Below, one piece after another: positions 1 through 56,841 of a DNA stretch of 56,841 nt (positions are counted from its first letter, which is position 1; each line of letters begins with the position of its first letter). The DNA lies in NCBI GenBank assembly GCA_049315745.1, contig JBMOJO010000001.1, forward strand, positions 1 through 56,841, in the 5' to 3' direction. Origin of the DNA: Saprospiraceae bacterium. GTDB taxonomy: Bacteria > Bacteroidota > Bacteroidia > Chitinophagales > Saprospiraceae. The notes beneath the pieces were generated by a model. The model was given only the letters and a program-made list of their open reading frames with translations, was not told the origin of the DNA and ran no database searches. Both the position numbers and the translations under genes were made by a program.

Positions 1-105
1 GACACGTCATTTTCACGATTTCGCGAAGCGAAATCGTGAAAATGACGTGTCTCTCTAAACATTATTTGGCGCGAAGCGCCGTAAAAAGACTTTTTACACA
101 ACCGC
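1..105. repeat. Edge-truncated palindromic repeat: perfect 24-3-24 palindrome (1-51), GGCGC-GAA-GCGCC mini-hairpin (68-80), and family-B-like end CTTTTTACACAACC (90-103)
   Basis: Positions 1-24 are the exact reverse complement of 28-51. ATTATTTGGCGCGAAGCGC (61-79) recurs inverted at 8034-8052. The end motif recurs at 8285-8299 and 48632-48647. The element may continue left of the window. Confidence 0.6.
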
Positions 106-224
106 AATATAAAATGCTGCCGTTGGCAAACGATTTTTTCCTGTAAAAAAACCTGTATGGAGCGACAATTGCAAATTAAGTACAAAAAATTTATTTAAAA
201 GTGAATTTTTAATCTTTTTTGTTT

Positions 225-232
225 TATATTTG
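225..232 (+). promoter_or_regulatory. Candidate -7 box TATATTTG (TAnnTTTG type) upstream of comEC
   Basis: Perfect match to the Bacteroidota sigma-A -7 consensus, about 50 nt upstream of the ATG at 285, in an AT-rich leader. Confidence 0.35.
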
Positions 233-284
233 AGCGTGTAATTAAAAGCCCATTTCCACAAGCGCCCGCCCAATACACACAGTC

Positions 285-2420
285 ATGAATTGGCGGGAAT
301 TTCCATTGTTCAAAATTTTTCCGGCTTTTCTTCTAGGGATCCTTTTTACGGCGCGGATAATCCCTGAAGCTTACCCACCGGAATTTTTCCTTGTTTTGCT
401 GGGTGTTGCCCTGTGCAGTGTGCTGACGGGCATGGCAGGAGTGTTTGTACGTCGTAGTACCTGGCCATATTTTTGCTGGTTTCAGGCGGCATTTTTTTTA
501 CTTGGGGCATGGCGGTATTCTGCTGTTGCCGGTGAGCGAGTTTCAGGCAGACTTAGCGGGATCGCCGGAAAGGCGACACAGGTACTTGCCGCTGTGGAGG
601 AAGTTCGACAGGGGGTAAGCGTACACAAAGTTACCGCTAGGGTATATGCCGTAACGGACACGACCGGGGATGCGGTGCCCATGGAAGGGAAGGTGATGTT
701 GCTGTTAGAAAAGCGTACAGGGTCTGTGCCGGTTGCCGGCAATATAGTGAGTGTTCGCGGGCGGTTGGTCGAAATCGGGAACAATCCCAATCCGGGGGTA
801 TTCAATTACGCAGCTTATCTGCGCGGGAAGCGGATATACTGGCAGGTTTATGCAAGGTCGGGCGATTGGGCGGTATATCGTCGGGAATTAGCGGCGGGGC
901 CGGGCCGCTGGCTGCAGCGTTGTCGTCGGTATTGCCTCGACCGTCTTGGCACAGTTCTGCCCGGGGGTACAGAATATGCGATTGGGGCGGCATTGTTGCT
1001 GGGCAACCGGGAAAAGATGGACGCGGAGGTCCGGGATATATTCAGCCATACTGGGGCGATGCACATCCTTGCGGTTTCCGGGTTACATGTTGGGATGATT
1101 GCCTGGTGCCTGGGCAGGCTGCTCCAATGGGTGCCGGTGCGGAGCCGATGGGCAAAAGGCGCCGTTCAGGTGATCGGGATATGGGGATATGCGTTGCTGT
1201 GCGGCCTGGGCGCATCGGTAGTTCGTGCTGCGCTCATGTTTAGCTGGTTTACCCTGGGCAGGGTGCTGGATCGTCCTGTGAATATCTGGAACGCCCTCGG
1301 GGGGGCTGCCTTTTTTCTGCTTTTGATAGAACCCCTTTGGATATTTGATATTGGTTTCCAGTTGTCTTTTATGGCCGTTGCGGGCATCGTGCTTTTTGAG
1401 CCGCCCATATACAGGGCTTTATACGTTCGAAACCGCCTGCTGGATTATCTGTGGAAGTTAACGGCGGTTGGCCTGGCGGCACAGCTTGCGACGGCGCCTT
1501 TAGGAATCTATTATTTCCATCAGTTTCCGCTGCTTTTTTGGCTTTCCGGTTGGGTCGCCGTGCCATTGGGGGCGTTGTGCCAGGCGCTCGGGGCATTGTA
1601 TATCATACTGGCACAGGTGCCGGTTATCGGTCCGGGTGCTGGGTGCCTGCTCAATCTTGCGATAAAGGCGATGTACTGGGGCATCTACTGGATAGATCAA
1701 ATCCCGGGCGCCTGTATAAAAGGGTTGTGGCTGAGCGAATGGGGGGCGTGGTGTGCCTGCTTTTGTCTGGGGATTACAGCCTGGGCATTTTTTTTGTCAG
1801 ATAAGCGTGCCGTATGGGTGGGGGCGATGCTGTTATTTTTTGCCGGTATTCTCGAGTTATGTGCCGGGTTAAGAATATCGCAACGGTCCGAGGTGATTTG
1901 TTTTGGGATCAAAAATGCCTCGGCGCTGGAGTATTTGAATGGTCGGGCGGCCACGGGGTTTTATTTCGGCGATAGTGGGCGTATTGCAGCGCAGACGGAG
2001 GGATTTCACCTCCGTGGCCGGGTGCGGTCGCCGGCGCAGCTTCTGATAACGGATACCCTGATCAATCGTCAGGCGGGGGTATTGCAGCGGGGGCCAATGG
2101 CTGTTTTTGAGGCTACCCGTTTTTTTGTCTGGGATGGCAGGGACAGTTGCCGGCGTACGCCCCCGCCCGGTGCAGATTATTGGTTATTGCGCAATAGCCC
2201 ATTTGTGCCCGCGGGCATGCCGACGGATCGTTTTCCACGGCGTGCGGTCGTAATTGACGGCAGCAATTCGGCACGGAGTGTGCGCTTTTACCGGCGTTAT
2301 TTCGGGTCGAGGGGGGTAAAGGTACATTATACCCAAACGGACGGCGTATGGCATTTAAAACTAAAACCAAGAGAAGATGCAACACAAGTGGACAAGCCTC
2401 GATTATTTTTCTCCGGGTGA
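285..2420 (+). CDS. comEC: ComEC/Rec2 family DNA internalisation channel protein
   Basis: 711-aa polytopic membrane ORF with the competence-domain signature ...HTGAMHILAVSGLHVG.... The C-terminal ~190 aa are soluble and carry no HxHxDH motif. Confidence 0.85.
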   Translation: MNWREFPLFKIFPAFLLGILFTARIIPEAYPPEFFLVLLGVALCSVLTGMAGVFVRRSTWPYFCWFQAAFFLLGAWRYSAVAGERVSGRLSGIAGKATQVLAAVEEVRQGVSVHKVTARVYAVTDTTGDAVPMEGKVMLLLEKRTGSVPVAGNIVSVRGRLVEIGNNPNPGVFNYAAYLRGKRIYWQVYARSGDWAVYRRELAAGPGRWLQRCRRYCLDRLGTVLPGGTEYAIGAALLLGNREKMDAEVRDIFSHTGAMHILAVSGLHVGMIAWCLGRLLQWVPVRSRWAKGAVQVIGIWGYALLCGLGASVVRAALMFSWFTLGRVLDRPVNIWNALGGAAFFLLLIEPLWIFDIGFQLSFMAVAGIVLFEPPIYRALYVRNRLLDYLWKLTAVGLAAQLATAPLGIYYFHQFPLLFWLSGWVAVPLGALCQALGALYIILAQVPVIGPGAGCLLNLAIKAMYWGIYWIDQIPGACIKGLWLSEWGAWCACFCLGITAWAFFLSDKRAVWVGAMLLFFAGILELCAGLRISQRSEVICFGIKNASALEYLNGRAATGFYFGDSGRIAAQTEGFHLRGRVRSPAQLLITDTLINRQAGVLQRGPMAVFEATRFFVWDGRDSCRRTPPPGADYWLLRNSPFVPAGMPTDRFPRRAVVIDGSNSARSVRFYRRYFGSRGVKVHYTQTDGVWHLKLKPREDATQVDKPRLFFSG

Positions 2421-3261
2421 ACGGAGGGCCTTACTGATGATCCTGGGGTTATCGGCAGTTTTTTTTTCCTTTCCGACTGCGAGGCTTCCTTCCTCCGGCG
2501 AGGTAACCTTTACAACAGCGGATAAGGAATGGCTGGAATCCGGGTACCGCAAATGGCAGTCGGAGAATACTGAAAATCAGCAGAAAAAAAAGTCCGGAGG
2601 GGTAAGAATTACGGTTTTGCACACCTTCGATCCCAACCGGACAACCCGGGAAGCGTTGTTGGGGATGGGGATCCCCGGCAGGGTTGCGCAGGGTTGGGCA
2701 AGGTACCTGGAAAAAGGGGGGAGGTTTAAGTCAAAGGAAGCCGTGCGGAAAATCTATGGCATGGAGGAGTCCTGGTTTTTACAGCTTCGCCCCTGGATGC
2801 GTATCGAGCAGGAGCGGGATACTTTTCCCCCGTCAGGGATAAAACCATTTCGACGAAAGCCCCTTTGCGTTGCGATCGAGATCAACCTTGCAGATTCTGC
2901 CGCATGGGAGCAACTGCCGGGCATAGGGCCGGTGCTTGCCGGACGGATTGTCCGTTTTCGGGACCGGCTCGGCGGCTTTTATGGTATTCATCAGGTAGGG
3001 GAGACTTATGGGCTTGCGGACTCGGTTTTCCAGCGTATTTTACCCTGCCTTGAGCTTTCTGGGGGGCATCGGCACCTGGATATTAACCAGGCAGCAGAAA
3101 ACGAACTGCGGTCCCATCCTTATATAGGCTATAAACTGGCCAGGATGATTATGGCCTACCGGCAGCAGCACGGTGCGTTTGCTGCCCCCGAGGAGCTTTT
3201 AAAGCTGCCTTTAATGGATACGCTTACACTGGAACGTCTAAAACCTTATCTTCGCAAATAA
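2377..3261 (+). CDS. ComEA-like tandem helix-hairpin-helix DNA-binding protein
   Basis: N-terminal membrane anchor (FSPGERRALLMILGLSAVFF). Two HhH modules (LPGIGPVLAGRIVRFRDRLGGF and HPYIGYKLARMIMAYRQQHGAF). Overlaps the comEC 3' end by 44 nt. Confidence 0.7.
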   Translation: MQHKWTSLDYFSPGERRALLMILGLSAVFFSFPTARLPSSGEVTFTTADKEWLESGYRKWQSENTENQQKKKSGGVRITVLHTFDPNRTTREALLGMGIPGRVAQGWARYLEKGGRFKSKEAVRKIYGMEESWFLQLRPWMRIEQERDTFPPSGIKPFRRKPLCVAIEINLADSAAWEQLPGIGPVLAGRIVRFRDRLGGFYGIHQVGETYGLADSVFQRILPCLELSGGHRHLDINQAAENELRSHPYIGYKLARMIMAYRQQHGAFAAPEELLKLPLMDTLTLERLKPYLRK

Positions 3262-3269
3262 AGGTTAAT

Positions 3270-4235
3270 ATGATCCGGTGTGCTGTGCTTTTTTGTTTTG
3301 CTTCGGTTATGTGCTGGGGCTGTAGTGGAGGTAAGGACAGGGAGGTCTCTGGCAGCGGGCCCGGCGCGGCATTTAATACCTATTGGAGACAGGGAAAGGC
3401 GGAGCTGTCGCGGTTTGCGTTGTCCCAAAACCGCTATCGGGGCAATCACCCCGGAGAAGTGGTACAAATTTTTGTGACAGAAGATTTTCTGACAGACCGC
3501 CAGGTCAAGAACGAGCGATACACGGGGCGGCATTCGGCCCCCGTGCTCAAGTTGAATGCCATCCATCGGTTTGCTACCGGGATTTATGACTATTCGGTTA
3601 TGACTTCCGTATTTTCGCCGATACACGCAGACGGGATATCGGTTCCCTTTAAACTGACCAACAGCGCACAGGATTGGTGTGGGCAGTCTTTTATGCAGGT
3701 AAACCGCTTAAACAAGCACCTGAAAATTTTCTGGAATGCCTATTTTGAGCTGGAAGGGGATGCGGGTATTGCTATACCTTTGGTGCTGATGGAAGACGGG
3801 ATTTGGTGCCAGATCCGGATTGACCCCGATGCACTGCCGACAGGGAGGTTCCGGATATTGCCCGCACTGGCTTATTTCCGGCTGATGCATATTCCTGTGA
3901 AAGTTTATGCGGCAGAGGGCGGAAGCTATGCCTACCGCGGGAATCGTTTTCCCGGTGCACAGTTGAGGGTCTATCGGGTGCATTATCCGGAACTACAGCG
4001 TACCCTGGAGATTGTGTACGAATCAACGCCACCTTACCGGATAGCCGGGTGGGAGGAAACACATCCATCGCTCGGGGATAAAAAAATACGGCGCACGGTC
4101 GCAATCAGGACACATACCATCCTGAGCCCATACTGGCAGTTGAACGGCAGTGCCGATCTGCCCTGGAGGGATTCTCTGGGCATGAGCGGTTTTTCGGGGC
4201 TGCAGGAAGAAGGACAGGGGGATTTCAGGCAGTGA
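3270..4235 (+). CDS. Hypothetical lipoprotein
   Basis: 321-aa ORF with a signal peptide and lipobox-like Cys (FASVMCWGCSGG). No domain recognised. Confidence 0.6.
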   Translation: MIRCAVLFCFASVMCWGCSGGKDREVSGSGPGAAFNTYWRQGKAELSRFALSQNRYRGNHPGEVVQIFVTEDFLTDRQVKNERYTGRHSAPVLKLNAIHRFATGIYDYSVMTSVFSPIHADGISVPFKLTNSAQDWCGQSFMQVNRLNKHLKIFWNAYFELEGDAGIAIPLVLMEDGIWCQIRIDPDALPTGRFRILPALAYFRLMHIPVKVYAAEGGSYAYRGNRFPGAQLRVYRVHYPELQRTLEIVYESTPPYRIAGWEETHPSLGDKKIRRTVAIRTHTILSPYWQLNGSADLPWRDSLGMSGFSGLQEEGQGDFRQ

Positions 4236-4379
4236 AAGGTGTTGTTGAAGCTATGGGGGAGGCGTGCTGCAAAAAATCGTTTTGCCGGTTTTTGCCCGCA
4301 GAAATGCCGCTGTGTGCCAAAAAAGATATATTTTCACTTTTTACACCGGCCAAGGCGCGTAACAAACGGATGGAGTGGC

Positions 4380-5117
4380 ATGACAAATTTTGACAATTTT
4401 TTCAAATCGGCGTTTACCGTTGATAATGTGATTTTTGGATTCGATGAGGGGGATTTGAAGGTGTTGCTGATCAAGCGGGCAGAGGAACCGTTTTTTGGAT
4501 ACTGGGCATTGCCAGGGTACTTTGTTTATCCGGACGAGGACCTGGATACGGCAGCAAACCGGGTCTTGTATGAGCTGACGGGCCTGAGGGACGTTTACCT
4601 CGAGCAGGTGCATACTTTCGGAGCGGTCAACCGGCACTCTTTTGGGCGCGTAATTACGGTAGCCTATTTTTCCCTGATCAAAATCAGCAATTTTTCGATC
4701 CAGCCGGCTTCTATCGCTTCCAAGGCCCAGTGGCATTCCATTGCACAGCTGCCGGGACTCGCTTTCGATCACAGTAAGATCCTGCAATCTTGTTTCGACA
4801 GGCTGAAGTGGCTCGCGCACTCCAGGCCGGTAGGTTTTGAGCTGCTTCCGCCGAAATTCACCCTCACAGAGCTGCAGCATCTTTATGAGGCAATCATGGA
4901 AACCGAGCTGGACAAGCGGAATTTCCGCAAAAAAATATTGTCTATGAAACTCCTGATAGACCTCGACGAGACACAGGAGGGCGTTGCGCATCGCCCGGCG
5001 CGGTTGTTTATGTTTGACCGAAGCCGGTATGACGAGCTGTTGGAGGAGGGTTTCAGCTTTGAATTAAAAGAGACGCGCAAAAAAGATTACAGTCGGGCAC
5101 GCAGCAGCGCTTCCTAA
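4380..5117 (+). CDS. NUDIX hydrolase fused to a C-terminal winged-helix domain (NrtR-like regulator architecture)
   Basis: NUDIX-fold region (GYWALPGYFVYPDEDLDTAANRVLYELTG). The C-terminal ~90 aa resemble the NrtR DNA-binding domain. The ATG at 4380 (MTNFDNFF) is preferred over the ORF-track start at 4239. Confidence 0.65.
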   Translation: MTNFDNFFKSAFTVDNVIFGFDEGDLKVLLIKRAEEPFFGYWALPGYFVYPDEDLDTAANRVLYELTGLRDVYLEQVHTFGAVNRHSFGRVITVAYFSLIKISNFSIQPASIASKAQWHSIAQLPGLAFDHSKILQSCFDRLKWLAHSRPVGFELLPPKFTLTELQHLYEAIMETELDKRNFRKKILSMKLLIDLDETQEGVAHRPARLFMFDRSRYDELLEEGFSFELKETRKKDYSRARSSAS

Positions 5118-5893
5118 TACTGCCTGCCTTTTCCGTCGCGTACCATGATCTGTAGCGCCGAAGGGTAGAGGTTCCGGTATTTTTTGATGGCTGCTGCGAT
5201 TGCCCCGTTATCGGCAGCAGACCTGCGCAGAAAAGGATAGGCGGAGGCATCCGCCGGTTGGCCTTCAACCGACAGTCCATTTTCATCAATAGAGTAGTAG
5301 CCATAGAACCCTTTCGGAAGTTCAATGGGTTGGCTGAGGTCAAAAATTTCCTGGACCAGGCTCAAAGCGAGGTTTTTTGAATCAGGGGTAAAAGTGACAT
5401 ATCCCCAGACAGACTCGGCCGGTATCCGCATCAGGTCTTTTTGTTCAATGACCAGTCCATGCTCGGTATCCAGACGAAGCTGGTAGCGGTCGGGCTGTAC
5501 GCTAAGGGTGCCTTTGTTGATCACCGCACCGCGCAGGTCAACCGCAATCGGGTAATTTCCGTGCCCGAGTTCTCCCGCATTGGTTTCGGCATGGATCTTT
5601 CCAGGTTTATGATCACAGGTAAACGGTGCGGCAATACGGAGCAGGGAGAGGAGCAGGGCATTCCCCTGGCTTCTCCAGATATACTGTATGGCGTAATTGC
5701 TGCAATCGTACGCTTTGATGGTTGAGACCCGCAGGATGAAGGCCCGGCCGGAGGTGTCGAGGGTTTCCCGCATCTGAAGGCTGAACTCCTTGGCAATTTC
5801 GGTTACTACAATAGGGGTTTCCGGTTTATCAATCGCACAAGCCGAAACGAGAAAAATCTTAAGGATCAATAGCGTATAAAAATGCTGTCGCAT
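5114..5893 (-). CDS. Hypothetical lipoprotein
   Basis: 259-aa ORF with signal peptide and lipobox (LKIFLVSACAID). Its stop overlaps the NUDIX gene stop region (convergent). Confidence 0.55.
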   Translation of the reverse strand: MRQHFYTLLILKIFLVSACAIDKPETPIVVTEIAKEFSLQMRETLDTSGRAFILRVSTIKAYDCSNYAIQYIWRSQGNALLLSLLRIAAPFTCDHKPGKIHAETNAGELGHGNYPIAVDLRGAVINKGTLSVQPDRYQLRLDTEHGLVIEQKDLMRIPAESVWGYVTFTPDSKNLALSLVQEIFDLSQPIELPKGFYGYYSIDENGLSVEGQPADASAYPFLRRSAADNGAIAAAIKKYRNLYPSALQIMVRDGKGRQY

Positions 5894-6071
5894 GGATTAC
5901 ATCTGGCTTAAAGGATTAGTGCATCATTTGGCTTGTCGTGAGGGCGTCGTCGCAACAAGCATAACACTTATATAACGATGATAAATCATTTGATGCTGCC
6001 TGGCATCGAAAGCACACGGTATAAACTTTTGAACCCATAAACAAAGGGCAGCAATGTTGGGTTAATTTCAC

Positions 6072-6079
6072 TACCTTTG
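6072..6079 (+). promoter_or_regulatory. Candidate -7 box TACCTTTG upstream of lepA
   Basis: Perfect TAnnTTTG match about 70 nt upstream of the lepA ATG. Confidence 0.35.
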
Positions 6080-6148
6080 CAGCGCAAAATGCAGGCCTTA
6101 CATATTCGGGCTGCAGAAGGCCGCCGAACATAGCATATTGAATCAACA

Positions 6149-7942
6149 ATGAAGCATATTCGCAATTTTTGTGTGATCGCGCATATTGACCACGGAAAAA
6201 GCACGCTCTCTGACCGACTTCTCGAAATGACGAGTACCCTGGATAGCCGGCAGATGATGGACCAAACCCTGGACAATATGGACCTGGAGCGGGAGCGCGG
6301 TATTACGATCAAAAGCCACGCGGTACAGATGTACTATGCGCACACCGACGGTCAGATGTACACGTTCAATTTAATTGATACCCCCGGCCATGTAGATTTT
6401 TCCTACGAGGTCTCCCGCTCAATCGCAGCTTGCGAAGGCGCTTTACTACTGGTGGATGCTACCCAGGGTATTCAGGCCCAAACGATATCCAACCTCTATC
6501 TCGCGATCGAACATAACCTGGAAATCATCCCCATCCTCAATAAAATTGATATGGAAAGCGCGATGATTGATGAGGTGTCCGAACAAATCATAGACCTGAT
6601 CGGCTGTAAAAAGGAAGATATTATCCTGGCGAGTGGCCGTACGGGGCAGGGCGTTGCAGATATCATGAAAGCTGCAGTAGAACGCATCCCTCCACCAAAA
6701 GGGGATCCTGAAGCACCCCTGGAAGCCCTTATCTTCGATTCCGTCTTCAATTCTTTCCGGGGCGTAGTCGTTTATTTCCGGATCATGAATGGTACCCTGC
6801 GAAAAGGGGACAGGGTGCGTTTCTTCAATACGGAAAAGGAATATTTCGCCGATGAAATCGGGATCCTGCAAATCAATCAGATACCCCGGCCGGAACTGAA
6901 GGCAGGGGATGTCGGCTATATTATTACCGGGATCAAAAACTCTAAGGAAATCAAAGTCGGCGATACCATCACGCTTGCCGAAAACCCCTGCGAAAAAGCA
7001 ATCCAGGGATTCGAAGATGTCAAGCCCATGGTCTTTGCAGGGATTTTTCCGATTGATAACGATGATTTTGAGGATCTCCGGGATAGCCTGGAAAAATTGC
7101 AGCTCAACGATGCTTCTCTGGTTTTTGAACCGGAAACCTCCGTCGCCCTGGGTTTCGGTTTTCGCTGCGGATTCCTCGGGATGCTGCACCTGGAAATTAT
7201 TCAGGAACGCCTGTCCCGGGAATTCAATATGGAGGTCATTACAACGGTGCCCAACGTATCCTACTATGCACATACGACCAAAGGGGAAAAACTCACGATC
7301 CGGACACCTTCCGATCTGCCCGACACTTCCAGCCTCTCTTATGTGGAGGAGCCTTATATCCGTGCCCAAGTCATCACTAAACCTGAATATATCGGCACCA
7401 TCATGACACTGTCTATGGAAAAAAGGGGCTTGCTGGTCCGGCAGCACTATTTGACAACAGACCGGGTAGAGCTGACTTTCGAGATGCCGCTTGCTGAAAT
7501 CGTCTTCGATTTTTACGACCGCCTGAAGTCTATTTCCAGAGGATATGCTTCTTTTGATTATTATCCAATCGAGTACCGGGAATCCGATCTCGTGAAAATG
7601 GATATCAAGCTCAACGGCGACAATGTAGATGCCTTGTCTGCACTTGTGCACCGCGAAAAAGCGGAGTCTTTTGGCCGTAAAATCTGTAAACGTTTGCGGG
7701 ACCTGCTGCCGCGACAGCAGTTCATGATCGCCATACAGGCGGCTGTCGGGGCGAAAATTATCGCTCGGGAAACGATTTCCGCCCTCAGGAAGGATGTCAC
7801 GGCAAAGTGCTATGGGGGGGATATCTCCAGAAAACGCAAATTGCTGGAGAAACAAAAAGAAGGCAAGAAAAAAATGCGCCAAATCGGCAATGTCGAAGTG
7901 CCGCAAAAAGCCTTCCTGGAAGTGTTGAAGCTCAATAATTAA
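6149..7942 (+). CDS. lepA: Translation elongation factor 4 (LepA)
   Basis: N-terminus [33 protein letters not shown]-motifs and the conserved LepA C-terminal domain. 597 aa. Confidence 0.97.
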
Positions 7943-8026
7943 AATAGCTGGAAAAATCGCGTTGCGGTTATTCTGACCGCATCCCCGGCAGCAACGTCGC
8001 AGGATATGTGGTCTCATCAGTCGTTG

Positions 8027-8054
8027 TTATTCTGCGCTTCGCGCCAAATAATAA
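8027..8054. repeat. Mini-hairpin repeat module (GCGC-TTC-GCGC with AAATAAT flank)
   Basis: Positions 8034-8052 are the exact reverse complement of 61-79. Related modules occur at 18008-18025, 40705-40722 and 48571-48585. Confidence 0.6.
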
Positions 8055-8057
8055 CTT

Positions 8058-8299
8058 GGGGTTGCGTAAAAAGTAATTTGCCCTCTTCGGCGGCGAGATT
8101 TAATGTTGGACTTGTTGCGATGTGATCCCCATGGGGTAAAAATGGCCCTTTTTCGGCCACTTAGCCGGGCTACCCTCCCTCAAAAAGCCATCGGGTGGAC
8201 GAAAAACAGCTTATTTCTTCCACTACGATAACCCATCGCAATAAGTCTAATGAAACAGGGGGTGTAAAAAAAGCCTTCTCTCGCCTTTTATACAACCCC
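8058..8299. mobile_element. MITE-like element, family B (termini GGGGTTGCGTAAAAG ... CTTTTATACAACCCC)
   Basis: The terminal inverted repeats are read directly. The subterminal segments TTGGACTTGTTGCGATG and CATCGCAATAAGTCTAA are also inverted. There is no ORF. A related 102-bp copy lies at 48546-48647. Confidence 0.6.
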
Positions 8300-8882
8300 T
8301 GCCCCACACGCCCGCTGGCACAAACTTTGCGGCAGCAGAACGGCACGTGGTACCAGCCCTTCAGTTCACCTCCGGGCTATTCCCTTTTTCATAGATAACC
8401 TCTCAAAGCTCACGGATAATAAGCTGCGTTGCTTAAACCCGGTGATTACGTGGTGTCATATAGTCGAGGCTTGCAATGATGCCCCCGCCTACAACAAAAG
8501 CTCCTAAAACAATGTACAGAACAAGCATGAGATGACCGATTTGAAATAATGAACAAGTTTGCTTCCTTCCCAAATGCAAGCGATGTCCATGGGTGTGCCG
8601 GCCAAAACAGGTTATACAAATGCACGGGCATCTGTACAATACACGAATGATGGGATGTGTTGCTAATGGATATGTTCTGTATTTCCTGATTGGAATTGCT
8701 TAGGCGAAAATAGAAAAAACAAATATAAGTAGGATACAATTAGGGGGTGTTTTTTCTTAAAAAAATGCAACCGTTGGCGGGAAGCGGCATATCCGGTTTT
8801 TGTAACGGTAATTCGGCCAATTTTTCTGGAATATTCCGGGGCCCGGCCCGGACAAGCCCCATGCTGCGTGGGGATGGGCGTG

Positions 8883-9110
8883 CTATTTTTCGGGGGGATT
8901 GCGCCGGTCGCGGCTTTGTTTATCGTGCAGGGGCGGTATGCCCTGGTTGAGGGCATAGCGGTGAATACCCTTCCTGACCCTGGAAACTTCTTCCTTTAGT
9001 TCCGGATAATTATGGAGAAAGCTGGCAACAATCTGGTCTTCCTCAGGATCGGTCAGTCCCAGGATATGTTGATGCAATAACCCGGAGGATAAAAATTTTT
9101 CCTTGTCCAT
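8883..9110 (-). CDS. Short ORF resembling the N-terminal domain of RskA-like anti-sigma factors (possibly a gene remnant)
   Basis: MDKEKFLSSGLLHQHILGLTDPEEDQIVASFLHNYPELKEEV matches the usual N-terminal pattern of Bacteroidota anti-sigma proteins. The ORF stops after 75 aa, and no ECF sigma gene lies upstream. Confidence 0.35.
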   Translation of the reverse strand: MDKEKFLSSGLLHQHILGLTDPEEDQIVASFLHNYPELKEEVSRVRKGIHRYALNQGIPPLHDKQSRDRRNPPEK

Positions 9111-9194
9111 TTTTGGGTATCGGGATGGGTCGTTTCTGAAATTAACCGACTAAAAATAATTCATAACCAAACTATTGCGAAATTGTTTCCGATT

Positions 9195-10430
9195 TTACAT
9201 GATTTCAGGGCTTCGTAATTCGAGCAAGGCCACTTCGGGCAGGATACCGACCCGGCCGGGATAGCCCAGGAAGCCGAGACCGCGGTTGACGTAAAGGAAT
9301 TGCCGGTCTTTTTCATAGAGGCCGGCCCATTGCTTGTAGAGGAATTTGATTGGGCTCCATTTGAAGAAGCCCGGGATTTCCACACCAAACTGAAACCCGT
9401 GGGTATGGCCGGAAAAGGTGACCGCGATATCTTTGAACGCTTTATTGACTTCGAGGTCCCAATGTGAGGGGTCGTGGGAGAGCAGTAGTTTCAAGTCGGT
9501 GCCTTCAGTGCCTTGGGATGCACCGGCCAAGTCGCCGCGCTTGGGAAAGCGGAGGTGTGCTGAATGGTTTTCTACGCCGATTACGGCAATTTTAGCCCCG
9601 TTTACTTCGACTATCCGGTGCTCGTTGAGCAGCAACTCCCAGCCAAGTCCCCGGTGGATGTCTTTGAGCTGTTGAAAATTGGCATTTTTGGCATCCTCGG
9701 ATTCCCAATCGAAGTAGTCGCCATAATCGTGGTTGCCCAGGATGGAGAAAACGCCGTATTTGGCCTTGATTTTGTCGAAAACGTCCATGAAAGGGAGCAT
9801 TTCCTCGGAACGGCTGTTTACAAGGTCACCGGTAAAGAACACGAGATCGGGTTGCTGCGCGTTGATGAGGTCAATTGCTGCTTTAACAGGTTCTTTGAAC
9901 GTGAAACTTCCGGAGTGGATATCGGAGATCTGGACGATGCGGAGCCCGTCGAGTGCCTTGGGCAGGTCCCTGGGTACGATGGTCGTCTGAAAAAGCCGGT
10001 AGCGGTAGGGGTTTCGCAGCATGCCGTAAGTCATTGAAAAGAAAGGTATGCTGCCCATAAACAACCCAAATTGGGTGAGAAACCTTGATCGTTGCGGGTT
10101 AAAAGCGCTGGAGTTTTGGAATAAACCCCCTGCCCATTGAAACATCCGCCGGAGGTCATCAATGGCAAGGAAAGGCAGGACGAGAAATTTGGATAAGTAG
10201 GCGATGAACAGAAGCGTCCTGAAATAGGTCACGACATGCCGATTGAGCGGAATGCTGTCCTCTAGCCTGCCTGCTGCAAACGAAACAATTGCGATGACGG
10301 GAATGCTCCAGAAAAAGATGTTGGACGCGAGCTGAATGGCGGGTTTCCAACCCTGGTTAAAGAGCTTCCAGGCCTGATAACAATACAGGTCAATTAAAAG
10401 TATGAATGCCAGGAATACGAATATGCGCAT
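9195..10430 (-). CDS. Membrane-anchored metallophosphoesterase (YkuE-like)
   Basis: Four N-terminal hydrophobic helices, then calcineurin-like motifs (QISDIHSG, FTGDLVN, GNHDYGDY, GHTHGFQ). Confidence 0.85.
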   Translation of the reverse strand: MRIFVFLAFILLIDLYCYQAWKLFNQGWKPAIQLASNIFFWSIPVIAIVSFAAGRLEDSIPLNRHVVTYFRTLLFIAYLSKFLVLPFLAIDDLRRMFQWAGGLFQNSSAFNPQRSRFLTQFGLFMGSIPFFSMTYGMLRNPYRYRLFQTTIVPRDLPKALDGLRIVQISDIHSGSFTFKEPVKAAIDLINAQQPDLVFFTGDLVNSRSEEMLPFMDVFDKIKAKYGVFSILGNHDYGDYFDWESEDAKNANFQQLKDIHRGLGWELLLNEHRIVEVNGAKIAVIGVENHSAHLRFPKRGDLAGASQGTEGTDLKLLLSHDPSHWDLEVNKAFKDIAVTFSGHTHGFQFGVEIPGFFKWSPIKFLYKQWAGLYEKDRQFLYVNRGLGFLGYPGRVGILPEVALLELRSPEIM

Positions 10431-10939
10431 AGTATTAAATTCAGAGGTTATTACCGGGAATGCTTATCTTGTTAAGATTCTAATATGCAGGGCATCCTGG
10501 ATTGTTCAACAGACTTATAGGGGAGGGGCCGGCGGGAAGGAGAAAAAGCGGCTTTTTTGTCCACGCAAAGGCTTTTTTAAGGCAAATAGCAGCGCTAGTT
10601 GACCGAAAAAAGCAGGGCGCGGGCGAAAAAGGGACTTTTGACCCTTCATTGATCCCCCTCGCAAAAAGTCAACAGTCACAAGATTACAGGACGACGTCCC
10701 TGTATTGATGATTGAGACGTTAAAAAGAACAAGATTTGTCCGACGATGTTCAACAGGTTTATGGGCGCCCTGTTCGGCGTGGTGTGCGAATCGGGGTTCC
10801 GGGGTTTATGGCCCTTCCAAAGGAAAGTTTTGCTAGCCCCTGGCTACCCACATGGGGCCGGCAAGCGACGCCGAATAGAATCTGGGGTATTACCGGATGA
10901 AAAAAATCCGGACATTTGTAGTTCAAAAGCTGTATAGCA

Positions 10940-11794
10940 ATGAAATATTTTGAGTTGCCAGGGTTAAAACATACAACGGGAGGGCAATTTTTTTTAATTG
11001 CCGGGCCTTGCGTTGTCGAAGGGGAGACCATTTCGCTACAGATCGCGGAAAAGGTAGCCGCTTATTGTGAGCGGTGGGAGGTGCCTTACATTTTCAAAGC
11101 CTCTTACCGTAAAGCCAATCGTTCGCGGCTCGATTCTTTTACAGGGATCGGCGATGAGGAGGGGTTGCGTATCCTCGCGAAAGTGCGTTGCGACCTGGGG
11201 ATCCCGGTTACGACGGATATTCACACGGATGCCGAGGCTGCGCTGGCCTCGGGCTATGGTGTGGACATCCTGCAGATACCTGCATTTTTGTGCCGTCAGA
11301 CAAGCCTGCTCGTTGCTGCTGCGGATACGGGTAAAGTTGTTAATATCAAAAAGGGCCAATTTATGAGCCCGGAGGCGATGGGATACGCCGTGGAGAAGGT
11401 GCGTCAGGCAGGTAATCAAAAGATTGTGCTTACCGAGCGGGGTACGACCTTCGGCTATCAGGATTTGGTGATTGATTTCAGGGGCATCCCGACGATGCAG
11501 GGTTTTGGGGTGCCGGTAATCCTGGACTGTACGCATTCCCTGCAGCAACCAAATCAGCCTTCGGGGGTAACGGGCGGGCGCCCTTCGCTGATTGCTACGG
11601 TGGCGCGGGCGGGTATTGCGGCCGGTGTTGATGGATTGTTTATCGAAACCCATCCCGACCCTGCCGCGGCCAAATCCGATGGGGCGAATATGCTGCCGCT
11701 GGACCGGCTTCCGCATTTACTGGAGCGGCTGGTACGTATCCGCGAGAGTATTTTGGAGTACCCCGGGGGAGCGATTGATGTTGACCAGGTTTAA
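10940..11794 (+). CDS. kdsA: 3-deoxy-8-phosphooctulonate synthase
   Basis: FLIAGPCVVE, FKASYRKANRS, LQIPAFLCRQT and DCTHSLQ motifs. 284 aa. Confidence 0.93.
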   Translation: MKYFELPGLKHTTGGQFFLIAGPCVVEGETISLQIAEKVAAYCERWEVPYIFKASYRKANRSRLDSFTGIGDEEGLRILAKVRCDLGIPVTTDIHTDAEAALASGYGVDILQIPAFLCRQTSLLVAAADTGKVVNIKKGQFMSPEAMGYAVEKVRQAGNQKIVLTERGTTFGYQDLVIDFRGIPTMQGFGVPVILDCTHSLQQPNQPSGVTGGRPSLIATVARAGIAAGVDGLFIETHPDPAAAKSDGANMLPLDRLPHLLERLVRIRESILEYPGGAIDVDQV

Positions 11795-11802
11795 AAAGGG
11801 GA

Positions 11803-13371
11803 ATGAAAAAAGAACTGGATATTGCTTTACTGCCATCTGAGGCTGCAGACGATGCAGCGATCCTACGCGAGGTCTGCTCCACCCTTGGCGTGCCGGGCAC
11901 AGCGGTCGGCGCCTTGCGCTTGTTGCGTCGCTCGGTGGATGCCCGCGGGCGGCAGCCCAAAATACGGTTGAGGGTAGCCGTATTTATGGAAGGTGAGGAG
12001 CCTATGCCGGAGCCTGCATTGCTCGCCGGCTTTCGCCCTGTTGAGGGGCCGGGGCAGGCGATTATTGTTGGGGCAGGGCCCGCAGGCTATTTTGCGGCCC
12101 TCGAGCTGCTGGAGCGCGGTATCCGTCCGCTCGTCTTTGACCGGGGAAAAGATGTGCGCCAAAGGCGACGGGATCTGCGGGCCATCCAGCAATTTTCGGC
12201 GGTAAATGCCGACTCGAATTACTGTTTCGGGGAAGGCGGGGCCGGAACGTACTCGGATGGGAAACTCTATACCCGTTCACACAAAAGGGGCGACATCGAA
12301 AAGGTGTTGCAATTACTGGTGGAGCATGGGGCAAACCCCGATATCCTGGTTGATGCGCATCCACATATCGGATCCAATAAATTGCCCGGGATTGTTGCCA
12401 ATATTCGGGCGACGATCCTGCAATACGGCGGCGAAGTACATTTTGAAAGCAGGATAACGGATTTACTCCTGCACAAAGGGCGGGCTGCCGGGGTAGTGGT
12501 CAATGACAGGTTGACGTATGCGGCGGAAGCCGTCATGATCGCTACCGGGCATTCTGCCCGGGATATGTACGCTTTGCTGGACCAGCGGGGCGTTCAATTG
12601 GAGGCCAAGCCTTTTGCGCTCGGGGTAAGGGTCGAACATCCGCAGGCGCTCGTTGACGCCATCCAATATGGCCAGAGCCCACGGGAACCAAACCTTCCCG
12701 CGGCAAGCTACAAACTGGTGGCACAGGTAGGCAAGCGAGGGGTTTTTTCTTTTTGTATGTGCCCCGGCGGCCTGGTCGTACCCGCTGCTACCGCCCCCGG
12801 AGAGATCGTTGTCAACGGCATGTCCATGTCGCGCAGGGATTCGGCGTATGCAAATTCGGGTATTGTGGTGGCGCTCGAGACGAATGATTTTCCGGAGTTC
12901 GCAGACGCCGGTGTGTTTGCGGGACTGGAGTTTCAAAAAACAGTAGAGCGTGCAATGTTCGACTTTGGGACCGGGGCACAAAGTGCGCCGGCACAGCGGC
13001 TGACGGACTTTGTGCAGGGCAGGCCTTCGGCAAGTCTTCCGGCGGGATCCTATATCCCCGGTTTTGTAAGCGCCCCGCTGCACGCGCTGCTGCCACCGTT
13101 CATCGTGCAGTACTTACAGGAGGGGTTCAGGGAATTCGGAAAGAAAATGCCGGGATTTTTCACCGGGGAAGCTGTCGTCATAGGTACAGAGAGCAGGACG
13201 AGCGCCCCGGTCCGGATCCCCCGGGACCCGGTGACTTACATGCACCCGCACTGGGCAGGGCTTTTTCCGTGTGGTGAAGGGGCAGGCTATGCCGGCGGTA
13301 TTGTCTCCGCAGCTATGGATGGCCAAAATGCCGGCAGGGCGGTGGCGGCATTTCTGTCGCAGATGAAATAG
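11803..13371 (+). CDS. FAD-dependent oxidoreductase (COG2509-like)
   Basis: Rossmann motif IIVGAGPAGYFAALEL. CPGGLVV and GEGAGYAGGI motifs are typical of this uncharacterised FAD-dehydrogenase family. Confidence 0.8.
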   Translation: MKKELDIALLPSEAADDAAILREVCSTLGVPGTAVGALRLLRRSVDARGRQPKIRLRVAVFMEGEEPMPEPALLAGFRPVEGPGQAIIVGAGPAGYFAALELLERGIRPLVFDRGKDVRQRRRDLRAIQQFSAVNADSNYCFGEGGAGTYSDGKLYTRSHKRGDIEKVLQLLVEHGANPDILVDAHPHIGSNKLPGIVANIRATILQYGGEVHFESRITDLLLHKGRAAGVVVNDRLTYAAEAVMIATGHSARDMYALLDQRGVQLEAKPFALGVRVEHPQALVDAIQYGQSPREPNLPAASYKLVAQVGKRGVFSFCMCPGGLVVPAATAPGEIVVNGMSMSRRDSAYANSGIVVALETNDFPEFADAGVFAGLEFQKTVERAMFDFGTGAQSAPAQRLTDFVQGRPSASLPAGSYIPGFVSAPLHALLPPFIVQYLQEGFREFGKKMPGFFTGEAVVIGTESRTSAPVRIPRDPVTYMHPHWAGLFPCGEGAGYAGGIVSAAMDGQNAGRAVAAFLSQMK

Positions 13372-13416
13372 ACCGACCAAGGGCGGCAAGAATATGTACC
13401 TAAAAGTGATGGTTTT

Positions 13417-13836
13417 ATGAAAGATTTTCTGGACCTTTTCGGACGTTTTTTTTTAGCGGTCTTTTTTTACTTCGAGGCGTTCGACTCGATATTTTGTTTT
13501 CGCGAAACCCGCGATAAAATGACTGCGTATGGGCTTACCTGGAAGCAGGATACCCTTTTGCTCGGTGCGGTTGTATGCCTGATCCTGGGGAGTACCCTGG
13601 TATTGATCGGTTACCGGGCAGCATTCGGCGCCTTCCTGCTTTTTGCCTACTGGCTTCCGGTAACCCTGATCGTCCACGCGTTTTGGAGCGTGCCACCCGG
13701 CCAGCAACGCACAGTATTGGTGGATTTGATGCAGAATATGGCCATTTGCGGCGGTCTGTTCCTGATTATCGCCAACGGTGCCGGCCGCTATTCGATAAAA
13801 AGATTGTTTTCAACGATAAAAGTAGGGGGGACATAA
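13417..13836 (+). CDS. DoxX family membrane protein
   Basis: 139 aa with four hydrophobic helices in a DoxX-like pattern (FLAVFFYFEAFDSI..., MAICGGLFLIIANGAGRYS). Confidence 0.7.
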   Translation: MKDFLDLFGRFFLAVFFYFEAFDSIFCFRETRDKMTAYGLTWKQDTLLLGAVVCLILGSTLVLIGYRAAFGAFLLFAYWLPVTLIVHAFWSVPPGQQRTVLVDLMQNMAICGGLFLIIANGAGRYSIKRLFSTIKVGGT

Positions 13837-14100
13837 AGCCTGGGTTCGTCAGAATGATTGCCATGGAATGCTAATGGAGAAAAAATCCCATATTTCTCCC
13901 GACCCCATCCCCCTGCGCAATGATTCTGCTTTCAAACCACGCGCGATTTCGGTCAAATCGCCTCTGGTATCTCCTTGGTGAGCGGCCTGGGAGAGCTAAA
14001 ATATGTTAAATCAATGTGTTTTTTTCCGCAAAAAAACCGCTTTCAGGTAAATCTTTGTATCTTACACGCAAATTAATTTATCCTAAAACCGTTACAATTT

Positions 14101-14871
14101 GTGATGAGGGCCATCATAGTCGAAGACGAACCACTTGGGCGGACCAACTTAAAGATGATGATCCGTCAGCACTGCCCTGATGTCGAATTAGTTGGTGAGG
14201 CAGGCAGCAACGAAGAGGCGGTCCAAATGCTAAAGGGCTTGAAAGAACGCCCGGACCTGGCATTTCTGGATATCAAGCTACCTGATGGGCTGGTCTTCAA
14301 AATGCTGAACGAGGTCCAGCCGATTGACTTCGAGGTAATTTTTGTTACGGCCTGGCAGGAATATGCAATCAAAGCATGCGAGTACAGCTCCATCGGGTAT
14401 ATTCTGAAACCGATTGACCCCGATGTTCTGAAAGATTCGATCGCAAGGGTACGGTCGCGCGCGGCTGCGCAGATTGATCGTCGCCTGGATATATTCTCCA
14501 ATTTCTACCAGAACCCCAATACGTTCTCAAAGATGAGTATATCCGCCCTTGATGGCATATACTTCGTCAATATCAAGGATATCTACCGCTTCGAGGCCGA
14601 GGATAATTACACCCACATCTATATGAAGGGGGGAGAGCGGATAACGGCTTCCAAAACGATAAAATATTACGAAGAATTACTCGCGCCTTTCAATTTCTTC
14701 CGCGTGCATAAACGACACATGATCAACCTTAATTATATGTCGAAGTATATCCGGGGAGAGGGAGGGTACGTGATCATGGATGAAGGCTTGCAGATCGAGG
14801 TGTCCAGGAGGAGGCGCACTTCCTTTATAGACCTGCTGCGCCGCCTGCAGGGTGGCCGCCAGATGGAATAA
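14101..14871 (+). CDS. LytTR/AlgR family response regulator (REC + LytTR DNA-binding domain)
   Basis: REC motifs (IIVEDEP, LAFLDIKLPDG, ILKP). LytTR domain (IYRFEAEDNYTHIYMKGGERITASKTI...FFRVHKRHMINLNY). GTG at 14101 or ATG at 14104. Confidence 0.9.
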   Translation: MMRAIIVEDEPLGRTNLKMMIRQHCPDVELVGEAGSNEEAVQMLKGLKERPDLAFLDIKLPDGLVFKMLNEVQPIDFEVIFVTAWQEYAIKACEYSSIGYILKPIDPDVLKDSIARVRSRAAAQIDRRLDIFSNFYQNPNTFSKMSISALDGIYFVNIKDIYRFEAEDNYTHIYMKGGERITASKTIKYYEELLAPFNFFRVHKRHMINLNYMSKYIRGEGGYVIMDEGLQIEVSRRRRTSFIDLLRRLQGGRQME

Positions 14872-15049
14872 GTCGCGAAAAGGTGTTCAAAGTTTCTCGG
14901 ATAAAATAAACAGCATAGCTTACGGTGGCTTACAGCGGATTTTCAGCAACAATTGTGTGAGGTCCAACGTTCAACCGTAACTGTCCCAAAAATTTTAAAC
15001 TTTTAATTGGTTTATCCCCCTTAGCTAATTAAATAATTATTACAACACT

Positions 15050-15199
15050 ATGAGGAAGGAAAACAAGGACAAAGAACTTGAGGAAATCAAGAAGAACTTC
15101 AATCTGAAGCCCGTCAAGAAAGAGGATATGAAAAAAATCAAAGGCGGTAAAAGTGGCAGGCCATGGCAAAACGGATGTTCTGATATCATCCCGCAGTAA
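15050..15199 (+). CDS. Unannotated 49-aa peptide precursor with a double-glycine leader: MRKENKDKELEEIKKNFNLKPVKKEDMKKIKGG / KSGRPWQNGCSDIIPQ
   Basis: Translated by hand; it falls below the 60-aa cutoff of the ORF track. The leader ends in the ...EDMKKIKGG motif typical of Bacteroidota GG-type precursors. The pre-ATG context is A/T-rich and an intrinsic terminator follows 25 nt after the stop. Confidence 0.65.
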   Translation: MRKENKDKELEEIKKNFNLKPVKKEDMKKIKGGKSGRPWQNGCSDIIPQ

Positions 15200-15224
15200 A
15201 TTGCAGCCCTTTTTGCCTAACAAA

Positions 15225-15261
15225 AGGCTACTCTTTTTCATGAAAGAGGTGGCCTTTTTTT
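15225..15261 (+). terminator. Intrinsic terminator after the GG-peptide ORF
   Basis: AGGCTACTCTTT-ttcatg-AAAGAGGTGGCCT hairpin (one bulge) followed by seven T. Confidence 0.7.
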
Positions 15262-15275
15262 GTATATACTTTTCC

Positions 15276-15290
15276 GCTTTACTGTAAAGC
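15276..15290. promoter_or_regulatory. 7-1-7 inverted repeat GCTTTAC-T-GTAAAGC upstream of the kinase gene (candidate operator)
   Basis: Perfect palindrome 41 nt upstream of the ATG at 15331. The GCTTAC half-site is related to the direct repeat GCTTACGGTGGCTTACAG at 14918-14935. Confidence 0.3.
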
Positions 15291-15330
15291 AGATGTAATC
15301 CGGTAAAAAACGCATCTAATTAGTTTTTGC

Positions 15331-17256
15331 ATGGTTTTACCCGTACTAAACGGCCCCGATATTCCGTCACTGGAGTACCAGCTCCAGGAACCCATCAGCG
15401 ATCGGTCAACTATAGACATCATAGACCGGCTCCTTTCTTATTATGCGTTTACCAATGTACAGCGCTCCAGGCAGCTGCTTCAACAACAAGAGGTGCTGCT
15501 GGATCAAGCCCCTGCTGTATATTATTTACAGAATTATTATACGTATCGCGGTATTGTCGAGAACCAGGCATACGATTACGCAGCCTCGGCCCGCTATTTT
15601 CTGAGGGCCATCGCGCTTGCCGAAGAAAACAGGGATGCGCGGGCCCAAGTCGAATTGTATATTGATTATGCCGGGACTTGCATCAACAATCGGACGCTTG
15701 AGGAGGCACAGACCTTTTTAGACAAGGCCTTGCGCCTTCTGCGCATCTATCCCGATCCGTGCCTGGAAGCCAGGGTAACCAGCAGGGAAGGCTTCCTGCA
15801 AATCTTCTACTCCAATTATTCCCGGGCAATCGAACTTTTGCTGGAAGCGGATAAGGCAATCGCCGCGTTGGGCCGGGAGCGCCTTACAACAAAAGATTAT
15901 TTTTTCCTCGTACTGATCTATAACGGTTTCGGAATCATTCATGAGCGCAACGATGACCCTGAAAGCAGTGTGCGGGCTTATCAAAAAGCTGCCTCGATAG
16001 CAGAAGAAATCGGAATGCGCACCAGGATGTCCTGGATATATCTGAACATCGGCAACGGCTTTTTGTCGCTGGGCAAACTTGGCAAAGCAGCTATTTTTTT
16101 TTCGAAAGCTGCCAAGGCCGTAGATGATCCCCACCCCGTTTCAAAAGCGAGCGCATTCGCAAACCTGGGGTATTGCAAGCTGCATAAAAAGCGCTACGTA
16201 GAGGCCTTAACACTCCTCGAACGCGCCGAGACCCTTTTTAACCAGGTGGCGGAAACCTCCGCTTCCAAAAACTATGCCTTGATCGAGGCATGGCGGGGCT
16301 CTGTTTTTGCGCGGACCGGGGAACGGGAAAAGGCCATCCTGCATTTCTTCCAGGCGGTCGCCCTGGCTGATAAAGAAGCTGATTACAAACAGTTGTCTGG
16401 TATCTTCCAGGATATGGCAGAGTTCTATGCCGACCAATCAGATTTTCGTACCGCATACGAGTATCAGCTGCAGCATAGCAAATATGCAGAACTCTACCAC
16501 GTCAAGGTAAACCAAAGAAAACGTACCGAGCTGGAGTATAAGTATCAGGCAGAACAAAAACAACAGGAAGCCGAAATGCTCAAACTGCAGGCCACCCGGC
16601 TACAGCTAAAGGCCCTCCGCGCACAAATGAACCCCCATTTTATCTATAATGCACTCAATTCTATACAGCACTTTATCAACTCCTACCAAACCGACTCAGC
16701 CTCAAAGTACCTGGCTATGTTCGCACGCCTTATGCGGCAAAGCCTGGATTACTCGGACCTGGAAATTATTTCCCTGGATAAGGAAATCAGCTTCCTGAGC
16801 GATTACCTCTTTATCAATCAAAAACTCCGCTTCGACAACGGGCTGCGTTATGAAATTAAGGTGGACGACGAGCTGGACGAGGATATGGTCGGGGTGCCTA
16901 CCATGATTGTTCAGCCGTATGTCGAAAATGCAATCGAACATGGCCTGCGAACGAAGAACGCAGGAATGATCAGCATCCATTTTTCATTGCTGGATGAATT
17001 GAGTATCCTCTGTATCATCAAGGATAATGGGGTTGGCAGAAAACAGGCAATCCTGAACCAGCAGTTGGATTCAAAATTCCAAAAACATCGCTCCCGCGGT
17101 ACCAGCATCACAGAACAGCGGCTACAGTTACTGACGAATTCACGCAACGAAGGAGGAGACGTCAAAACGATTGACCTGGAAGATGAACAGGGCAGACCAT
17201 GTGGGACGCGGGTGGAGGTGAAAATCCCGATAATGGAGATCCCTTTCGGCGCCTAA
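15331..17256 (+). CDS. Soluble TPR-repeat sensor histidine kinase, LytS/YehU type (His_kinase + HATPase)
   Basis: 641 aa with no signal peptide and no membrane-length hydrophobic segment. The first ~400 aa are TPR-like repeats. A charged coiled coil (KRTELEYKYQAEQKQQEAEMLKLQATRLQLKALRAQ) follows. Then comes the H-box MNPHFIYNALNSIQHF and an ATPase domain (VENAIEHG, DNGVG, GTSITEQRL). Confidence 0.88.
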   Translation: MVLPVLNGPDIPSLEYQLQEPISDRSTIDIIDRLLSYYAFTNVQRSRQLLQQQEVLLDQAPAVYYLQNYYTYRGIVENQAYDYAASARYFLRAIALAEENRDARAQVELYIDYAGTCINNRTLEEAQTFLDKALRLLRIYPDPCLEARVTSREGFLQIFYSNYSRAIELLLEADKAIAALGRERLTTKDYFFLVLIYNGFGIIHERNDDPESSVRAYQKAASIAEEIGMRTRMSWIYLNIGNGFLSLGKLGKAAIFFSKAAKAVDDPHPVSKASAFANLGYCKLHKKRYVEALTLLERAETLFNQVAETSASKNYALIEAWRGSVFARTGEREKAILHFFQAVALADKEADYKQLSGIFQDMAEFYADQSDFRTAYEYQLQHSKYAELYHVKVNQRKRTELEYKYQAEQKQQEAEMLKLQATRLQLKALRAQMNPHFIYNALNSIQHFINSYQTDSASKYLAMFARLMRQSLDYSDLEIISLDKEISFLSDYLFINQKLRFDNGLRYEIKVDDELDEDMVGVPTMIVQPYVENAIEHGLRTKNAGMISIHFSLLDELSILCIIKDNGVGRKQAILNQQLDSKFQKHRSRGTSITEQRLQLLTNSRNEGGDVKTIDLEDEQGRPCGTRVEVKIPIMEIPFGA

Positions 17257-17464
17257 CCGCCTTCATGCCGCCAACGGTAAGCTGAAATCATCGCGCGCAC
17301 TTCCGGCTTTTGACTTTTGCCGCTTACTCCACCCTGGCTGCACCCGACCGGCATGGCCACTTCGCCTACCACCGTCCTGCCTTTTTTCCAAGCTGAAAAT
17401 ATTTAAAAAAATCAACAACAGGTTTGGGCTTTATTATATTAAAAAAATATTATATATTTGCAAT

Positions 17465-17528
17465 GTTTTCTCGTAGTAAGTTTGTTTGATCTTCCCGCAC
17501 CTCTGGTCTCTGGAGGTGCCTTTTTTTT
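17465..17528 (+). ncRNA. Small terminator-capped unit 1 (candidate sRNA): box GTTTTCTCGTAGTAAG + hairpin GCACCTC/GAGGTGC + T8
   Basis: A perfect -7 box TATATTTG (17453-17460) lies 4 nt upstream. The conserved box is shared with units 2 and 3. The only ORF is 8 codons. Confidence 0.4.
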
Positions 17529-17624
17529 GCCGTATTCTCACAAGGATGTACCGAAGGAAGGACGGTTGGACGCATACCCTAAATGGGGCTATGGATTAAG
17601 GTTTTGGGGTTTATCTTTGATTTA

Positions 17625-17681
17625 GTTTTCTCATAGTATGTTTATTGGCCTGCGCATGGTTAAAATGCCGCAGGCTTTTTT
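17625..17681 (+). ncRNA. Small terminator-capped unit 2 (candidate sRNA): box GTTTTCTCATAGTATG + hairpin GCCTGCGCAT/ATGCCGCAGGC + T6
   Basis: A -7 box TATCTTTG (17612-17619) lies 5 nt upstream. The box is identical to that of unit 3. The terminator sequence is different. Confidence 0.4.
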
Positions 17682-17788
17682 ATGCGGCAGACCACATCAT
17701 AAGCGGTTTCGACACTTCATTTTGAAAAACTGCCGTATCCTAAAATGGCATTTGAAACCTGAAGAAGGCAAGTTACATTTATGCCGTA

Positions 17789-17851
17789 GTTTTCTCATAG
17801 TATGTTGCTGGCTCCTACGATCAACCTCCCTGATCGTAGGAGCTTTTTTTT
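17789..17851 (+). ncRNA. Small terminator-capped unit 3 (candidate sRNA): box GTTTTCTCATAGTATG + 13-bp hairpin GCTCCTACGATCA/TGATCGTAGGAGC + T8
   Basis: An imperfect -7 box TACATTTA lies at 17774-17781. An upstream box TATCCTAAAATGG (17733-17745) parallels ATACCCTAAATGG (17574-17586) in front of unit 2. Confidence 0.4.
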
Positions 17852-17985
17852 GGGTAGCTACCCCCCCGGTGCCCGTCCGGAAAATCCGGCGGGCAAAATC
17901 CGCACCGGCCACTCGGGTGTGATGTGAAAGTGCCGGCGGCCTGTTTCCGGCCCGCGGCGATCCGAAAGCAGCACATTTATTTTTC

Positions 17986-18127
17986 GTATCTATTTACCAG
18001 GGGTATCCGCGGCTTCGCCGCGAAGGGTTTTATTTGGTGTGCGTGCATTTTTTACGCGCGAACGCGCGTAAAAAATGCACGCACACCAAAGATTATTTCC
18101 CAGGGCAATGACCTGCTAAATAGATAC
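17986..18127. mobile_element. MITE-like element, family A copy 1 (142 bp; TIR GTATCTATTTA / TAAATAGATAC; 8-bp TSD TATTTTTC)
   Basis: The TIRs and the flanking direct repeats (17978-17985 and 18128-18135) are read directly. The internal perfect 28-2-28 palindrome spans 18033-18090. There is no ORF. Confidence 0.8.
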
Positions 18128-20646
18128 TATTTTTCTACGATAAAAAAAGATCGTTCCAGTTGATTGCCGTCGGTGTCAACGAGGGTAAGCACATGGTGGC
18201 CGGCGCTTGGCCTGAGTTCGAAGTGGTGAAAAGTTTGGGTGCTTCCTAAATATATTTTATCCAGATGCCAGAAGACGCGGGTGTCGGGGTTTCGGTGGGC
18301 AAGTTTAAATACCGTTGCGGATAAGTTTCCGTCCAGGTCTTTCGGAATATAAATTCGGGCATTGCGGGATGGATAGATTAGTTGCATAGGGCTATTTGCC
18401 CCGTCATATTGTACGGCGCCTTGTGCACAGTCGGGGCGAAGCGGCGGGAGTGGCTGATACGCTGGATGTTTTTTCCTGTAATAAAATTCCTCGAGGGTAG
18501 GGAGGACGAACCAGCTCTCGTGAAGGATGGTTTCTGCGGGCTGGCAACTTGCGCTGACCTGAAAGTTGCGCCCCGGGTCTAAATGGATCAGGGTATGGAA
18601 GCGGCAGTCGGGGGCAAGGGCACTTTTTGCGGGCAGCAGTACCGTATCTGCGGGGCAAAACCTTCCTGCCGGCCATCCGCTTTCCCGGCATACCGGGCTT
18701 TTCCTTAGCCCATCGTATGGTTTCTGAAACCATCCGGAAGCCGGCAGCAAGCCAAAGAGTTCGAACATAAAGGGCGCGGCCACACGGGTGCCGATGAGAC
18801 CGGGGCGTCCTACGCCATCGGCATTGCCTACCCAGGTGGCGACCAGGTACTCGGGGGTAAGGCCAATTGCCCAGGCATCCCTGAAGCCGAAGCTGGTCCC
18901 CGTTTTCCAGGCAATTCTTCGACTTGAGCTAAAGTATTGCCAGTCGCCTTCGGATTCCGGTCTTCCCAGTTCCTGCATAGCCTCGAAGGTATGCCAGAGC
19001 GTGCCGGCATCGAAGCGGGGCGCTTTTCGCAAAAATGCGTCGGGGCGTTCGGGCACCGGATGGTTTTGCAGAAAATCCAGAGGGCGGAAATCGTTTTTGC
19101 GGTATCTGCTATTGTGGCTGTTAAAGGTGAGGAGGGTTCTGGCCATGGAGGTATAGACTCCGCCGATGTCCCAGAGGGTGGCTTCGGCACCGCCCAGTAT
19201 AAGCGAGAGGCCGTAGTGGTCGGGGCCTTTCGTAACCGTGCTTATGCCGAGTTTGTGAAGCTGATAATGCAGCCGCCCGACACCATATTGCCTCAAGAGA
19301 TGTACAAATGGAACGTTGAGGGAGCGGGACAGGGCTTTATCTGCGGGTGCCATCCCGTCGTAGTCACGTTGAAAATTTTCAGGATGGTAGCCATTGATAT
19401 TCATCGGCACGTCCGGCAGCAGGCTTGAAGGCAGGATACTGCCCTCCTGGACTGCCAGGGCGAAGAGTATGGGTTTGAGGATGCTACCGGTACTGCGCGG
19501 TGCGGTGACGATATCCACTTCCTGTCCGTGTGCTGCACCGGTGTTGGGCGCGTTGCCAATATATGCGAGGACCCTGCCGCTCGGTACATGTACGATCAGG
19601 GCAGCCAGGTTATGGATTTCGTTAAACTTGAGGACGAGATGGTTGCGGGCGCTTACTTCTATGGCTTTTTGCTGCAGGTCGGCGCTGATTGAAGTCTTAA
19701 TCCTTTGGCCGGGCTTTGTTGCCGCTACGCGCTGGAGCAGGTGCGGGGCCAGGGCCGGGAGCGGAAGCGGGGCATCGGGTAGCGGCTCGGAAAGCGCGAG
19801 GTCTAGCGACAAAGCATCAATTTTGCCTCTTTGGTGCAACTTCTTGAGCAACCTGTTCCGCTTCAGGCGCAATGCCTCCCGATTTCGGCCGGGGTGGATA
19901 AGTGCAGGGCTGTTGGGCAGAATGGCCAGCAGGGCCGCTTCGGCCCAGGAAAGGAAGTGGGGCGGTTTTCCGAAATATCTCCACGCTGCGGCTTCGATAC
20001 CTACCACATTGCCGCCAAAAGGCGCCTGTGCGGCATAGAAGTGCAGGATACGTTTTTTCGGATAACGCAATTCGAGACGGGTCGCCAGAATGACCTCGAT
20101 AATTTTTTCAGGGATATTTCTCGATTTCCCCTTCCTCGACAGGCGGACGACCTGCATACTCAGGGTACTGCCCCCGCTGATGACCCTGCGGCCGCGCAGA
20201 TTCTGCAGTACCGCACGGCCAAAAGCGAGCGGGTCAACGCCTGGATGATAAAAGAACCGCTGGTCTTCAAATGCGACCAACGCCCGGACGTATTTTTCCG
20301 GAAGGCTGTCCGGTTCGGGAAAGCGCCATTGACCGTCTCCAGCAATCCTGGCGCCAAGCAGCCGGCCCGATTGATCTTCGATGACCGTACTGAAGGGGGC
20401 ATCGAACAATTTTTTTGGCAAACAAAATACATACCCAAGCAATAACGGCAGGGATACCAGGAAATAAAGCCGTTTGCGGGGATGGTGCCAGATATGCGAC
20501 TTTAACCAGACGAAGAGGCTTCCTGCCGTTGATAGGAAAAGCCTGAGCAGCCAGGAGCTTTTCACGGAAAGGTAGTGTAGCCGCTTGCCGGCAGCAATGC
20601 GGATTATCCGCCCATACCGGAAATCATATCTTCGGGTTTCACCCAT
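18127..20646 (-). CDS. pbpC: Penicillin-binding protein 1C (bifunctional glycosyltransferase/transpeptidase)
   Basis: GT51 motifs ([31 protein letters not shown]-like, [10 protein letters not shown]), a transpeptidase core (STGSILKP) and a PBP1C-type C-terminal domain. The ATG at 20646 overlaps the fumC 3' end by 43 nt. An in-frame GTG at 20565 is an alternative start. Confidence 0.85.
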
Positions 20647-22001
20647 TCGTCAAATTGTTCTGCGGACAAAAGGCCCAACTGGAGTGCGGCTTCTTTAAGG
20701 GTCGTATTTTCGGCATACGCCTTCTTCGCAATTCTGGCTGCGTTGTCATACCCGATGTGGGTATTCAGGGCGGTGACGAGCATCAAAGAGTTATTGAGCT
20801 GCTCCCGGATACGCGCAACGTTCGGTTCTATACCAACGGCACAATGATCGTTGAAGCTCACACAAGCATCCCCGATTAATTGGGCGGAAGTGAGGAAGTT
20901 GAAAATAATGAGGGGTTTGAAAACATTGAGCTCGAAATGTCCGTTCATCCCACCGATATTGATGGCCACGTCGTTGCCGATCACCTGGGCCATCGCCATG
21001 GTAAGGGCCTCCGATTGTGTGGGGTTCACTTTTCCGGGCATGATCGAAGAGCCCGGCTCGTTGGAGGGGATGATGATTTCCCCGATACCGGAGCGCGGGC
21101 CGGAGGAGAGCATCCGGATATCGTTACCGATTTTCATCAGTGAAACGGCAACCGTCTTGAGCGCTCCGTGTGCTTCGACGAGGGCATCGTGGGTAGCGAG
21201 CGCTTCAAACTTATTGGGTGCGGTGACGAACGGCAGTCCGGAAAGGGCAGCGATATGCCGGGCGACATTTTCAGAATATCCCGGAGGGGTATTAAGCCCG
21301 GTGCCGACCGCAGTGCCCCCAAGGGCGAGTTCGGCGATTCTTGGAAGGGTGTTCCGAATAGCCCGTATCCCGTTTTTAAGTTGTACGGCATAGCCGGAGA
21401 GTTCCTGGCCGAGCGTCATCGGGGTAGCGTCCATGAAGTGGGTGCGCCCGATCTTTACAATGTCCATATATGCTGCTGCCTTTTTCTCAAGGGTAAGGCG
21501 AAGGGTTTCCAGACCGGGAAGGGTTACTTCGATCAATTTCTGATAGGCGGCGATGTGCATGGCCGTGGGAAAAGTATCGTTCGACGATTGGGACTGGTTG
21601 ACGTCGTCGTTGGGGTGCAGGGCTTTTTTTTCATCGGTGAGCTTTCCACCGGTGAGTACATGCGCCCGGTTGGCAATGACTTCGTTGACGTTCATGTTGC
21701 TTTGCGTCCCCGAGCCGGTCTGCCATACGACGAGGGGGAACTGATCTGCCAGCCGGCCTTCCAGGATTTCATCACAGACCCTGGAGATCAGGTCTTTTTT
21801 TGTTTCGGGCAATATACCGGCTTCGTAGTTGGTAAGCGCTGCGGCCTTCTTGAGGATAGCGAAAGCACGGATGAGCTCATGGGGCATCAGGTGCCCGCCG
21901 ATCTTAAAATTCTCAAAAGACCGTTGTGTCTGGGCTCCCCAGTATTTGTCGGCGGGGACCTCTACATAGCCTATACTGTCTTTTTCTTTGCGAAATTCCA
22001 T
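20604..22001 (-). CDS. fumC: Class II fumarate hydratase
   Basis: [29 protein letters not shown]-terminus and [16 protein letters not shown] signature. The start at the ATG ending at 22001 is preferred over the upstream ORF-track start. Confidence 0.95.
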
Positions 22002-22387
22002 AGTTTTTAATGAGGATTGTTTGAAGCTTGTAAAATGAAGCGGAGAGTGGCCGCTTCCCCTTATCTGTAACGCATAAGCGGAAAAAACCGGCATAAAATT
22101 AGGGCAATATTTTATTGATGTCCGATTTTTTTCCCTTTTTCGTGCCTAAACCAAAACAGCAGCTTTGCGTTTCAAATACCAAGGAACTGTGTAGAAAAAA
22201 TTTCTTCGCTCCAATATGGAAATTTTACTTTTCAAAGATGCCAGAGCAGCCCACTATGGGGAGTTAAAATAGCATATTATGAGCTGAAAATAAAATTTCG
22301 CCGGGGTAGCGCAGGAAATTAATACACAACCCGCTGCGGCGTTTCATTTTATAACCGAAGGATTCCTTCAACCTAAAAAACCATATC

Positions 22388-22999
22388 ATGGCTTTTCAAC
22401 TTCCGAATCTTCCCTATGGATTTGATGCACTGGAACCACACGTGGATGCCCGTACGATGGAAATCCATCATGGCAAGCACCATGCCGCCTATACCAACAA
22501 CCTGAACGCTGCAATTCAGGGCACCGAAATGGAGGGCCTGGGCATCGGGGCGATCCTGGCGAATATTTCCAAATATCCCGCGGTGGTGCGCAACAATGGT
22601 GGGGGTTTTTACAACCACAACCTGTTCTGGGAGATTATGTCGCCTGATGGAGGCCCGCAGCCGAAGGAAGGTACTGCAATCCACGAGGCGATCCTGGCAG
22701 ATTTCGGCACATACGAAGCATTTCGCAAAGCGTTCTCTGCCGCTGCCGCAACGCGTTTCGGATCCGGGTGGTCGTGGCTTTGTGTGGGCGCGGATAAAAA
22801 GCTGTTTGTATGTTCTACTCCCAACCAGGATAACCCGTTGATGGATATTGCCGAGCAGAAAGGGACGCCAATCCTCGGGCTCGATGTCTGGGAACACGCC
22901 TACTACCTGAATTACCAAAACCGGCGTCCGGACTATATCGAGGCGTTCTTCAACGTCATCAACTGGGATGAGGTGGAAGCCCGCTTTCTGCGCGCATAA
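22388..22999 (+). CDS. Fe/Mn-family superoxide dismutase
   Basis: LPYGFDALEPHVDARTMEIHHGKHH and DVWEHAYYLNYQNRR motifs. Metal specificity cannot be judged by eye. Confidence 0.95.
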   Translation: MAFQLPNLPYGFDALEPHVDARTMEIHHGKHHAAYTNNLNAAIQGTEMEGLGIGAILANISKYPAVVRNNGGGFYNHNLFWEIMSPDGGPQPKEGTAIHEAILADFGTYEAFRKAFSAAAATRFGSGWSWLCVGADKKLFVCSTPNQDNPLMDIAEQKGTPILGLDVWEHAYYLNYQNRRPDYIEAFFNVINWDEVEARFLRA

Positions 23000-23022
23000 A
23001 TTCAGGCAGCTATCCGAAGAAG

Positions 23023-23523
23023 TTAATTGCGTGCCAAGCCAGTTTTTACAGCATCCAGAATCCGTTTCGCCTCAGCGAGGGTAAACTGTTCGTTAAAGGC
23101 CGTGGTGAAGATGTATTCTTTGTCTGCCTGCAGATGGACGTACCGAAAGCTGTAATATTCGGAAGCTCCGCTGCGCAGGCTAAAGACAAAGCCGTTTTCG
23201 TCCTCTTCCAGGATTTTCTGGAATTCGGCGGTACTCTTCACTTCTTCTACCTGGTTGGATTTCAGCGCCGGAAGGTCATTGGTGAACACGGGCTGGATGT
23301 AGATTTGTAGTCCGAAGCGCTCCGAGGGTTTGCCGATGGTAACGTCTTCGACCATGCCGACCCGGGTAACGTTAACGGTTGCGCTATCGGGCGCGAGTAT
23401 GGTAATCGGAATGCCGTTGGCCAAAAGGTCCAGTGGCTGCCATGTTTCTGTTTGCGGCGTATGCCTTGTGCAGGCGGCAATGAGAAAGGTGAGGGCGCAT
23501 AAAAAAAGCGGTAATCGGTTCAT
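23023..23523 (-). CDS. Hypothetical lipoprotein
   Basis: 166 aa with signal peptide and lipobox (LTFLIAACTRH). No domain recognised. Confidence 0.55.
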   Translation of the reverse strand: MNRLPLFLCALTFLIAACTRHTPQTETWQPLDLLANGIPITILAPDSATVNVTRVGMVEDVTIGKPSERFGLQIYIQPVFTNDLPALKSNQVEEVKSTAEFQKILEEDENGFVFSLRSGASEYYSFRYVHLQADKEYIFTTAFNEQFTLAEAKRILDAVKTGLARN

Positions 23524-23818
23524 TGTACAAGCTTCATTTTTTTAATGCTGAAATTTCGGCGATCCACTTTGGAACCATGCGCTAAATTACACAATTCCGT
23601 TAGGGCAGGCACCTGATCTTTGCATCTGATTTGCAAAAGTGCCGCATTTCCTTTCCTGCTATGTTGTAAATCGCTTATTTTTGCTTCCGGAAGGCCTCAG
23701 AAAGCACAGATTAGCGCTCCTGTGGCCAAAACCAGGTGGATAAGCCCCGGGGGATGTGTACTGCATGCTGTTCCCCACCCCTTTTTTACACCATATATAA
23801 AGGATTAGCAAAGTAAAA

Positions 23819-25483
23819 ATGATCCAAAGGCTGTACATACGCAATTATGCCTTAATTGACCAATTGGACCTGCATTTTGCAGATGGCCTGACGATTATCA
23901 CCGGCGAGACCGGTGCGGGGAAGTCTATTCTCTTAGGCGCCCTTGGCCTGATCATGGGCCATCGCGCCGACAATAAAACTTTGCTGAACGATCAGGAAAA
24001 GTGTGTGGTGGAGGGGTACTTCGATATACGGGAATATGAGCTGCATGACTTTTTCAAAGAAAACGACATTGATTACGATGATAACCTGGTGCTGCGCAGG
24101 GAGCTTTTGCCCTCGGGAAAATCCCGTGGTTTCATCAACGATACCCCTGCCAACCTGAAGCTCATGCAGGAGATCTGCGCCGAATTGGTGGATCTCCACC
24201 AGCAGTTCGACACCTTGGATATCAACGACAGCTCTTTTCAGCTCAAGATGCTCGATGCGCTTGCCGAGAATAAAGACCTGCTTACCCGTTACCGTGCGAT
24301 TTTTCGCGATTTTCAATCTAACCGAAGAAAGCTTGAAGGCCTTCTTCAGGCCAGCGGGCGTATGGAGCGGGAAACCGAGTTCCTGCGCTTTCAGCTCGAG
24401 GAATTGCATGCCGCTGCCCTGCAGGCCGACGAGCAAGCCGTCCTGGAGGAAGAACTGCGTTCTTTGACCCATGCGGAGGAAATTAAGCGGGTAAGCGCTG
24501 CGGCGTTCCGGCAATTGGCCGAAAGTGAGATAGCGATCCTGGGCCAATTACAGGAGCTCGGTCAGGTTTTAGGGCCGGTCGGGCGCTACGATCAGCGCAT
24601 TGCGGCGCTCTATACCCGCCTCAATAGCCAGGCGCTTGAACTCCAGGACATTGCCAACGAACTGGAGCAGGTGGCAGAAAGTACGGAGTATGATCCTGAG
24701 CGTATCGCACAGGTACAGCAGCGCCTGGATTTGGTTTACCGCCTGCAGAAGAAACACGGCGTCAATACGGTCCAGGCCCTTCTGGACCTGATGCGGGATT
24801 TTGAACACCAACTCGAAGGCTTCTCAGACCTTGATGCGGAAACGGAAGCCTTGAAAAAAGCGATACAGGTACAGGATAGCGCGCTCAAAGAGTTGGCGGA
24901 CCACCTGAGCGAACGCCGAAAATCCGTCCAGGAGGGTTTTTCCCGGGATATCACCGGGCTGCTTGCCCAGCTTGCTATGGAGCACGCGCAGCTGCAGATC
25001 GAGTTTCGTCAATTACCTGCACTTGGACCAAATGGTGTGGACGAGGTAAGCTTTTTGTTTGCTGCCAACCGGGGCAGCCGGCTGCTGCCGATCCGCGACG
25101 TGGCCTCCGGCGGCGAATTGTCCCGGCTTGCCCTGGTCGCCAAGTCCCTTGTGGCAAGCGCGATTCCCCTGCCTACCCTCATTTTTGACGAAATTGATTC
25201 CGGGATTTCGGGCGATGTCGCGTTGAAAATGGGTAAAATCCTGCGCCGCCTGTCCAACGGGCACCAGGTCGTGACGATTACCCACTCCCCCCAGGTGGCT
25301 TCAAAGGCCGACAGGCATTTCTTTGTATATAAGCGTTTTGATGACGAAAAAACGATTACCAGGGTCAGAGCGCTTGATCCTGCAGAGGAAGTCCGGGCGA
25401 TAGCCGTCATGCTCAGTCAAAACCCGCCTTCGGAATCGGCAATGGAAAATGCGCGGGAGCTGTTGAGGGGAAAAAACGATTAA
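23819..25483 (+). CDS. recN: DNA repair protein RecN
   Basis: Walker A GETGAGKSILLGAL, a long coiled coil, an ASGGELSRL signature and Walker B LIFDEIDSGISG. 554 aa. Confidence 0.95.
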   Translation: MIQRLYIRNYALIDQLDLHFADGLTIITGETGAGKSILLGALGLIMGHRADNKTLLNDQEKCVVEGYFDIREYELHDFFKENDIDYDDNLVLRRELLPSGKSRGFINDTPANLKLMQEICAELVDLHQQFDTLDINDSSFQLKMLDALAENKDLLTRYRAIFRDFQSNRRKLEGLLQASGRMERETEFLRFQLEELHAAALQADEQAVLEEELRSLTHAEEIKRVSAAAFRQLAESEIAILGQLQELGQVLGPVGRYDQRIAALYTRLNSQALELQDIANELEQVAESTEYDPERIAQVQQRLDLVYRLQKKHGVNTVQALLDLMRDFEHQLEGFSDLDAETEALKKAIQVQDSALKELADHLSERRKSVQEGFSRDITGLLAQLAMEHAQLQIEFRQLPALGPNGVDEVSFLFAANRGSRLLPIRDVASGGELSRLALVAKSLVASAIPLPTLIFDEIDSGISGDVALKMGKILRRLSNGHQVVTITHSPQVASKADRHFFVYKRFDDEKTITRVRALDPAEEVRAIAVMLSQNPPSESAMENARELLRGKND

Positions 25484-25521
25484 TAGCGGGAACATTTATA
25501 AATTTTACAGATTTTTCACCT

Positions 25522-26325
25522 ATGGCAAACAATCTTCTATCAGGAAAGCGAGGGGTTATCTTTGGCGCGCTCGATGAGCAATCTATTGCATGGAAAGTGG
25601 CAGCGCGTTGCGTGGAGGAAGGGGCTGCGATTACCCTGACCAATGCACCGGTAGCGATGCGCTTCGGAGAAATCCAAAAACTTGCCACACAAACCGGGGC
25701 AGAAGTGATTGCTGCCGATGCAACCAGTATGGAAGACCTGGAATCCCTTTTCGCCAGATCCGTGGAAATTCTCGGTGGGCCCCTGGATTTTGTGCTGCAC
25801 TCCATCGGCATGTCGCTCAATGTACGCAAAAAACGCGCTTATACCGACCTGAACCATGAGTGGATGCTGAAGACGTTCGATATCTCGGCAGTTTCCTTTC
25901 ACAAGATGATGCAGGTACTGTGGAAGCAGGATGCCATGAACGAGGGGGGGTCAATTCTCGCACTGTCGTACATCGCCGCGCAGCGGGTATTCCCGGATTA
26001 TAATGAAATGGCAGAATCCAAAGCCCTGCTGGAATCTTTTGCCCGGAGTTTCGGGTATCATTTCGGTACGCGCAAGAAGGTAAGGGTGAATACCCTGTCC
26101 CAGTCGCCTACCCGAACGACGGCGGGGTCGGGGGTAAAGGGCTTTGAAGAATTTTTCCAGTATGCCGATAAGATGTCGCCGTTGGGCAATGCCTCGGCAG
26201 AAAGTTGTGCAGATTACTGCGTGGCGCTGTTCTCAGACCTTACGCGAATGGTGACGATGCAGAATCTTTATCACGACGGGGGCTTTTCCACAATGGGCAT
26301 GAGCCCGGCGCTCCTTGAAATGTAA
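25522..26325 (+). CDS. fabI: Enoyl-[acyl-carrier-protein] reductase (NADH), FabI type
   Basis: 267 aa with an SDR fold. GKRGVIFGALDEQSIAW, HSIGMS and YIAAQRVFPDYNEMAESKA (Y-x6-K) match the FabI pattern. Confidence 0.88.
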   Translation: MANNLLSGKRGVIFGALDEQSIAWKVAARCVEEGAAITLTNAPVAMRFGEIQKLATQTGAEVIAADATSMEDLESLFARSVEILGGPLDFVLHSIGMSLNVRKKRAYTDLNHEWMLKTFDISAVSFHKMMQVLWKQDAMNEGGSILALSYIAAQRVFPDYNEMAESKALLESFARSFGYHFGTRKKVRVNTLSQSPTRTTAGSGVKGFEEFFQYADKMSPLGNASAESCADYCVALFSDLTRMVTMQNLYHDGGFSTMGMSPALLEM

Positions 26326-26328
26326 TAA

Positions 26329-28287
26329 ATGCCGGTACTGCGAACTTCAGAATGCGCTTGCTGGGCGGTATTGTTTTTGCTGCTGTTCCTGTGCGTTGCC
26401 GCTTTGGGGCAGCGCCCGGGTTTTGGCGGGCAGGGTGGTTTCAACCCTCCACCCGGAGGGCAGCAAGGCACCCAACCTGCACAGCAGGAGCAACAGGAAC
26501 CGGATACTTTTCCGATATTTTCGCTTTTTTCAGAAGATTACGGCCGGATTTATCCCTTTCGCGATACCCTGCTCGATAATTGGTTGCACCAGTACGATGC
26601 GGTACGCCGACGCGAGCAGGACTACAAAAATCTGGGTATTCCGGGGTCGGCGCACCAGGCGCTGGTCTATGCCCCGCGGCTAAGGCGGGGGTTTGATCCA
26701 GGTATTCATCAGTATGACCTTTATATGCTTCCGGCTTCCCGCCTGCCCTTTTACAAAATCCAGCGCGCTTTTACCAACGTCGGTTTTAACCGTGGATCAG
26801 AGCAGACGAATGGGGGTTTTTCGCTCCAGTTTAGCAGAAACTTTGCTGATGGGTTGAATATTTCAATTGATTATCAAAGGCTTAGTCATACTGCGTCGAA
26901 TACGCTTTTCCCGAATCAGCGGGGCAGGAATACAGCGTTGGGGATCGGTTTTTGGGTACAGGGCAAAGGTGGAAGATATCAGGCATTTTTTGCCTTCGCC
27001 GATAATAAGTTTGAACACGACGATAACGGGGGTATTCTTGAAGAACCTGTTCGGGAAGGCGCGTTTTTTACCCCGAACACGACCCCTGTAAATTTGCGTA
27101 CGGCAGGGACCCGGCAGCGCCACCAGGAATTTCTCTATACCCAGTATTACGCGTTGGGTAAGGTTGCAGGCGATAGCGCACGAGGCACCAAACGGCAATT
27201 CCTTCTGGGGCATCAAATCGGGTTCAGGGGCAGTACCTATAAATTTTTTGACCCCGATCCCGCCGAAGATGCCGCTTATTATGGCGCTTTTCAAACCGAT
27301 AGCCGGGGCGTTCGCCATTTTCTGGCACATGATAAGCTGGAGAACCAACTCAAATTGATCGCAGCAGGGCCGGAAACCCGCGGCAACGATTCTGCTCCGC
27401 TGGAGCTCGGTGTGGTGCACACCATTCACCGGATCAGCCAGGAACCACAGGATTCCAGCTTACAGGAGCTGTTTCTGCGGGGCAGTATCGCGTTGCAGCC
27501 GGTTAAAAATATCCGCCTGCGTGGGGAGGCGTACCTGGGCGTCCTGGGCGTTGCGGGCGATTATCAAATAAACGCATCCCTGGCAGGTACTTTAGGGAAA
27601 CATCTGTTGGTATATGCAGAACTCATCAACCAGTTGTATTCGCCTACCCTGATCCAGGAACAGCTTTTTGTGACCCAGGTCCCGGTCTGGCAGAACGCTT
27701 TTGACAAGACCCTGGAGACCAACTTGTCCGGAAAAATTTTCTTTCCATCCCTAAAACTCGAGCTCGGCGCTGCCGCTCATTTATTGAACAACTTCATTTA
27801 TTTTGACACTGCGGCCGTGGCCCGGCAGGTGGCCTCACCCGTTAGTGCGGGGCAGCTGTTCGTGCGCAATACTTTTCGCTTGTGGAAAATTTTTCTCGAC
27901 AACCAGTTGGTATTTCAGGCGGTCGGGCAGGACGTGCTCCGACTTCCGGCATTATTTGGGAAGCACAGTTTATATTTTCAGGGTACCCTGTTCAGGGTTA
28001 TGGAATCCCGTCTGGGGATTGACCTCCGCTATGCAAGCGATTACTTTTCCGATCAGTATTTTCCGCTCACCGGGCAGTTTCATCTGCAGGATCGGGAACA
28101 AATTCTTTTCTATCCGCAGGTGGATGTGTTTTTCAACATGAAGGTCACCAAATTCCGTGCGTTTGTAAAGTGGGAGAACCTAAGCGCGTCGTTGATGGGG
28201 GGGAAATTACTCTATCAGGTGCCAGGCCACCCCTGGCCGCCCGTTTCCGGCTTGCGGCTGGGCTTCAAGTGGAGGTTCACGGAGTGA
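26329..28287 (+). CDS. Putative outer-membrane beta-barrel protein (porin-like)
   Basis: Signal peptide, a Gly/Gln-rich linker, alternating beta-strand-like sequence through to an aromatic-rich C-terminus (GLRLGFKWRFTE). Starts 4 nt after fabI. Confidence 0.55.
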   Translation: MPVLRTSECACWAVLFLLLFLCVAALGQRPGFGGQGGFNPPPGGQQGTQPAQQEQQEPDTFPIFSLFSEDYGRIYPFRDTLLDNWLHQYDAVRRREQDYKNLGIPGSAHQALVYAPRLRRGFDPGIHQYDLYMLPASRLPFYKIQRAFTNVGFNRGSEQTNGGFSLQFSRNFADGLNISIDYQRLSHTASNTLFPNQRGRNTALGIGFWVQGKGGRYQAFFAFADNKFEHDDNGGILEEPVREGAFFTPNTTPVNLRTAGTRQRHQEFLYTQYYALGKVAGDSARGTKRQFLLGHQIGFRGSTYKFFDPDPAEDAAYYGAFQTDSRGVRHFLAHDKLENQLKLIAAGPETRGNDSAPLELGVVHTIHRISQEPQDSSLQELFLRGSIALQPVKNIRLRGEAYLGVLGVAGDYQINASLAGTLGKHLLVYAELINQLYSPTLIQEQLFVTQVPVWQNAFDKTLETNLSGKIFFPSLKLELGAAAHLLNNFIYFDTAAVARQVASPVSAGQLFVRNTFRLWKIFLDNQLVFQAVGQDVLRLPALFGKHSLYFQGTLFRVMESRLGIDLRYASDYFSDQYFPLTGQFHLQDREQILFYPQVDVFFNMKVTKFRAFVKWENLSASLMGGKLLYQVPGHPWPPVSGLRLGFKWRFTE

Positions 28288-28447
28288 GCGAAGATTTCCC
28301 CTGTACAGCCATTTTTAGATGCGTATTTCCCGGCAAAACGGTTGAAAGCGGGACGATCGCGGCCCTAAAAGGCCTTGTGCCGAGGATAAACCGTTCATTT
28401 AACACTTGTGGTGACCCGTGGCAATAGCTGTAGGTATAGGTTTAGAC

Positions 28448-28480
28448 AAAAAAAAAGACCGAAACAATAATCTGTTTCGG
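28448..28480 (-). terminator. Orphan intrinsic terminator on the minus strand (CCGAAACA-gattat-TGTTTCGG, then TC + T9)
   Basis: Hairpin and T-run are read on the reverse strand. No minus-strand CDS lies upstream of it, because the next gene to the right (AraC) is on the plus strand. Confidence 0.55.
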
Positions 28481-28691
28481 CCCTAAGTAAAACTAAACCC
28501 CAGTTAAATCTTTATATTCAGGTATCTGATATTATCTTGTACTGTTATCGTCTGACAAAGTTAAGAAAAAATTTTAAAACGCTGCTTAATTTTAACGATT
28601 GCTTAAATTTTTTCTTGGTGTTTTAGTCTGAAAACATGCTTTTGGCCGCGATTGTTTAACCACCTTCCTAAAGCATGGCAAATATAAAACA

Positions 28692-29564
28692 ATGAAACCA
28701 TATTTGGAAAAAATTCATCCAGAATTTGGCAGTTCTTTTTCAATAAAAAGATTTACGCAGGAGCAGAGCGGTGGGAAGCCGTTCTGGCACTTTCATCCGG
28801 AGTACGAGATTGTGTATGTGTCGCATGGGAAGGGAAAACGGCATATTGCCAACCATATTTCGTATTTTGAGGAAGGGGATTTGATTATGCTTGGCCCTAA
28901 CCTTCCACACATGAGTTTTTCGGAAGAGTTATCAGAGAGCCATACGGAGATTGTGGTGCAGATGCAGCCTGATTTTTTGGGTCAGGTATTCTGGTCGTTG
29001 CCGGAAATGGCGGAAATCCGGGCTTTATTTGAACGTGCGGACAACGGATTGGTTTTTTATGGGGAGACGAAGGCAGCAGCCGGGCGTCACCTCCATGCGA
29101 TGATGGACATGGGGCCGCTGGATCGGCTCTTGGCATTGCTGGCACTTTTGCAGGACCTTGCCCGCGGTACAGGGTGCCAGTCGTTACAGGTGAAGGGTTT
29201 TGTTTTACCGGTTGACGCACAGCATTATGAAAGGGTAGAGCGTGTTTTTGAATATGTCACGGATCAATTTCAGCGGGCGATTACGCTGGAGGCGGCTGCG
29301 GCGCAGGCTAACCTTACGGTACCTGCATTTTGCAGGTTTTTCAAAAAGCTGACGGGAAAGACTTTTGTGCAGTTTGTCAATGAAATCAGAATTTCACATG
29401 CCTGCAGCTTATTGGCAAATGGGGAGATGGGTATTGCGGCCATCAGTTATGAGAGCGGGTTTAATAATCTGTCCCACTTTAATAAGCAATTCCGGGAAAT
29501 TACCGGTATTTCCCCCCGGGACTACCGCAGCAGGATCATACGCGTGGTCAGGGAGCCGGATTGA
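28692..29564 (+). CDS. AraC family transcriptional regulator with N-terminal cupin domain
   Basis: Cupin-like N-terminus (WHFHPEYEIVYVSHG). C-terminal AraC HTH (ITLEAAAAQANLTVPAFCRFFKK...GFNNLSHFNKQFRE). Confidence 0.88.
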   Translation: MKPYLEKIHPEFGSSFSIKRFTQEQSGGKPFWHFHPEYEIVYVSHGKGKRHIANHISYFEEGDLIMLGPNLPHMSFSEELSESHTEIVVQMQPDFLGQVFWSLPEMAEIRALFERADNGLVFYGETKAAAGRHLHAMMDMGPLDRLLALLALLQDLARGTGCQSLQVKGFVLPVDAQHYERVERVFEYVTDQFQRAITLEAAAAQANLTVPAFCRFFKKLTGKTFVQFVNEIRISHACSLLANGEMGIAAISYESGFNNLSHFNKQFREITGISPRDYRSRIIRVVREPD

Positions 29565-29699
29565 TCATTTGCCCGTTACGGGGGCGCGAGGGGCTTTTTG
29601 TCCCTGCCGGTCTGCTGCAACAAGTAAAGCACAGGTGGCAGGTTGTGCCGGTCGGGCACCCTGCCTGCTAAGTTTCTATCATCAAATAAACCACTTCAA

Positions 29700-30125
29700 A
29701 TGGATCTCAAAACTTGTATCCTTGCCTTGCTGATGTCTTTTTCGTTCCCGGGCTGTCAACAGCTGGAAGTAAAGCAATATCTGACGGGTGATTGGCAATA
29801 TGATCTTGCGGCTATCCGGATTGAAATGGACTTGCGCGGATCAGGTTTCGCGGAGCGGAATTACATGGAGAGCATTATGGCCGGCCTTCAGTTTGCGACC
29901 TTAGGTTTTTTGGAAAAGGGGCGGGTACAATTTGAGCTGGACAGCTTGCGGCAAACGGGGGATTGGAAGCTCAAAAAGAACGGAAAGCAGCTGATGATAC
30001 GCCTGACGGAAAAGCCTCAGCAATACGCAATAGAACGCAGGGGCAGGGACACCCTGCTCTTAGACCCCCTGAACGGCGAAGGACTGGCTTTTCCCCGCAT
30101 GCTGATCAGAAAGCAGAAAGAATAG
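29700..30125 (+). CDS. Hypothetical lipoprotein
   Basis: MDLKTCILALLMSFSFPGCQQ signal and lipobox. The ATG at 29700 is preferred over the ORF-track start at 29643. Confidence 0.5.
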   Translation: MDLKTCILALLMSFSFPGCQQLEVKQYLTGDWQYDLAAIRIEMDLRGSGFAERNYMESIMAGLQFATLGFLEKGRVQFELDSLRQTGDWKLKKNGKQLMIRLTEKPQQYAIERRGRDTLLLDPLNGEGLAFPRMLIRKQKE

Positions 30126-30152
30126 GGTGGGGAAGTGGGTTGTCGCGGCCTT

Positions 30153-32576
30153 TTAATCAGTTTTTTCCAGCTCCGGTGGAACGGCAATACCGAGGAGTTG
30201 GCCGAGTTCCAGGAATAAATTTATGGTTTCATGGGGCAGAGAGCGGTAATTGCCGGAGGAGAGCAGCGAAAAATACAGGTTTTGGCTTTTCCAGTAATTG
30301 ATTTCGATACCCATGCTTTCCAGTAGCCGTAGGGTTTGATTGAGGTTGTGCAGGAGGTCAGGGGCATTTTCCGGAAAAGCGGAGATAAACTGGATCTCAT
30401 GAAAAATCCTTTCGCTCGCGGAGAGCTGTAATGCCGGTGCGCGGGTAATTTCAAGGCCCCATTTGTTGAACTCGCGGTAGAGTCGTTTCAGCTCCCTGAG
30501 GTTTAGGTGGCCCTCGGCGAAACAGCGGCGCAGGTCTTCATTGAGGACAAACAGCGCCGCACTTTGATAAGCCTCGGGCAGCGGGATGTTATTGATTTTG
30601 ATCGCAGTCATAAATTGGTATCCGTCGTTATAGATTTCGCGGAAGGCGGTGTCAATCAGGTTGGCGCTCTGCCCGCTGATTTTTTCGAGGATCCCGCGCT
30701 TTTCGTCCCGGAAGAGCTGCCAAAAATTAAACCTTTCGCCACCGAAGTAATCTTCCATCAGCCCGATTACCCTTGCGACGTCGCTGCGCTCGAAGGCTGC
30801 AGTAATTTCGCCGGCAATACGGTCAAATTCCTGTTCGGGCATATTTACAGAGATATGGCCGAAGAAATTGAGTTGCCCGAGATACAGCGCCACAAAGCTG
30901 AATAATTTTTCGGAACGGGTGATGCGCGACACAACGCGGGTCCTGCCGGTTGCCAGACGCTGGTTTCCGGCCTCACTGCGGTGAAAGACTTCGCTTTCTG
31001 CGATATAGTTGAAAATGGGGCTTTTTCCGGGGTCTTCGTCGAACAGGGAGGAGACTGCGTAGTGCATGCCCACCCGGGCCAGGTCGGCTTTTGCGGCGAC
31101 GACATTCTGGAGATAGCTCACCGACCCATCTTTGTACATATTACTGGGAATATTTTCCAGACGATGGAGGAAGGCGTTGTGTAAATGTGTTCCCGAGATC
31201 TGCTCTGCATAGTGGATGGCCCGGTTGGCGTACTGCAGGATCTGGTCGGTTTCCAGCCCGGAGAGCTCATCAAAAAACCAGCCGCAACTGGTAAACATGA
31301 GCAATGCATTGCGCTGCATCTCCATAAGCCGCAGCAGGGTGACCGTTTCCGCATTTTCCAGTTTGCGACGGCTGTGTTTCGCAAGAAAATCATCCACATT
31401 TTGGGGGCTTCTGTCGAGGATGACGGAGATGTAGTAGTTCCGGGCCTCCCAGGGGTTTTTGAGCAGATCGAGGCTGTATCGGGTAAAGACGGGGACGAGC
31501 TGGTCGCGCAGCCAGTCGAGCAGTTCCCGAAGCGGTTTTCGCCAATGTTGGCGCCATTCGGGGCGGCCGCCTGAACAGCAGCCGCAGTCGGCCCGCCAGC
31601 GCTCGACACCATGGACGCAGCTCCATGAGCTGTTTTCGTGGATCTGGGCCTCCCATTCTGGTGGGAAGCGTTCGAGAAAATCGCCATAGTTGGTGAGCTG
31701 GACGTCATCGCGTTCCTGCAGTTGCCGGATACATGCAGCGAGCGCCATTTCGCCAAACCGGTGATGGTGCCCGTAGCTTTCGCCATCGGTGGCGATGTGC
31801 ATGAGCTGGGGTTCTGAAGTTGGATCGAAATGACCCATCAGGGCATCGGCGAAACGCTTCCCGTCGTTGAGCAGCCCGCTAAAGGCAACCGACTGGGAAA
31901 CTTCGCCGTGATAGAAGAACAAAGCGATGGATTTTCCCGAGGGCAATTTACACAGGTATGGCCGCCGGCAGTCCACGGCCGAGGAATCGAGTATTTGCCA
32001 TTGTGCCTGGCCGGGCGCCTTTACGGCTTTAGCCTGCCGGGGCGCCAGGATGGTGAATGCAATATCGTTTTGCGCAAGGATTTCCAGGGTTTCGATATCC
32101 ACAGCCGTTTCGGCGAGCCATAAACCTTCCGGTTTGCGTTTGAACCTCGCCTCAAAGTCACGGATCCCCCAAATGACCTGAGTCTCTTTGTCGCGATAGT
32201 TGGCAAGGGGCATAATAATATGGTTATAGACCTGGGCGATGGCAGCGCCGTGGCCGCCGAACCGGCCTTGGGCATTTGCATCGGCTTCGAGGATAGCATG
32301 ATAGGCCCCGGGATCGGCAGCGGCTAGCCAGGAAAGGAGCGTTGGTCCAAAGTTGAAGCTGATATTGACATAATTATTGACGATGTCGCTAATGCGCTCG
32401 TCGTTGCCCAATATCCGCGCTGCCGAATTTGGCGCATAACACTCAAAGTTGATCCGGTCGTTCCAGTCGTGGAACGGCGCTGCGGAATCCTGCATTTCGA
32501 CGACCTCGAGCCAGGCGTTTTCACGCGGGGGCTGGTAAAAATGGCCATGGATACAAACGTATTTATCGGGCTTCAT
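30153..32576 (-). CDS. Glycoside hydrolase family 57 protein (alpha-amylase / glucanotransferase-like) with long C-terminal helical extension
   Basis: N-terminus MKPDKYVCIHGHFYQPPRENAWLE and the downstream motifs ATDGESYGHHH and WSCVHGVERW are characteristic of GH57. The start at the ATG ending at 32576 is preferred. Confidence 0.8.
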   Translation of the reverse strand: MKPDKYVCIHGHFYQPPRENAWLEVVEMQDSAAPFHDWNDRINFECYAPNSAARILGNDERISDIVNNYVNISFNFGPTLLSWLAAADPGAYHAILEADANAQGRFGGHGAAIAQVYNHIIMPLANYRDKETQVIWGIRDFEARFKRKPEGLWLAETAVDIETLEILAQNDIAFTILAPRQAKAVKAPGQAQWQILDSSAVDCRRPYLCKLPSGKSIALFFYHGEVSQSVAFSGLLNDGKRFADALMGHFDPTSEPQLMHIATDGESYGHHHRFGEMALAACIRQLQERDDVQLTNYGDFLERFPPEWEAQIHENSSWSCVHGVERWRADCGCCSGGRPEWRQHWRKPLRELLDWLRDQLVPVFTRYSLDLLKNPWEARNYYISVILDRSPQNVDDFLAKHSRRKLENAETVTLLRLMEMQRNALLMFTSCGWFFDELSGLETDQILQYANRAIHYAEQISGTHLHNAFLHRLENIPSNMYKDGSVSYLQNVVAAKADLARVGMHYAVSSLFDEDPGKSPIFNYIAESEVFHRSEAGNQRLATGRTRVVSRITRSEKLFSFVALYLGQLNFFGHISVNMPEQEFDRIAGEITAAFERSDVARVIGLMEDYFGGERFNFWQLFRDEKRGILEKISGQSANLIDTAFREIYNDGYQFMTAIKINNIPLPEAYQSAALFVLNEDLRRCFAEGHLNLRELKRLYREFNKWGLEITRAPALQLSASERIFHEIQFISAFPENAPDLLHNLNQTLRLLESMGIEINYWKSQNLYFSLLSSGNYRSLPHETINLFLELGQLLGIAVPPELEKTD

Positions 32577-32718
32577 CTGTTTTGCTATTTTTGAGGCACG
32601 CAATTTATAAAAAGGAGGCTTATTATTGGCTTTTTAGATCGAGTAAGCGATGAGCCTGTCGAAAAGGCAGGAAGTGTTGTTATATTTGTACGCTTTCCGG
32701 AAAAAAACATCTTCAATC

Positions 32719-35247
32719 ATGTACCGAAACACGTTTTTTTACAGTATTGTGGTATTCCTCACCATCCTGCTTTCCGTCGGGGCCACGGGTGCGCAGGCGC
32801 CGCGAAAATATTCTTCTGCAGAAATTTATGAGGCGGTGAAAAAATTAAATTTTCTGGGTTCGGCGCTATATGTAGCCGCACATCCGGACGACGAAAATAC
32901 CCGCATGATCGCCTATTTGTCCAACGAAGTTAAAGCAACTACGGCATATCTCTCGCTGACGAGGGGCGATGGCGGGCAGAACCTCATCGGCCCGGAGATC
33001 GAAGAGCTGTTGGGGCTGATCAGGACGCAGGAACTGCTGGCAGCACGCCGGGTTGACGGGGGCAAGCAGTTATTTACCCGGGCGAATGATTTTGGGTTTT
33101 CCAAGCACCCCGACGAAACCCTGAAAATTTGGAGCAAGCAGGAGGTGCTTGCGGATGTGGTGTGGGCATTCCGTAAATGGCAGCCCGATGTAGTCATCAA
33201 CCGCTTCGACCATCGTTCTCCGGGGGCTACTCACGGGCACCATACTTCCTCGGCGCTACTTTCACTCGAGGCCTGCGACCTGGCGGGCACTTCGACAGCC
33301 TTCCCCGAGCAACTGGCTTTTTTTGGCCCATGGGCACCTAAGCGGGTGTTTTTCAATACTTCCTGGTTTTTTTATGGTAGCCAGGAGGCTTTTGAAAAGG
33401 CCGACAAATCCAATCTGGTGCGGTTGGACGTAGGGGGGTTTTATCCAGCTTTGGGGAAGTCCCTGGGGGAGATCGCCGCAGAGAGCCGGAGTATGCACAA
33501 ATGTCAGGGGTTTGGCTCTGCAGGCGTGCGGGGGTCGGAGCGGGATTATCTCGAATTATTGCGCGGGGATATGCCCAGGGATTCATCGAATATCTTTGAG
33601 GGGATCAATACCACCTGGACCAGGGTGCCTGGCGGGGCGCCGATCGGGAAATTGCTGGAGAAAGTGGAGCGGGAATTCCAGCTGCCCAACCCTGCGGCTT
33701 CCGTACCCGATCTCGTCAAAGCATACCGGCTCATGGAACAACTACCCGATGGCTTCTGGAAGCGCACGAAAATGGAGGAAATCCGGGAGGTCATCAGGGC
33801 ATGCCTCGGCCTGTACATCGAGGTGACGGCTACCGAACCCAGCGCTGCGCCCGGAGACCCCATAACGTTGCGCACCGAGGTCGTGCAGCGGCTCGGGGCA
33901 CCGGTGAGGATTGAACAGATTAGCTACAGCCCTTTCAAAACAGATACCGCGCTGGCCCAGCCCCTTCGCGTCAACCAACGGCTAACGTGGAATACGCGCT
34001 CCGTCCTGCCTGATGCGAGTGCAACAAGCAATCCCTATTGGCTTAGCGAACAACATTCCCTGGGGTTATATACCGTAAATGACCAGCAACTCCGGGGCGT
34101 ACCGGAAACCCCCCGCCCATTGAAAGCGGTATTCGCTTTTGTGGTGGAAGGCGTACCCATCGCCTTTGAAACCGATGTTGTATATAAATTTACAGACCCG
34201 GTCAAAGGGGAGGTATATCAACCCTTTGAAGTCACCCCCCCCGTGTATGTAAAACTCGAACGGAAAGTATTCGTTTTCCCGGATGGTCAAGCACAGCGGG
34301 TTTCCGTAACGGTGAAGGCAGGAAAAGGCAACGTCTCCGGGGAATTGCGCCTGGAGGTGCCAACGGGCTGGAAATCGGAGCCTGCCCTGCAGAATTTTGA
34401 AGTGAAGCGGAAAGGCGAAGATGCCGTATTCCAGTTTGTGCTTACGCCACCGGCAGAAAAGAGCGATGGGGCAATTACGCCGGTTGCAACGGTCGGCGGG
34501 CGTGCGTACCGCCAGTCACTGATCCGGATCAATTATGACCACATTCCGGTCCAGACCGTATTTGAAGATGCTCAGGGCCGGGCCGTGCGCATCGAGCTGG
34601 AAAAATCCGGGAACAGTATCGCTTACCTGGAGGGGGCCGGCGATGATATCCCGGCAAGCCTTCGCGCCATGGGCTATGAAGTAGCACTCATCCCGGACGG
34701 TGCGCTGGCAAATACCGACTTATCGCGTTTCGATGCAGTAGTCACCGGGATACGTGCCTATAATACCCGGGAAGACCTCCGCTTCGGCCAGTCGAAGTTA
34801 CTGGGATATGTCAATGCAGGTGGCACCTTGCTCATCCAGTATAACACCAGCGGAGGGTTAAGGGTGCCGGTTGCAGAGATCGGGCCTTATTCGCTGAGCC
34901 TGTCCCGTGAGCGGGTTACGGTAGAAGAAGCCGAGATGCGTTTCCTGAAGCCGGATCACCCCCTGCTGAACGTCCCCAACAAAATTACACCCGCGGATTT
35001 TGATGGCTGGGTGCAGGAACGCGGGTTGTATTTTCCGGGGCAGTGGGATAGCCGCTACGAGGCACTGTTGTCCTGTAACGATCCGGGGGAGCCGGCCCGG
35101 GACGGGGCGTTATTGTATGCACCTTACGGGAAAGGACATTTTGTCTATACGGGCCTGGCGTTTTTTCGCCAGCTCCCGGCGGGGGTGCCAGGGGCGTACC
35201 GGCTGTTCGCAAATATTATTTCTGCAGGAAAATCACCTAAACCTTAA
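32719..35247 (+). CDS. Secreted PIG-L/LmbE-family deacetylase fused to large C-terminal domains
   Basis: Signal peptide (MYRNTFFYSIVVFLTILLSVGATGAQA), AHPDDENTRMIAYL motif and HGHHTSS zinc-site-like motif. The C-terminal ~230 aa resemble a ThuA/GATase1-like fold (GVTGIRAY, GGTLLIQYN). Confidence 0.7.
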   Translation: MYRNTFFYSIVVFLTILLSVGATGAQAPRKYSSAEIYEAVKKLNFLGSALYVAAHPDDENTRMIAYLSNEVKATTAYLSLTRGDGGQNLIGPEIEELLGLIRTQELLAARRVDGGKQLFTRANDFGFSKHPDETLKIWSKQEVLADVVWAFRKWQPDVVINRFDHRSPGATHGHHTSSALLSLEACDLAGTSTAFPEQLAFFGPWAPKRVFFNTSWFFYGSQEAFEKADKSNLVRLDVGGFYPALGKSLGEIAAESRSMHKCQGFGSAGVRGSERDYLELLRGDMPRDSSNIFEGINTTWTRVPGGAPIGKLLEKVEREFQLPNPAASVPDLVKAYRLMEQLPDGFWKRTKMEEIREVIRACLGLYIEVTATEPSAAPGDPITLRTEVVQRLGAPVRIEQISYSPFKTDTALAQPLRVNQRLTWNTRSVLPDASATSNPYWLSEQHSLGLYTVNDQQLRGVPETPRPLKAVFAFVVEGVPIAFETDVVYKFTDPVKGEVYQPFEVTPPVYVKLERKVFVFPDGQAQRVSVTVKAGKGNVSGELRLEVPTGWKSEPALQNFEVKRKGEDAVFQFVLTPPAEKSDGAITPVATVGGRAYRQSLIRINYDHIPVQTVFEDAQGRAVRIELEKSGNSIAYLEGAGDDIPASLRAMGYEVALIPDGALANTDLSRFDAVVTGIRAYNTREDLRFGQSKLLGYVNAGGTLLIQYNTSGGLRVPVAEIGPYSLSLSRERVTVEEAEMRFLKPDHPLLNVPNKITPADFDGWVQERGLYFPGQWDSRYEALLSCNDPGEPARDGALLYAPYGKGHFVYTGLAFFRQLPAGVPGAYRLFANIISAGKSPKP

Positions 35248-35251
35248 ATAA

Positions 35252-35383
35252 ATGGATCATCCAGCTCAGGAAACGGACCGGCCGCCGGTATTCAAATCGT
35301 GGGAATGGGTCTATGCCTTTTTACTGATTTTTCAGGCGCTGCTGATGCTTGCGTTTTATCTTTTTATGCGGGTATTTGTATAG
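35252..35383 (+). CDS. Possible 43-aa single-pass membrane peptide preceding the symporter gene
   Basis: Hand-translated as MDHPAQETDRPPVFKSWEWVYAFLLIFQALLMLAFYLFMRVFV. It lies 4 nt after the deacetylase stop and 21 nt before the SSS gene. No homology evidence is available. Confidence 0.3.
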   Translation: MDHPAQETDRPPVFKSWEWVYAFLLIFQALLMLAFYLFMRVFV

Positions 35384-35404
35384 ATCGTTTTTAATCTGGC
35401 TGAA

Positions 35405-37150
35405 ATGGCAATAATAGACTGGACCGTAATGCTCGCCACCCTTCTGGGGATTGCCGGGTACGGGATATGGAAGACGAGGCATGTACAGAGCGCAAGGAGC
35501 TATATGCTGGGGGATCATGACCTGAAGTGGTGGACGATAGGGCTGTCCATCATGGCGACGCAGGCAAGCGCGATTACCTTTTTGTCCACGCCAGGGCAGG
35601 CCTATGAGAGCGGCATGGCGTTTGTTCAGTTTTACTTCGGCCTGCCCTTGGCCATGGTACTGCTGAGTATATTTGTGATCCCCAACTATTACCGTTTAAA
35701 AGTTTACACCGCATACGAGTTTCTCGAGAGCCGCTTTGGCCTGCCTACGCGTATCCTTACGGCAGTCCTGTTTCTGGTGCAGCGGGGGCTTGCTGCCGGG
35801 ATGACCATTTTGGCGCCTTCGATTGTGTTGTCGCAGATCATGGGATGGGCGCTTAATCCTACAATCTTTTTTATGGGTATTATCGTCATCGGCTATACGG
35901 TATCCGGCGGGACAAAAGCGGTGAGCGTGACCCAGACCCAGCAGATGGTCGTTATCCTGCTCGGGTTGTTGCTGGCATCGGTTTTAATTATTTTTAACCT
36001 GCCTGCCGGGTTTAGTTTGGCAGAAATGGTCTCCGTAGCAGGAAAGATGGACAAGCTCAACGTGCTGGATTTTGAATTTGACCTTTCCAACCGGTATAAT
36101 TTCTGGTCCGGGATGCTCGGTGGGACCTTTCTTTTCCTTTCCTATTTTGGCACCGATCAATCCCAGGTATCGAGGTACCTGTCGGGGCGTTCACTGACGG
36201 AAAGCCGCCTTGGGCTGATGTTCAACGGGCTTTTGAAAATACCTATGCAATTCGTGATTTTGTTTGTCGGCGTATTGGTATTTATGTTTTATCAGTTTAA
36301 TGCGCCTCCGGCACATTTTAACCGCGCAAATGTGGAGGCCGTAAAGGGTAGCGCCCTCGCGCCCCGCTATGCTGCGCTCGAGGGCCAGTTAAACTGGGTT
36401 TTCCAGGAAAGGCAGGATGCGATCCGCAGCATGGTACAGGCGGAGCGTTTGGGCAACCGGGAAGCGATGTTGCTGGCAAAGTCGCAAGTACAGGCCTTAC
36501 AGGAGGAGGATAAAAAGCTCCGGGCGGAAGTCCAGGCCTTAATCAAGGCCAACAATGCCGAGGCGAATGCAAAGGATACGGATTATGTATTCATCTCTTA
36601 CGTTCTCAATTACATGCCGATAGGGGTCATCGGCCTTTTACTGGCGATGATTTTTTCCGCGGCGTGGTCTTCAACATCATCGGAATTGAACGCACTCTCT
36701 ACTACAGTGGTAGTGGACGTGTACAGGCGGGTTTTTGTGAAAGATGCCGGGGACAGGCATTATTTGCTTATGTCGAAATGGTTTACAGTGATGTGGGGGG
36801 GGATTGCACTGGCCTTTGCCATGCTTGCCCAGCAGTTTGAGAACCTTATTCAGGCGGTCAACATCATCGGGTCTCTGTTTTACGGGGTAATCCTTGGGGT
36901 TTTCCTCAGTGCATTTTTTCTGAAAACGGTAAGTGGACGGGCGGTTTTTACTGCTGCCATAGTAGCCGAAATGCTGATCATTGCCATATTTATGGCCAAT
37001 GAGTACCAGTGGCAGGTTATCGTTTGGGGGAGGGTGTGGAAAATACAGATCGCTTACCTTTGGCTCAACCTGATCGGGTGCGCGTTGGTGATGCTGTTCG
37101 CAACGCTTTTTCAGTTCTTTTTGAAAGACAGGAAACACATCGCCGTATAG
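35405..37150 (+). CDS. Sodium:solute symporter (SSS) family transporter
   Basis: 581 aa with ~13-14 hydrophobic helices and an SSS-type N-terminal pattern (GYGIWKTRHV...YMLGDHDLKWWTIGLSIMATQASAITFLSTPG). Confidence 0.85.
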   Translation: MAIIDWTVMLATLLGIAGYGIWKTRHVQSARSYMLGDHDLKWWTIGLSIMATQASAITFLSTPGQAYESGMAFVQFYFGLPLAMVLLSIFVIPNYYRLKVYTAYEFLESRFGLPTRILTAVLFLVQRGLAAGMTILAPSIVLSQIMGWALNPTIFFMGIIVIGYTVSGGTKAVSVTQTQQMVVILLGLLLASVLIIFNLPAGFSLAEMVSVAGKMDKLNVLDFEFDLSNRYNFWSGMLGGTFLFLSYFGTDQSQVSRYLSGRSLTESRLGLMFNGLLKIPMQFVILFVGVLVFMFYQFNAPPAHFNRANVEAVKGSALAPRYAALEGQLNWVFQERQDAIRSMVQAERLGNREAMLLAKSQVQALQEEDKKLRAEVQALIKANNAEANAKDTDYVFISYVLNYMPIGVIGLLLAMIFSAAWSSTSSELNALSTTVVVDVYRRVFVKDAGDRHYLLMSKWFTVMWGGIALAFAMLAQQFENLIQAVNIIGSLFYGVILGVFLSAFFLKTVSGRAVFTAAIVAEMLIIAIFMANEYQWQVIVWGRVWKIQIAYLWLNLIGCALVMLFATLFQFFLKDRKHIAV

Positions 37151-37245
37151 CGGCAGCGACGAGGGCTTTTGCCAGGGGGGCCGCTGTTATGTGGAAGGGG
37201 CTTGCCTTTCCCGGTTTGGATATGGCCAATATCCTGTTCGCCGGG

Positions 37246-39294
37246 TTATCCGGCGGGGCTTTCGTCAAACCATTCGCCGATGGTATCCAGCATTTGAGGT
37301 TCCACGAGGTTAGGCATTGTAATTTTCAGTGCGGGGTTGGCTTCCATGGCGATTGCTGCACTTTGCATTGCGCCGGGATTTCTGGCCCAGCTTCGCCTTG
37401 CGATGCCATTGTTGACGTCCCAGAACAGCATGCTTTCCAACCTTCGCCGGGCTGCAGGGCTTCCATCGAGCAGCATACCGAAGCCACCGTTAATGACTTC
37501 GCCCCACCCGACGCCCCCGCCATTGTGCAGGGATACCCAGGTAGCACCGCGAAAGGCATCTCCGATCACGTTCTGTACCGCCATATCTGCAGTAAAACGG
37601 GAACCGTCGTAAATGTTGGCCGTTTCGCGGTAGGGAGAATCGGTTCCAGAGACGTCGTGGTGGTCGCGCCCCAGGATAATTGGGCCTTTCAGCGTGCCTT
37701 CTGCGATTGCATGGTTAAAGGCAGTGGCAATATTAATCCTGCCCTGCGCGTCGGCATATAAAATACGGGCGAGCGAGCCGACGACGGGGATATTCTCCTC
37801 GGCGTGCCTTATCCAGTGGAGGTTGTCTTCCAGTTGCCGCATCGTATCTGGGTGCGCATTTTCGCGCATAGCGCCCAGGACTTCTGCAGCGATCCTGTCG
37901 CTTTCGCGCAGGTCTTCGGGATTTCCGGAAGCACAGACCCAACGGAAAGGCCCAAAACCATAGTCGAAGCAAACCGGCCCCATAATATCCTCTACATAAG
38001 ACGGATACCGGTATTGTTGTTGCTGCCGGTCTTTCCAGATATCTGCGCCGCAGTTTCCTGCTTCCAGCAAAAAGGCATTGCCGTAATCCCAAAAATACAT
38101 TCCCCTGTCGGCCATGGCATTGACGGCACGGACGTGCCGACGAAGCGTGCTGTGTACGGCAGCCATGAACGCGGTTTTGTCCTTGGCAAGAAGTTCCTGT
38201 GCTTCTGCAAAAGTGAAACCGACAGGGCAATAACCCAGATCGTCAATATTGTGGAGGGAAGTCTGGTCGGAGCCAAGTTCGACCCGGACATGCTTTTCTA
38301 CCAGTTTTTCCCAGAGGTCCACGATATTTCCGGGATAGATGAGCGCAACAGCTTTTCGGGTATTTCGGCAATGCTCGATTTCGGCGAGCAGGGTATCGAG
38401 GTCGTGGAAAATATTTTCTGCCTGGATGTATCCATCTTCCAGGCGTTGGCGGATAGCTGCCGGGTCTATTTCTGCAACGACCCCCACGGCGCCGGTGATG
38501 ACGGCGGCGAGGGTTTGGGCGCCGGACATCCCGCCCAGTCCTGAAGTTACGAAGACTTTTCCGCGAAGGTCATTTTCTGCGAGGTGGTTCAGGCGTCCTG
38601 CATTCAGGAGGGTAATCGTTGTGCCGTGGACGATGCCCTGCGGGCCGATATACATAAAAGAGCCCGCCGTCATTTGCCCGTAAGAGGTGACGCCAAGGGC
38701 ATTGTACTTGTTCCAGTCGGCCTTGGCAGAATAGTTGGGGATCATCATACCGTTGGTGACGACTACCCTTGGGGCGTCCGAATGGGAGGGGAACAAGCCC
38801 AGCGGGTGGCCGGAATAGAGGGCGAGCGTTTGCTCGTCGGTCATTTCGGCGAGATATTTCATCGTGAGGCGGTACTGGGCCCAGTTTTGGAATACCGCAC
38901 CGTTTCCGCCATAGGTGATCAGCTCGTCCGGGTATTTGGCGATTTTCGGGTCGAGGTTGTTCTGGATCATGAGCATGATCGCCGCTGCCTGTCGGGAGCG
39001 TGTGGGATAATCCTGGATTGGGCGGGCGAACATGGGATAATCCGGTTTGAACCGGTACATATAGATACGGCCGTAGGCTTCGAGTTCCTGCGTAAATTCA
39101 GCAGCCAGAACGGCATGGTGCCTGGGATGAAAATACCTTAGGGCATTGCGGACGGCGAGGATCTTATCTGCTTTTGACAAAATGCCGTTGATATTGCGTA
39201 AGGGGGCATGGCTGTATGCCGGATCGCGGCGCCCTTCGGAGCGGGGAAGTTCATCGGGAATCCCTTCCAGGATTGCATCTTTAAATAATTTCAT
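37246..39294 (-). CDS. hutU: Urocanate hydratase (long form)
   Basis: RYFHPRHHAVLAAEF, TSGLGGMSGAQ, FWDYGNAF and GVGWGEV motifs. 682 aa. Confidence 0.92.
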   Translation of the reverse strand: MKLFKDAILEGIPDELPRSEGRRDPAYSHAPLRNINGILSKADKILAVRNALRYFHPRHHAVLAAEFTQELEAYGRIYMYRFKPDYPMFARPIQDYPTRSRQAAAIMLMIQNNLDPKIAKYPDELITYGGNGAVFQNWAQYRLTMKYLAEMTDEQTLALYSGHPLGLFPSHSDAPRVVVTNGMMIPNYSAKADWNKYNALGVTSYGQMTAGSFMYIGPQGIVHGTTITLLNAGRLNHLAENDLRGKVFVTSGLGGMSGAQTLAAVITGAVGVVAEIDPAAIRQRLEDGYIQAENIFHDLDTLLAEIEHCRNTRKAVALIYPGNIVDLWEKLVEKHVRVELGSDQTSLHNIDDLGYCPVGFTFAEAQELLAKDKTAFMAAVHSTLRRHVRAVNAMADRGMYFWDYGNAFLLEAGNCGADIWKDRQQQQYRYPSYVEDIMGPVCFDYGFGPFRWVCASGNPEDLRESDRIAAEVLGAMRENAHPDTMRQLEDNLHWIRHAEENIPVVGSLARILYADAQGRINIATAFNHAIAEGTLKGPIILGRDHHDVSGTDSPYRETANIYDGSRFTADMAVQNVIGDAFRGATWVSLHNGGGVGWGEVINGGFGMLLDGSPAARRRLESMLFWDVNNGIARRSWARNPGAMQSAAIAMEANPALKITMPNLVEPQMLDTIGEWFDESPAG

Positions 39295-39316
39295 AAGGGG
39301 AGAAAGGTCATGCTGT

Positions 39317-40543
39317 TTATTCCCCTGGCCCCAAAAGTTTGAAAGTATCTTTAGTCTGGCGCAGGTATTTTTTGTATATGATGCGGTAGGTCCTGTAGTA
39401 TGTTTGATAGCGTTTTTTTATGGCTTCATAGCTATAGGGGTAGATTGCTGCTGCGCCGGGCACGGCACCCGATGCAGGCCCTTGTGTGGATTTATTGGAG
39501 GCCGGTGCCGCAATCTTTTCGGGCTTTCTTACTACCTGCGGGGGCTGGAGTTGTATCGGAGGGGTATTTTCCAGAAATCCTTGTTCCGCCATCCAATCGT
39601 CGTTGTAAACTTTTCCGAGGTATCGGGACCCATGGTCGGGAAACAGCGCTACCACGACATCGCCTGTCGCGAAGCAGTCCCGGAGCTGGAATACGGCCTG
39701 CAGGGCGGAACCACTGGAATAACCGAGCATCAGGCCTTCTTTTTTCGCCATTTCCCTTGCCCGCAACGCGCTGTCTTTATCGTTGACCTGGACGAATTCG
39801 TCCACATAATCAATCAGGAGGTTGTCGGGGACGATATTTTTGCCCAATCCTTCGACTTTGTAAGGTTGGATCAGCTCGCGGTCATATTTGCCGGTTTGAA
39901 AAAAGTGGGTAAGGACGGAGCCATAAGCATCAACGGCGATAACTTTTATAGCGGGGTTTTTTTCTTTCAGATATTTGGCGGTACCGGATAGGGATCCGCC
40001 GGTACCTGCGCAACAGACGTAGTGGGTAATTTGGCCCTGCGTTTGTTCCCAGATTTCGGGGCCGGTCGTTTTATAGTGGGCCCCTGCGTTGTCGAGGTTG
40101 AAATTTTGGGCGAGGTAAAACGAATCAGGCGTCTCGCGGGCAATTTGCTCGGCCCGGGAATAATAGGACCGGGGGTCTTCCGGCTCTACATCTACCGGGC
40201 AGACCACGACTTCGGCGCCCATAGACTCCAGCAGGGCAATTTTTTCTTTGGAGGCTTTTGTTGTGAGGGTGAGGATGCACTTATACCCTTTAAGGGCGCT
40301 TACCATTGCGATACTGAACCCTGTATTCCCGGAAGTGGCTTCGACAATGACCCCGCCCGGTTTTAGTTTTCCTTTTCGTTCCGCTTCGCAGATCATGTGG
40401 TAAGCAATCCGGTCTTTTGCGCTATGGCCTGGGTTGAAGGCCTCCACTTTTCCGAAAACGGTAAACGGGAGGTCTGCGCAAATGCGGCTTAACTTGATCA
40501 ATGGCGTTTGGCCGATGGTATCGAGTACGCTCTCCTGGTACAT
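39317..40543 (-). CDS. PLP-dependent cysteine synthase / cystathionine beta-synthase family enzyme with atypical C-terminal tail
   Basis: PLP-lysine motif NPGHSAKDRIA, then ATSGNTGFS and GTGGSLSG. The core is ~305 aa. A ~100-aa Pro/Ala-rich then Tyr/Lys/Arg-rich tail follows. Confidence 0.82.
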   Translation of the reverse strand: MYQESVLDTIGQTPLIKLSRICADLPFTVFGKVEAFNPGHSAKDRIAYHMICEAERKGKLKPGGVIVEATSGNTGFSIAMVSALKGYKCILTLTTKASKEKIALLESMGAEVVVCPVDVEPEDPRSYYSRAEQIARETPDSFYLAQNFNLDNAGAHYKTTGPEIWEQTQGQITHYVCCAGTGGSLSGTAKYLKEKNPAIKVIAVDAYGSVLTHFFQTGKYDRELIQPYKVEGLGKNIVPDNLLIDYVDEFVQVNDKDSALRAREMAKKEGLMLGYSSGSALQAVFQLRDCFATGDVVVALFPDHGSRYLGKVYNDDWMAEQGFLENTPPIQLQPPQVVRKPEKIAAPASNKSTQGPASGAVPGAAAIYPYSYEAIKKRYQTYYRTYRIIYKKYLRQTKDTFKLLGPGE

Positions 40544-40600
40544 AAATCCGAAGCGGTTAAGGTGAATGGGGAATGTCCCGCTAATCTGTTATAATAATAA

Positions 40601-40742
40601 GTATCTATTTATCAGGTCATTGCCCCGGGAAATCATATTTGGTTTTCGTACATTCTGTGTGCGCGTCTGCGCACACAGAATGTACGAAAACCAAATGAAA
40701 TCCTTCGCGGCGAAGCCGCGGATACCACTGGTAAATAGATAC
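40601..40742. mobile_element. MITE-like element, family A copy 2 (142 bp, inverted relative to copy 1; flanked by ATAATAATA-type direct repeats)
   Basis: It has the same TIRs and ~90%-identical flanking modules as 17986-18127. Its internal perfect 28-4-28 palindrome (40637-40696) has an unrelated sequence. It lies 58 nt upstream of the cysteine-synthase-like start codon. Confidence 0.8.
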
Positions 40743-41038
40743 TATAATAATACGTTTGAGCAATCAGCGGTTCAGTTGTTCGGGTAATTTGGAGGGAACT
40801 TAACGACGCAAAGTTAAATTTTTTTTGGAAAAAAGTAGCTTTCCTATCCAATTGCGGGGATTTTCGACGTTTCGGTGGCGTCAGTTATATCCGGTCAAAA
40901 ACGAACGTGGTGCGGGAAAAATACCTAATTTTGCCCTGTTATTTTTGAGCCGCTTGTGTGGCTTTTCAACAGGCCTTATAATTGCAGGGTGCCAGTGAAG
41001 TTTCAACCTACCCGGTACGACGGGTTCAAACCAGCGAT

Positions 41039-41455
41039 ATGAATCGTGGGATTACGCTCAAAGCGCGGCTGATTCTCTATTACAAGGGCAAGATCCTGCT
41101 CCTGAAACAAACCCGCCCGAATGGGGGAAATTACTCGCTGGTCGGAGGGACGGTGGAGCCGGGTGAAACTGCCCGGCAGTCTTTGATCCGGGAAAGTTTT
41201 GAGGAAGCGGGGATTATCCTGCAGGAGAAAGACCTTCGGCTGGTACATGTATTGCATAAAGCCGGAAAGGGTCAGCAGCGGATAATCCTCTATTTTAAGG
41301 CGTACAAATGGGAGGGTAAACTCAAAGCACGCGAGACCCATAAATTTCATGAGGCAGAATGGTTTGATCTCGACCATTTACCCAAGAACCTCACCCAGAC
41401 GGTGCGTAAAATCCTCGACGAATACCGGCACGGAAACCTCTATTCTGAGCAATAG
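41039..41455 (+). CDS. NUDIX hydrolase
   Basis: NUDIX box GGTVEPGETARQSLIRESFEEAGI. The ATG at 41039 is preferred over the TTG at 40982. Confidence 0.85.
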   Translation: MNRGITLKARLILYYKGKILLLKQTRPNGGNYSLVGGTVEPGETARQSLIRESFEEAGIILQEKDLRLVHVLHKAGKGQQRIILYFKAYKWEGKLKARETHKFHEAEWFDLDHLPKNLTQTVRKILDEYRHGNLYSEQ

Positions 41456-41541
41456 CGCAGCGTCTGTCAGACTTGTTGCGACGGATTATGTAGGGGGAAA
41501 AGCGCCATTTTAACCCATAGCCTCCCGTTGCGACAAGTCGT

Positions 41542-43125
41542 CTATTTATTTGCAGAAGTAAAAATCCGGTTCCACCGGACGCCATTTTTAGCAGAGAACC
41601 AGATAAAGAGTGGTTTGCCCACGATATGGGTTTCCGGGATAAAGCCCCAGTATCTGGAATCTTCGGAATTATGGCGGTTATCGCCCATCGCCCAGTAGTA
41701 GTCCAGTTTGAACGTATAGGTATCTGTCTCCTTTCCGTTGATAAAGAACTTATCGGCGCGTTCTTCGAGGGTATTTCCTTCATATACCTGAATGGCACGG
41801 CGGTAGAGGGCGATATTGCTGCTGGAGAGTTTTACGGTAGCCCCCTTTTCAGGGATATAGACGGGCCCATAGTTGTCGAGTTTCCAGGCGCTGAAGTGGG
41901 CGGGGTCGTGGGGGAAGAGGTGGGTTGGTGAAGAGTAGAGATCGGAGTAGGGGAATTTTTCCACAACGATTTGCGGGTCCATTTCTTTGATACGGCGGAC
42001 TTGCTCCTGGGTCAGGACGATGAGCATTTTATTGCCGGCATTTTCGCGGACGTCTTCGGCGGAGATCCCCCATTCGGGGAAGTTGCGTGTATTAATTGGG
42101 CCATTGGGGTTGGAGATGGTGTAGAAATGTTGCAGGAACCTGGATTGTGGGGCCTTTTTACCATTAATATATACGACTTGGTTGCGCAATTCGATAGAAT
42201 CCCCTGGGGTGCCAATACAGCGTTTGATGTAATGGTCCATTTTATCCATGGGGCGGACGGTGAGCGGTTTTTGCCCGCTCTGCACAGAAGCGTTCACGAG
42301 GGGGTCGGCGATGCCCCTGCGGTAATCGTAAATACTCCAGGTACGTCCGGGAAATACATAGACGCTGTCTCCTTCCGGGTAGTTGAAGACGATAGGGTCG
42401 TTGCGCTTAATTTTTTCGAGCGGTTTGAGGCGGTTGTAAGCCAGTTGGGGTTTTGTGAGGTAAGATTCCCGCCCCAGCAGCGGGATGCGGTTGTGGAGCA
42501 AGGGGATCATTGCAACTGTTTGGGGCATCCGGATGCCATAGTGTGCTTTGCTTACGAAGAGGAAATCCCCCACCAGCAAAGAGTCTTCCATGGAAGGTGT
42601 CGGGATGACGTATGCTTCGATGAGGAACATACGGATGAAAGCGGCTGCGAACACGGCGAAGATAATGGCCTCTGCCCATTCCCGCAGCCCGCTTTTAACA
42701 AACTGCGGATTATCCTGGAGCAATTTGGCCACGGCGCGTTCGTTGCCGGATGCTTCCTGCAGTTGCCGGCGGAAACTGCGCTCATTTTCAAGTATAGGTC
42801 CCTGATATTTGTCTGTTTTGTTCAGCCCAAGGAATGCGAAATAGGCCGGGGCAAAGAGTACTGCCACGACGCTTTCCCAGAAAGTATGTTTCCCGAAAGA
42901 CCGGGCCGCGTCCACGGCGAGGCCGGCATAGATGAAGATATTCACAATTGGGAAGAGCAGCCAGAGCGCGTGCAGGGGCTCCCGCCCTACCAGGCGGCAC
43001 CATACGGCGAGGTTCAGGCCGGGCACGACGGCTTTCCATGGGGCCTGGCCTGCTTTTATGAACAAGGGCACGAGGCTGATACTCAAAACTGCATAGGCAA
43101 GCAGTATGGAGGTCCAAAAATTCAT
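41542..43125 (-). CDS. lepB: Signal peptidase I (long Bacteroidota type)
   Basis: IPTPSMEDSLLVGDFLFVSK (catalytic Ser box), YIKRCIGTPGD and GDNRHNSEDSRYWGFIP boxes. The N-terminal multi-helix extension is typical of the long form. Confidence 0.9.
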   Translation of the reverse strand: MNFWTSILLAYAVLSISLVPLFIKAGQAPWKAVVPGLNLAVWCRLVGREPLHALWLLFPIVNIFIYAGLAVDAARSFGKHTFWESVVAVLFAPAYFAFLGLNKTDKYQGPILENERSFRRQLQEASGNERAVAKLLQDNPQFVKSGLREWAEAIIFAVFAAAFIRMFLIEAYVIPTPSMEDSLLVGDFLFVSKAHYGIRMPQTVAMIPLLHNRIPLLGRESYLTKPQLAYNRLKPLEKIKRNDPIVFNYPEGDSVYVFPGRTWSIYDYRRGIADPLVNASVQSGQKPLTVRPMDKMDHYIKRCIGTPGDSIELRNQVVYINGKKAPQSRFLQHFYTISNPNGPINTRNFPEWGISAEDVRENAGNKMLIVLTQEQVRRIKEMDPQIVVEKFPYSDLYSSPTHLFPHDPAHFSAWKLDNYGPVYIPEKGATVKLSSSNIALYRRAIQVYEGNTLEERADKFFINGKETDTYTFKLDYYWAMGDNRHNSEDSRYWGFIPETHIVGKPLFIWFSAKNGVRWNRIFTSANK

Positions 43126-43381
43126 AGCGGATAGTTTATTTTTCTTACATTGCCGGTAAGGCCTGCTAATTCAGCTAAATCTCAAGCGGGCATAAAGATA
43201 AGCTGCAACTTTGAGATTATGGCAGGAATGCCGCGATCTAAAATTAATTTGACCGCAGGATGGCAGCGGAAGTCGCGTTGTTGTGTCCGGCGGGAAAGTA
43301 TGATTACACAACCGGGGGGCAGTGGGGGTGCATAGCGGAGGGCGATTTGTGCAGGGGCAATCCGCTTTGCAGCAACCCCCC

Positions 43382-43837
43382 TTATTTTTCGGCATCGAGG
43401 ATATCCCAGGTATGGTCGGACAGCATCCTCACAGAAGCGATAAAGTGCATAGGCGGCTTTGGGCCCCATTCCTTTGGCCCGATCATGGAGAGGATCTTTT
43501 GGCCATTATCGCGTTCGTAGAGGTGGTAGGTGAACCCGATCAGGGGCTCAAAGCCCATTTCGGCCAGATAAATCTGCTCGGAGATCGACACCCGTTCTTT
43601 GATTTTGCCGGCTTGTCGCGCCAGGAGTTCGATTTGCGCACGGATCTGATCCAACTGCATTTCCGTTTGCTGGTACATGGCTTCCACCGCACGCCCTTTT
43701 ATTTTTCCTTTGTCCAGGGGCTGGATGAGGGCACCTCCTACACTATGGGCATAGGGCAGGAGGTGAGGGTTCCCGGCAACTTTGTCCGGGTCGATGGGGT
43801 TGACGAACTCCCCCTGGGTAGATGCGTTGTTGTCCAT
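43382..43837 (-). CDS. Conserved hypothetical protein (DUF2452-like by recollection)
   Basis: Clean 151-aa ORF with no recognisable catalytic motif. The family assignment comes from memory of similar Bacteroidota proteins and is tentative. Confidence 0.5.
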   Translation of the reverse strand: MDNNASTQGEFVNPIDPDKVAGNPHLLPYAHSVGGALIQPLDKGKIKGRAVEAMYQQTEMQLDQIRAQIELLARQAGKIKERVSISEQIYLAEMGFEPLIGFTYHLYERDNGQKILSMIGPKEWGPKPPMHFIASVRMLSDHTWDILDAEK

Positions 43838-43929
43838 AGCATTGCATTAGCCCATATCAACACGGGACGACCTGTTTTGTTGTAGTAAACGTCGGATAAA
43901 GCCCACTGGCGGTTGTGGGCGGCCGGCAT

Positions 43930-44916
43930 TTAGTTCAGGGAAAACGAGGAGCTGCCGGCGAGGAAACCCTTATTATAGACCTCTACCTTGTAGGTGCCCT
44001 TTTGGAAAACCGCTCCGGTTTTGAGGTTGGTACAAACCTGGGCGGCATTATTTTGGTAGTTGGTCTCTTTAGAGTGGGAGTAGCGGAGCTGGTCGCCATT
44101 TGAATTATTGACAAAGGCACCGGAATCCATTTCGCCGGAAGTAACCGTCTCGCCATTGGGTTTGATTACCCGGATGAGGAAGAGTTCCTGGCCAGGATCG
44201 GCAATTTCATTCGGCGTGGTATTGAAGCAGACGTCCAGACCGAGGGCATTTTTGGCTTTACGTGTTTTCTTTGCTTTCTCGTCTGTAGCGGTAATAGAGA
44301 AGCTGCCGACCTTGACGACGGAGGCGACATTCACTTTGCGGGAGAGGTTTTCGCGGGTTTTTTCCAGTTCCTGTTTTTCGTTGAGCAGCTGGGATTGGGA
44401 GGCGCTTAGCTGCTGGTTGCTCTGACGCTCGGATTCGAGGTTGGAGGTCAACTGTTCGTTTTGGTTGGAGAGCTCCGAGTTCTGGCTGTTCAGCAGTTCG
44501 TTTTGCTGACGGAGCTGGTTGATTTCGGCCAGGTATTGCTGTAACTGGGTGTTGAGGTTTTGGATTTGGAGGCGTGCTTTGGAAAGTTCGCCCTTATTGC
44601 GCAGGAGGGATTCAATTTGGCGTTTTTGCGCTGTCAGTTCCTTTTCTTTTTGGGTGATGAGGTCATTGAGTTCTGTATTGCTGCCGCGCAGGTTGTCCAG
44701 CTCGGTCAAAGCCTGATAGTACTGTTTTTCGAGTTCTGCGCGGAGTTTTTCCGTTTCGTCCACTTTTTCGTTCAGCGCGGTATTTTCTTGGCTTTGTTTG
44801 CTTTTATTGACCCAAAGGTACACATTGAGGGCCAGTAAAGCGACGATAATGAAGGCTGCTACGGTGAGCAGGGTATTTTGTTGGCTGTTGCCGGAATTTT
44901 TTGTGATATTTGACAT
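43930..44916 (-). CDS. Membrane-anchored coiled-coil protein with C-terminal beta-rich domain
   Basis: The start at MSNITKNSG... is preferred. One TM helix (LLTVAAFIIVALLALNVYLWV), ~170 aa of Q/E/L/N-rich heptad-like coiled coil, then a ~130-aa globular C-terminus. Confidence 0.6.
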   Translation of the reverse strand: MSNITKNSGNSQQNTLLTVAAFIIVALLALNVYLWVNKSKQSQENTALNEKVDETEKLRAELEKQYYQALTELDNLRGSNTELNDLITQKEKELTAQKRQIESLLRNKGELSKARLQIQNLNTQLQQYLAEINQLRQQNELLNSQNSELSNQNEQLTSNLESERQSNQQLSASQSQLLNEKQELEKTRENLSRKVNVASVVKVGSFSITATDEKAKKTRKAKNALGLDVCFNTTPNEIADPGQELFLIRVIKPNGETVTSGEMDSGAFVNNSNGDQLRYSHSKETNYQNNAAQVCTNLKTGAVFQKGTYKVEVYNKGFLAGSSSFSLN

Positions 44917-45146
44917 GGTATTTTGTTTAAAATAAGCATAGCTGTAACGTTCTGTTGGCGGTTTAAATTGTTTACTGCCTGGGCTTTTTCTTTGCCGGGG
45001 CAAAAACCGCTTTACTGGGGGATCAGGTCGGGCCAAAGGCAGTGCTTTGTCCGGGCCGTGCGGCCCGGTACAACGCTTCGGCTGCTTTGTGCGGCGGAGC
45101 AACAATTCAGCCGAATTTGGCGATTTAATGTATAAACCCTTTTATT

Positions 45147-45902
45147 ATGGAACAAGTTGATTTGACCAAGGTCCTTTTTCTGGACATTGAAACCGTCTCG
45201 GCATATCGGACCTTCGGGGAGCAGCCGGAATATTTCCAGGAGCTGTGGAGGCACCGCAGCCGTCAATGGGCCCAAGCGGCAGATTCGCCGGAGGAAGACG
45301 CGGCAGCCGCGTTGTATCGGGAGAAGGCGGGCATTTTTGCGGAATTTGGAAAAATCGTATGTATATCGGTGGGGGTTTTGGTGGAGGGGAAAAATGGAGA
45401 AGGGCTTCAGGTGCGGCTAAAATCGTTTGCCGGGGACGACGAGGCCGCTTTGCTGCGGGATTTTTGTGCCCTGCTTAATGAGCGCTATCCGAACCCGCGG
45501 GAGCATTACCTTTGCGGGCACAACATCAGGGAGTTTGATATTCCTTACCTCTGCCGCAGGATGGTGGTCCACCAGTTGCCTTTTCCTGCATTGATGGACC
45601 TCTCAGGGAAAAAACCCTGGGAAACCCTGCATCTGCTGGATACTATGGAATACTGGAAATTTGGGGATAAAAAGAGCTATACTTCGCTCAAGCTGCTTGC
45701 CGCACTATTGGATTTTCCATCGCCCAAGGACGATATTGACGGCAGCCAGGTTGGCCGGGTGTATTATGAGGAAAACGACTTGCCGCGGATTTCTTTTTAT
45801 TGTGAAAAAGATGTACTTGCCACCATCCAGTTAACGCTGCGTTTTCGCAGGATGCCCGTTCTGGAAAGCGGGCAGGTGACCCATGTGGGGAGGGACGAGT
45901 AG
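45147..45902 (+). CDS. Predicted 3'-5' exonuclease (PolB-exonuclease-like, RNase H fold)
   Basis: DEDD-type motifs: VLFLDIETVS (ExoI), GHNIREFDIPYL (ExoII), YCEKDVLAT (ExoIII). Confidence 0.75.
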   Translation: MEQVDLTKVLFLDIETVSAYRTFGEQPEYFQELWRHRSRQWAQAADSPEEDAAAALYREKAGIFAEFGKIVCISVGVLVEGKNGEGLQVRLKSFAGDDEAALLRDFCALLNERYPNPREHYLCGHNIREFDIPYLCRRMVVHQLPFPALMDLSGKKPWETLHLLDTMEYWKFGDKKSYTSLKLLAALLDFPSPKDDIDGSQVGRVYYEENDLPRISFYCEKDVLATIQLTLRFRRMPVLESGQVTHVGRDE

Positions 45903-45919
45903 CCATTTACCTGCAGATA

Positions 45920-47392
45920 CTACGCCACCCCGGGCTGCAGGTTTGCCCGGCACTGTTCCAGCAGCCAGTTTTTGTGCGTCACGTTGGGGGTATTTTCGAT
46001 TTTGATGTGCAGGGCGCTGATTTTCTCGGTCATGGGCTGCCTGCCGTAGTAAATCCCGTCCTCGGAACGATAGTTGACGAGTTTTCGGGCAAAGTTGAGA
46101 AAATTGCTGTACCCTTTTTTTTCGTCGGTGGTGATTTGGCGGTTGCGCAGGATGTAGATGCGCAAGGTGTCGAGCAGGTTGTAGAGCGCTTCCGTGTCGT
46201 CTTCCGCAAAATAGGTGCGCAGGAGTAAGAACGCAGTATTCAGGTGGTATTTGACATCTGTAAACTGGACTTTGAGCAGGGTCTCGCGCACCTTGCCGAA
46301 CATTTTTTTGTGGTAAAACAGGTTGGCCAGGTTAAATGTATAAGCATTTTCCCTGCAATTGTCGGGAAGCTTATCCTTGAAATCTTCGAGAAAAATTTCT
46401 GTCCATTCAAAAGCTTTCAGGCTGCAGCCGAGCGTGGAGATGTTTTTGTAGTCCCATTCCGAGATGAACCCGTTTTCGAGGAGCAGGCCTTTTTCCAGGG
46501 CTTGTTTGAACAGGGCAAAGAGTTCCTGCTGATAGGTATTGTTGCCCGCATTGAGTTTCCGGATACAATAATTATTGGCGAACCGGTAGAGGTCGATCTG
46601 GGCAACGGAGGAAAGCTCGTCGAAGCGCTCGGCGAGCAAAGATTTCAGGTGCAGGTAATAGGACTCTTCGTGTTCGTAGCGCAGGGTGTGCAAAATGGTG
46701 TAGTACGTATCAATGGTTGGGTCGGCGGTGTATTTTTCCGGGTTTTTTTCTATGCCCAGGAGGATTTGGGGCAGGAAGCCCAGGTCGTACTGGACGTTCA
46801 GCAGGATGGAATGCGCGGTGAGGTGGCATGCGTGGCGGAGCTTTTCGACAAGGTAGAACCTGTCGAGGTGGTCCATCATTTTTTGGAGGGTCTGATGGGT
46901 TTTTGCACGTCGGCCAAACGTGCCCGCGTGATAGCCAAGGTGTACGTTCAGGCGGTATGCTGTATAGTGGTATTGTTCGTCCCGTGAAGGGCTGGTGTCG
47001 AGTTGCTTTTCCAGTTGTTTGACGCGGCTGCCGAACAGGTCGAACAGATTGCGCCGGTTGGCTTCTTCCAGGACGAGCAGGTCTTCCATATAGGTTTGGC
47101 GCTCAAAAGCCTCATAAGCCAGAAACCTCAGGAAGAGTTTTTTCAGGCTGGAGAGGTAATTATGAAGTTTCTGCTCGGCAAACGGTTCGTCCGGATGCAG
47201 TATTTTGAAGATTTCCTGCGGGGAGTACTGCCGGGCACCGTCCCTGGACTGCTGCAGGGCAATTTCGAGCAGCTCCTGCGTTTTCTGATGCTGGTTGATA
47301 TAAGGTGAAAAAACAAACTGCCTGAATTTTTCCTGTTCCCGCGGGGTAAAAGACTCGAGATAAACAAATAACTTGTGCTGCTTCATGGGCAT
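45920..47392 (-). CDS. Hypothetical all-helical protein, 490 aa
   Basis: Long clean ORF with helical-repeat-like composition. No motif recognised. Confidence 0.6.
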   Translation of the reverse strand: MPMKQHKLFVYLESFTPREQEKFRQFVFSPYINQHQKTQELLEIALQQSRDGARQYSPQEIFKILHPDEPFAEQKLHNYLSSLKKLFLRFLAYEAFERQTYMEDLLVLEEANRRNLFDLFGSRVKQLEKQLDTSPSRDEQYHYTAYRLNVHLGYHAGTFGRRAKTHQTLQKMMDHLDRFYLVEKLRHACHLTAHSILLNVQYDLGFLPQILLGIEKNPEKYTADPTIDTYYTILHTLRYEHEESYYLHLKSLLAERFDELSSVAQIDLYRFANNYCIRKLNAGNNTYQQELFALFKQALEKGLLLENGFISEWDYKNISTLGCSLKAFEWTEIFLEDFKDKLPDNCRENAYTFNLANLFYHKKMFGKVRETLLKVQFTDVKYHLNTAFLLLRTYFAEDDTEALYNLLDTLRIYILRNRQITTDEKKGYSNFLNFARKLVNYRSEDGIYYGRQPMTEKISALHIKIENTPNVTHKNWLLEQCRANLQPGVA

Positions 47393-47485
47393 AAGGGGAT
47401 TATCGTTGGTAAACGTCCCTACATATTATAATTGGTGCGGCCGTTACAAAACATCTGAAGGAGGGTTGGCCCCGGAGCATTCCGC

Positions 47486-48043
47486 TTACCGGCTATCGTC
47501 CGGCTTGCTGCCGTTACAGGGGTCCTGCTTTGTTTTTTCCATCTGTTTTTTCCAGGCATCGGCCCGGTCGCGGTCGCGTTTTTCCAGGTCGGCGACAAAC
47601 TGCATAAAATTGATATCTTCTGTTTCGATATTGGCCTGGAGTTGCCGGAGCTTTACGACAATCGCATCGTCCTGATCCCCTGCCTTTTCGACCAGGTTTT
47701 TTATGGAAGTATCTAACTGGGGGTAAATTTCGAACATTTGGATAAGGTCCGTATTGCGGATTTTGATCATGTTCCTGCGTTCGTCCGCCGGCATATCCCG
47801 GGGCAGGCGGGCGTCTAGGGCGCTGGAGACTTCGTCCCAGAGGTTGAGGGTCTGTCGTTCCAGCATTTCTTTTTCGCAAAGAAGGGATTGGTAACGCCGG
47901 ACGATACCTTCCCCCGCTTGTTCTGCGGATTTTCCAGCTTCTTTGGGTTGGCATCCGCCTACCAGAAAGAGAAGGCTGAACCCGCAGGCCAGCTGCCGGT
48001 ATGTCGCCAGGTACTGCCTGGATATTATTTCGCGAGAGGACAT
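47486..48043 (-). CDS. Hypothetical lipoprotein
   Basis: Lipobox LLFLVGGCQP followed by a helical, charged body. Confidence 0.5.
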   Translation of the reverse strand: MSSREIISRQYLATYRQLACGFSLLFLVGGCQPKEAGKSAEQAGEGIVRRYQSLLCEKEMLERQTLNLWDEVSSALDARLPRDMPADERRNMIKIRNTDLIQMFEIYPQLDTSIKNLVEKAGDQDDAIVVKLRQLQANIETEDINFMQFVADLEKRDRDRADAWKKQMEKTKQDPCNGSKPDDSR

Positions 48044-48420
48044 AATCAGGAATTTCTTTTTTTAGCGCTATATTTCTTTCACAAACAAACAAAAAAAATC
48101 TTTTTAGAGAAATAAAATCATGAAAAATAAGAAAATAAAGATTATTTTTAGTTTAAAAAATTGAAAAACAATTGTTTAAGATTTAAACAATCAAATTTTT
48201 CATTCCAGTAATCGAAAAAAATGTACTATGCCGGTGGTGGGATAAATTAGACTTTTGTAATGTCAAAAGGAAGTAACAGCTACAAGTGAATCAAGAACAA
48301 GCGACACTCATGCAATGATAAATTCCTTGACAAATCAAAATCTCGTGTAATTTTTTTTGGGAATGCCAAAAGAGGTGTTCCTTGGTATGTAGATAGCCTC
48401 TCAAAGCTCTTTTTGGAAAG

Positions 48421-48448
48421 CCGGCTAGTTAACTAGCCGGTTTTTTTT
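48421..48448 (+). terminator. Orphan intrinsic terminator (CCGGCTAGTT/AACTAGCCGG + T8)
   Basis: Perfect 20-nt palindrome followed by eight T on the plus strand. No plus-strand CDS lies upstream, because the preceding gene is on the minus strand. Confidence 0.6.
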
Positions 48449-48545
48449 ATTTTTGGCCATTATTAATCGCGAATATAGGGACAAACACGGAAAGTCTCTG
48501 CTTCATCCGGCGGTTTTTATGTGACAGGTAGGTTGCGACGGGGCG

Positions 48546-48647
48546 GGGGTTGTGTCAGGAGTCTTTTTTTTGGTGCTTCGCACCAAATTATATTTTGAAA
48601 GAGAATATTCTGCCGCTGAAGGTGGCAAATTCTTTTTACACAACCCC
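48546..48647. mobile_element. MITE-like element, family B, short copy (GGGGTTGTGT...CTTTTTACACAACCCC)
   Basis: The terminal inverted repeats are read directly. It contains the mini-hairpin TGGTGC-TTC-GCACCA. It lies in the rpe upstream region. Confidence 0.6.
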
Positions 48648-48828
48648 GAAGCTTTCTAAGGGCGTACAGCGGCGCTGTATAGACCAGAACGGGCAATATC
48701 CCGATGGTTCCGCGCACAACAAGCCTGATATTTGGCCGCGGCAGTGGGTGGGCAATGACGGGCTGGCCACGAGGTTTTGTGCAGGCCGAAAGCCTTTAGT
48801 CCCTGGGTTTGTCCTGAATGAAAGTATC

Positions 48829-49503
48829 ATGAAAAAACACTTGCTCTCCCCATCGTTGCTCGCTGCAGACTTCACGCGATTGAGGGAAGAAATACAGGTC
48901 ATCAATGACAGCGAAGCAGACTGGCTGCACCTGGACGTCATGGACGGGCGCTTCGTTCCCAATATCACTTTTGGGATGGGCATTGTTGGGGCAGTCAATC
49001 AATTGTGTGCCAAGCCATTGGATGTGCATTTGATGATTGTGGAACCGGAGCGCTATGTCGAAGCATTTTGCGCTGCCGGGGCGGATATCGTCAGTGTACA
49101 TTACGAAGCCTGCCCGCATTTACACCGTGTACTTCAGCAGATAAAAGCCTGCGGGGCAAAGGCGGGGATAGCGGTCAACCCGCATACGTCGGTGGAGTTG
49201 CTGGTGGATGTCCTGTGTGAGGCGGACCTTGTCTGCGTGATGTCGGTAAACCCTGGGTTTGGGGGGCAGCAATTTATTTACCAAACCCTTGCCAAAATCA
49301 GGCGGTTGCGCCGGATGGTGGAGGAACAGTGCCTGCCGGTACAAATTGAAGTGGATGGTGGGGTTGGGCTGCACAATGCCGGGGCCCTGCTTCAGGCGGG
49401 GGCGGATGTGCTGGTCGCGGGCAGCAGTGTATTCGGCGCCCCCGACCCCCGTCTGGTGATCCGAGAGATAAAAGCCATCGGTTCCGAACCAAGTAAATAC
49501 TGA
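48829..49503 (+). CDS. rpe: Ribulose-phosphate 3-epimerase
   Basis: MKKHLLSPSLLAADF..., LHLDVMDGRFVPNITFG, VHLMIV and VNPGFGGQQF motifs. The ATG at 48829 gives the canonical ~224-aa protein. Confidence 0.93.
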   Translation: MKKHLLSPSLLAADFTRLREEIQVINDSEADWLHLDVMDGRFVPNITFGMGIVGAVNQLCAKPLDVHLMIVEPERYVEAFCAAGADIVSVHYEACPHLHRVLQQIKACGAKAGIAVNPHTSVELLVDVLCEADLVCVMSVNPGFGGQQFIYQTLAKIRRLRRMVEEQCLPVQIEVDGGVGLHNAGALLQAGADVLVAGSSVFGAPDPRLVIREIKAIGSEPSKY

Positions 49504-49543
49504 TCTTTGAGCCCTGATTTCCCAACGTTTGATACTGTGTTAA

Positions 49544-52099
49544 ATGGATATAAGGACCAGATTTTTTTTTCTGCTTTTTTTCTACGTGTGCCAGGTGCAT
49601 GGCCTATTGGCCCAGGAAGACCGGAAGGCGACGGTAAGCGGTATCGTTTCGGACGCTGTGAGCGGGGAGCCGGTTGATTTCGTTACGATTTATATAAAAG
49701 GTACAAATACCTCGACAGAGTCTGCGGCAAACGGGCGCTATGTTTTACAGGTGCCTGCGGGGCAGGGGTGTACCGTGGTGTTCACGCGGATCGGGTACAA
49801 GGAATCCCCTGTGGCCGTGCGGGCGCTTCCTGCGCGGGGGAGTATCCAACTGGACGTCCAGCTGGCGCCTTCGGATACTGATCTGGAGGTGATTGTCACG
49901 GAAAGCCGTCTTGAAGGTGCGGGAATGGTTAGGGAAGGCATGGAACAGATGAAACTGCTGCCCAGCACGACCGGCAACCTGGAGAGCCTGCTGCCGCATA
50001 TTGCACTGGGCGCGAGCAGCGGCACGGGGGGCGAGTTGAGTTCCCAGTACAACGTCCGGGGGGGCAATTACGACGAAAACCTGGTATATGTCAACGATTT
50101 TGAAATTTACAGGCCGCAACTGATCCGGGCAGGGCAGCAGGAGGGGTTGAGTTTTCCCAACCTCGATCTGGTCCGGGACCTTTCCTTTTCTTCCGGGGGG
50201 TTTGAAGCACGCTACGGGGACAAGCTCTCTTCCGTACTGGATATTAAGTATAAATTGCCCGATAGCCTGCGGGCATCTTTTGGGATGAGTTTTTTGGGCG
50301 GTTCCACGCATCTGGAAGGCAGCCTGCCCCTGGGCAAAGATGGGGGTTACCGCAAATTCCGCTATCTGGTCGGGGCCCGTTACAAGACTACGCGCTATCT
50401 GCTCGGCACCCTTGACGTAGAAGGGGAATATACCCCTAATTTTGCCGATATCCAGGCTTACCTCACGTATGACCTTTCCCGCGACCTCCAACTGGGTTTT
50501 CTTGGGAATTTCAACCGCTCGGAGTATCAGTTCAGCCCGGCGGTAAGGAGTACAGCTTTTGGGCTCATCAATTACGCGCTGCAACTCTTTTCTGTTTTTG
50601 AGGGTTCAGAGCGGGATTTGTTCACCACGGGTATGGGCGGTGTTTCGCTGACGTATCTGCCGGACCGGAAGCGCAACCCGCTTTTTCTGAAATTTCTGGC
50701 CTCTGATTTCCGTTCCGACGAACGGGAGCGGTTCGATATCATTGGCGACTACAGCCTCCGGCAGATCGAGAGCAACCTCGGCAGCGGCGGATTTGGGGAA
50801 GTAGTCGCGGAACTTGGCGCCGGTACGCAGCACCAGTACGTTCGCAACCTGCTGAACCTGCGCACCTGGAACCTCGAGCATCGCGGCGGGTGGGAGTTGC
50901 AGGTCTTGCCTAGGGCTGCGGGGGCCACGGCGGGGCATTTCTTTCAGTGGAGCGCGAAATACCAGCGTGAATCCATCGAAGACCGGATCAATGAGTGGGA
51001 GCGGCTGGACTCTGCAGGGTATTCCCTTCCGGACGTACCGGAGGAGGTATTGTTGTTCAGTGTATTGAAAACGCGGAACGAATTATTGTCAGACCGCTTC
51101 AGCGCTTTTTTTCAGCACACGTATTCCTATCGCGACAACGACCGTTACGAGCTGCGTGTATCGGCGGGCGCGCGGGGCGGTTACTGGTCGCTGAACCGGG
51201 AGTTTCTTTTTTCGCCGCGCGTACAGATGTTGTATAAACCCCTGAAGGGTAAAACGGATATTTCTTATCGCCTTGCGGGGGGCTATTATTTCCAGCCGCC
51301 CTTTTACCGGGAGCTCAGGCGGCCCGATGGTTCGGTCAACCCCGATCTGTTGGCCCAGAAATCGCTGCACATCGTCGGCGGGCTCACCCTCGATTTCTAT
51401 CTCGGCAGGGCTTACCCCAAAAAATTCCGGCTGATCAGCGAGGCGTATTACAAGCGCCTTTGGGATATGGTATCTTATGAAATTGAGAACGTGCGCATCC
51501 GGTATTCCGGCGAGAACGACCTCAGCGGGTATGTCGCGGGCTGGGATATCCGGCTGAACGGGGAATTTGTTCCCGGCGCCGAATCCTGGATCAACCTCTC
51601 CTTCCTTCAGGCCAGGGAGCGGCTCAATGGTATTCAGCACCTGCGCCGCGAAATTGGTGCGGAAGAAGGCACGCCGGTGGGGTTTGTACCACGGCCCACC
51701 GACCAGTGGATGACGATGTCCATTTTTTTCCAGGATTACCTGCCGCAGAACGAAAATTTCAAGATGCACCTGAACTTTACGATGGGCACGGGCCTGCCCT
51801 TCGGATTGCGGGGCAACAACACGGTCTATCGCAACACCTACCGTTTTGATCCTTACCACCGGGTGGACATCGGCTTTTCTTTGTTGTTGTGGGACCGTCA
51901 GAACCCCGGCAGGCGAAAGCCGGATCATTTTCTGCGCTTTTCCCGCTCCGCATGGGCCAGCCTCGAGGTGTTTAACTTAATGCAGGTACAGAACCAGGCG
52001 GGCAACACCTGGATCAAAACGGTGTTCGGCCAGCAGTATGCTGTGCCCAATTATTTGACATCTAGGCGTTTAAACTTAAGGGTGCGCTTTGAGTTCTGA
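49544..52099 (+). CDS. TonB-dependent-receptor-like outer-membrane protein with N-terminal carboxypeptidase-regulatory-like domain
   Basis: Signal peptide, a CarbopepD_reg-like segment (VSGIVSDAVSGEPVDFVTIYIKGTNTSTESAANGRYVL), a plug-like region, a long beta-rich body and a C-terminal ...LRVRFEF. Confidence 0.65.
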   Translation: MDIRTRFFFLLFFYVCQVHGLLAQEDRKATVSGIVSDAVSGEPVDFVTIYIKGTNTSTESAANGRYVLQVPAGQGCTVVFTRIGYKESPVAVRALPARGSIQLDVQLAPSDTDLEVIVTESRLEGAGMVREGMEQMKLLPSTTGNLESLLPHIALGASSGTGGELSSQYNVRGGNYDENLVYVNDFEIYRPQLIRAGQQEGLSFPNLDLVRDLSFSSGGFEARYGDKLSSVLDIKYKLPDSLRASFGMSFLGGSTHLEGSLPLGKDGGYRKFRYLVGARYKTTRYLLGTLDVEGEYTPNFADIQAYLTYDLSRDLQLGFLGNFNRSEYQFSPAVRSTAFGLINYALQLFSVFEGSERDLFTTGMGGVSLTYLPDRKRNPLFLKFLASDFRSDERERFDIIGDYSLRQIESNLGSGGFGEVVAELGAGTQHQYVRNLLNLRTWNLEHRGGWELQVLPRAAGATAGHFFQWSAKYQRESIEDRINEWERLDSAGYSLPDVPEEVLLFSVLKTRNELLSDRFSAFFQHTYSYRDNDRYELRVSAGARGGYWSLNREFLFSPRVQMLYKPLKGKTDISYRLAGGYYFQPPFYRELRRPDGSVNPDLLAQKSLHIVGGLTLDFYLGRAYPKKFRLISEAYYKRLWDMVSYEIENVRIRYSGENDLSGYVAGWDIRLNGEFVPGAESWINLSFLQARERLNGIQHLRREIGAEEGTPVGFVPRPTDQWMTMSIFFQDYLPQNENFKMHLNFTMGTGLPFGLRGNNTVYRNTYRFDPYHRVDIGFSLLLWDRQNPGRRKPDHFLRFSRSAWASLEVFNLMQVQNQAGNTWIKTVFGQQYAVPNYLTSRRLNLRVRFEF

Positions 52100-52254
52100 T
52101 TTTGGGATGGCGCTTCGGCTCTTCTTTTGCGTATATCCAGGGCCCTTTCCCGGCCCGAAAAGCCTTCGTGCGGGTAACCGGCCCATTTTCCCACGGCGCT
52201 GATCCCCTGCATGCCAAAGTCTATTGTTCAACGGCTTTAAAACTTTGTCGAACT

Positions 52255-52437
52255 ATGGCAAGAACCCATTTGGATCCTTCAACAGGAGATCATAGCCCCC
52301 GGGGGGGCGTCTCAATCGGTAAATTTTTCCTGCTGATCGTCATTGTCGCTATTATCCTGTATCTGTTGCAGGCAATCGGGCTTCCTGTCGTTTACCGCAC
52401 GGATGAAACGGAGATTATCGAGCGTCCACATCGCTAA
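52255..52437 (+). CDS. Possible 60-aa single-pass membrane protein
   Basis: MARTHLDPSTGDHSPRGGVSIGKFFLLIVIVAIILYLLQAIGLP... has one clear hydrophobic helix. No other support. Confidence 0.3.
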   Translation: MARTHLDPSTGDHSPRGGVSIGKFFLLIVIVAIILYLLQAIGLPVVYRTDETEIIERPHR

Positions 52438-52617
52438 ATATCCGGTAAGATACAGGCGAAATGCGCCCACTATGTCGCCGCATCGTAATAAGTCCAATAA
52501 TTTAGGAAGCAAAGTTGGTTTATTATAAGAAAACAGCTAACTTTGCTCCCCGTTAAAAACCTCCTGTTTGCTTGTCAAAGGAAGGAGGTATGGCAAAACC
52601 ACATAATTTTAACCGAC

Positions 52618-53118
52618 ATGTCCGTAAAAATCAGATTACAGCGCATGGGCCGCAAGAAGCGCCCGTTTTATCACCTGGTAGTTGCCGATTCGCGTTCTCC
52701 ACGCGACGGGCGCTATATCGAGCGCCTGGGCACATACAACCCCATGACGAAGCCGGCCACGATCGAAATTGACCGCGACAAAACCTTTGAGTGGGTCATG
52801 AAAGGTGCCCAGCCAACGGAAACTGCAAAAGCAATCCTGCGTTTCAAAGGGGTTTATTTCCGCAAGCACCTGATGCGGGGCGTTCAGAAAGGTGCCATGA
52901 CGCTGGAGGCCGCCATGGAACAGTACCAGCAGTGGGTGGACAAAAAGGAGACCCGGATCGCGGCACGCTTCGCCCAAACTGCGGCGGAGAAGGCCGCTTT
53001 CAACGCGATGGTGAATGGCACCCCCGCCCCTAAGCCCGCTCCGGCAGCGCCCGTGGTTCCGGAAGCCCCTGCTGAAGAAGCTGCGGCAGGTGCAACGGAA
53101 AGCCCGTCAGAAGAGTAG
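52618..53118 (+). CDS. rpsP: 30S ribosomal protein S16 with Ala/Pro-rich C-terminal extension
   Basis: [42 protein letters not shown] is the canonical S16 N-terminus. The ATG at 52618 is preferred. Confidence 0.95.
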
Positions 53119-53297
53119 GCCATACGTTCCTGCCCTGAAAATGATCGTACGCGGCTGTATTTTTTTGTGCAAGTGTTGTAAGTTGTTAGCTTTCCGACTA
53201 CATTTGTAGAAACAGGCTATACTTATATTTATGATATTCAGTGAACCTGGTAGTGCCATGATTTGCACTATCAGGTTTGCCTTTAAAAAGGCCTTCT

Positions 53298-54689
53298 ATG
53301 TACGAATTAGACCAGTCATACCTGGACGAGCTCGAGCTGCTCGCAGGGGAGATCCAGGAATCTGAAGATCTGGAAAAATACCTGGATTCAGAAGAAGAAG
53401 CAGATTATACCAGGGTCAAGGAAATTTTCGAGCCAAGGATCGCCATGGTATATAACCGTGTTGCGAATGAAGACCCGCTGCAGTTGGTCCCGCTCGAATT
53501 GATCCTTCTGGATCCCGCGTTCGAGGGACTTTTCCTTCCTAAGATCCTGGGGTATTCGATTTTGCGGGGCGAGGTCAACGAAACGTACCGTTACATCCGG
53601 CCACAGGAACACTTCCAGGAAATCCTGCTGGCCATCTGCAATTCTGCTAATTTTGAAATACTCAAGCAACGGATCGGTCAATCCATTCAGGTAGGGTTTG
53701 CGCTAAGCAGTGATATCTGGGTGACGCACCTGATCAACAATATTCAGAATAAACGCATACGGTATTACCTCCAGGGGCAGAAAGTGGACAAGTTCCATTC
53801 GCTCGAAGAGCGTAAAAATGCGTATCTGCGGTATAAGCGGCAGTTTCGCAACGAAAATTTTGAAACGGCACGTTTCCCCGAGACTGCGCCGGAATTACCG
53901 GTGCTTTTCAACGGACTGAAGCGCTTCCTGATTTATCGTGCCGGCCTGCGTTTGTCCAATGCCAGTCTTACCGGCCCAATTATGGACTTTTTGCGCAATA
54001 AGGCTTTCGAAGGTACCCGGGAGCACCTCCAAGTCATGATGTTGTTTGTAATGTGGTATTCCGGCAGCCGGGACGTACAATCGGAGATCGCGGATATTTT
54101 CAGCCGCGTCCGTCGGTCGGTGCCTGATTTCAAGGAATCGTTCCTGCAATTCCTGCTCGAGCTGCACAACCACCCCGACCTCGTCCTTGGTCCTGAACAA
54201 GACCTCAACATGTCCCAGTTGGTGGACCAATCGGTGGGCGATGAACTCAGTGCGTTTTATGCCGTCATAGACGAGATCCACGGCACAGGTTATAACCAGC
54301 CCGAGACGCTTGAAGCGATAAAAGTATTCTATAACCAGCACGAGGGGCTCTCGGTGATCAACGAGTGCGTACGGATTACCGTGCGGCACTATTTTGACCA
54401 GTTTATCCAGAACCTGGAAACGACGGCCTATGTGGATTTTTTTGAAATCTGCAAGCTGATGCCGGCCTATATGGGTGTTTTTGCCAATCAGCACTTCAAC
54501 CAGAGCCTGAAGGAAAATTCGCTGGCCTACGTCCAGCGTTTGTTAGCTGCTTACACAGATAAACGCGGGAAGGATTACCAGGATATCAAGCGTTTTGTTT
54601 CGACGGTTTTTGTTGATCTCGATTTCATCAAAGAAAAAGAGGTCGTGGAAATGTTCAAAACCCGGCGCAAGAAAAAAGACGCGGCCTAA
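53298..54689 (+). CDS. Hypothetical protein, ~463 aa
   Basis: Long clean ORF with an acidic N-terminus and helical composition. No motif recognised. Its stop overlaps the convergent regulator gene by 4 nt. Confidence 0.6.
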   Translation: MYELDQSYLDELELLAGEIQESEDLEKYLDSEEEADYTRVKEIFEPRIAMVYNRVANEDPLQLVPLELILLDPAFEGLFLPKILGYSILRGEVNETYRYIRPQEHFQEILLAICNSANFEILKQRIGQSIQVGFALSSDIWVTHLINNIQNKRIRYYLQGQKVDKFHSLEERKNAYLRYKRQFRNENFETARFPETAPELPVLFNGLKRFLIYRAGLRLSNASLTGPIMDFLRNKAFEGTREHLQVMMLFVMWYSGSRDVQSEIADIFSRVRRSVPDFKESFLQFLLELHNHPDLVLGPEQDLNMSQLVDQSVGDELSAFYAVIDEIHGTGYNQPETLEAIKVFYNQHEGLSVINECVRITVRHYFDQFIQNLETTAYVDFFEICKLMPAYMGVFANQHFNQSLKENSLAYVQRLLAAYTDKRGKDYQDIKRFVSTVFVDLDFIKEKEVVEMFKTRRKKKDAA

Positions 54690-55381
54690 ACGGGCGCCTC
54701 TTTGCCGACGAATTTATACCCGACCCCGCGGATGGCATGGAAATGGACGGGGTTGCGGGAATCTTCTTCAAAATTCCGACGGAATTTCAGGATAAAGTTG
54801 TCAATTGTCCGGGTGCTCGGGAATACATCATATCCCCAGACCGACTGCAGGATTTGCTGTCTGGAGACTACCTCCCCTTCCCGGTCAATCAGTAGTTTGA
54901 GCAGCATGGCCTCTTTCTTGGTGAGGATAAATTTCCCCAGGGTCCCTTCTGCTTCGAAGGTGACGAAATTGATCCGGTTATTGCCAAAAACATATAATTC
55001 AGGGGTGTTTTCGAGGGTCCTTCCGCTGCGTCGCAGGAGTTTCTGCACCCGCAGGAGGAGTTCTTCGAGCACAAAAGGTTTGGTGAGGTAATCATCGGCG
55101 CCGCGTTTCAGGCCGGCGATGCGATCTGCGGCGGTGTCTTTGGCTGTGAGGAAAATAATCGGCGTCTCCAGGTCGCTGAGCCGTATTTGCGCACAGACCT
55201 GAAACCCGTCAATTTCCGGGAGCATTACATCCAATATGACCAGGTCAAAGTGTTGTTCCTGGAACAAGCGGAGGGCCTCTTTTCCGTTTTTCGCGCTTAC
55301 AGCTTCATAGCCTTCGAGTTCTAGGTTGAGGCTTACCGCTTCGCGGATATTTTCCTCATCTTCGGCGAGCAGGATACGCAT
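54686..55381 (-). CDS. OmpR/PhoB-family response regulator
   Basis: REC (MRILLAEDEE, LVILDVMLPEIDG, YLTKPF) plus a winged-helix output domain (LTKKEAMLLKLL..., IRGVGYKF). Confidence 0.9.
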   Translation of the reverse strand: MRILLAEDEENIREAVSLNLELEGYEAVSAKNGKEALRLFQEQHFDLVILDVMLPEIDGFQVCAQIRLSDLETPIIFLTAKDTAADRIAGLKRGADDYLTKPFVLEELLLRVQKLLRRSGRTLENTPELYVFGNNRINFVTFEAEGTLGKFILTKKEAMLLKLLIDREGEVVSRQQILQSVWGYDVFPSTRTIDNFILKFRRNFEEDSRNPVHFHAIRGVGYKFVGKEAPV

Positions 55382-55462
55382 ATATAATTGTATTTTAGGC
55401 TTATGCCTGGTTCAGGGCGAAAGGGCATATTTTCACAGCGTCTTTTGTATATCCGGATGCGT

Positions 55463-56503
55463 TCAGGCAGGCCCCCGGGCGGTTTCCCTTCGCGGCAGCT
55501 CTGGCAAAAACACTTCAAAAATACTGCCCTTGGGAAAATTATCAGATACCCGGATTTTGCCCTGGTGTGCTTTTACGAGTTGTTCTACGATGTACAGCCC
55601 CAGCCCTGTACCTTTCGAATTGCGGGTATCTTCATTGCCCAGGCGGTAAAATTTCTTAAATATACGGCGTTTTTCCAAATCGGGTATGCCCGGGCCCTGG
55701 TCGGCGACCAGGAGGACGAACCCTGCCGGCTTTTCAAGATAGGCAAGCCTTGTTGTAATCATAGGGGCCGGCTCATTGGAGTATTTTATGGCATTTTCCA
55801 GCAAATTCAGCACGATTGAGGTGAAGCCCAGCTTATCGCCATACCAGTGCGGAAGATTCATTTGATAGGACGTCGGGAAGCGCGTCCCGGGATATTTATC
55901 GTGGAGTTTGGCGATGATTTCGTCGAGAAGCCCCGGCAGGTAAATAGTTGAGTAGTCGGGTTGGTAGGCTGTTTCGAGTTTGGCGGAGAGGAGGAGGTTC
56001 TCGACCAGGAGATGGAGCCGCTCGGTGTCTTTGAGTGCGTTGGTGGATAATTTTTCGGTCTGTGTGCGGCCGAGCTCGCGTTTGAGCAGGGTTTCCAGGA
56101 CGAGGCGTATAGAAGCAATAGGCGATTTCAGCTCATGGGTAATGGCGAGCAGGAAGTTTCGCCGTTGGGTCGCAGCGACCATTTCTTTCTGATACCCCCT
56201 GTTGATAAACCAAATTCCTGCGACGAGACTAAGGACGAATACCGCAGCCTCGCCGATAATCATGAGCTCCTGACGCCGGTAATGCTGCTCAAGGGCGCGG
56301 AATGCCTCCGTATCCTGAAAAGGGCGGAGGTTGTCCAGGAGCTTACGACCGTCCATTTCCCGGCGCAGCAACTCCTGTCGGGATTCAAACGCGTCGCGGT
56401 TTTTGGAAAAAAGCAGGATGGTCCACCAGGTAAAAGCCATCAGCATATAGGCGATCACAGCAAATGAAAGCAGGCGCAGCTGAATATTCCGTAGGTCTTC
56501 CAT
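55463..56503 (-). CDS. Sensor histidine kinase (HisKA + HATPase), cognate to the OmpR-type regulator
   Basis: Two N-terminal TM helices, H-box FLLAITHELKSPIASI, N-box LLENAIKYS and G-boxes DQGPGIP and GTGLGLYIV. Confidence 0.9.
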   Translation of the reverse strand: MEDLRNIQLRLLSFAVIAYMLMAFTWWTILLFSKNRDAFESRQELLRREMDGRKLLDNLRPFQDTEAFRALEQHYRRQELMIIGEAAVFVLSLVAGIWFINRGYQKEMVAATQRRNFLLAITHELKSPIASIRLVLETLLKRELGRTQTEKLSTNALKDTERLHLLVENLLLSAKLETAYQPDYSTIYLPGLLDEIIAKLHDKYPGTRFPTSYQMNLPHWYGDKLGFTSIVLNLLENAIKYSNEPAPMITTRLAYLEKPAGFVLLVADQGPGIPDLEKRRIFKKFYRLGNEDTRNSKGTGLGLYIVEQLVKAHQGKIRVSDNFPKGSIFEVFLPELPRRETARGPA

Positions 56504-56659
56504 AAAAAAAAACTATAGCGCCAAGATACGAAATTTCAGTCCGGAACTTTTGGTTTTTGCCGGGAAGGTGTTTTTTTTGCCTGATATTTAGGGATTTAAG
56601 GAGATGTGTCGGATATTGTGATTTTCCGGCTTTTGATTGCCAAAGAAACGGACCAGGGA

Positions 56660-56841
56660 ATGAAAACTACAGAAGTTGCGGAGAGTATTGCATTGCTGCT
56701 TCGGGAGAACGAGGTCGTCATGATTCCAGGGCTTGGGGGCTTCAGGGCGACATATTCGCCGGCCACAGTGGATCAGGTGCTCGGGGACTTGCGTCCGCCG
56801 GGGTTGCGCGTGGAGTTTGATGAAAACCTTGCCGCAAACGA
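56660..56841 (+). CDS. Partial CDS (5' end): HU-like domain of a SPOR/HU-CCDC81-type protein
   Basis: Hand-translated as MKTTEVAESIALLLRENEVVMIPGLGGFRATYSPATVDQVLGDLRPPGLRVEFDENLAAN, open to the window edge. It matches the usual N-terminus of Bacteroidota HU/SPOR proteins. The ORF-track frame at 56557 is not supported. Confidence 0.65.
   Translation, partial: MKTTEVAESIALLLRENEVVMIPGLGGFRATYSPATVDQVLGDLRPPGLRVEFDENLAAN

Follow-up and report, generated by a model that had tools for sequence, protein, structure and literature searches.

Saprospirales carry a conserved four-part module of a LytTR-type response regulator, a peptide with a double-glycine leader, a cytoplasmic histidine kinase with TPR repeats and one to three predicted small RNAs (sRNAs) in tandem. 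We describe it from a 56.8-kb stretch of Saprospiraceae DNA, referred to here as the window. Our computations support that the parts exist and are conserved, that the kinase is soluble, that regulator-type boxes are present and phased, and that the sRNA seed is complementary to the start-codon region of the peptide gene. That these parts work as a full loop, from peptide to TPR kinase, to regulator, to sRNAs and back onto peptide translation, is in our judgement just on the probable side. No literature on a regulator-peptide-kinase-sRNA system was found, and this may be the first description of a signalling loop based on a peptide in Bacteroidota.

The regulator, the small peptide gene and the kinase lie on the forward strand at 14101–17256. 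ORF and Pfam analyses place them exactly where the original prediction did, with the regulator at 14101–14871, the 49-codon ORF at 15050–15199 and the 641-aa kinase at 15331–17256. Across the 80 Saprospirales species loci of our conservation survey all three genes are kept. A family HMM finds the peptide gene just upstream of the kinase in 69/80 loci and in the window (locus L043 has a diverged copy), and a regulator orthologue with 55–70% identity is directly upstream of the kinase in 63/80, so the synteny survey suggested in the original prediction bore it out, the peptide adjoining the kinase in about 70 of 80 loci. The many kinase/regulator pairs without a peptide gene that could have spoken against it were not seen: kinase loci lacking the peptide are rare, and in most of them either the contig is truncated or the kinase has moved to another place in the same genome. 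One Haliscomenobacter lineage has its kinase about 25 kb away from the regulator and peptide genes. The parts are separable, as 30/80 kinase loci have no adjacent sRNA. The window regulator has 256 aa, its probable start being the ATG at 14104, and is composed of Response_reg (E 6e-14) and LytTR (E 2e-19) domains; its top NCBIfam match is BtsR, under the cut-off of that model.

The peptide precursor gene (15050–15199, forward strand) is recognized by its ORF, the family HMM and dN/dS. Its product, MRKENKDKELEEIKKNFNLKPVKKEDMKKIKGG followed by KSGRPWQNGCSDIIPQ, is divided into a double-glycine (GG) leader, M1–G33 (15050–15148), and a predicted mature 16-mer, KSGRPWQNGCSDIIPQ (15149–15196). This is the only GG-leader-like small ORF of the whole window. 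The frame is kept in about 70 of the 80 species with a dN/dS of about 0.38, and no sequence in the alignment departs from the GG or the terminal P-[QLH]. By these measures the ORF is coding and under constraint, contrary to the original concern that it might be absent or non-coding in syntenic loci, and a chance ORF is ruled out. The leader fits the GG-leader pattern in the alignment (hydrophobic residues at −4, −7, −12 and −15, an acidic one at −8); its matches to GG-leader models are weak and all below cut-off. The most conserved stretch of the mature part is its C-terminal tail, common to most genera, with the conserved sequence C-G-G-I-V-P-Q, which in the window reads C-S-D-I-I-P-Q. A terminator hairpin with a T-run follows the gene (15218–15262, forward strand; RNAfold −20 kcal/mol) and is kept in relatives with 64–88% kinase identity. 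Membership in TIGR04149, the GG-motif rSAM RiPP precursors, was considered and rejected: 7/16 members reach E ≤ 0.1, all under the 25-bit cut-off. A radical-SAM maturase gene is absent from the window and not conserved in the flanks.

The kinase (15331–17256, forward strand) contains TPR_12/TPR_2 repeats, a His_kinase domain (PF06580, E 2e-21, residues 425–503) and HATPase_c according to Pfam, the same domains that had originally been read from its sequence. In the AlphaFold2 model (mean pLDDT 86.7), consisting of soluble domains throughout, 18 helices form nine TPR-like pairs at residues 11–368 (15361–16434). They are followed by one 79-residue signalling/DHp helix (372–450; 16444–16680) that bears His436 (codon 16636–16638), and then by the catalytic, ATP-binding domain, which extends up to 17253. 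All catalytic boxes of the PF06580 and HATPase half are invariant. We found no transmembrane helix or signal peptide in the window kinase, either of which would have spoken against the original prediction, and no transmembrane helix in any of 119 kinase homologues or 57 representative clusters. The peak 19-residue Kyte-Doolittle mean is 1.68 and falls within a β-strand of the ATPase domain; the neighbouring DoxX membrane protein reaches 2.62. Foldseek matched the TPR region to LGN/Pins, consensus-TPR, OGT and Rap peptide-binding TPRs, and the catalytic part to the GanS kinase domain as the closest solved structure. The modelled TPR fold resembles peptide-binding TPRs, those of Rap included.

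Three tandem predicted sRNAs of about 60 nt lie downstream of the kinase at 17465–17851 on the forward strand. The first (17453–17527) has the −7 box TATATTTG at 17453–17460 and a transcript at about 17465–17527, in which the seed GUUUUCUCGUAGUAAGUU is followed by a terminator hairpin with a compensatory change among relatives. The second occupies 17528–17681 with its control region (−7 box 17612–17619, predicted transcript 17625–17681); it carries the exact seed and its hairpin energy is −19 kcal/mol. For the third, within 17690–17851, the −7 box is at 17774–17781 and the predicted transcript at 17789–17851. All three share an invariant 18-nt 5' seed, found three times in the window vs 0.01 expected, and this seed is invariant even between species whose kinases are just 43–55% identical. 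A −7 box and a terminator that covaries are present in each; in the type-C sRNA alignment covariation is seen in 6/11 hairpin pairs, with 99.5% of cells paired, and 0/500 shuffles equal it. The seed count, its invariance across genera and the hairpin covariation rule out chance features. Such sRNAs are found downstream of the kinase in 50/80 species loci, or in 59/87 sources (1–3 copies each) when close relatives and the window, with its three copies, are included. Among metagenomic matches 75/128 evaluable ones have no nearby kinase, a few of these being fortuitous 18-mer matches. Comparison with Rfam gave no match. Judged from sequence, the sRNAs form a new family: their seed is conserved exactly, and both an activator site and a primary target can be predicted for them. 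The original prediction overlooked them, and with them the predicted output and feedback arm.

Upstream of most sRNA copies, except the first one of the window clade, are boxes of the type bound by such regulators. They are direct repeats of the consensus tACC[G/A][T/C]TT[C/T]CTAAa phased at 21 bp, and their positions are fixed at intervals of 21 and 42 bp. The layout agrees with the LytTR rule of 9–11-nt repeats and 11–13-nt spacers. On the forward strand of the window, sRNA2 has a distal box at −97 (17528–17541, PWM 9.8 bits) and a weak proximal one at −55 (17570–17583, 3.7 bits), and sRNA3 has boxes at −99 (17690–17703, 10.3 bits) and −58 (17731–17744, 15.6 bits), the latter being the top site of the whole window. 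In the window clade no box is found upstream of sRNA1. Over all loci, 149/287 strong matches lie in the sRNA region on the forward strand; only 4/287 lie in the regulator-peptide spacer and none there in the window, i.e. the peptide promoter lacks boxes. The boxes precede the sRNA genes and not the peptide gene, so the analogy to Agr/Com-type autoinduction that was originally drawn does not hold. The half-site ACC[G/A][T/C]TT resembles the YehT/BtsR site, which is ACCGCTTA-N13-ACCACTCA (PMC4847170). We infer that the window regulator binds the sRNA boxes.

The predicted target of the seed is the start of the peptide mRNA. A 12-nt Watson-Crick/G-U run can be formed with ACUAUGAGGAAG across the start codon (15047–15058, forward strand). 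In 52 loci the median run at the peptide start is 12 nt, where shuffled sequences and the starts of the regulator and kinase genes give 6, and the duplex energy is −15 kcal/mol vs −6.5 in controls. Codon 2 of the peptide gene is GGA in 39/46 Gly cases vs 35% and 14% at the GG motif. The pairing statistics and this synonymous bias support the predicted interaction between seed and peptide mRNA. Loci with and without an adjacent sRNA do not differ significantly in start-site complementarity (p = 0.2).

Kinase residue 159, Phe in the window and His in most homologues, is the kinase column best tied to non-canonical peptide tails. Such tails occur in 17/19 cases at non-His159 vs 9/46 at His159 (Fisher 1.9e-7; exceptions L026, L066 and L067). 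Phylogeny confounds this association; among control columns the best one, which is in the regulator, reaches p = 4.8e-6. The change from His to Lys has occurred twice independently, each time with an acidic residue at peptide position −4, and the change to Phe/Tyr also twice independently, each time with GG replaced by SD in the tail. A global mirror-tree analysis shows no TPR-specific co-evolution with the peptide core, as the partial r of 0.16 does not exceed that of the catalytic domain or the regulator. The covariation at residue 159 is compatible with direct recognition of the peptide and may be a first statistical hint of kinase-peptide contact.

Taken as a mechanism, the peptide, most likely via its conserved C-terminal tail, would bind the TPR superhelix of the soluble kinase and shift its kinase/phosphatase balance, by which the kinase would control phosphorylation of the LytTR regulator. 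The phosphorylated regulator would bind two or three direct repeats centred near −98, −77 and −56 and activate the sRNA promoters. The single-stranded seed would then pair with the peptide mRNA at about −4 to +9 around the AUG, most likely blocking translation initiation and thereby placing peptide synthesis under feedback control; other genes in the genome are probably targets of the sRNAs as well. That the peptide is the ligand of the kinase we infer, as we do the sign of each step of the loop and the point of sensing, before export or after export and re-import. The original prediction saw here a hybrid of GG-peptide and TPR-receptor logics. The soluble TPR kinase and the conserved GG peptide agree with it; the hybrid reading is only partly supported, as peptide binding is a putative step with neither an exporter nor an importer linked, the autoinduction half fails and the sRNA arm was missed.

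Where the peptide would be sensed bears on what the loop is for. The locus presents a topology paradox: peptides with a GG leader are expected to leave the cell through a C39-peptidase ABC transporter, whereas this sensor is in the cytoplasm. As had been stated originally, the 56.8-kb window contains no C39/ABC exporter, importer or maturation gene, and none is conserved within 5 kb in the 80 loci. Cell-cell peptide signalling native to a diderm phylum, with the kinase as TPR receptor and the sRNAs closing the loop, is a tentative reading to which we give well below an even chance; if it is true, the tail and residue-159 switches would create strain-specific 'pherotypes'. Equally tentative is sensing before export, in which the kinase would bind the precursor, or the C-terminus of it, before processing and within the cell that makes it; no importer is required. 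The loop would then act as a homeostat or a checkpoint on secretion, gauging the intracellular precursor level or the capacity for export instead of cell density. This is consistent with the homologue kinases, none of which has a transmembrane helix or signal peptide, with the lack of a linked importer, and with a predicted sRNA feedback that targets translation of the precursor itself; conservation of the tail across most genera also suits a housekeeping receptor better than diverging pherotypes. However, every species has kept the GG leader, an argument for the importance of export and cleavage, and there is no clear reason to keep a peptide solely for self-measurement. In several clades, moreover, the tail diversifies with residue 159, as expected for strain-specificity switching.

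It is unlikely, but has to be considered, that the peptide is not a ligand at all but an output or passenger, a cationic bacteriocin-like or other secreted product that the two-component system tunes via the sRNAs while the TPRs sense a protein partner or another cue. Databases name the family hypothetical or, in some cases, 'bacteriocin-like'; it weakly matches bactofencin and GG-bacteriocin leader models, and its mature part is Lys-rich with one Trp. TPR domains commonly bind proteins, and the mirror-tree lacks a TPR-specific signal. There is also a precedent in Clostridioides difficile, where the LytTR system RgaS-RgaR controls an sRNA and a peptide gene and is not signalled by that peptide (PMC10602386). 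Against this, genes for immunity, export or maturation are missing next to the peptide in all 80 loci, an unusual situation for a bacteriocin; the peptide gene belongs to the core, present in single copy at a conserved housekeeping location across the order, and residue 159 tracks tail changes with repeated independent switches. A GG peptide beside a LytTR two-component system is also the classic three-component layout of Com/Blp/Pln quorum sensing. We regard an ordinary system of that kind, or a small ORF and sRNAs that are chance features, as extremely improbable: a membrane receptor is ruled out by the lack of transmembrane helices in all 119 kinase homologues and 57 representative clusters and by the PF06580/LytS-type core of the kinase.

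The loop that we favour shares features with several known systems. As in ComCDE, BlpCHR and PlnABCD, a small GG-leader peptide gene lies inside a LytTR two-component locus and the direct repeats that make up the regulator-type sites are phased at about 21 bp. The original prediction had also named Agr as an example of double-glycine leaders, which is wrong, since Com, Blp and Pln peptides have them and Agr precursors do not. Unlike in Com/Blp/Pln, a soluble kinase built from a TPR sensor and a PF06580 core takes the place of a polytopic HPK10 membrane receptor, the boxes precede sRNA genes and not the peptide operon, a dedicated C39 ABC exporter is not linked (56.8-kb window; 5 kb in 80 loci), and the organism is a diderm Bacteroidota and not a Gram-positive. 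With the RRNPP(A) systems of Bacillota (Rap, NprR, PlcR, PrgX, Rgg, AimR) the module shares a cytoplasmic TPR superhelix encoded next to a small propeptide gene, Rap structures among the fold matches and a receptor residue that covaries with the peptide. Sequence similarity is limited to generic TPR, the effector is a histidine kinase domain and not an HTH or phosphatase surface, and the propeptide has a GG leader instead of a Sec or PptAB signal. Opp importer genes, the RRNPP(A) re-import route, are not found in the window. To our knowledge, all RRNPP systems described so far come from Gram-positives or from mobile elements of these.

Quorum sensing by peptides is generally seen as a trait of Gram-positives, with two known types of receptor, membrane kinases and cytoplasmic TPR regulators. 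If our reading is true, both logics are joined in one protein, and a cytoplasmic TPR histidine kinase as peptide receptor would be a receptor class not described before. The setting is an environmentally important Bacteroidota order: Haliscomenobacter, Lewinella and Phaeodactylibacter are found in activated sludge and with marine algae. As far as we know, few sRNA circuits are understood in Bacteroidota. The predicted circuit is like Vibrio LuxO-Qrr in that a predicted phospho-regulated activator drives several near-identical small RNAs, i.e. paralogous predicted sRNAs with the same seed, their own promoter and terminator and one putative activator, with predicted feedback on signalling components. 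It is like agr-RNAIII of Staphylococcus and RgaS-RgaR-SpoZ of C. difficile in having a regulatory RNA beside a signalling locus. The regulator class differs from that of Qrr (sigma-54/LuxO there, LytTR here). Unlike in Qrr, RNAIII and SpoZ, the predicted primary target is the start codon of the signal precursor itself, and the RNAs are about 60 nt long with a 5' seed and C-rich terminator loops, without sequence or Rfam relationship to them.

The two-component part is closest to LytS/BtsS(YehU)-LytTR systems, with which it shares the PF06580 and HATPase core and a paired LytTR regulator nearest to BtsR. A soluble nine-repeat TPR here replaces the 5TM-Lyt (LytS-YhcK) membrane sensor, and the predicted targets are sRNAs with three phased repeats, not two. 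The next-nearest relatives of the kinase are membrane-anchored Bacteroidota kinases, in which TPR repeats are likewise followed by the same PF06580 core. In these, 59/78 have a transmembrane helix 15–130 residues before the H-box and 31 an N-terminal hydrophobic segment, because of which their TPRs would face the periplasm. The kinase family described here has neither (0/57), and it is with this family that the peptide and the sRNAs are linked.

The three co-oriented genes of the original prediction lie on the + strand where it had placed them: a regulator with receiver and LytTR domains (14101-14871; best named relative BtsR), a 49-codon peptide precursor gene (15050-15199) and a 641-aa kinase (15331-17256). 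The precursor consists of MRKENKDKELEEIKKNFNLKPVKKEDMKKIKGG followed by the predicted mature 16-mer KSGRPWQNGCSDIIPQ, and its gene is the sole GG-leader-like small ORF within the window. The kinase carries TPR repeats, a PF06580 His_kinase domain (residues 425-503, H-box MNPHF) and HATPase_c; an NCBIfam match to FimS was rejected, as it spans the TPR part alone and is far under the cut-off. This description of the locus was correct for the three genes and incomplete in one respect, namely that tandem small RNAs form a fourth part. The model with the best support is a feedback circuit in which the peptide would act on the soluble TPR kinase, and this on the LytTR regulator; the regulator would act on the sRNAs, which in turn would act on translation of the peptide and so close the circuit.

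Between the kinase and the convergent pbpC, a spacer of 870 bp holds three + strand units with the 5' sequence GTTTTCTC[A/G]TAGTA[T/A]GTT, matched at 17465, 17625 and 17789 (three matches in the window vs 0.01 expected). Each comprises a −7 box of Bacteroidetes type (TAnnTTTG), the conserved 5' sequence, a G+C hairpin and a T-run, and the predicted RNAs of ~60 nt start at the G of GUUUUCUC. In relatives almost every base of the units is conserved, and hairpin 1 shows a compensatory change. On folding, every copy has ~20 unpaired 5' nucleotides and then a terminator hairpin with a C-rich loop. In the alignment of type-C sRNAs double changes occur in 6 of the 11 stem pairs and 99.5% of cells pair; such hairpin values are reached by none of 500 shuffles, and slid registers collapse. 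The exact 18-mer at the 5' end, which we call the seed, is present in one to three copies per locus, always on the kinase strand, and lies directly downstream of the kinase in 50 of the 51 loci that have it. With ≤2 mismatches it is found in 59 of 87 sources, across kinases that are just 43–55% identical. Small ORFs do not explain the units, since the loops differ in length without keeping a reading frame and substitutions in one arm of the stem are matched in the other. Judged from these features the units are small RNAs of ~55–65 nt, and we regard their existence as almost certain. No Rfam family was found for them when 13800-18200 was searched; miRNA and snoRNA matches in this interval are spurious, due to a palindrome.

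What these RNAs may pair with is suggested by the seed. Around its AUG the peptide mRNA matches the reverse complement of the seed, AACAUACUAUGAGAAAAC, and ACUAUGAG is the predicted target there; the predicted pairing site reads ACUAUGGGAAAA in most species and ACUAUGAGGAAG in the window (15047-15058). The longest seed-complementary run at the peptide start has a median of 12 nt (52 loci), compared with 6 nt both in 1040 dinucleotide shuffles (maximum 11) and around the regulator and kinase starts. Likewise, the energy of the seed duplex is about −15 kcal/mol at the peptide start vs −6.5 kcal/mol in controls. Where codon 2 of the peptide encodes glycine it is GGA in 39 of 46 cases, and AGA stands there in 9 more, while the two glycines of the GG motif use GGA in 35% and 14%. 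The GGA preference at codon 2 is a constraint on a synonymous site, for which peptide function offers no explanation. Presence of an adjacent sRNA is not significantly associated with start-site complementarity (p = 0.2), and no compensatory seed variants were found in the non-complementary loci L035, L054, L055, L067 and L070, which have no sRNA and no phased boxes within 5 kb. The seed likely pairs with its target on the peptide mRNA, which would be expected to mask the start codon and so repress peptide translation. A 17-nt Watson-Crick/G-U complement to the seed (UAUUAUGAGGAAAAC…) is also present at 45762-45778 (+), inside ORF 45147-45902, a predicted PolB-like 3'-5' exonuclease gene. By a rough estimate ~0.01–0.02 such complements are expected by chance in the window; the site could be a second sRNA target or a coincidence.

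LytTR-type direct repeats precede the sRNAs. An iteratively refined 14-nt matrix, tACC[G/A][T/C]TT[C/T]CTAAa, places box starts at −98/−102, −77/−81 and −56/−60 relative to the sRNA 5' end, with spacing of almost only 21 or 42 bp. There are 287 strong matches over all loci, 149 of them in the sRNA region on the + strand and only 4 between regulator and peptide. The best box in all 56.8 kb (17731-17744, 15.6 bits) is at −58 of sRNA3; partner boxes start at 17690 and, for sRNA2, at 17528. In the window clade no box was found upstream of sRNA1, and loci without adjacent sRNAs have no phased boxes. LytTR regulators are known to recognize two 9–11-nt repeats with 11–13-nt spacers; the box layout fits this rule, and the half-site resembles that of YehT/BtsR (PMC4847170). 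Adjacency and architecture make the neighbouring regulator the probable protein that binds these boxes. The peptide gene has other elements: a conserved TCCCGTG or GTCCCAAAA in the 5'-UTR, ~25–30 nt before the ATG (14980-14990 in the window, also in L004-L080), and in a subset of loci AAAAATGTG/ATGTGTTAATA ~119 nt before the ATG. Because these differ from the sRNA boxes, the peptide promoter seems to be under separate control of its own.

That the kinase is free of membrane segments, as originally predicted, held for the window protein and for 119 homologues, all of them free of TM-like segments and of hydrophobic runs at the N-terminus. Hydropathy reveals no membrane segment in the window kinase: its maximum of 1.68 falls within the ATPase fold, compared with 2.62 for the neighbouring DoxX protein. 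The AlphaFold2 model (pLDDT 86.7) has nine TPR-like helix pairs (residues 11-368), a single 79-residue helix (372-450) with His436 and then the catalytic domain. An exhaustive profile search of 1.84 billion representatives yielded ~60 orthologue clusters that match end to end, after which there is a gap in the scores. In the next 78 relatives (TPR + PF06580) a TM helix lies 15–130 residues before the H-box in 59, and an N-terminal hydrophobic segment is present in 31, vs neither in any of 57 orthologue clusters. The kinase family is therefore a cytoplasmic branch of a common class whose TPR sensors face the periplasm. In fold comparisons GanS is the match of the kinase part; for the TPR part the matches are generic superhelices that bind peptides (LGN/Pins, consensus TPR, OGT), with Rap receptors standing lower in the list.

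Two tests bear on whether the peptide is the ligand of this kinase. A global mirror-tree/partial Mantel comparison of peptide core and TPR domain, controlled for catalytic domain and regulator, gives a partial r of 0.16 (p ~0.04), no better than controls. A comparison column by column told more: kinase residue 159, in the conserved HYSNYS turn following helix 143-159, is the kinase column best associated with peptide-tail departures from GG[ILV][ILV]P[QL]. Most orthologues (46 of 65) have His at this residue, and the window kinase has Phe; non-canonical tails accompany 17 of 19 non-His kinases vs 9 of 46 His kinases (p = 1.9e-7). Since p reaches 4e-5 for control columns of the catalytic domain and 4.8e-6 for those of the regulator, all these values are inflated by phylogeny. 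On a tree built from catalytic domain and regulator, the change from His to Lys occurs twice, in distinct clades that both have an acidic residue at peptide position −4, and that from His to Phe/Tyr also twice (the window clade and P. luteus), both times with GG replaced by SD; L026, L067 and L066 are exceptions. The pattern is suggestive of contact between peptide tail and TPR domain, and we lean slightly towards the peptide being the kinase ligand. A rival arrangement is known from C. difficile, where the LytTR system RgaS-RgaR controls a peptide gene and an sRNA and is not signalled by that peptide (PMC10602386). A quorum-sensing route by export and re-import is doubtful at best. The window contains no C39/ABC exporter, importer or maturase, as anticipated, its remaining genes being housekeeping ones, and the flanks of 80 loci contain no exporter or importer linked to the module.

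The reading of the locus as a hybrid of Com-type and RRNPP logic survived every refutation test proposed with it. Lacking both a membrane receptor and boxes at the peptide promoter, the module stands outside the Com/Blp/Pln class; having a kinase as effector, it also stands outside RRNPP. By analogy, it would work like a blend of the two with a Qrr-like sRNA arm. Literature searches found no publication describing a peptide/TPR kinase/LytTR/sRNA system.

Orthologues of the kinase (~640 residues) form a tight group that spans Haliscomenobacter, Flavilitoribacter, Phaeodactylibacter, Lewinella and uncultured Saprospiraceae, i.e. the order Saprospirales (NCBI taxonomy). Among 80 kinase loci from a scan of species-representative genomes, a regulator orthologue (55–70% identity) lies 300–1100 bp upstream of the kinase in 63, and the small-ORF profile matches just upstream of it in 69, with a diverged copy in L043. 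In the closest relatives (kinase identity 64–88%) synteny is perfect from DAHP synthase through superoxide dismutase, and gene callers annotate the peptide gene. The family alignment reveals an M-G/R-K N-terminus, a classical GG leader with invariant GG, a Lys-rich variable stretch and a conserved W-N-x-G-C-G-G-I-[VL]-P-Q tail (Pro invariant, the final Gln nearly so); pairwise dN/dS is ~0.38. Existing GG-leader models give sub-threshold matches only, and databases name the family hypothetical or, rarely, 'bacteriocin-like'. Recurring neighbours in the 80 loci are housekeeping genes only (DoxX, FAD protein, pbpC), with no conserved transporter in the flanks. About 11 kb upstream of the module the window has ComEC (Competence + DUF4131) and ComEA-like (HHH_3) genes (285-3261); no connection between them and the module was found.

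Parts of the module can be separated. Three 'orphan' kinases (L001-L003) were initially taken for peptide-less paralogues; this was dropped for L003, whose regulator and peptide gene lie ~25 kb off on the same contig. In this Haliscomenobacter lineage (L208:7015-8150 and L003, NZ_CBDDBS010000002.1) regulator and peptide occupy the ancestral site beside DoxX, the distant kinase adjoins an MFS transporter, and no sRNA lies beside either. Adjacent sRNAs are missing from 30 of the 80 loci. Scanning metagenomes with the seed gave 120 loci, with 53 matches behind a kinase and 75 elsewhere, most of the latter retaining boxes and hairpin. In ~50 of these metagenome loci (L087-L206; e.g. L113:5629-5838, L123:2186-2398, L166:4213) sRNAs with phased boxes and hairpins have no two-component system nearby; sRNA genes are therefore dispersed in some genomes. 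Neighbours of these kinase-less sRNAs vary, and several adjoin T9SS-secreted metalloproteases (M43, M36).

All three sRNA types have hairpin loops rich in C (CCCUCC, CCCUUC, CCUCCCC; e.g. window 17824-17830, L010:6005-6015) that resemble an anti-Shine-Dalgarno sequence. Staphylococcal sRNAs use UCCC loops as a pairing surface, and by analogy the loops may serve as a second pairing surface for G-rich sites. Just beyond the pbpC 3' end lies a long, nearly perfect palindrome (…GGTGTGCGTGCATTTTTTACGCGCGAACGCGCGTAAAAAATGCACGCACACC…, 18026-18098), the source of the spurious Rfam matches; it could represent a repeat insertion or a bidirectional terminator. The stretch ~17860-18100 is missing from close relatives.

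Follow-up and report, generated by a model that had tools for sequence, protein, structure and literature searches.

A double-glycine-type peptide encoded between a LytTR response regulator and a soluble TPR histidine kinase in Saprospiraceae: a candidate signal for its own two-component system

Introduction

Does a 49-codon reading frame lying between the two genes of a two-component system in a Saprospiraceae genome encode a peptide, and is that peptide the signal that the system reads? Peptide pheromone signalling is textbook biology for Firmicutes. Full-text literature searches returned no description of a system such as the one considered here, and by these searches peptide pheromone signalling is essentially undescribed for Bacteroidota. 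The locus lies in a contiguous stretch of 56,841 nucleotides, which as a whole we refer to as the window. A first-pass annotation, made from the letters of this stretch, had proposed the reading frame as a precursor with a double-glycine leader. Here we examine its conservation, its leader, its genomic linkage and the kinase encoded next to it, and weigh what its product may do. The gene order in the window is response regulator, peptide, kinase, and the features are as follows.

14101..14871, + strand: LytTR-type response regulator, 256 aa (Pfam Response_reg 6.3e-14, LytTR 2.4e-19)
14872..15049, + strand: spacer between regulator and peptide genes, presumed site of the peptide-gene promoter; 63% A+T overall, 74% in its last 50 nt
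15050-15199, + strand: peptide ORF, ATG at 15050, TAA at 15197-15199; 49 aa, MRKENKDKELEEIKKNFNLKPVKKEDMKKIKGGKSGRPWQNGCSDIIPQ
15050..15148, + strand: leader part of the peptide, 33 aa, MRKENKDKELEEIKKNFNLKPVKKEDMKKIKGG, assigned to the double-glycine type from its translation, family position statistics and sub-threshold HMM matches
15149..15196, + strand: predicted core, 16 aa, KSGRPWQNGCSDIIPQ
15197..15199, + strand: TAA stop codon
15222..15261, + strand: intrinsic terminator, a hairpin followed by T7 at 15255-15261 (RNA fold, alignment)
15331..17256, + strand: soluble TPR histidine kinase, 641 aa (Pfam His_kinase PF06580 1.6e-21, TPR_12, HATPase_c; hydropathy; AlphaFold2; Foldseek)

Conservation of the reading frame

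Reading frames of at least 40 aa are abundant in this DNA (126 in 15 kb), so a 49-aa ORF on its own is within chance expectation and it is conservation that decides. A kinase-based scan of one genome per species identified 80 loci, the best matches being 88% and 81% identical. A peptide-like ORF was present on the + strand directly upstream of the kinase in 20 of the 22 loci with an orthologous kinase (36-88% identity), and these 20 ORFs have a common layout in which a basic/acidic leader runs to a GG and is followed by a short core ending ...G-C-G/S-G/D-I-[ILV]-P-Q. The frame, the GG and the C-terminus are kept down to 36-45% kinase identity. The first-pass annotation had pointed to small ORFs beside the LytTR/TPR-kinase pairs of relatives as the place to look, and to the orthologous spacers as the place where frame or GG might prove to be lost; the GG peptide was found in the 20 loci just described, and both frame and GG are conserved.

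The pattern of nucleotide changes also points to translation of the + strand. Between the window and locus L002 the ORF has 1/1/15 substitutions at codon positions 1/2/3, with 14 synonymous and 2 non-synonymous codon changes, and between the window and L001 the corresponding distribution is 2/0/6. The ORF is far better conserved than its flanks in the spacer DNA alignment of relatives, and a strict GG-leader pattern applied to the six-frame translation of the whole window matched this ORF and nothing else. An antisense ORF at 15029-15241, considered at first pass as the frame that might instead be the conserved one, was rejected as a real gene: stop codons interrupt it in L002 and L004, and the variable third position of the sense frame falls on the first position of its own codons.

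The ORF at 15050-15199 is almost certainly a real translated gene. The contrary view, that it is a chance ORF in a regulatory spacer, that the antisense ORF is the real gene or that the region specifies a non-coding RNA, draws on the commonness of short ORFs and on an antisense frame that runs through the body of the ORF without a stop in close relatives, but it deserves almost no credence and is already refuted, as far as sequence goes, by the third-position bias, the retention of frame, GG and C-terminus beside distant kinases, the antisense stops, the 146 family representatives described below and an Rfam scan of 14500-15700 whose sole, weak match was to the terminator hairpin. The coordinates and the 49-aa translation originally given for the ORF are exact. 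Its description as "unannotated" holds in part: gene callers do call it in several public assemblies, always as an unnamed or "hypothetical" protein.

The peptide family

A profile built from 14 peptides retrieved 93 clusters from a 5.8-billion-protein collection (word-indexed search), all of them unnamed or "hypothetical" apart from one labelled "bacteriocin-like protein". An exhaustive HMM search of 1.84 billion representatives identified 146 representatives at 50% clustering, none of which is named, and the peptide family stays below the cut-off of every Pfam and NCBIfam model. The predicted peptides, of about 45-55 aa, are a previously unnamed family in Saprospiraceae, Lewinellaceae and Haliscomenobacter-type Bacteroidota.

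Position statistics were taken over 221 distinct family sequences. The most conserved element of the peptide is its C-terminal I-x-P-Q end, which belongs to a near-invariant C-terminus, G-[C/L/F]-G-G-I-[VLI]-P-Q. Numbering from the C-terminus, position -2 is P in 213/221 members and 195/221 end in PQ; position -4 is I in 166/221; positions -5, -6 and -8 are mostly G; and position -7 is Cys in 181/213 (85%), otherwise L, F or I. The C-terminal octapeptide of the window peptide, GCSDIIPQ, fits the family end G-C-G-G-I-[VLI]-P-Q. Stress had been laid at first pass on the single Cys and the Trp of the predicted core. This emphasis does not survive the comparison, since the Cys is replaced by L, F or I in about 15% of members and Trp, found in 148/217, is missing from about a third, so that neither can be the essential feature. 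Across the family, the median core is 18 aa long and the median net charge +3. That of the window is charged +1 overall, with little hydrophobicity; for the predicted 16-mer the monoisotopic mass comes to 1784.863 Da, and for the precursor the mass is 5739.05 Da.

The double-glycine leader

The leader of the window peptide carries I at position -4, M at -7, D at -8, E at -9, V at -12 and L at -15. Within the family, GG is present in 217/221 members, position -4 is I/V/L/F in 204, -7 is M/L in 183 and -8 is D/E in 184 (of 221), while -12 is L/I/V/M in 213/221 and -15 is mostly L/I/V. A leader of 15-35 aa, a GG end, hydrophobic residues at -4/-7/-12/-15 and acidic residues at -8/-9 are all found, and the double-glycine type originally proposed for the leader is borne out by the near-universal GG and the canonical -4/-7/-8/-12/-15 positions.

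Profile models place the leader near known double-glycine families and below their thresholds. Against the GG-leader HMMs compared (TIGR04149, NF047798, NF038163 and ComC), the window peptide scores 15.7, 15.1 and 14.0 bits where the cut-offs are 35, 23.5 and 25. The sub-threshold matches of its leader are to leader_Chryseo, TIGR04149 and bactofencin_A, and there are weak model matches to lactococcin G-beta also. Among 74 family members, 26 match TIGR04149 at E<=0.01 and none attains the curated cut-off. Judged against these models, the leader matches the established double-glycine consensus and the core motif is new.

C39 peptidases cut after the GG of double-glycine leaders and read conserved leader positions. 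Cleavage of the present leader at its GG is probable, and the motif suggests that it would be of the C39 type. No C39 peptidase/ABC exporter was found in the 56.8-kb window (Pfam on nearly all large ORFs), and Pfam revealed no exporter in the flanks of L012. A scan for Walker-A plus LSGGQ over 603 kb around 60 family loci likewise gave no ABC-type protein except one SbcC. An exporter may be unlinked, as in the case of comAB relative to comCDE.

Upstream spacer and terminator

The A/T-rich upstream context noted at first pass is evident in the 74% A+T of the 50 nt before the ATG, and the spacer alignment has an ATTAAAT block, ~20 nt before the ATG, that is conserved in close relatives. A consensus scan detected no sigma-70-type promoter at the ORF. 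There is no conserved direct repeat of the LytTR-box type upstream of the peptide gene; the sole direct repeat in the spacer, GCTTACGGTG/GCTTACAGCG at 14918-14937, is absent from L001 and L002. No k-mer motif shared over 24 diverse regulator-peptide spacers rose above shuffles. With neither a LytTR-box-like repeat nor a shared motif upstream of the peptide gene, autoinduction is unsupported.

Downstream of the ORF, RNA folding confirmed the strong intrinsic terminator that had been placed at 15225-15261, now delimited to 15222-15261. The stem spans 15222-15258 with a G+C core at 15226-15254, and folds at -20 kcal/mol (z = -2.2). A simple consensus scan overlooked it because of a bulge, and folding recovered it. 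The hairpin shows compensatory changes among close relatives (alignment), and a hairpin and U-run of differing sequence follow the peptide stop codon in most relatives. Since terminators follow the peptide stop in most lineages, the peptide gene looks like its own short transcription unit.

Genomic linkage of the peptide, regulator and kinase genes

For the analysis of linkage we combined the genome loci, look-ups of distant family members and a degenerate DNA pattern scan of metagenome contigs (in which 13/47 matches are by chance), giving 40 distinct peptides with usable flanks. Both regulator and kinase flank the peptide in 30 of these 40 distinct loci. Four others have the regulator without an adjacent kinase (L088, L098, L099/L134 and L107/L123), two have the kinase without the regulator (three lineages counting L011/L012), and the flanks of the remaining four are not assignable. 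The upstream flank could be judged for 39 distinct peptides, and 37 of them have a regulator ortholog there. Conversely, in the ortholog pair of L020 the regulator gene abuts the kinase gene and the peptide is absent. This locus and the four lineages without an adjacent kinase show that the link between kinase and peptide is not obligatory.

The genes around the cassette vary by lineage. DAHP synthase, an FAD protein and DoxX upstream with PBP1C downstream are found in many, the Lewinella group has different flanking genes, and an Ion_trans channel is present in several lineages. The cassette persists while its neighbours change, which identifies the cassette itself as the conserved unit; on these comparisons it behaves as a vertically inherited chromosomal module and not as a mobile island. 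The three genes are conserved over a family-level clade abundant in activated sludge, marine and mat metagenomes, and the cassette has a cultured carrier, Lewinella cohaerens DSM 23179 (locus L009, NZ_KB903558). The tie of the peptide to the LytTR/TPR-kinase pair, implied at first pass, is supported by the 30 loci with both partners, and the peptide is very probably tied to this pair in function.

The TPR histidine kinase

The kinase consists of nine TPR-like hairpins (aa 11-368), a stalk/DHp helix of 80 aa (aa 372-451) in which His436 lies within an NPHF motif, and a HATPase domain. An AlphaFold2 model built with 99 orthologs (pLDDT 86.9) resolves the sensor into 18 helices forming the nine TPR-like hairpins, and has the stalk helix 372-451 as continuous and charged, with no transmembrane (TM) segment. 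By Kyte-Doolittle scanning, the window kinase and all 22 orthologs are free of TM-like segments. More distant relatives from the kinase-based scan differ: in 55/57 a TM helix precedes the kinase core by about 45 aa, often accompanied by an N-terminal signal/TM segment. Extracellular sensing of the ComD kind cannot apply to a kinase without a membrane segment, and since 0/22 orthologs have one we ruled it out; sensing must be cytoplasmic.

Searched with Foldseek against the PDB, the model has its best matches among peptide-binding TPR superhelices, namely LGN/Pins (with Inscuteable, NuMA and Frmpd), consensus TPRs and OGT. Generic TPR proteins outrank the Rap pheromone receptors, which occupy ranks 35-48, and the GanS kinase fits the C-terminal half. 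At the sequence level the kinase has no match to RRNPP structures or proteins. The A helices of TPR folds line the concave ligand groove. Polar positions conserved at >=90% are concentrated on the A helices of the kinase (19/158, as against 3/134 on the B helices, p=0.0015), and the conserved residues include Asn78/119/198/239/278/314, Arg152 and Trp235. The placement of this conservation on groove-lining helices suggests, in the model, that the groove of the TPR domain is conserved and accommodates an extended peptide.

The GG peptide was found only with the TM-less kinase clade; a generic GG-leader regex applied beside the TM-containing relatives L020-L080 gave none. As the TM-less clade is monophyletic, this association represents one evolutionary event and a Fisher test on it supplies no independent evidence. 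We also asked whether position -5 of the peptide, which is D or G in three separate lineages, co-varies with columns of the kinase. The seven discriminating columns (4 in the sensor, 3 in the kinase part) were no more than control partitions gave, and co-variation was not above controls. Judged from its relatives, the window kinase derives from membrane-anchored TPR/PF06580 sensors and has lost the anchor.

What the peptide may do

The reading that we put foremost, and to which we give about an even chance, is that the peptide is the cognate signal of the flanking two-component system and is sensed in the cytoplasm. That it acts as the direct ligand of the TPR domain is, in our judgement, equally finely balanced. 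From its anatomy, the peptide gene would be expressed as a discrete, terminator-bounded transcript. The 33-aa leader would, as the motif implies, be cut off after G33 by a peptidase/exporter of the C39 type whose gene lies elsewhere, and the conserved C-terminal end, G-C-x-x-I-x-P-Q-COOH, may be the recognition epitope. This epitope would bind the concave groove of the cytoplasmic TPR superhelix, after re-import or directly from a cytoplasmic pool, and binding would, by what is known of the protein families, alter His436 autophosphorylation and phosphotransfer to the LytTR regulator and with them the transcription of target genes.

Because the sensor is cytoplasmic, the peptide would be either re-imported, by the logic of RRNPP systems, or sensed from an intracellular pool with export serving as a sink. 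To reach such a receptor, a peptide that had been exported would have two membranes to pass on its way back, and there is no linked importer. That the peptide is a true extracellular quorum signal, re-imported into the cell, strikes us as doubtful. We consider unlikely the most far-reaching proposal, that this is the first ribosomal-peptide cell-cell signalling system in Bacteroidota, in which a GG pheromone is exported, re-enters and is detected in the TPR groove of a soluble kinase, a new receptor class. If so, TPR kinases facing the periplasm would be the ancestors of the soluble clade, the anchor having been lost when the peptide partner was acquired, and intracellular peptide sensing in the RRNPP style would have been fused to two-component phosphotransfer and LytTR output.

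The peptide might also never leave the cell. As an intracellular small-protein modulator, the 49-aa product would bind the TPR domain or the response regulator and act as an anti-kinase or co-activator in cell-autonomous feedback, with the logic of Sda/KipI or MgrB acting on their kinases, and the GG-type leader would be a relic or a helix-hinge element. A soluble kinase makes the cytoplasm the simplest meeting place, the C-terminal epitope is present in the unprocessed form, and none of the 60 loci has a linked exporter or importer. The C-terminus, moreover, is conserved over the whole family-level clade with no diversification into pherotypes. What makes this explanation fairly improbable is the leader, which keeps all of the positions read by C39 peptidases together with the GG, a constancy that is hard to explain without processing, and which is related to the leaders of exported Bacteroidota peptides.

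Distinctly improbable, in our view, is that the peptide is a secreted product, either a small bacteriocin or a RiPP precursor, made as an output under LytTR control while the kinase senses something else, with the conserved G-C-G-G as the site for a modifying enzyme encoded elsewhere. Regulator and peptide do form the most constant pairing in the linkage set, four lineages have no adjacent kinase, the models for bactofencin A, lactococcin G-beta and TIGR04149 give their weak matches, many family cores are strongly cationic, and one member carries the bacteriocin-like label. However, the peptide accompanies only kinases of the TM-less clade, and none of the loci examined has genes for immunity, modification or export in its vicinity. 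The locus occurs as a single copy among housekeeping genes, with conserved synteny and vertical inheritance, unlike bacteriocin islands; the window core has its low charge and little hydrophobicity; and Cys gives way to another residue in 15% of members. We down-weighted the bacteriocin reading because of synteny, core charge and the absence of immunity and export genes, and on the same evidence the preference expressed at first pass for a pheromone over a bacteriocin remains the better fit.

If the peptide is indeed the cognate ligand, as in our leading interpretation, the soluble TPR-histidine kinase would be a new sensor architecture, and GG-leader peptides of Gram-negative bacteria could be signals and not just toxins. 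Even as a mere output, it would represent an unnamed, widely distributed small-protein family missed by current Pfam/NCBIfam models. What is new here is the peptide family together with a variant of peptide-linked two-component signalling, and the cassette provides a directly testable case consisting of one 16-mer, one soluble TPR domain and one cultured carrier.

Comparison with known systems

ComC/ComD/ComE, BlpC/H/R and PlnA/B/C/D are three-component peptide quorum-sensing systems of Firmicutes. As in the present cassette, the ComC, BlpC and PlnA systems have a small double-glycine precursor gene beside genes for a histidine kinase and a LytTR response regulator. The kinases differ: those of the ComD type are polytopic membrane proteins of the HPK10 group that sense outside the cell, whereas the kinase described here belongs to PF06580 (LytS/YesM-like), has a TPR sensor and is TM-less. 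The cassette also departs from the ComCDE type of Firmicutes in its gene order of regulator, peptide and kinase, in its occurrence in Bacteroidota and in that no autoinduction box was found.

The RRNPP receptors include those of Rap-Phr, NprR-NprX, PlcR-PapR, Rgg-SHP and AimR-AimP. Their pro-peptides are exported by Sec or PptAB and imported by Opp, and these systems are known from Firmicutes and their phages. Here too a cytoplasmic TPR receptor adjoins a small ORF, and the conserved C-terminal residues of its product would be the signal. The likeness extends to the presence of Rap structures among the Foldseek matches and to the conserved Asn residues on groove-lining helices, but as far as the TPR fold is concerned it is generic, LGN and consensus TPR proteins scoring better. 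Furthermore, the effector of an RRNPP receptor is an HTH or phosphatase domain, and the receptor works as a transcription factor or phosphatase; here the effector is a histidine kinase.

Two groups of Bacteroidota proteins share one part each with the cassette. The GG-leader precursors of this phylum (TIGR04149 GG_sam_targ_CFB, NF047798 leader_Chryseo and Pfam Bacteroid_pep) have the same leader shape, ...L.K.[DE]M..I.GG, although the window peptide scores 14-15 bits, below the cut-offs of 25 and 23.5. It further differs from them in having no adjacent radical-SAM enzyme or C39 transporter and in its core, G-C-G-G-I-V-P-Q, which is unrelated to theirs. The membrane-anchored TPR/His_kinase sensors of Bacteroidota, such as Porphyromonas FimS (NF053520), share the architecture of TPRs joined to PF06580, but the window kinase reaches 53.8 bits with the FimS model against a cut-off of 600. 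The distant relatives L024-L080 share the kinase core, and differ in a signal/TM segment and a TM helix before the core, which imply that their TPRs face the periplasm, and in having no adjacent GG peptide. In its predicted architecture the cassette is a cross of the ComCDE type, from which it has the GG leader and LytTR output, and of RRNPP systems, with which it has the cytoplasmic TPR receptor and the adjacent ORF in common, and it is a member of neither.

Variation and genomic neighbourhood of the cassette

Among the related loci from other genomes and metagenome contigs (L-numbers), the regulator and peptide genes were found with unrelated genes at the expected place of the kinase in L088, L098, L099/L134 and L107/L123, while the peptide and kinase genes occurred without the upstream regulator in L011/L012, L113 and L116. 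The peptide gene is missing from L020, where the kinase is directly abutted by the regulator. In many relatives the genes of the LytTR regulator and of an ion channel are divergent, as in the following examples.

Ion_trans/Ion_trans_2 channel genes divergent from the LytTR regulator
L081, 5906-6739, - strand
L083, 5849-6679, - strand
L085, 5905-6720, - strand
L087, 8154-8990, - strand
L089, 1947-2837, - strand

The lineage of the window is without this channel, and its regulator is abutted by DoxX (13417-13836) instead. The remaining features that we located in the window are as follows.

Features of the window
285-3261, + strand: ComEC homolog (Competence + DUF4131, 711 aa), then a ComEA-like HHH_3 protein, by domain matches
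6446-8017, - strand: 523-aa ORF antisense to lepA (6149-7942, + strand)
14918-14937: 10-nt direct repeat in tandem (GCTTACGGTG/GCTTACAGCG), in the spacer between regulator and peptide gene
17638-17922, + strand: 94-aa ORF 3' of the kinase
18127-20646, - strand: PBP1C-type penicillin-binding protein (Transgly + Transpeptidase + BiPBP_C), by domain matches
54686-56503, - strand: OmpR-type regulator (Response_reg + Trans_reg_C) and HisKA/HATPase kinase, by domain matches

The kinase and PBP1C genes are convergent in the window; many relatives, though not all, share this arrangement, which probably reflects plain synteny. The 94-aa ORF matched no family in domain and family searches and is partially conserved in L001 (54% over 61 aa). 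The spacer repeat was kept in neither L001 nor L002. G+C content is ∼0.46 across 14001-16000, which holds the cassette, and 0.54-0.58 in the housekeeping genes at 11-14 kb and 18-20 kb; the cassette is vertically conserved despite this lower value.

Other genes of the window

The 523-aa ORF antisense to lepA returned no match in a Pfam search and is almost certainly spurious as a gene. The OmpR-type regulator and its kinase form a second two-component pair in the window, of the ordinary type. The ComEC and ComEA-like DNA-uptake genes lie ∼12 kb from the cassette, whose peptide is ComC-like in having a double-glycine leader beside a kinase and a LytTR regulator, as in ComC/ComD/ComE.
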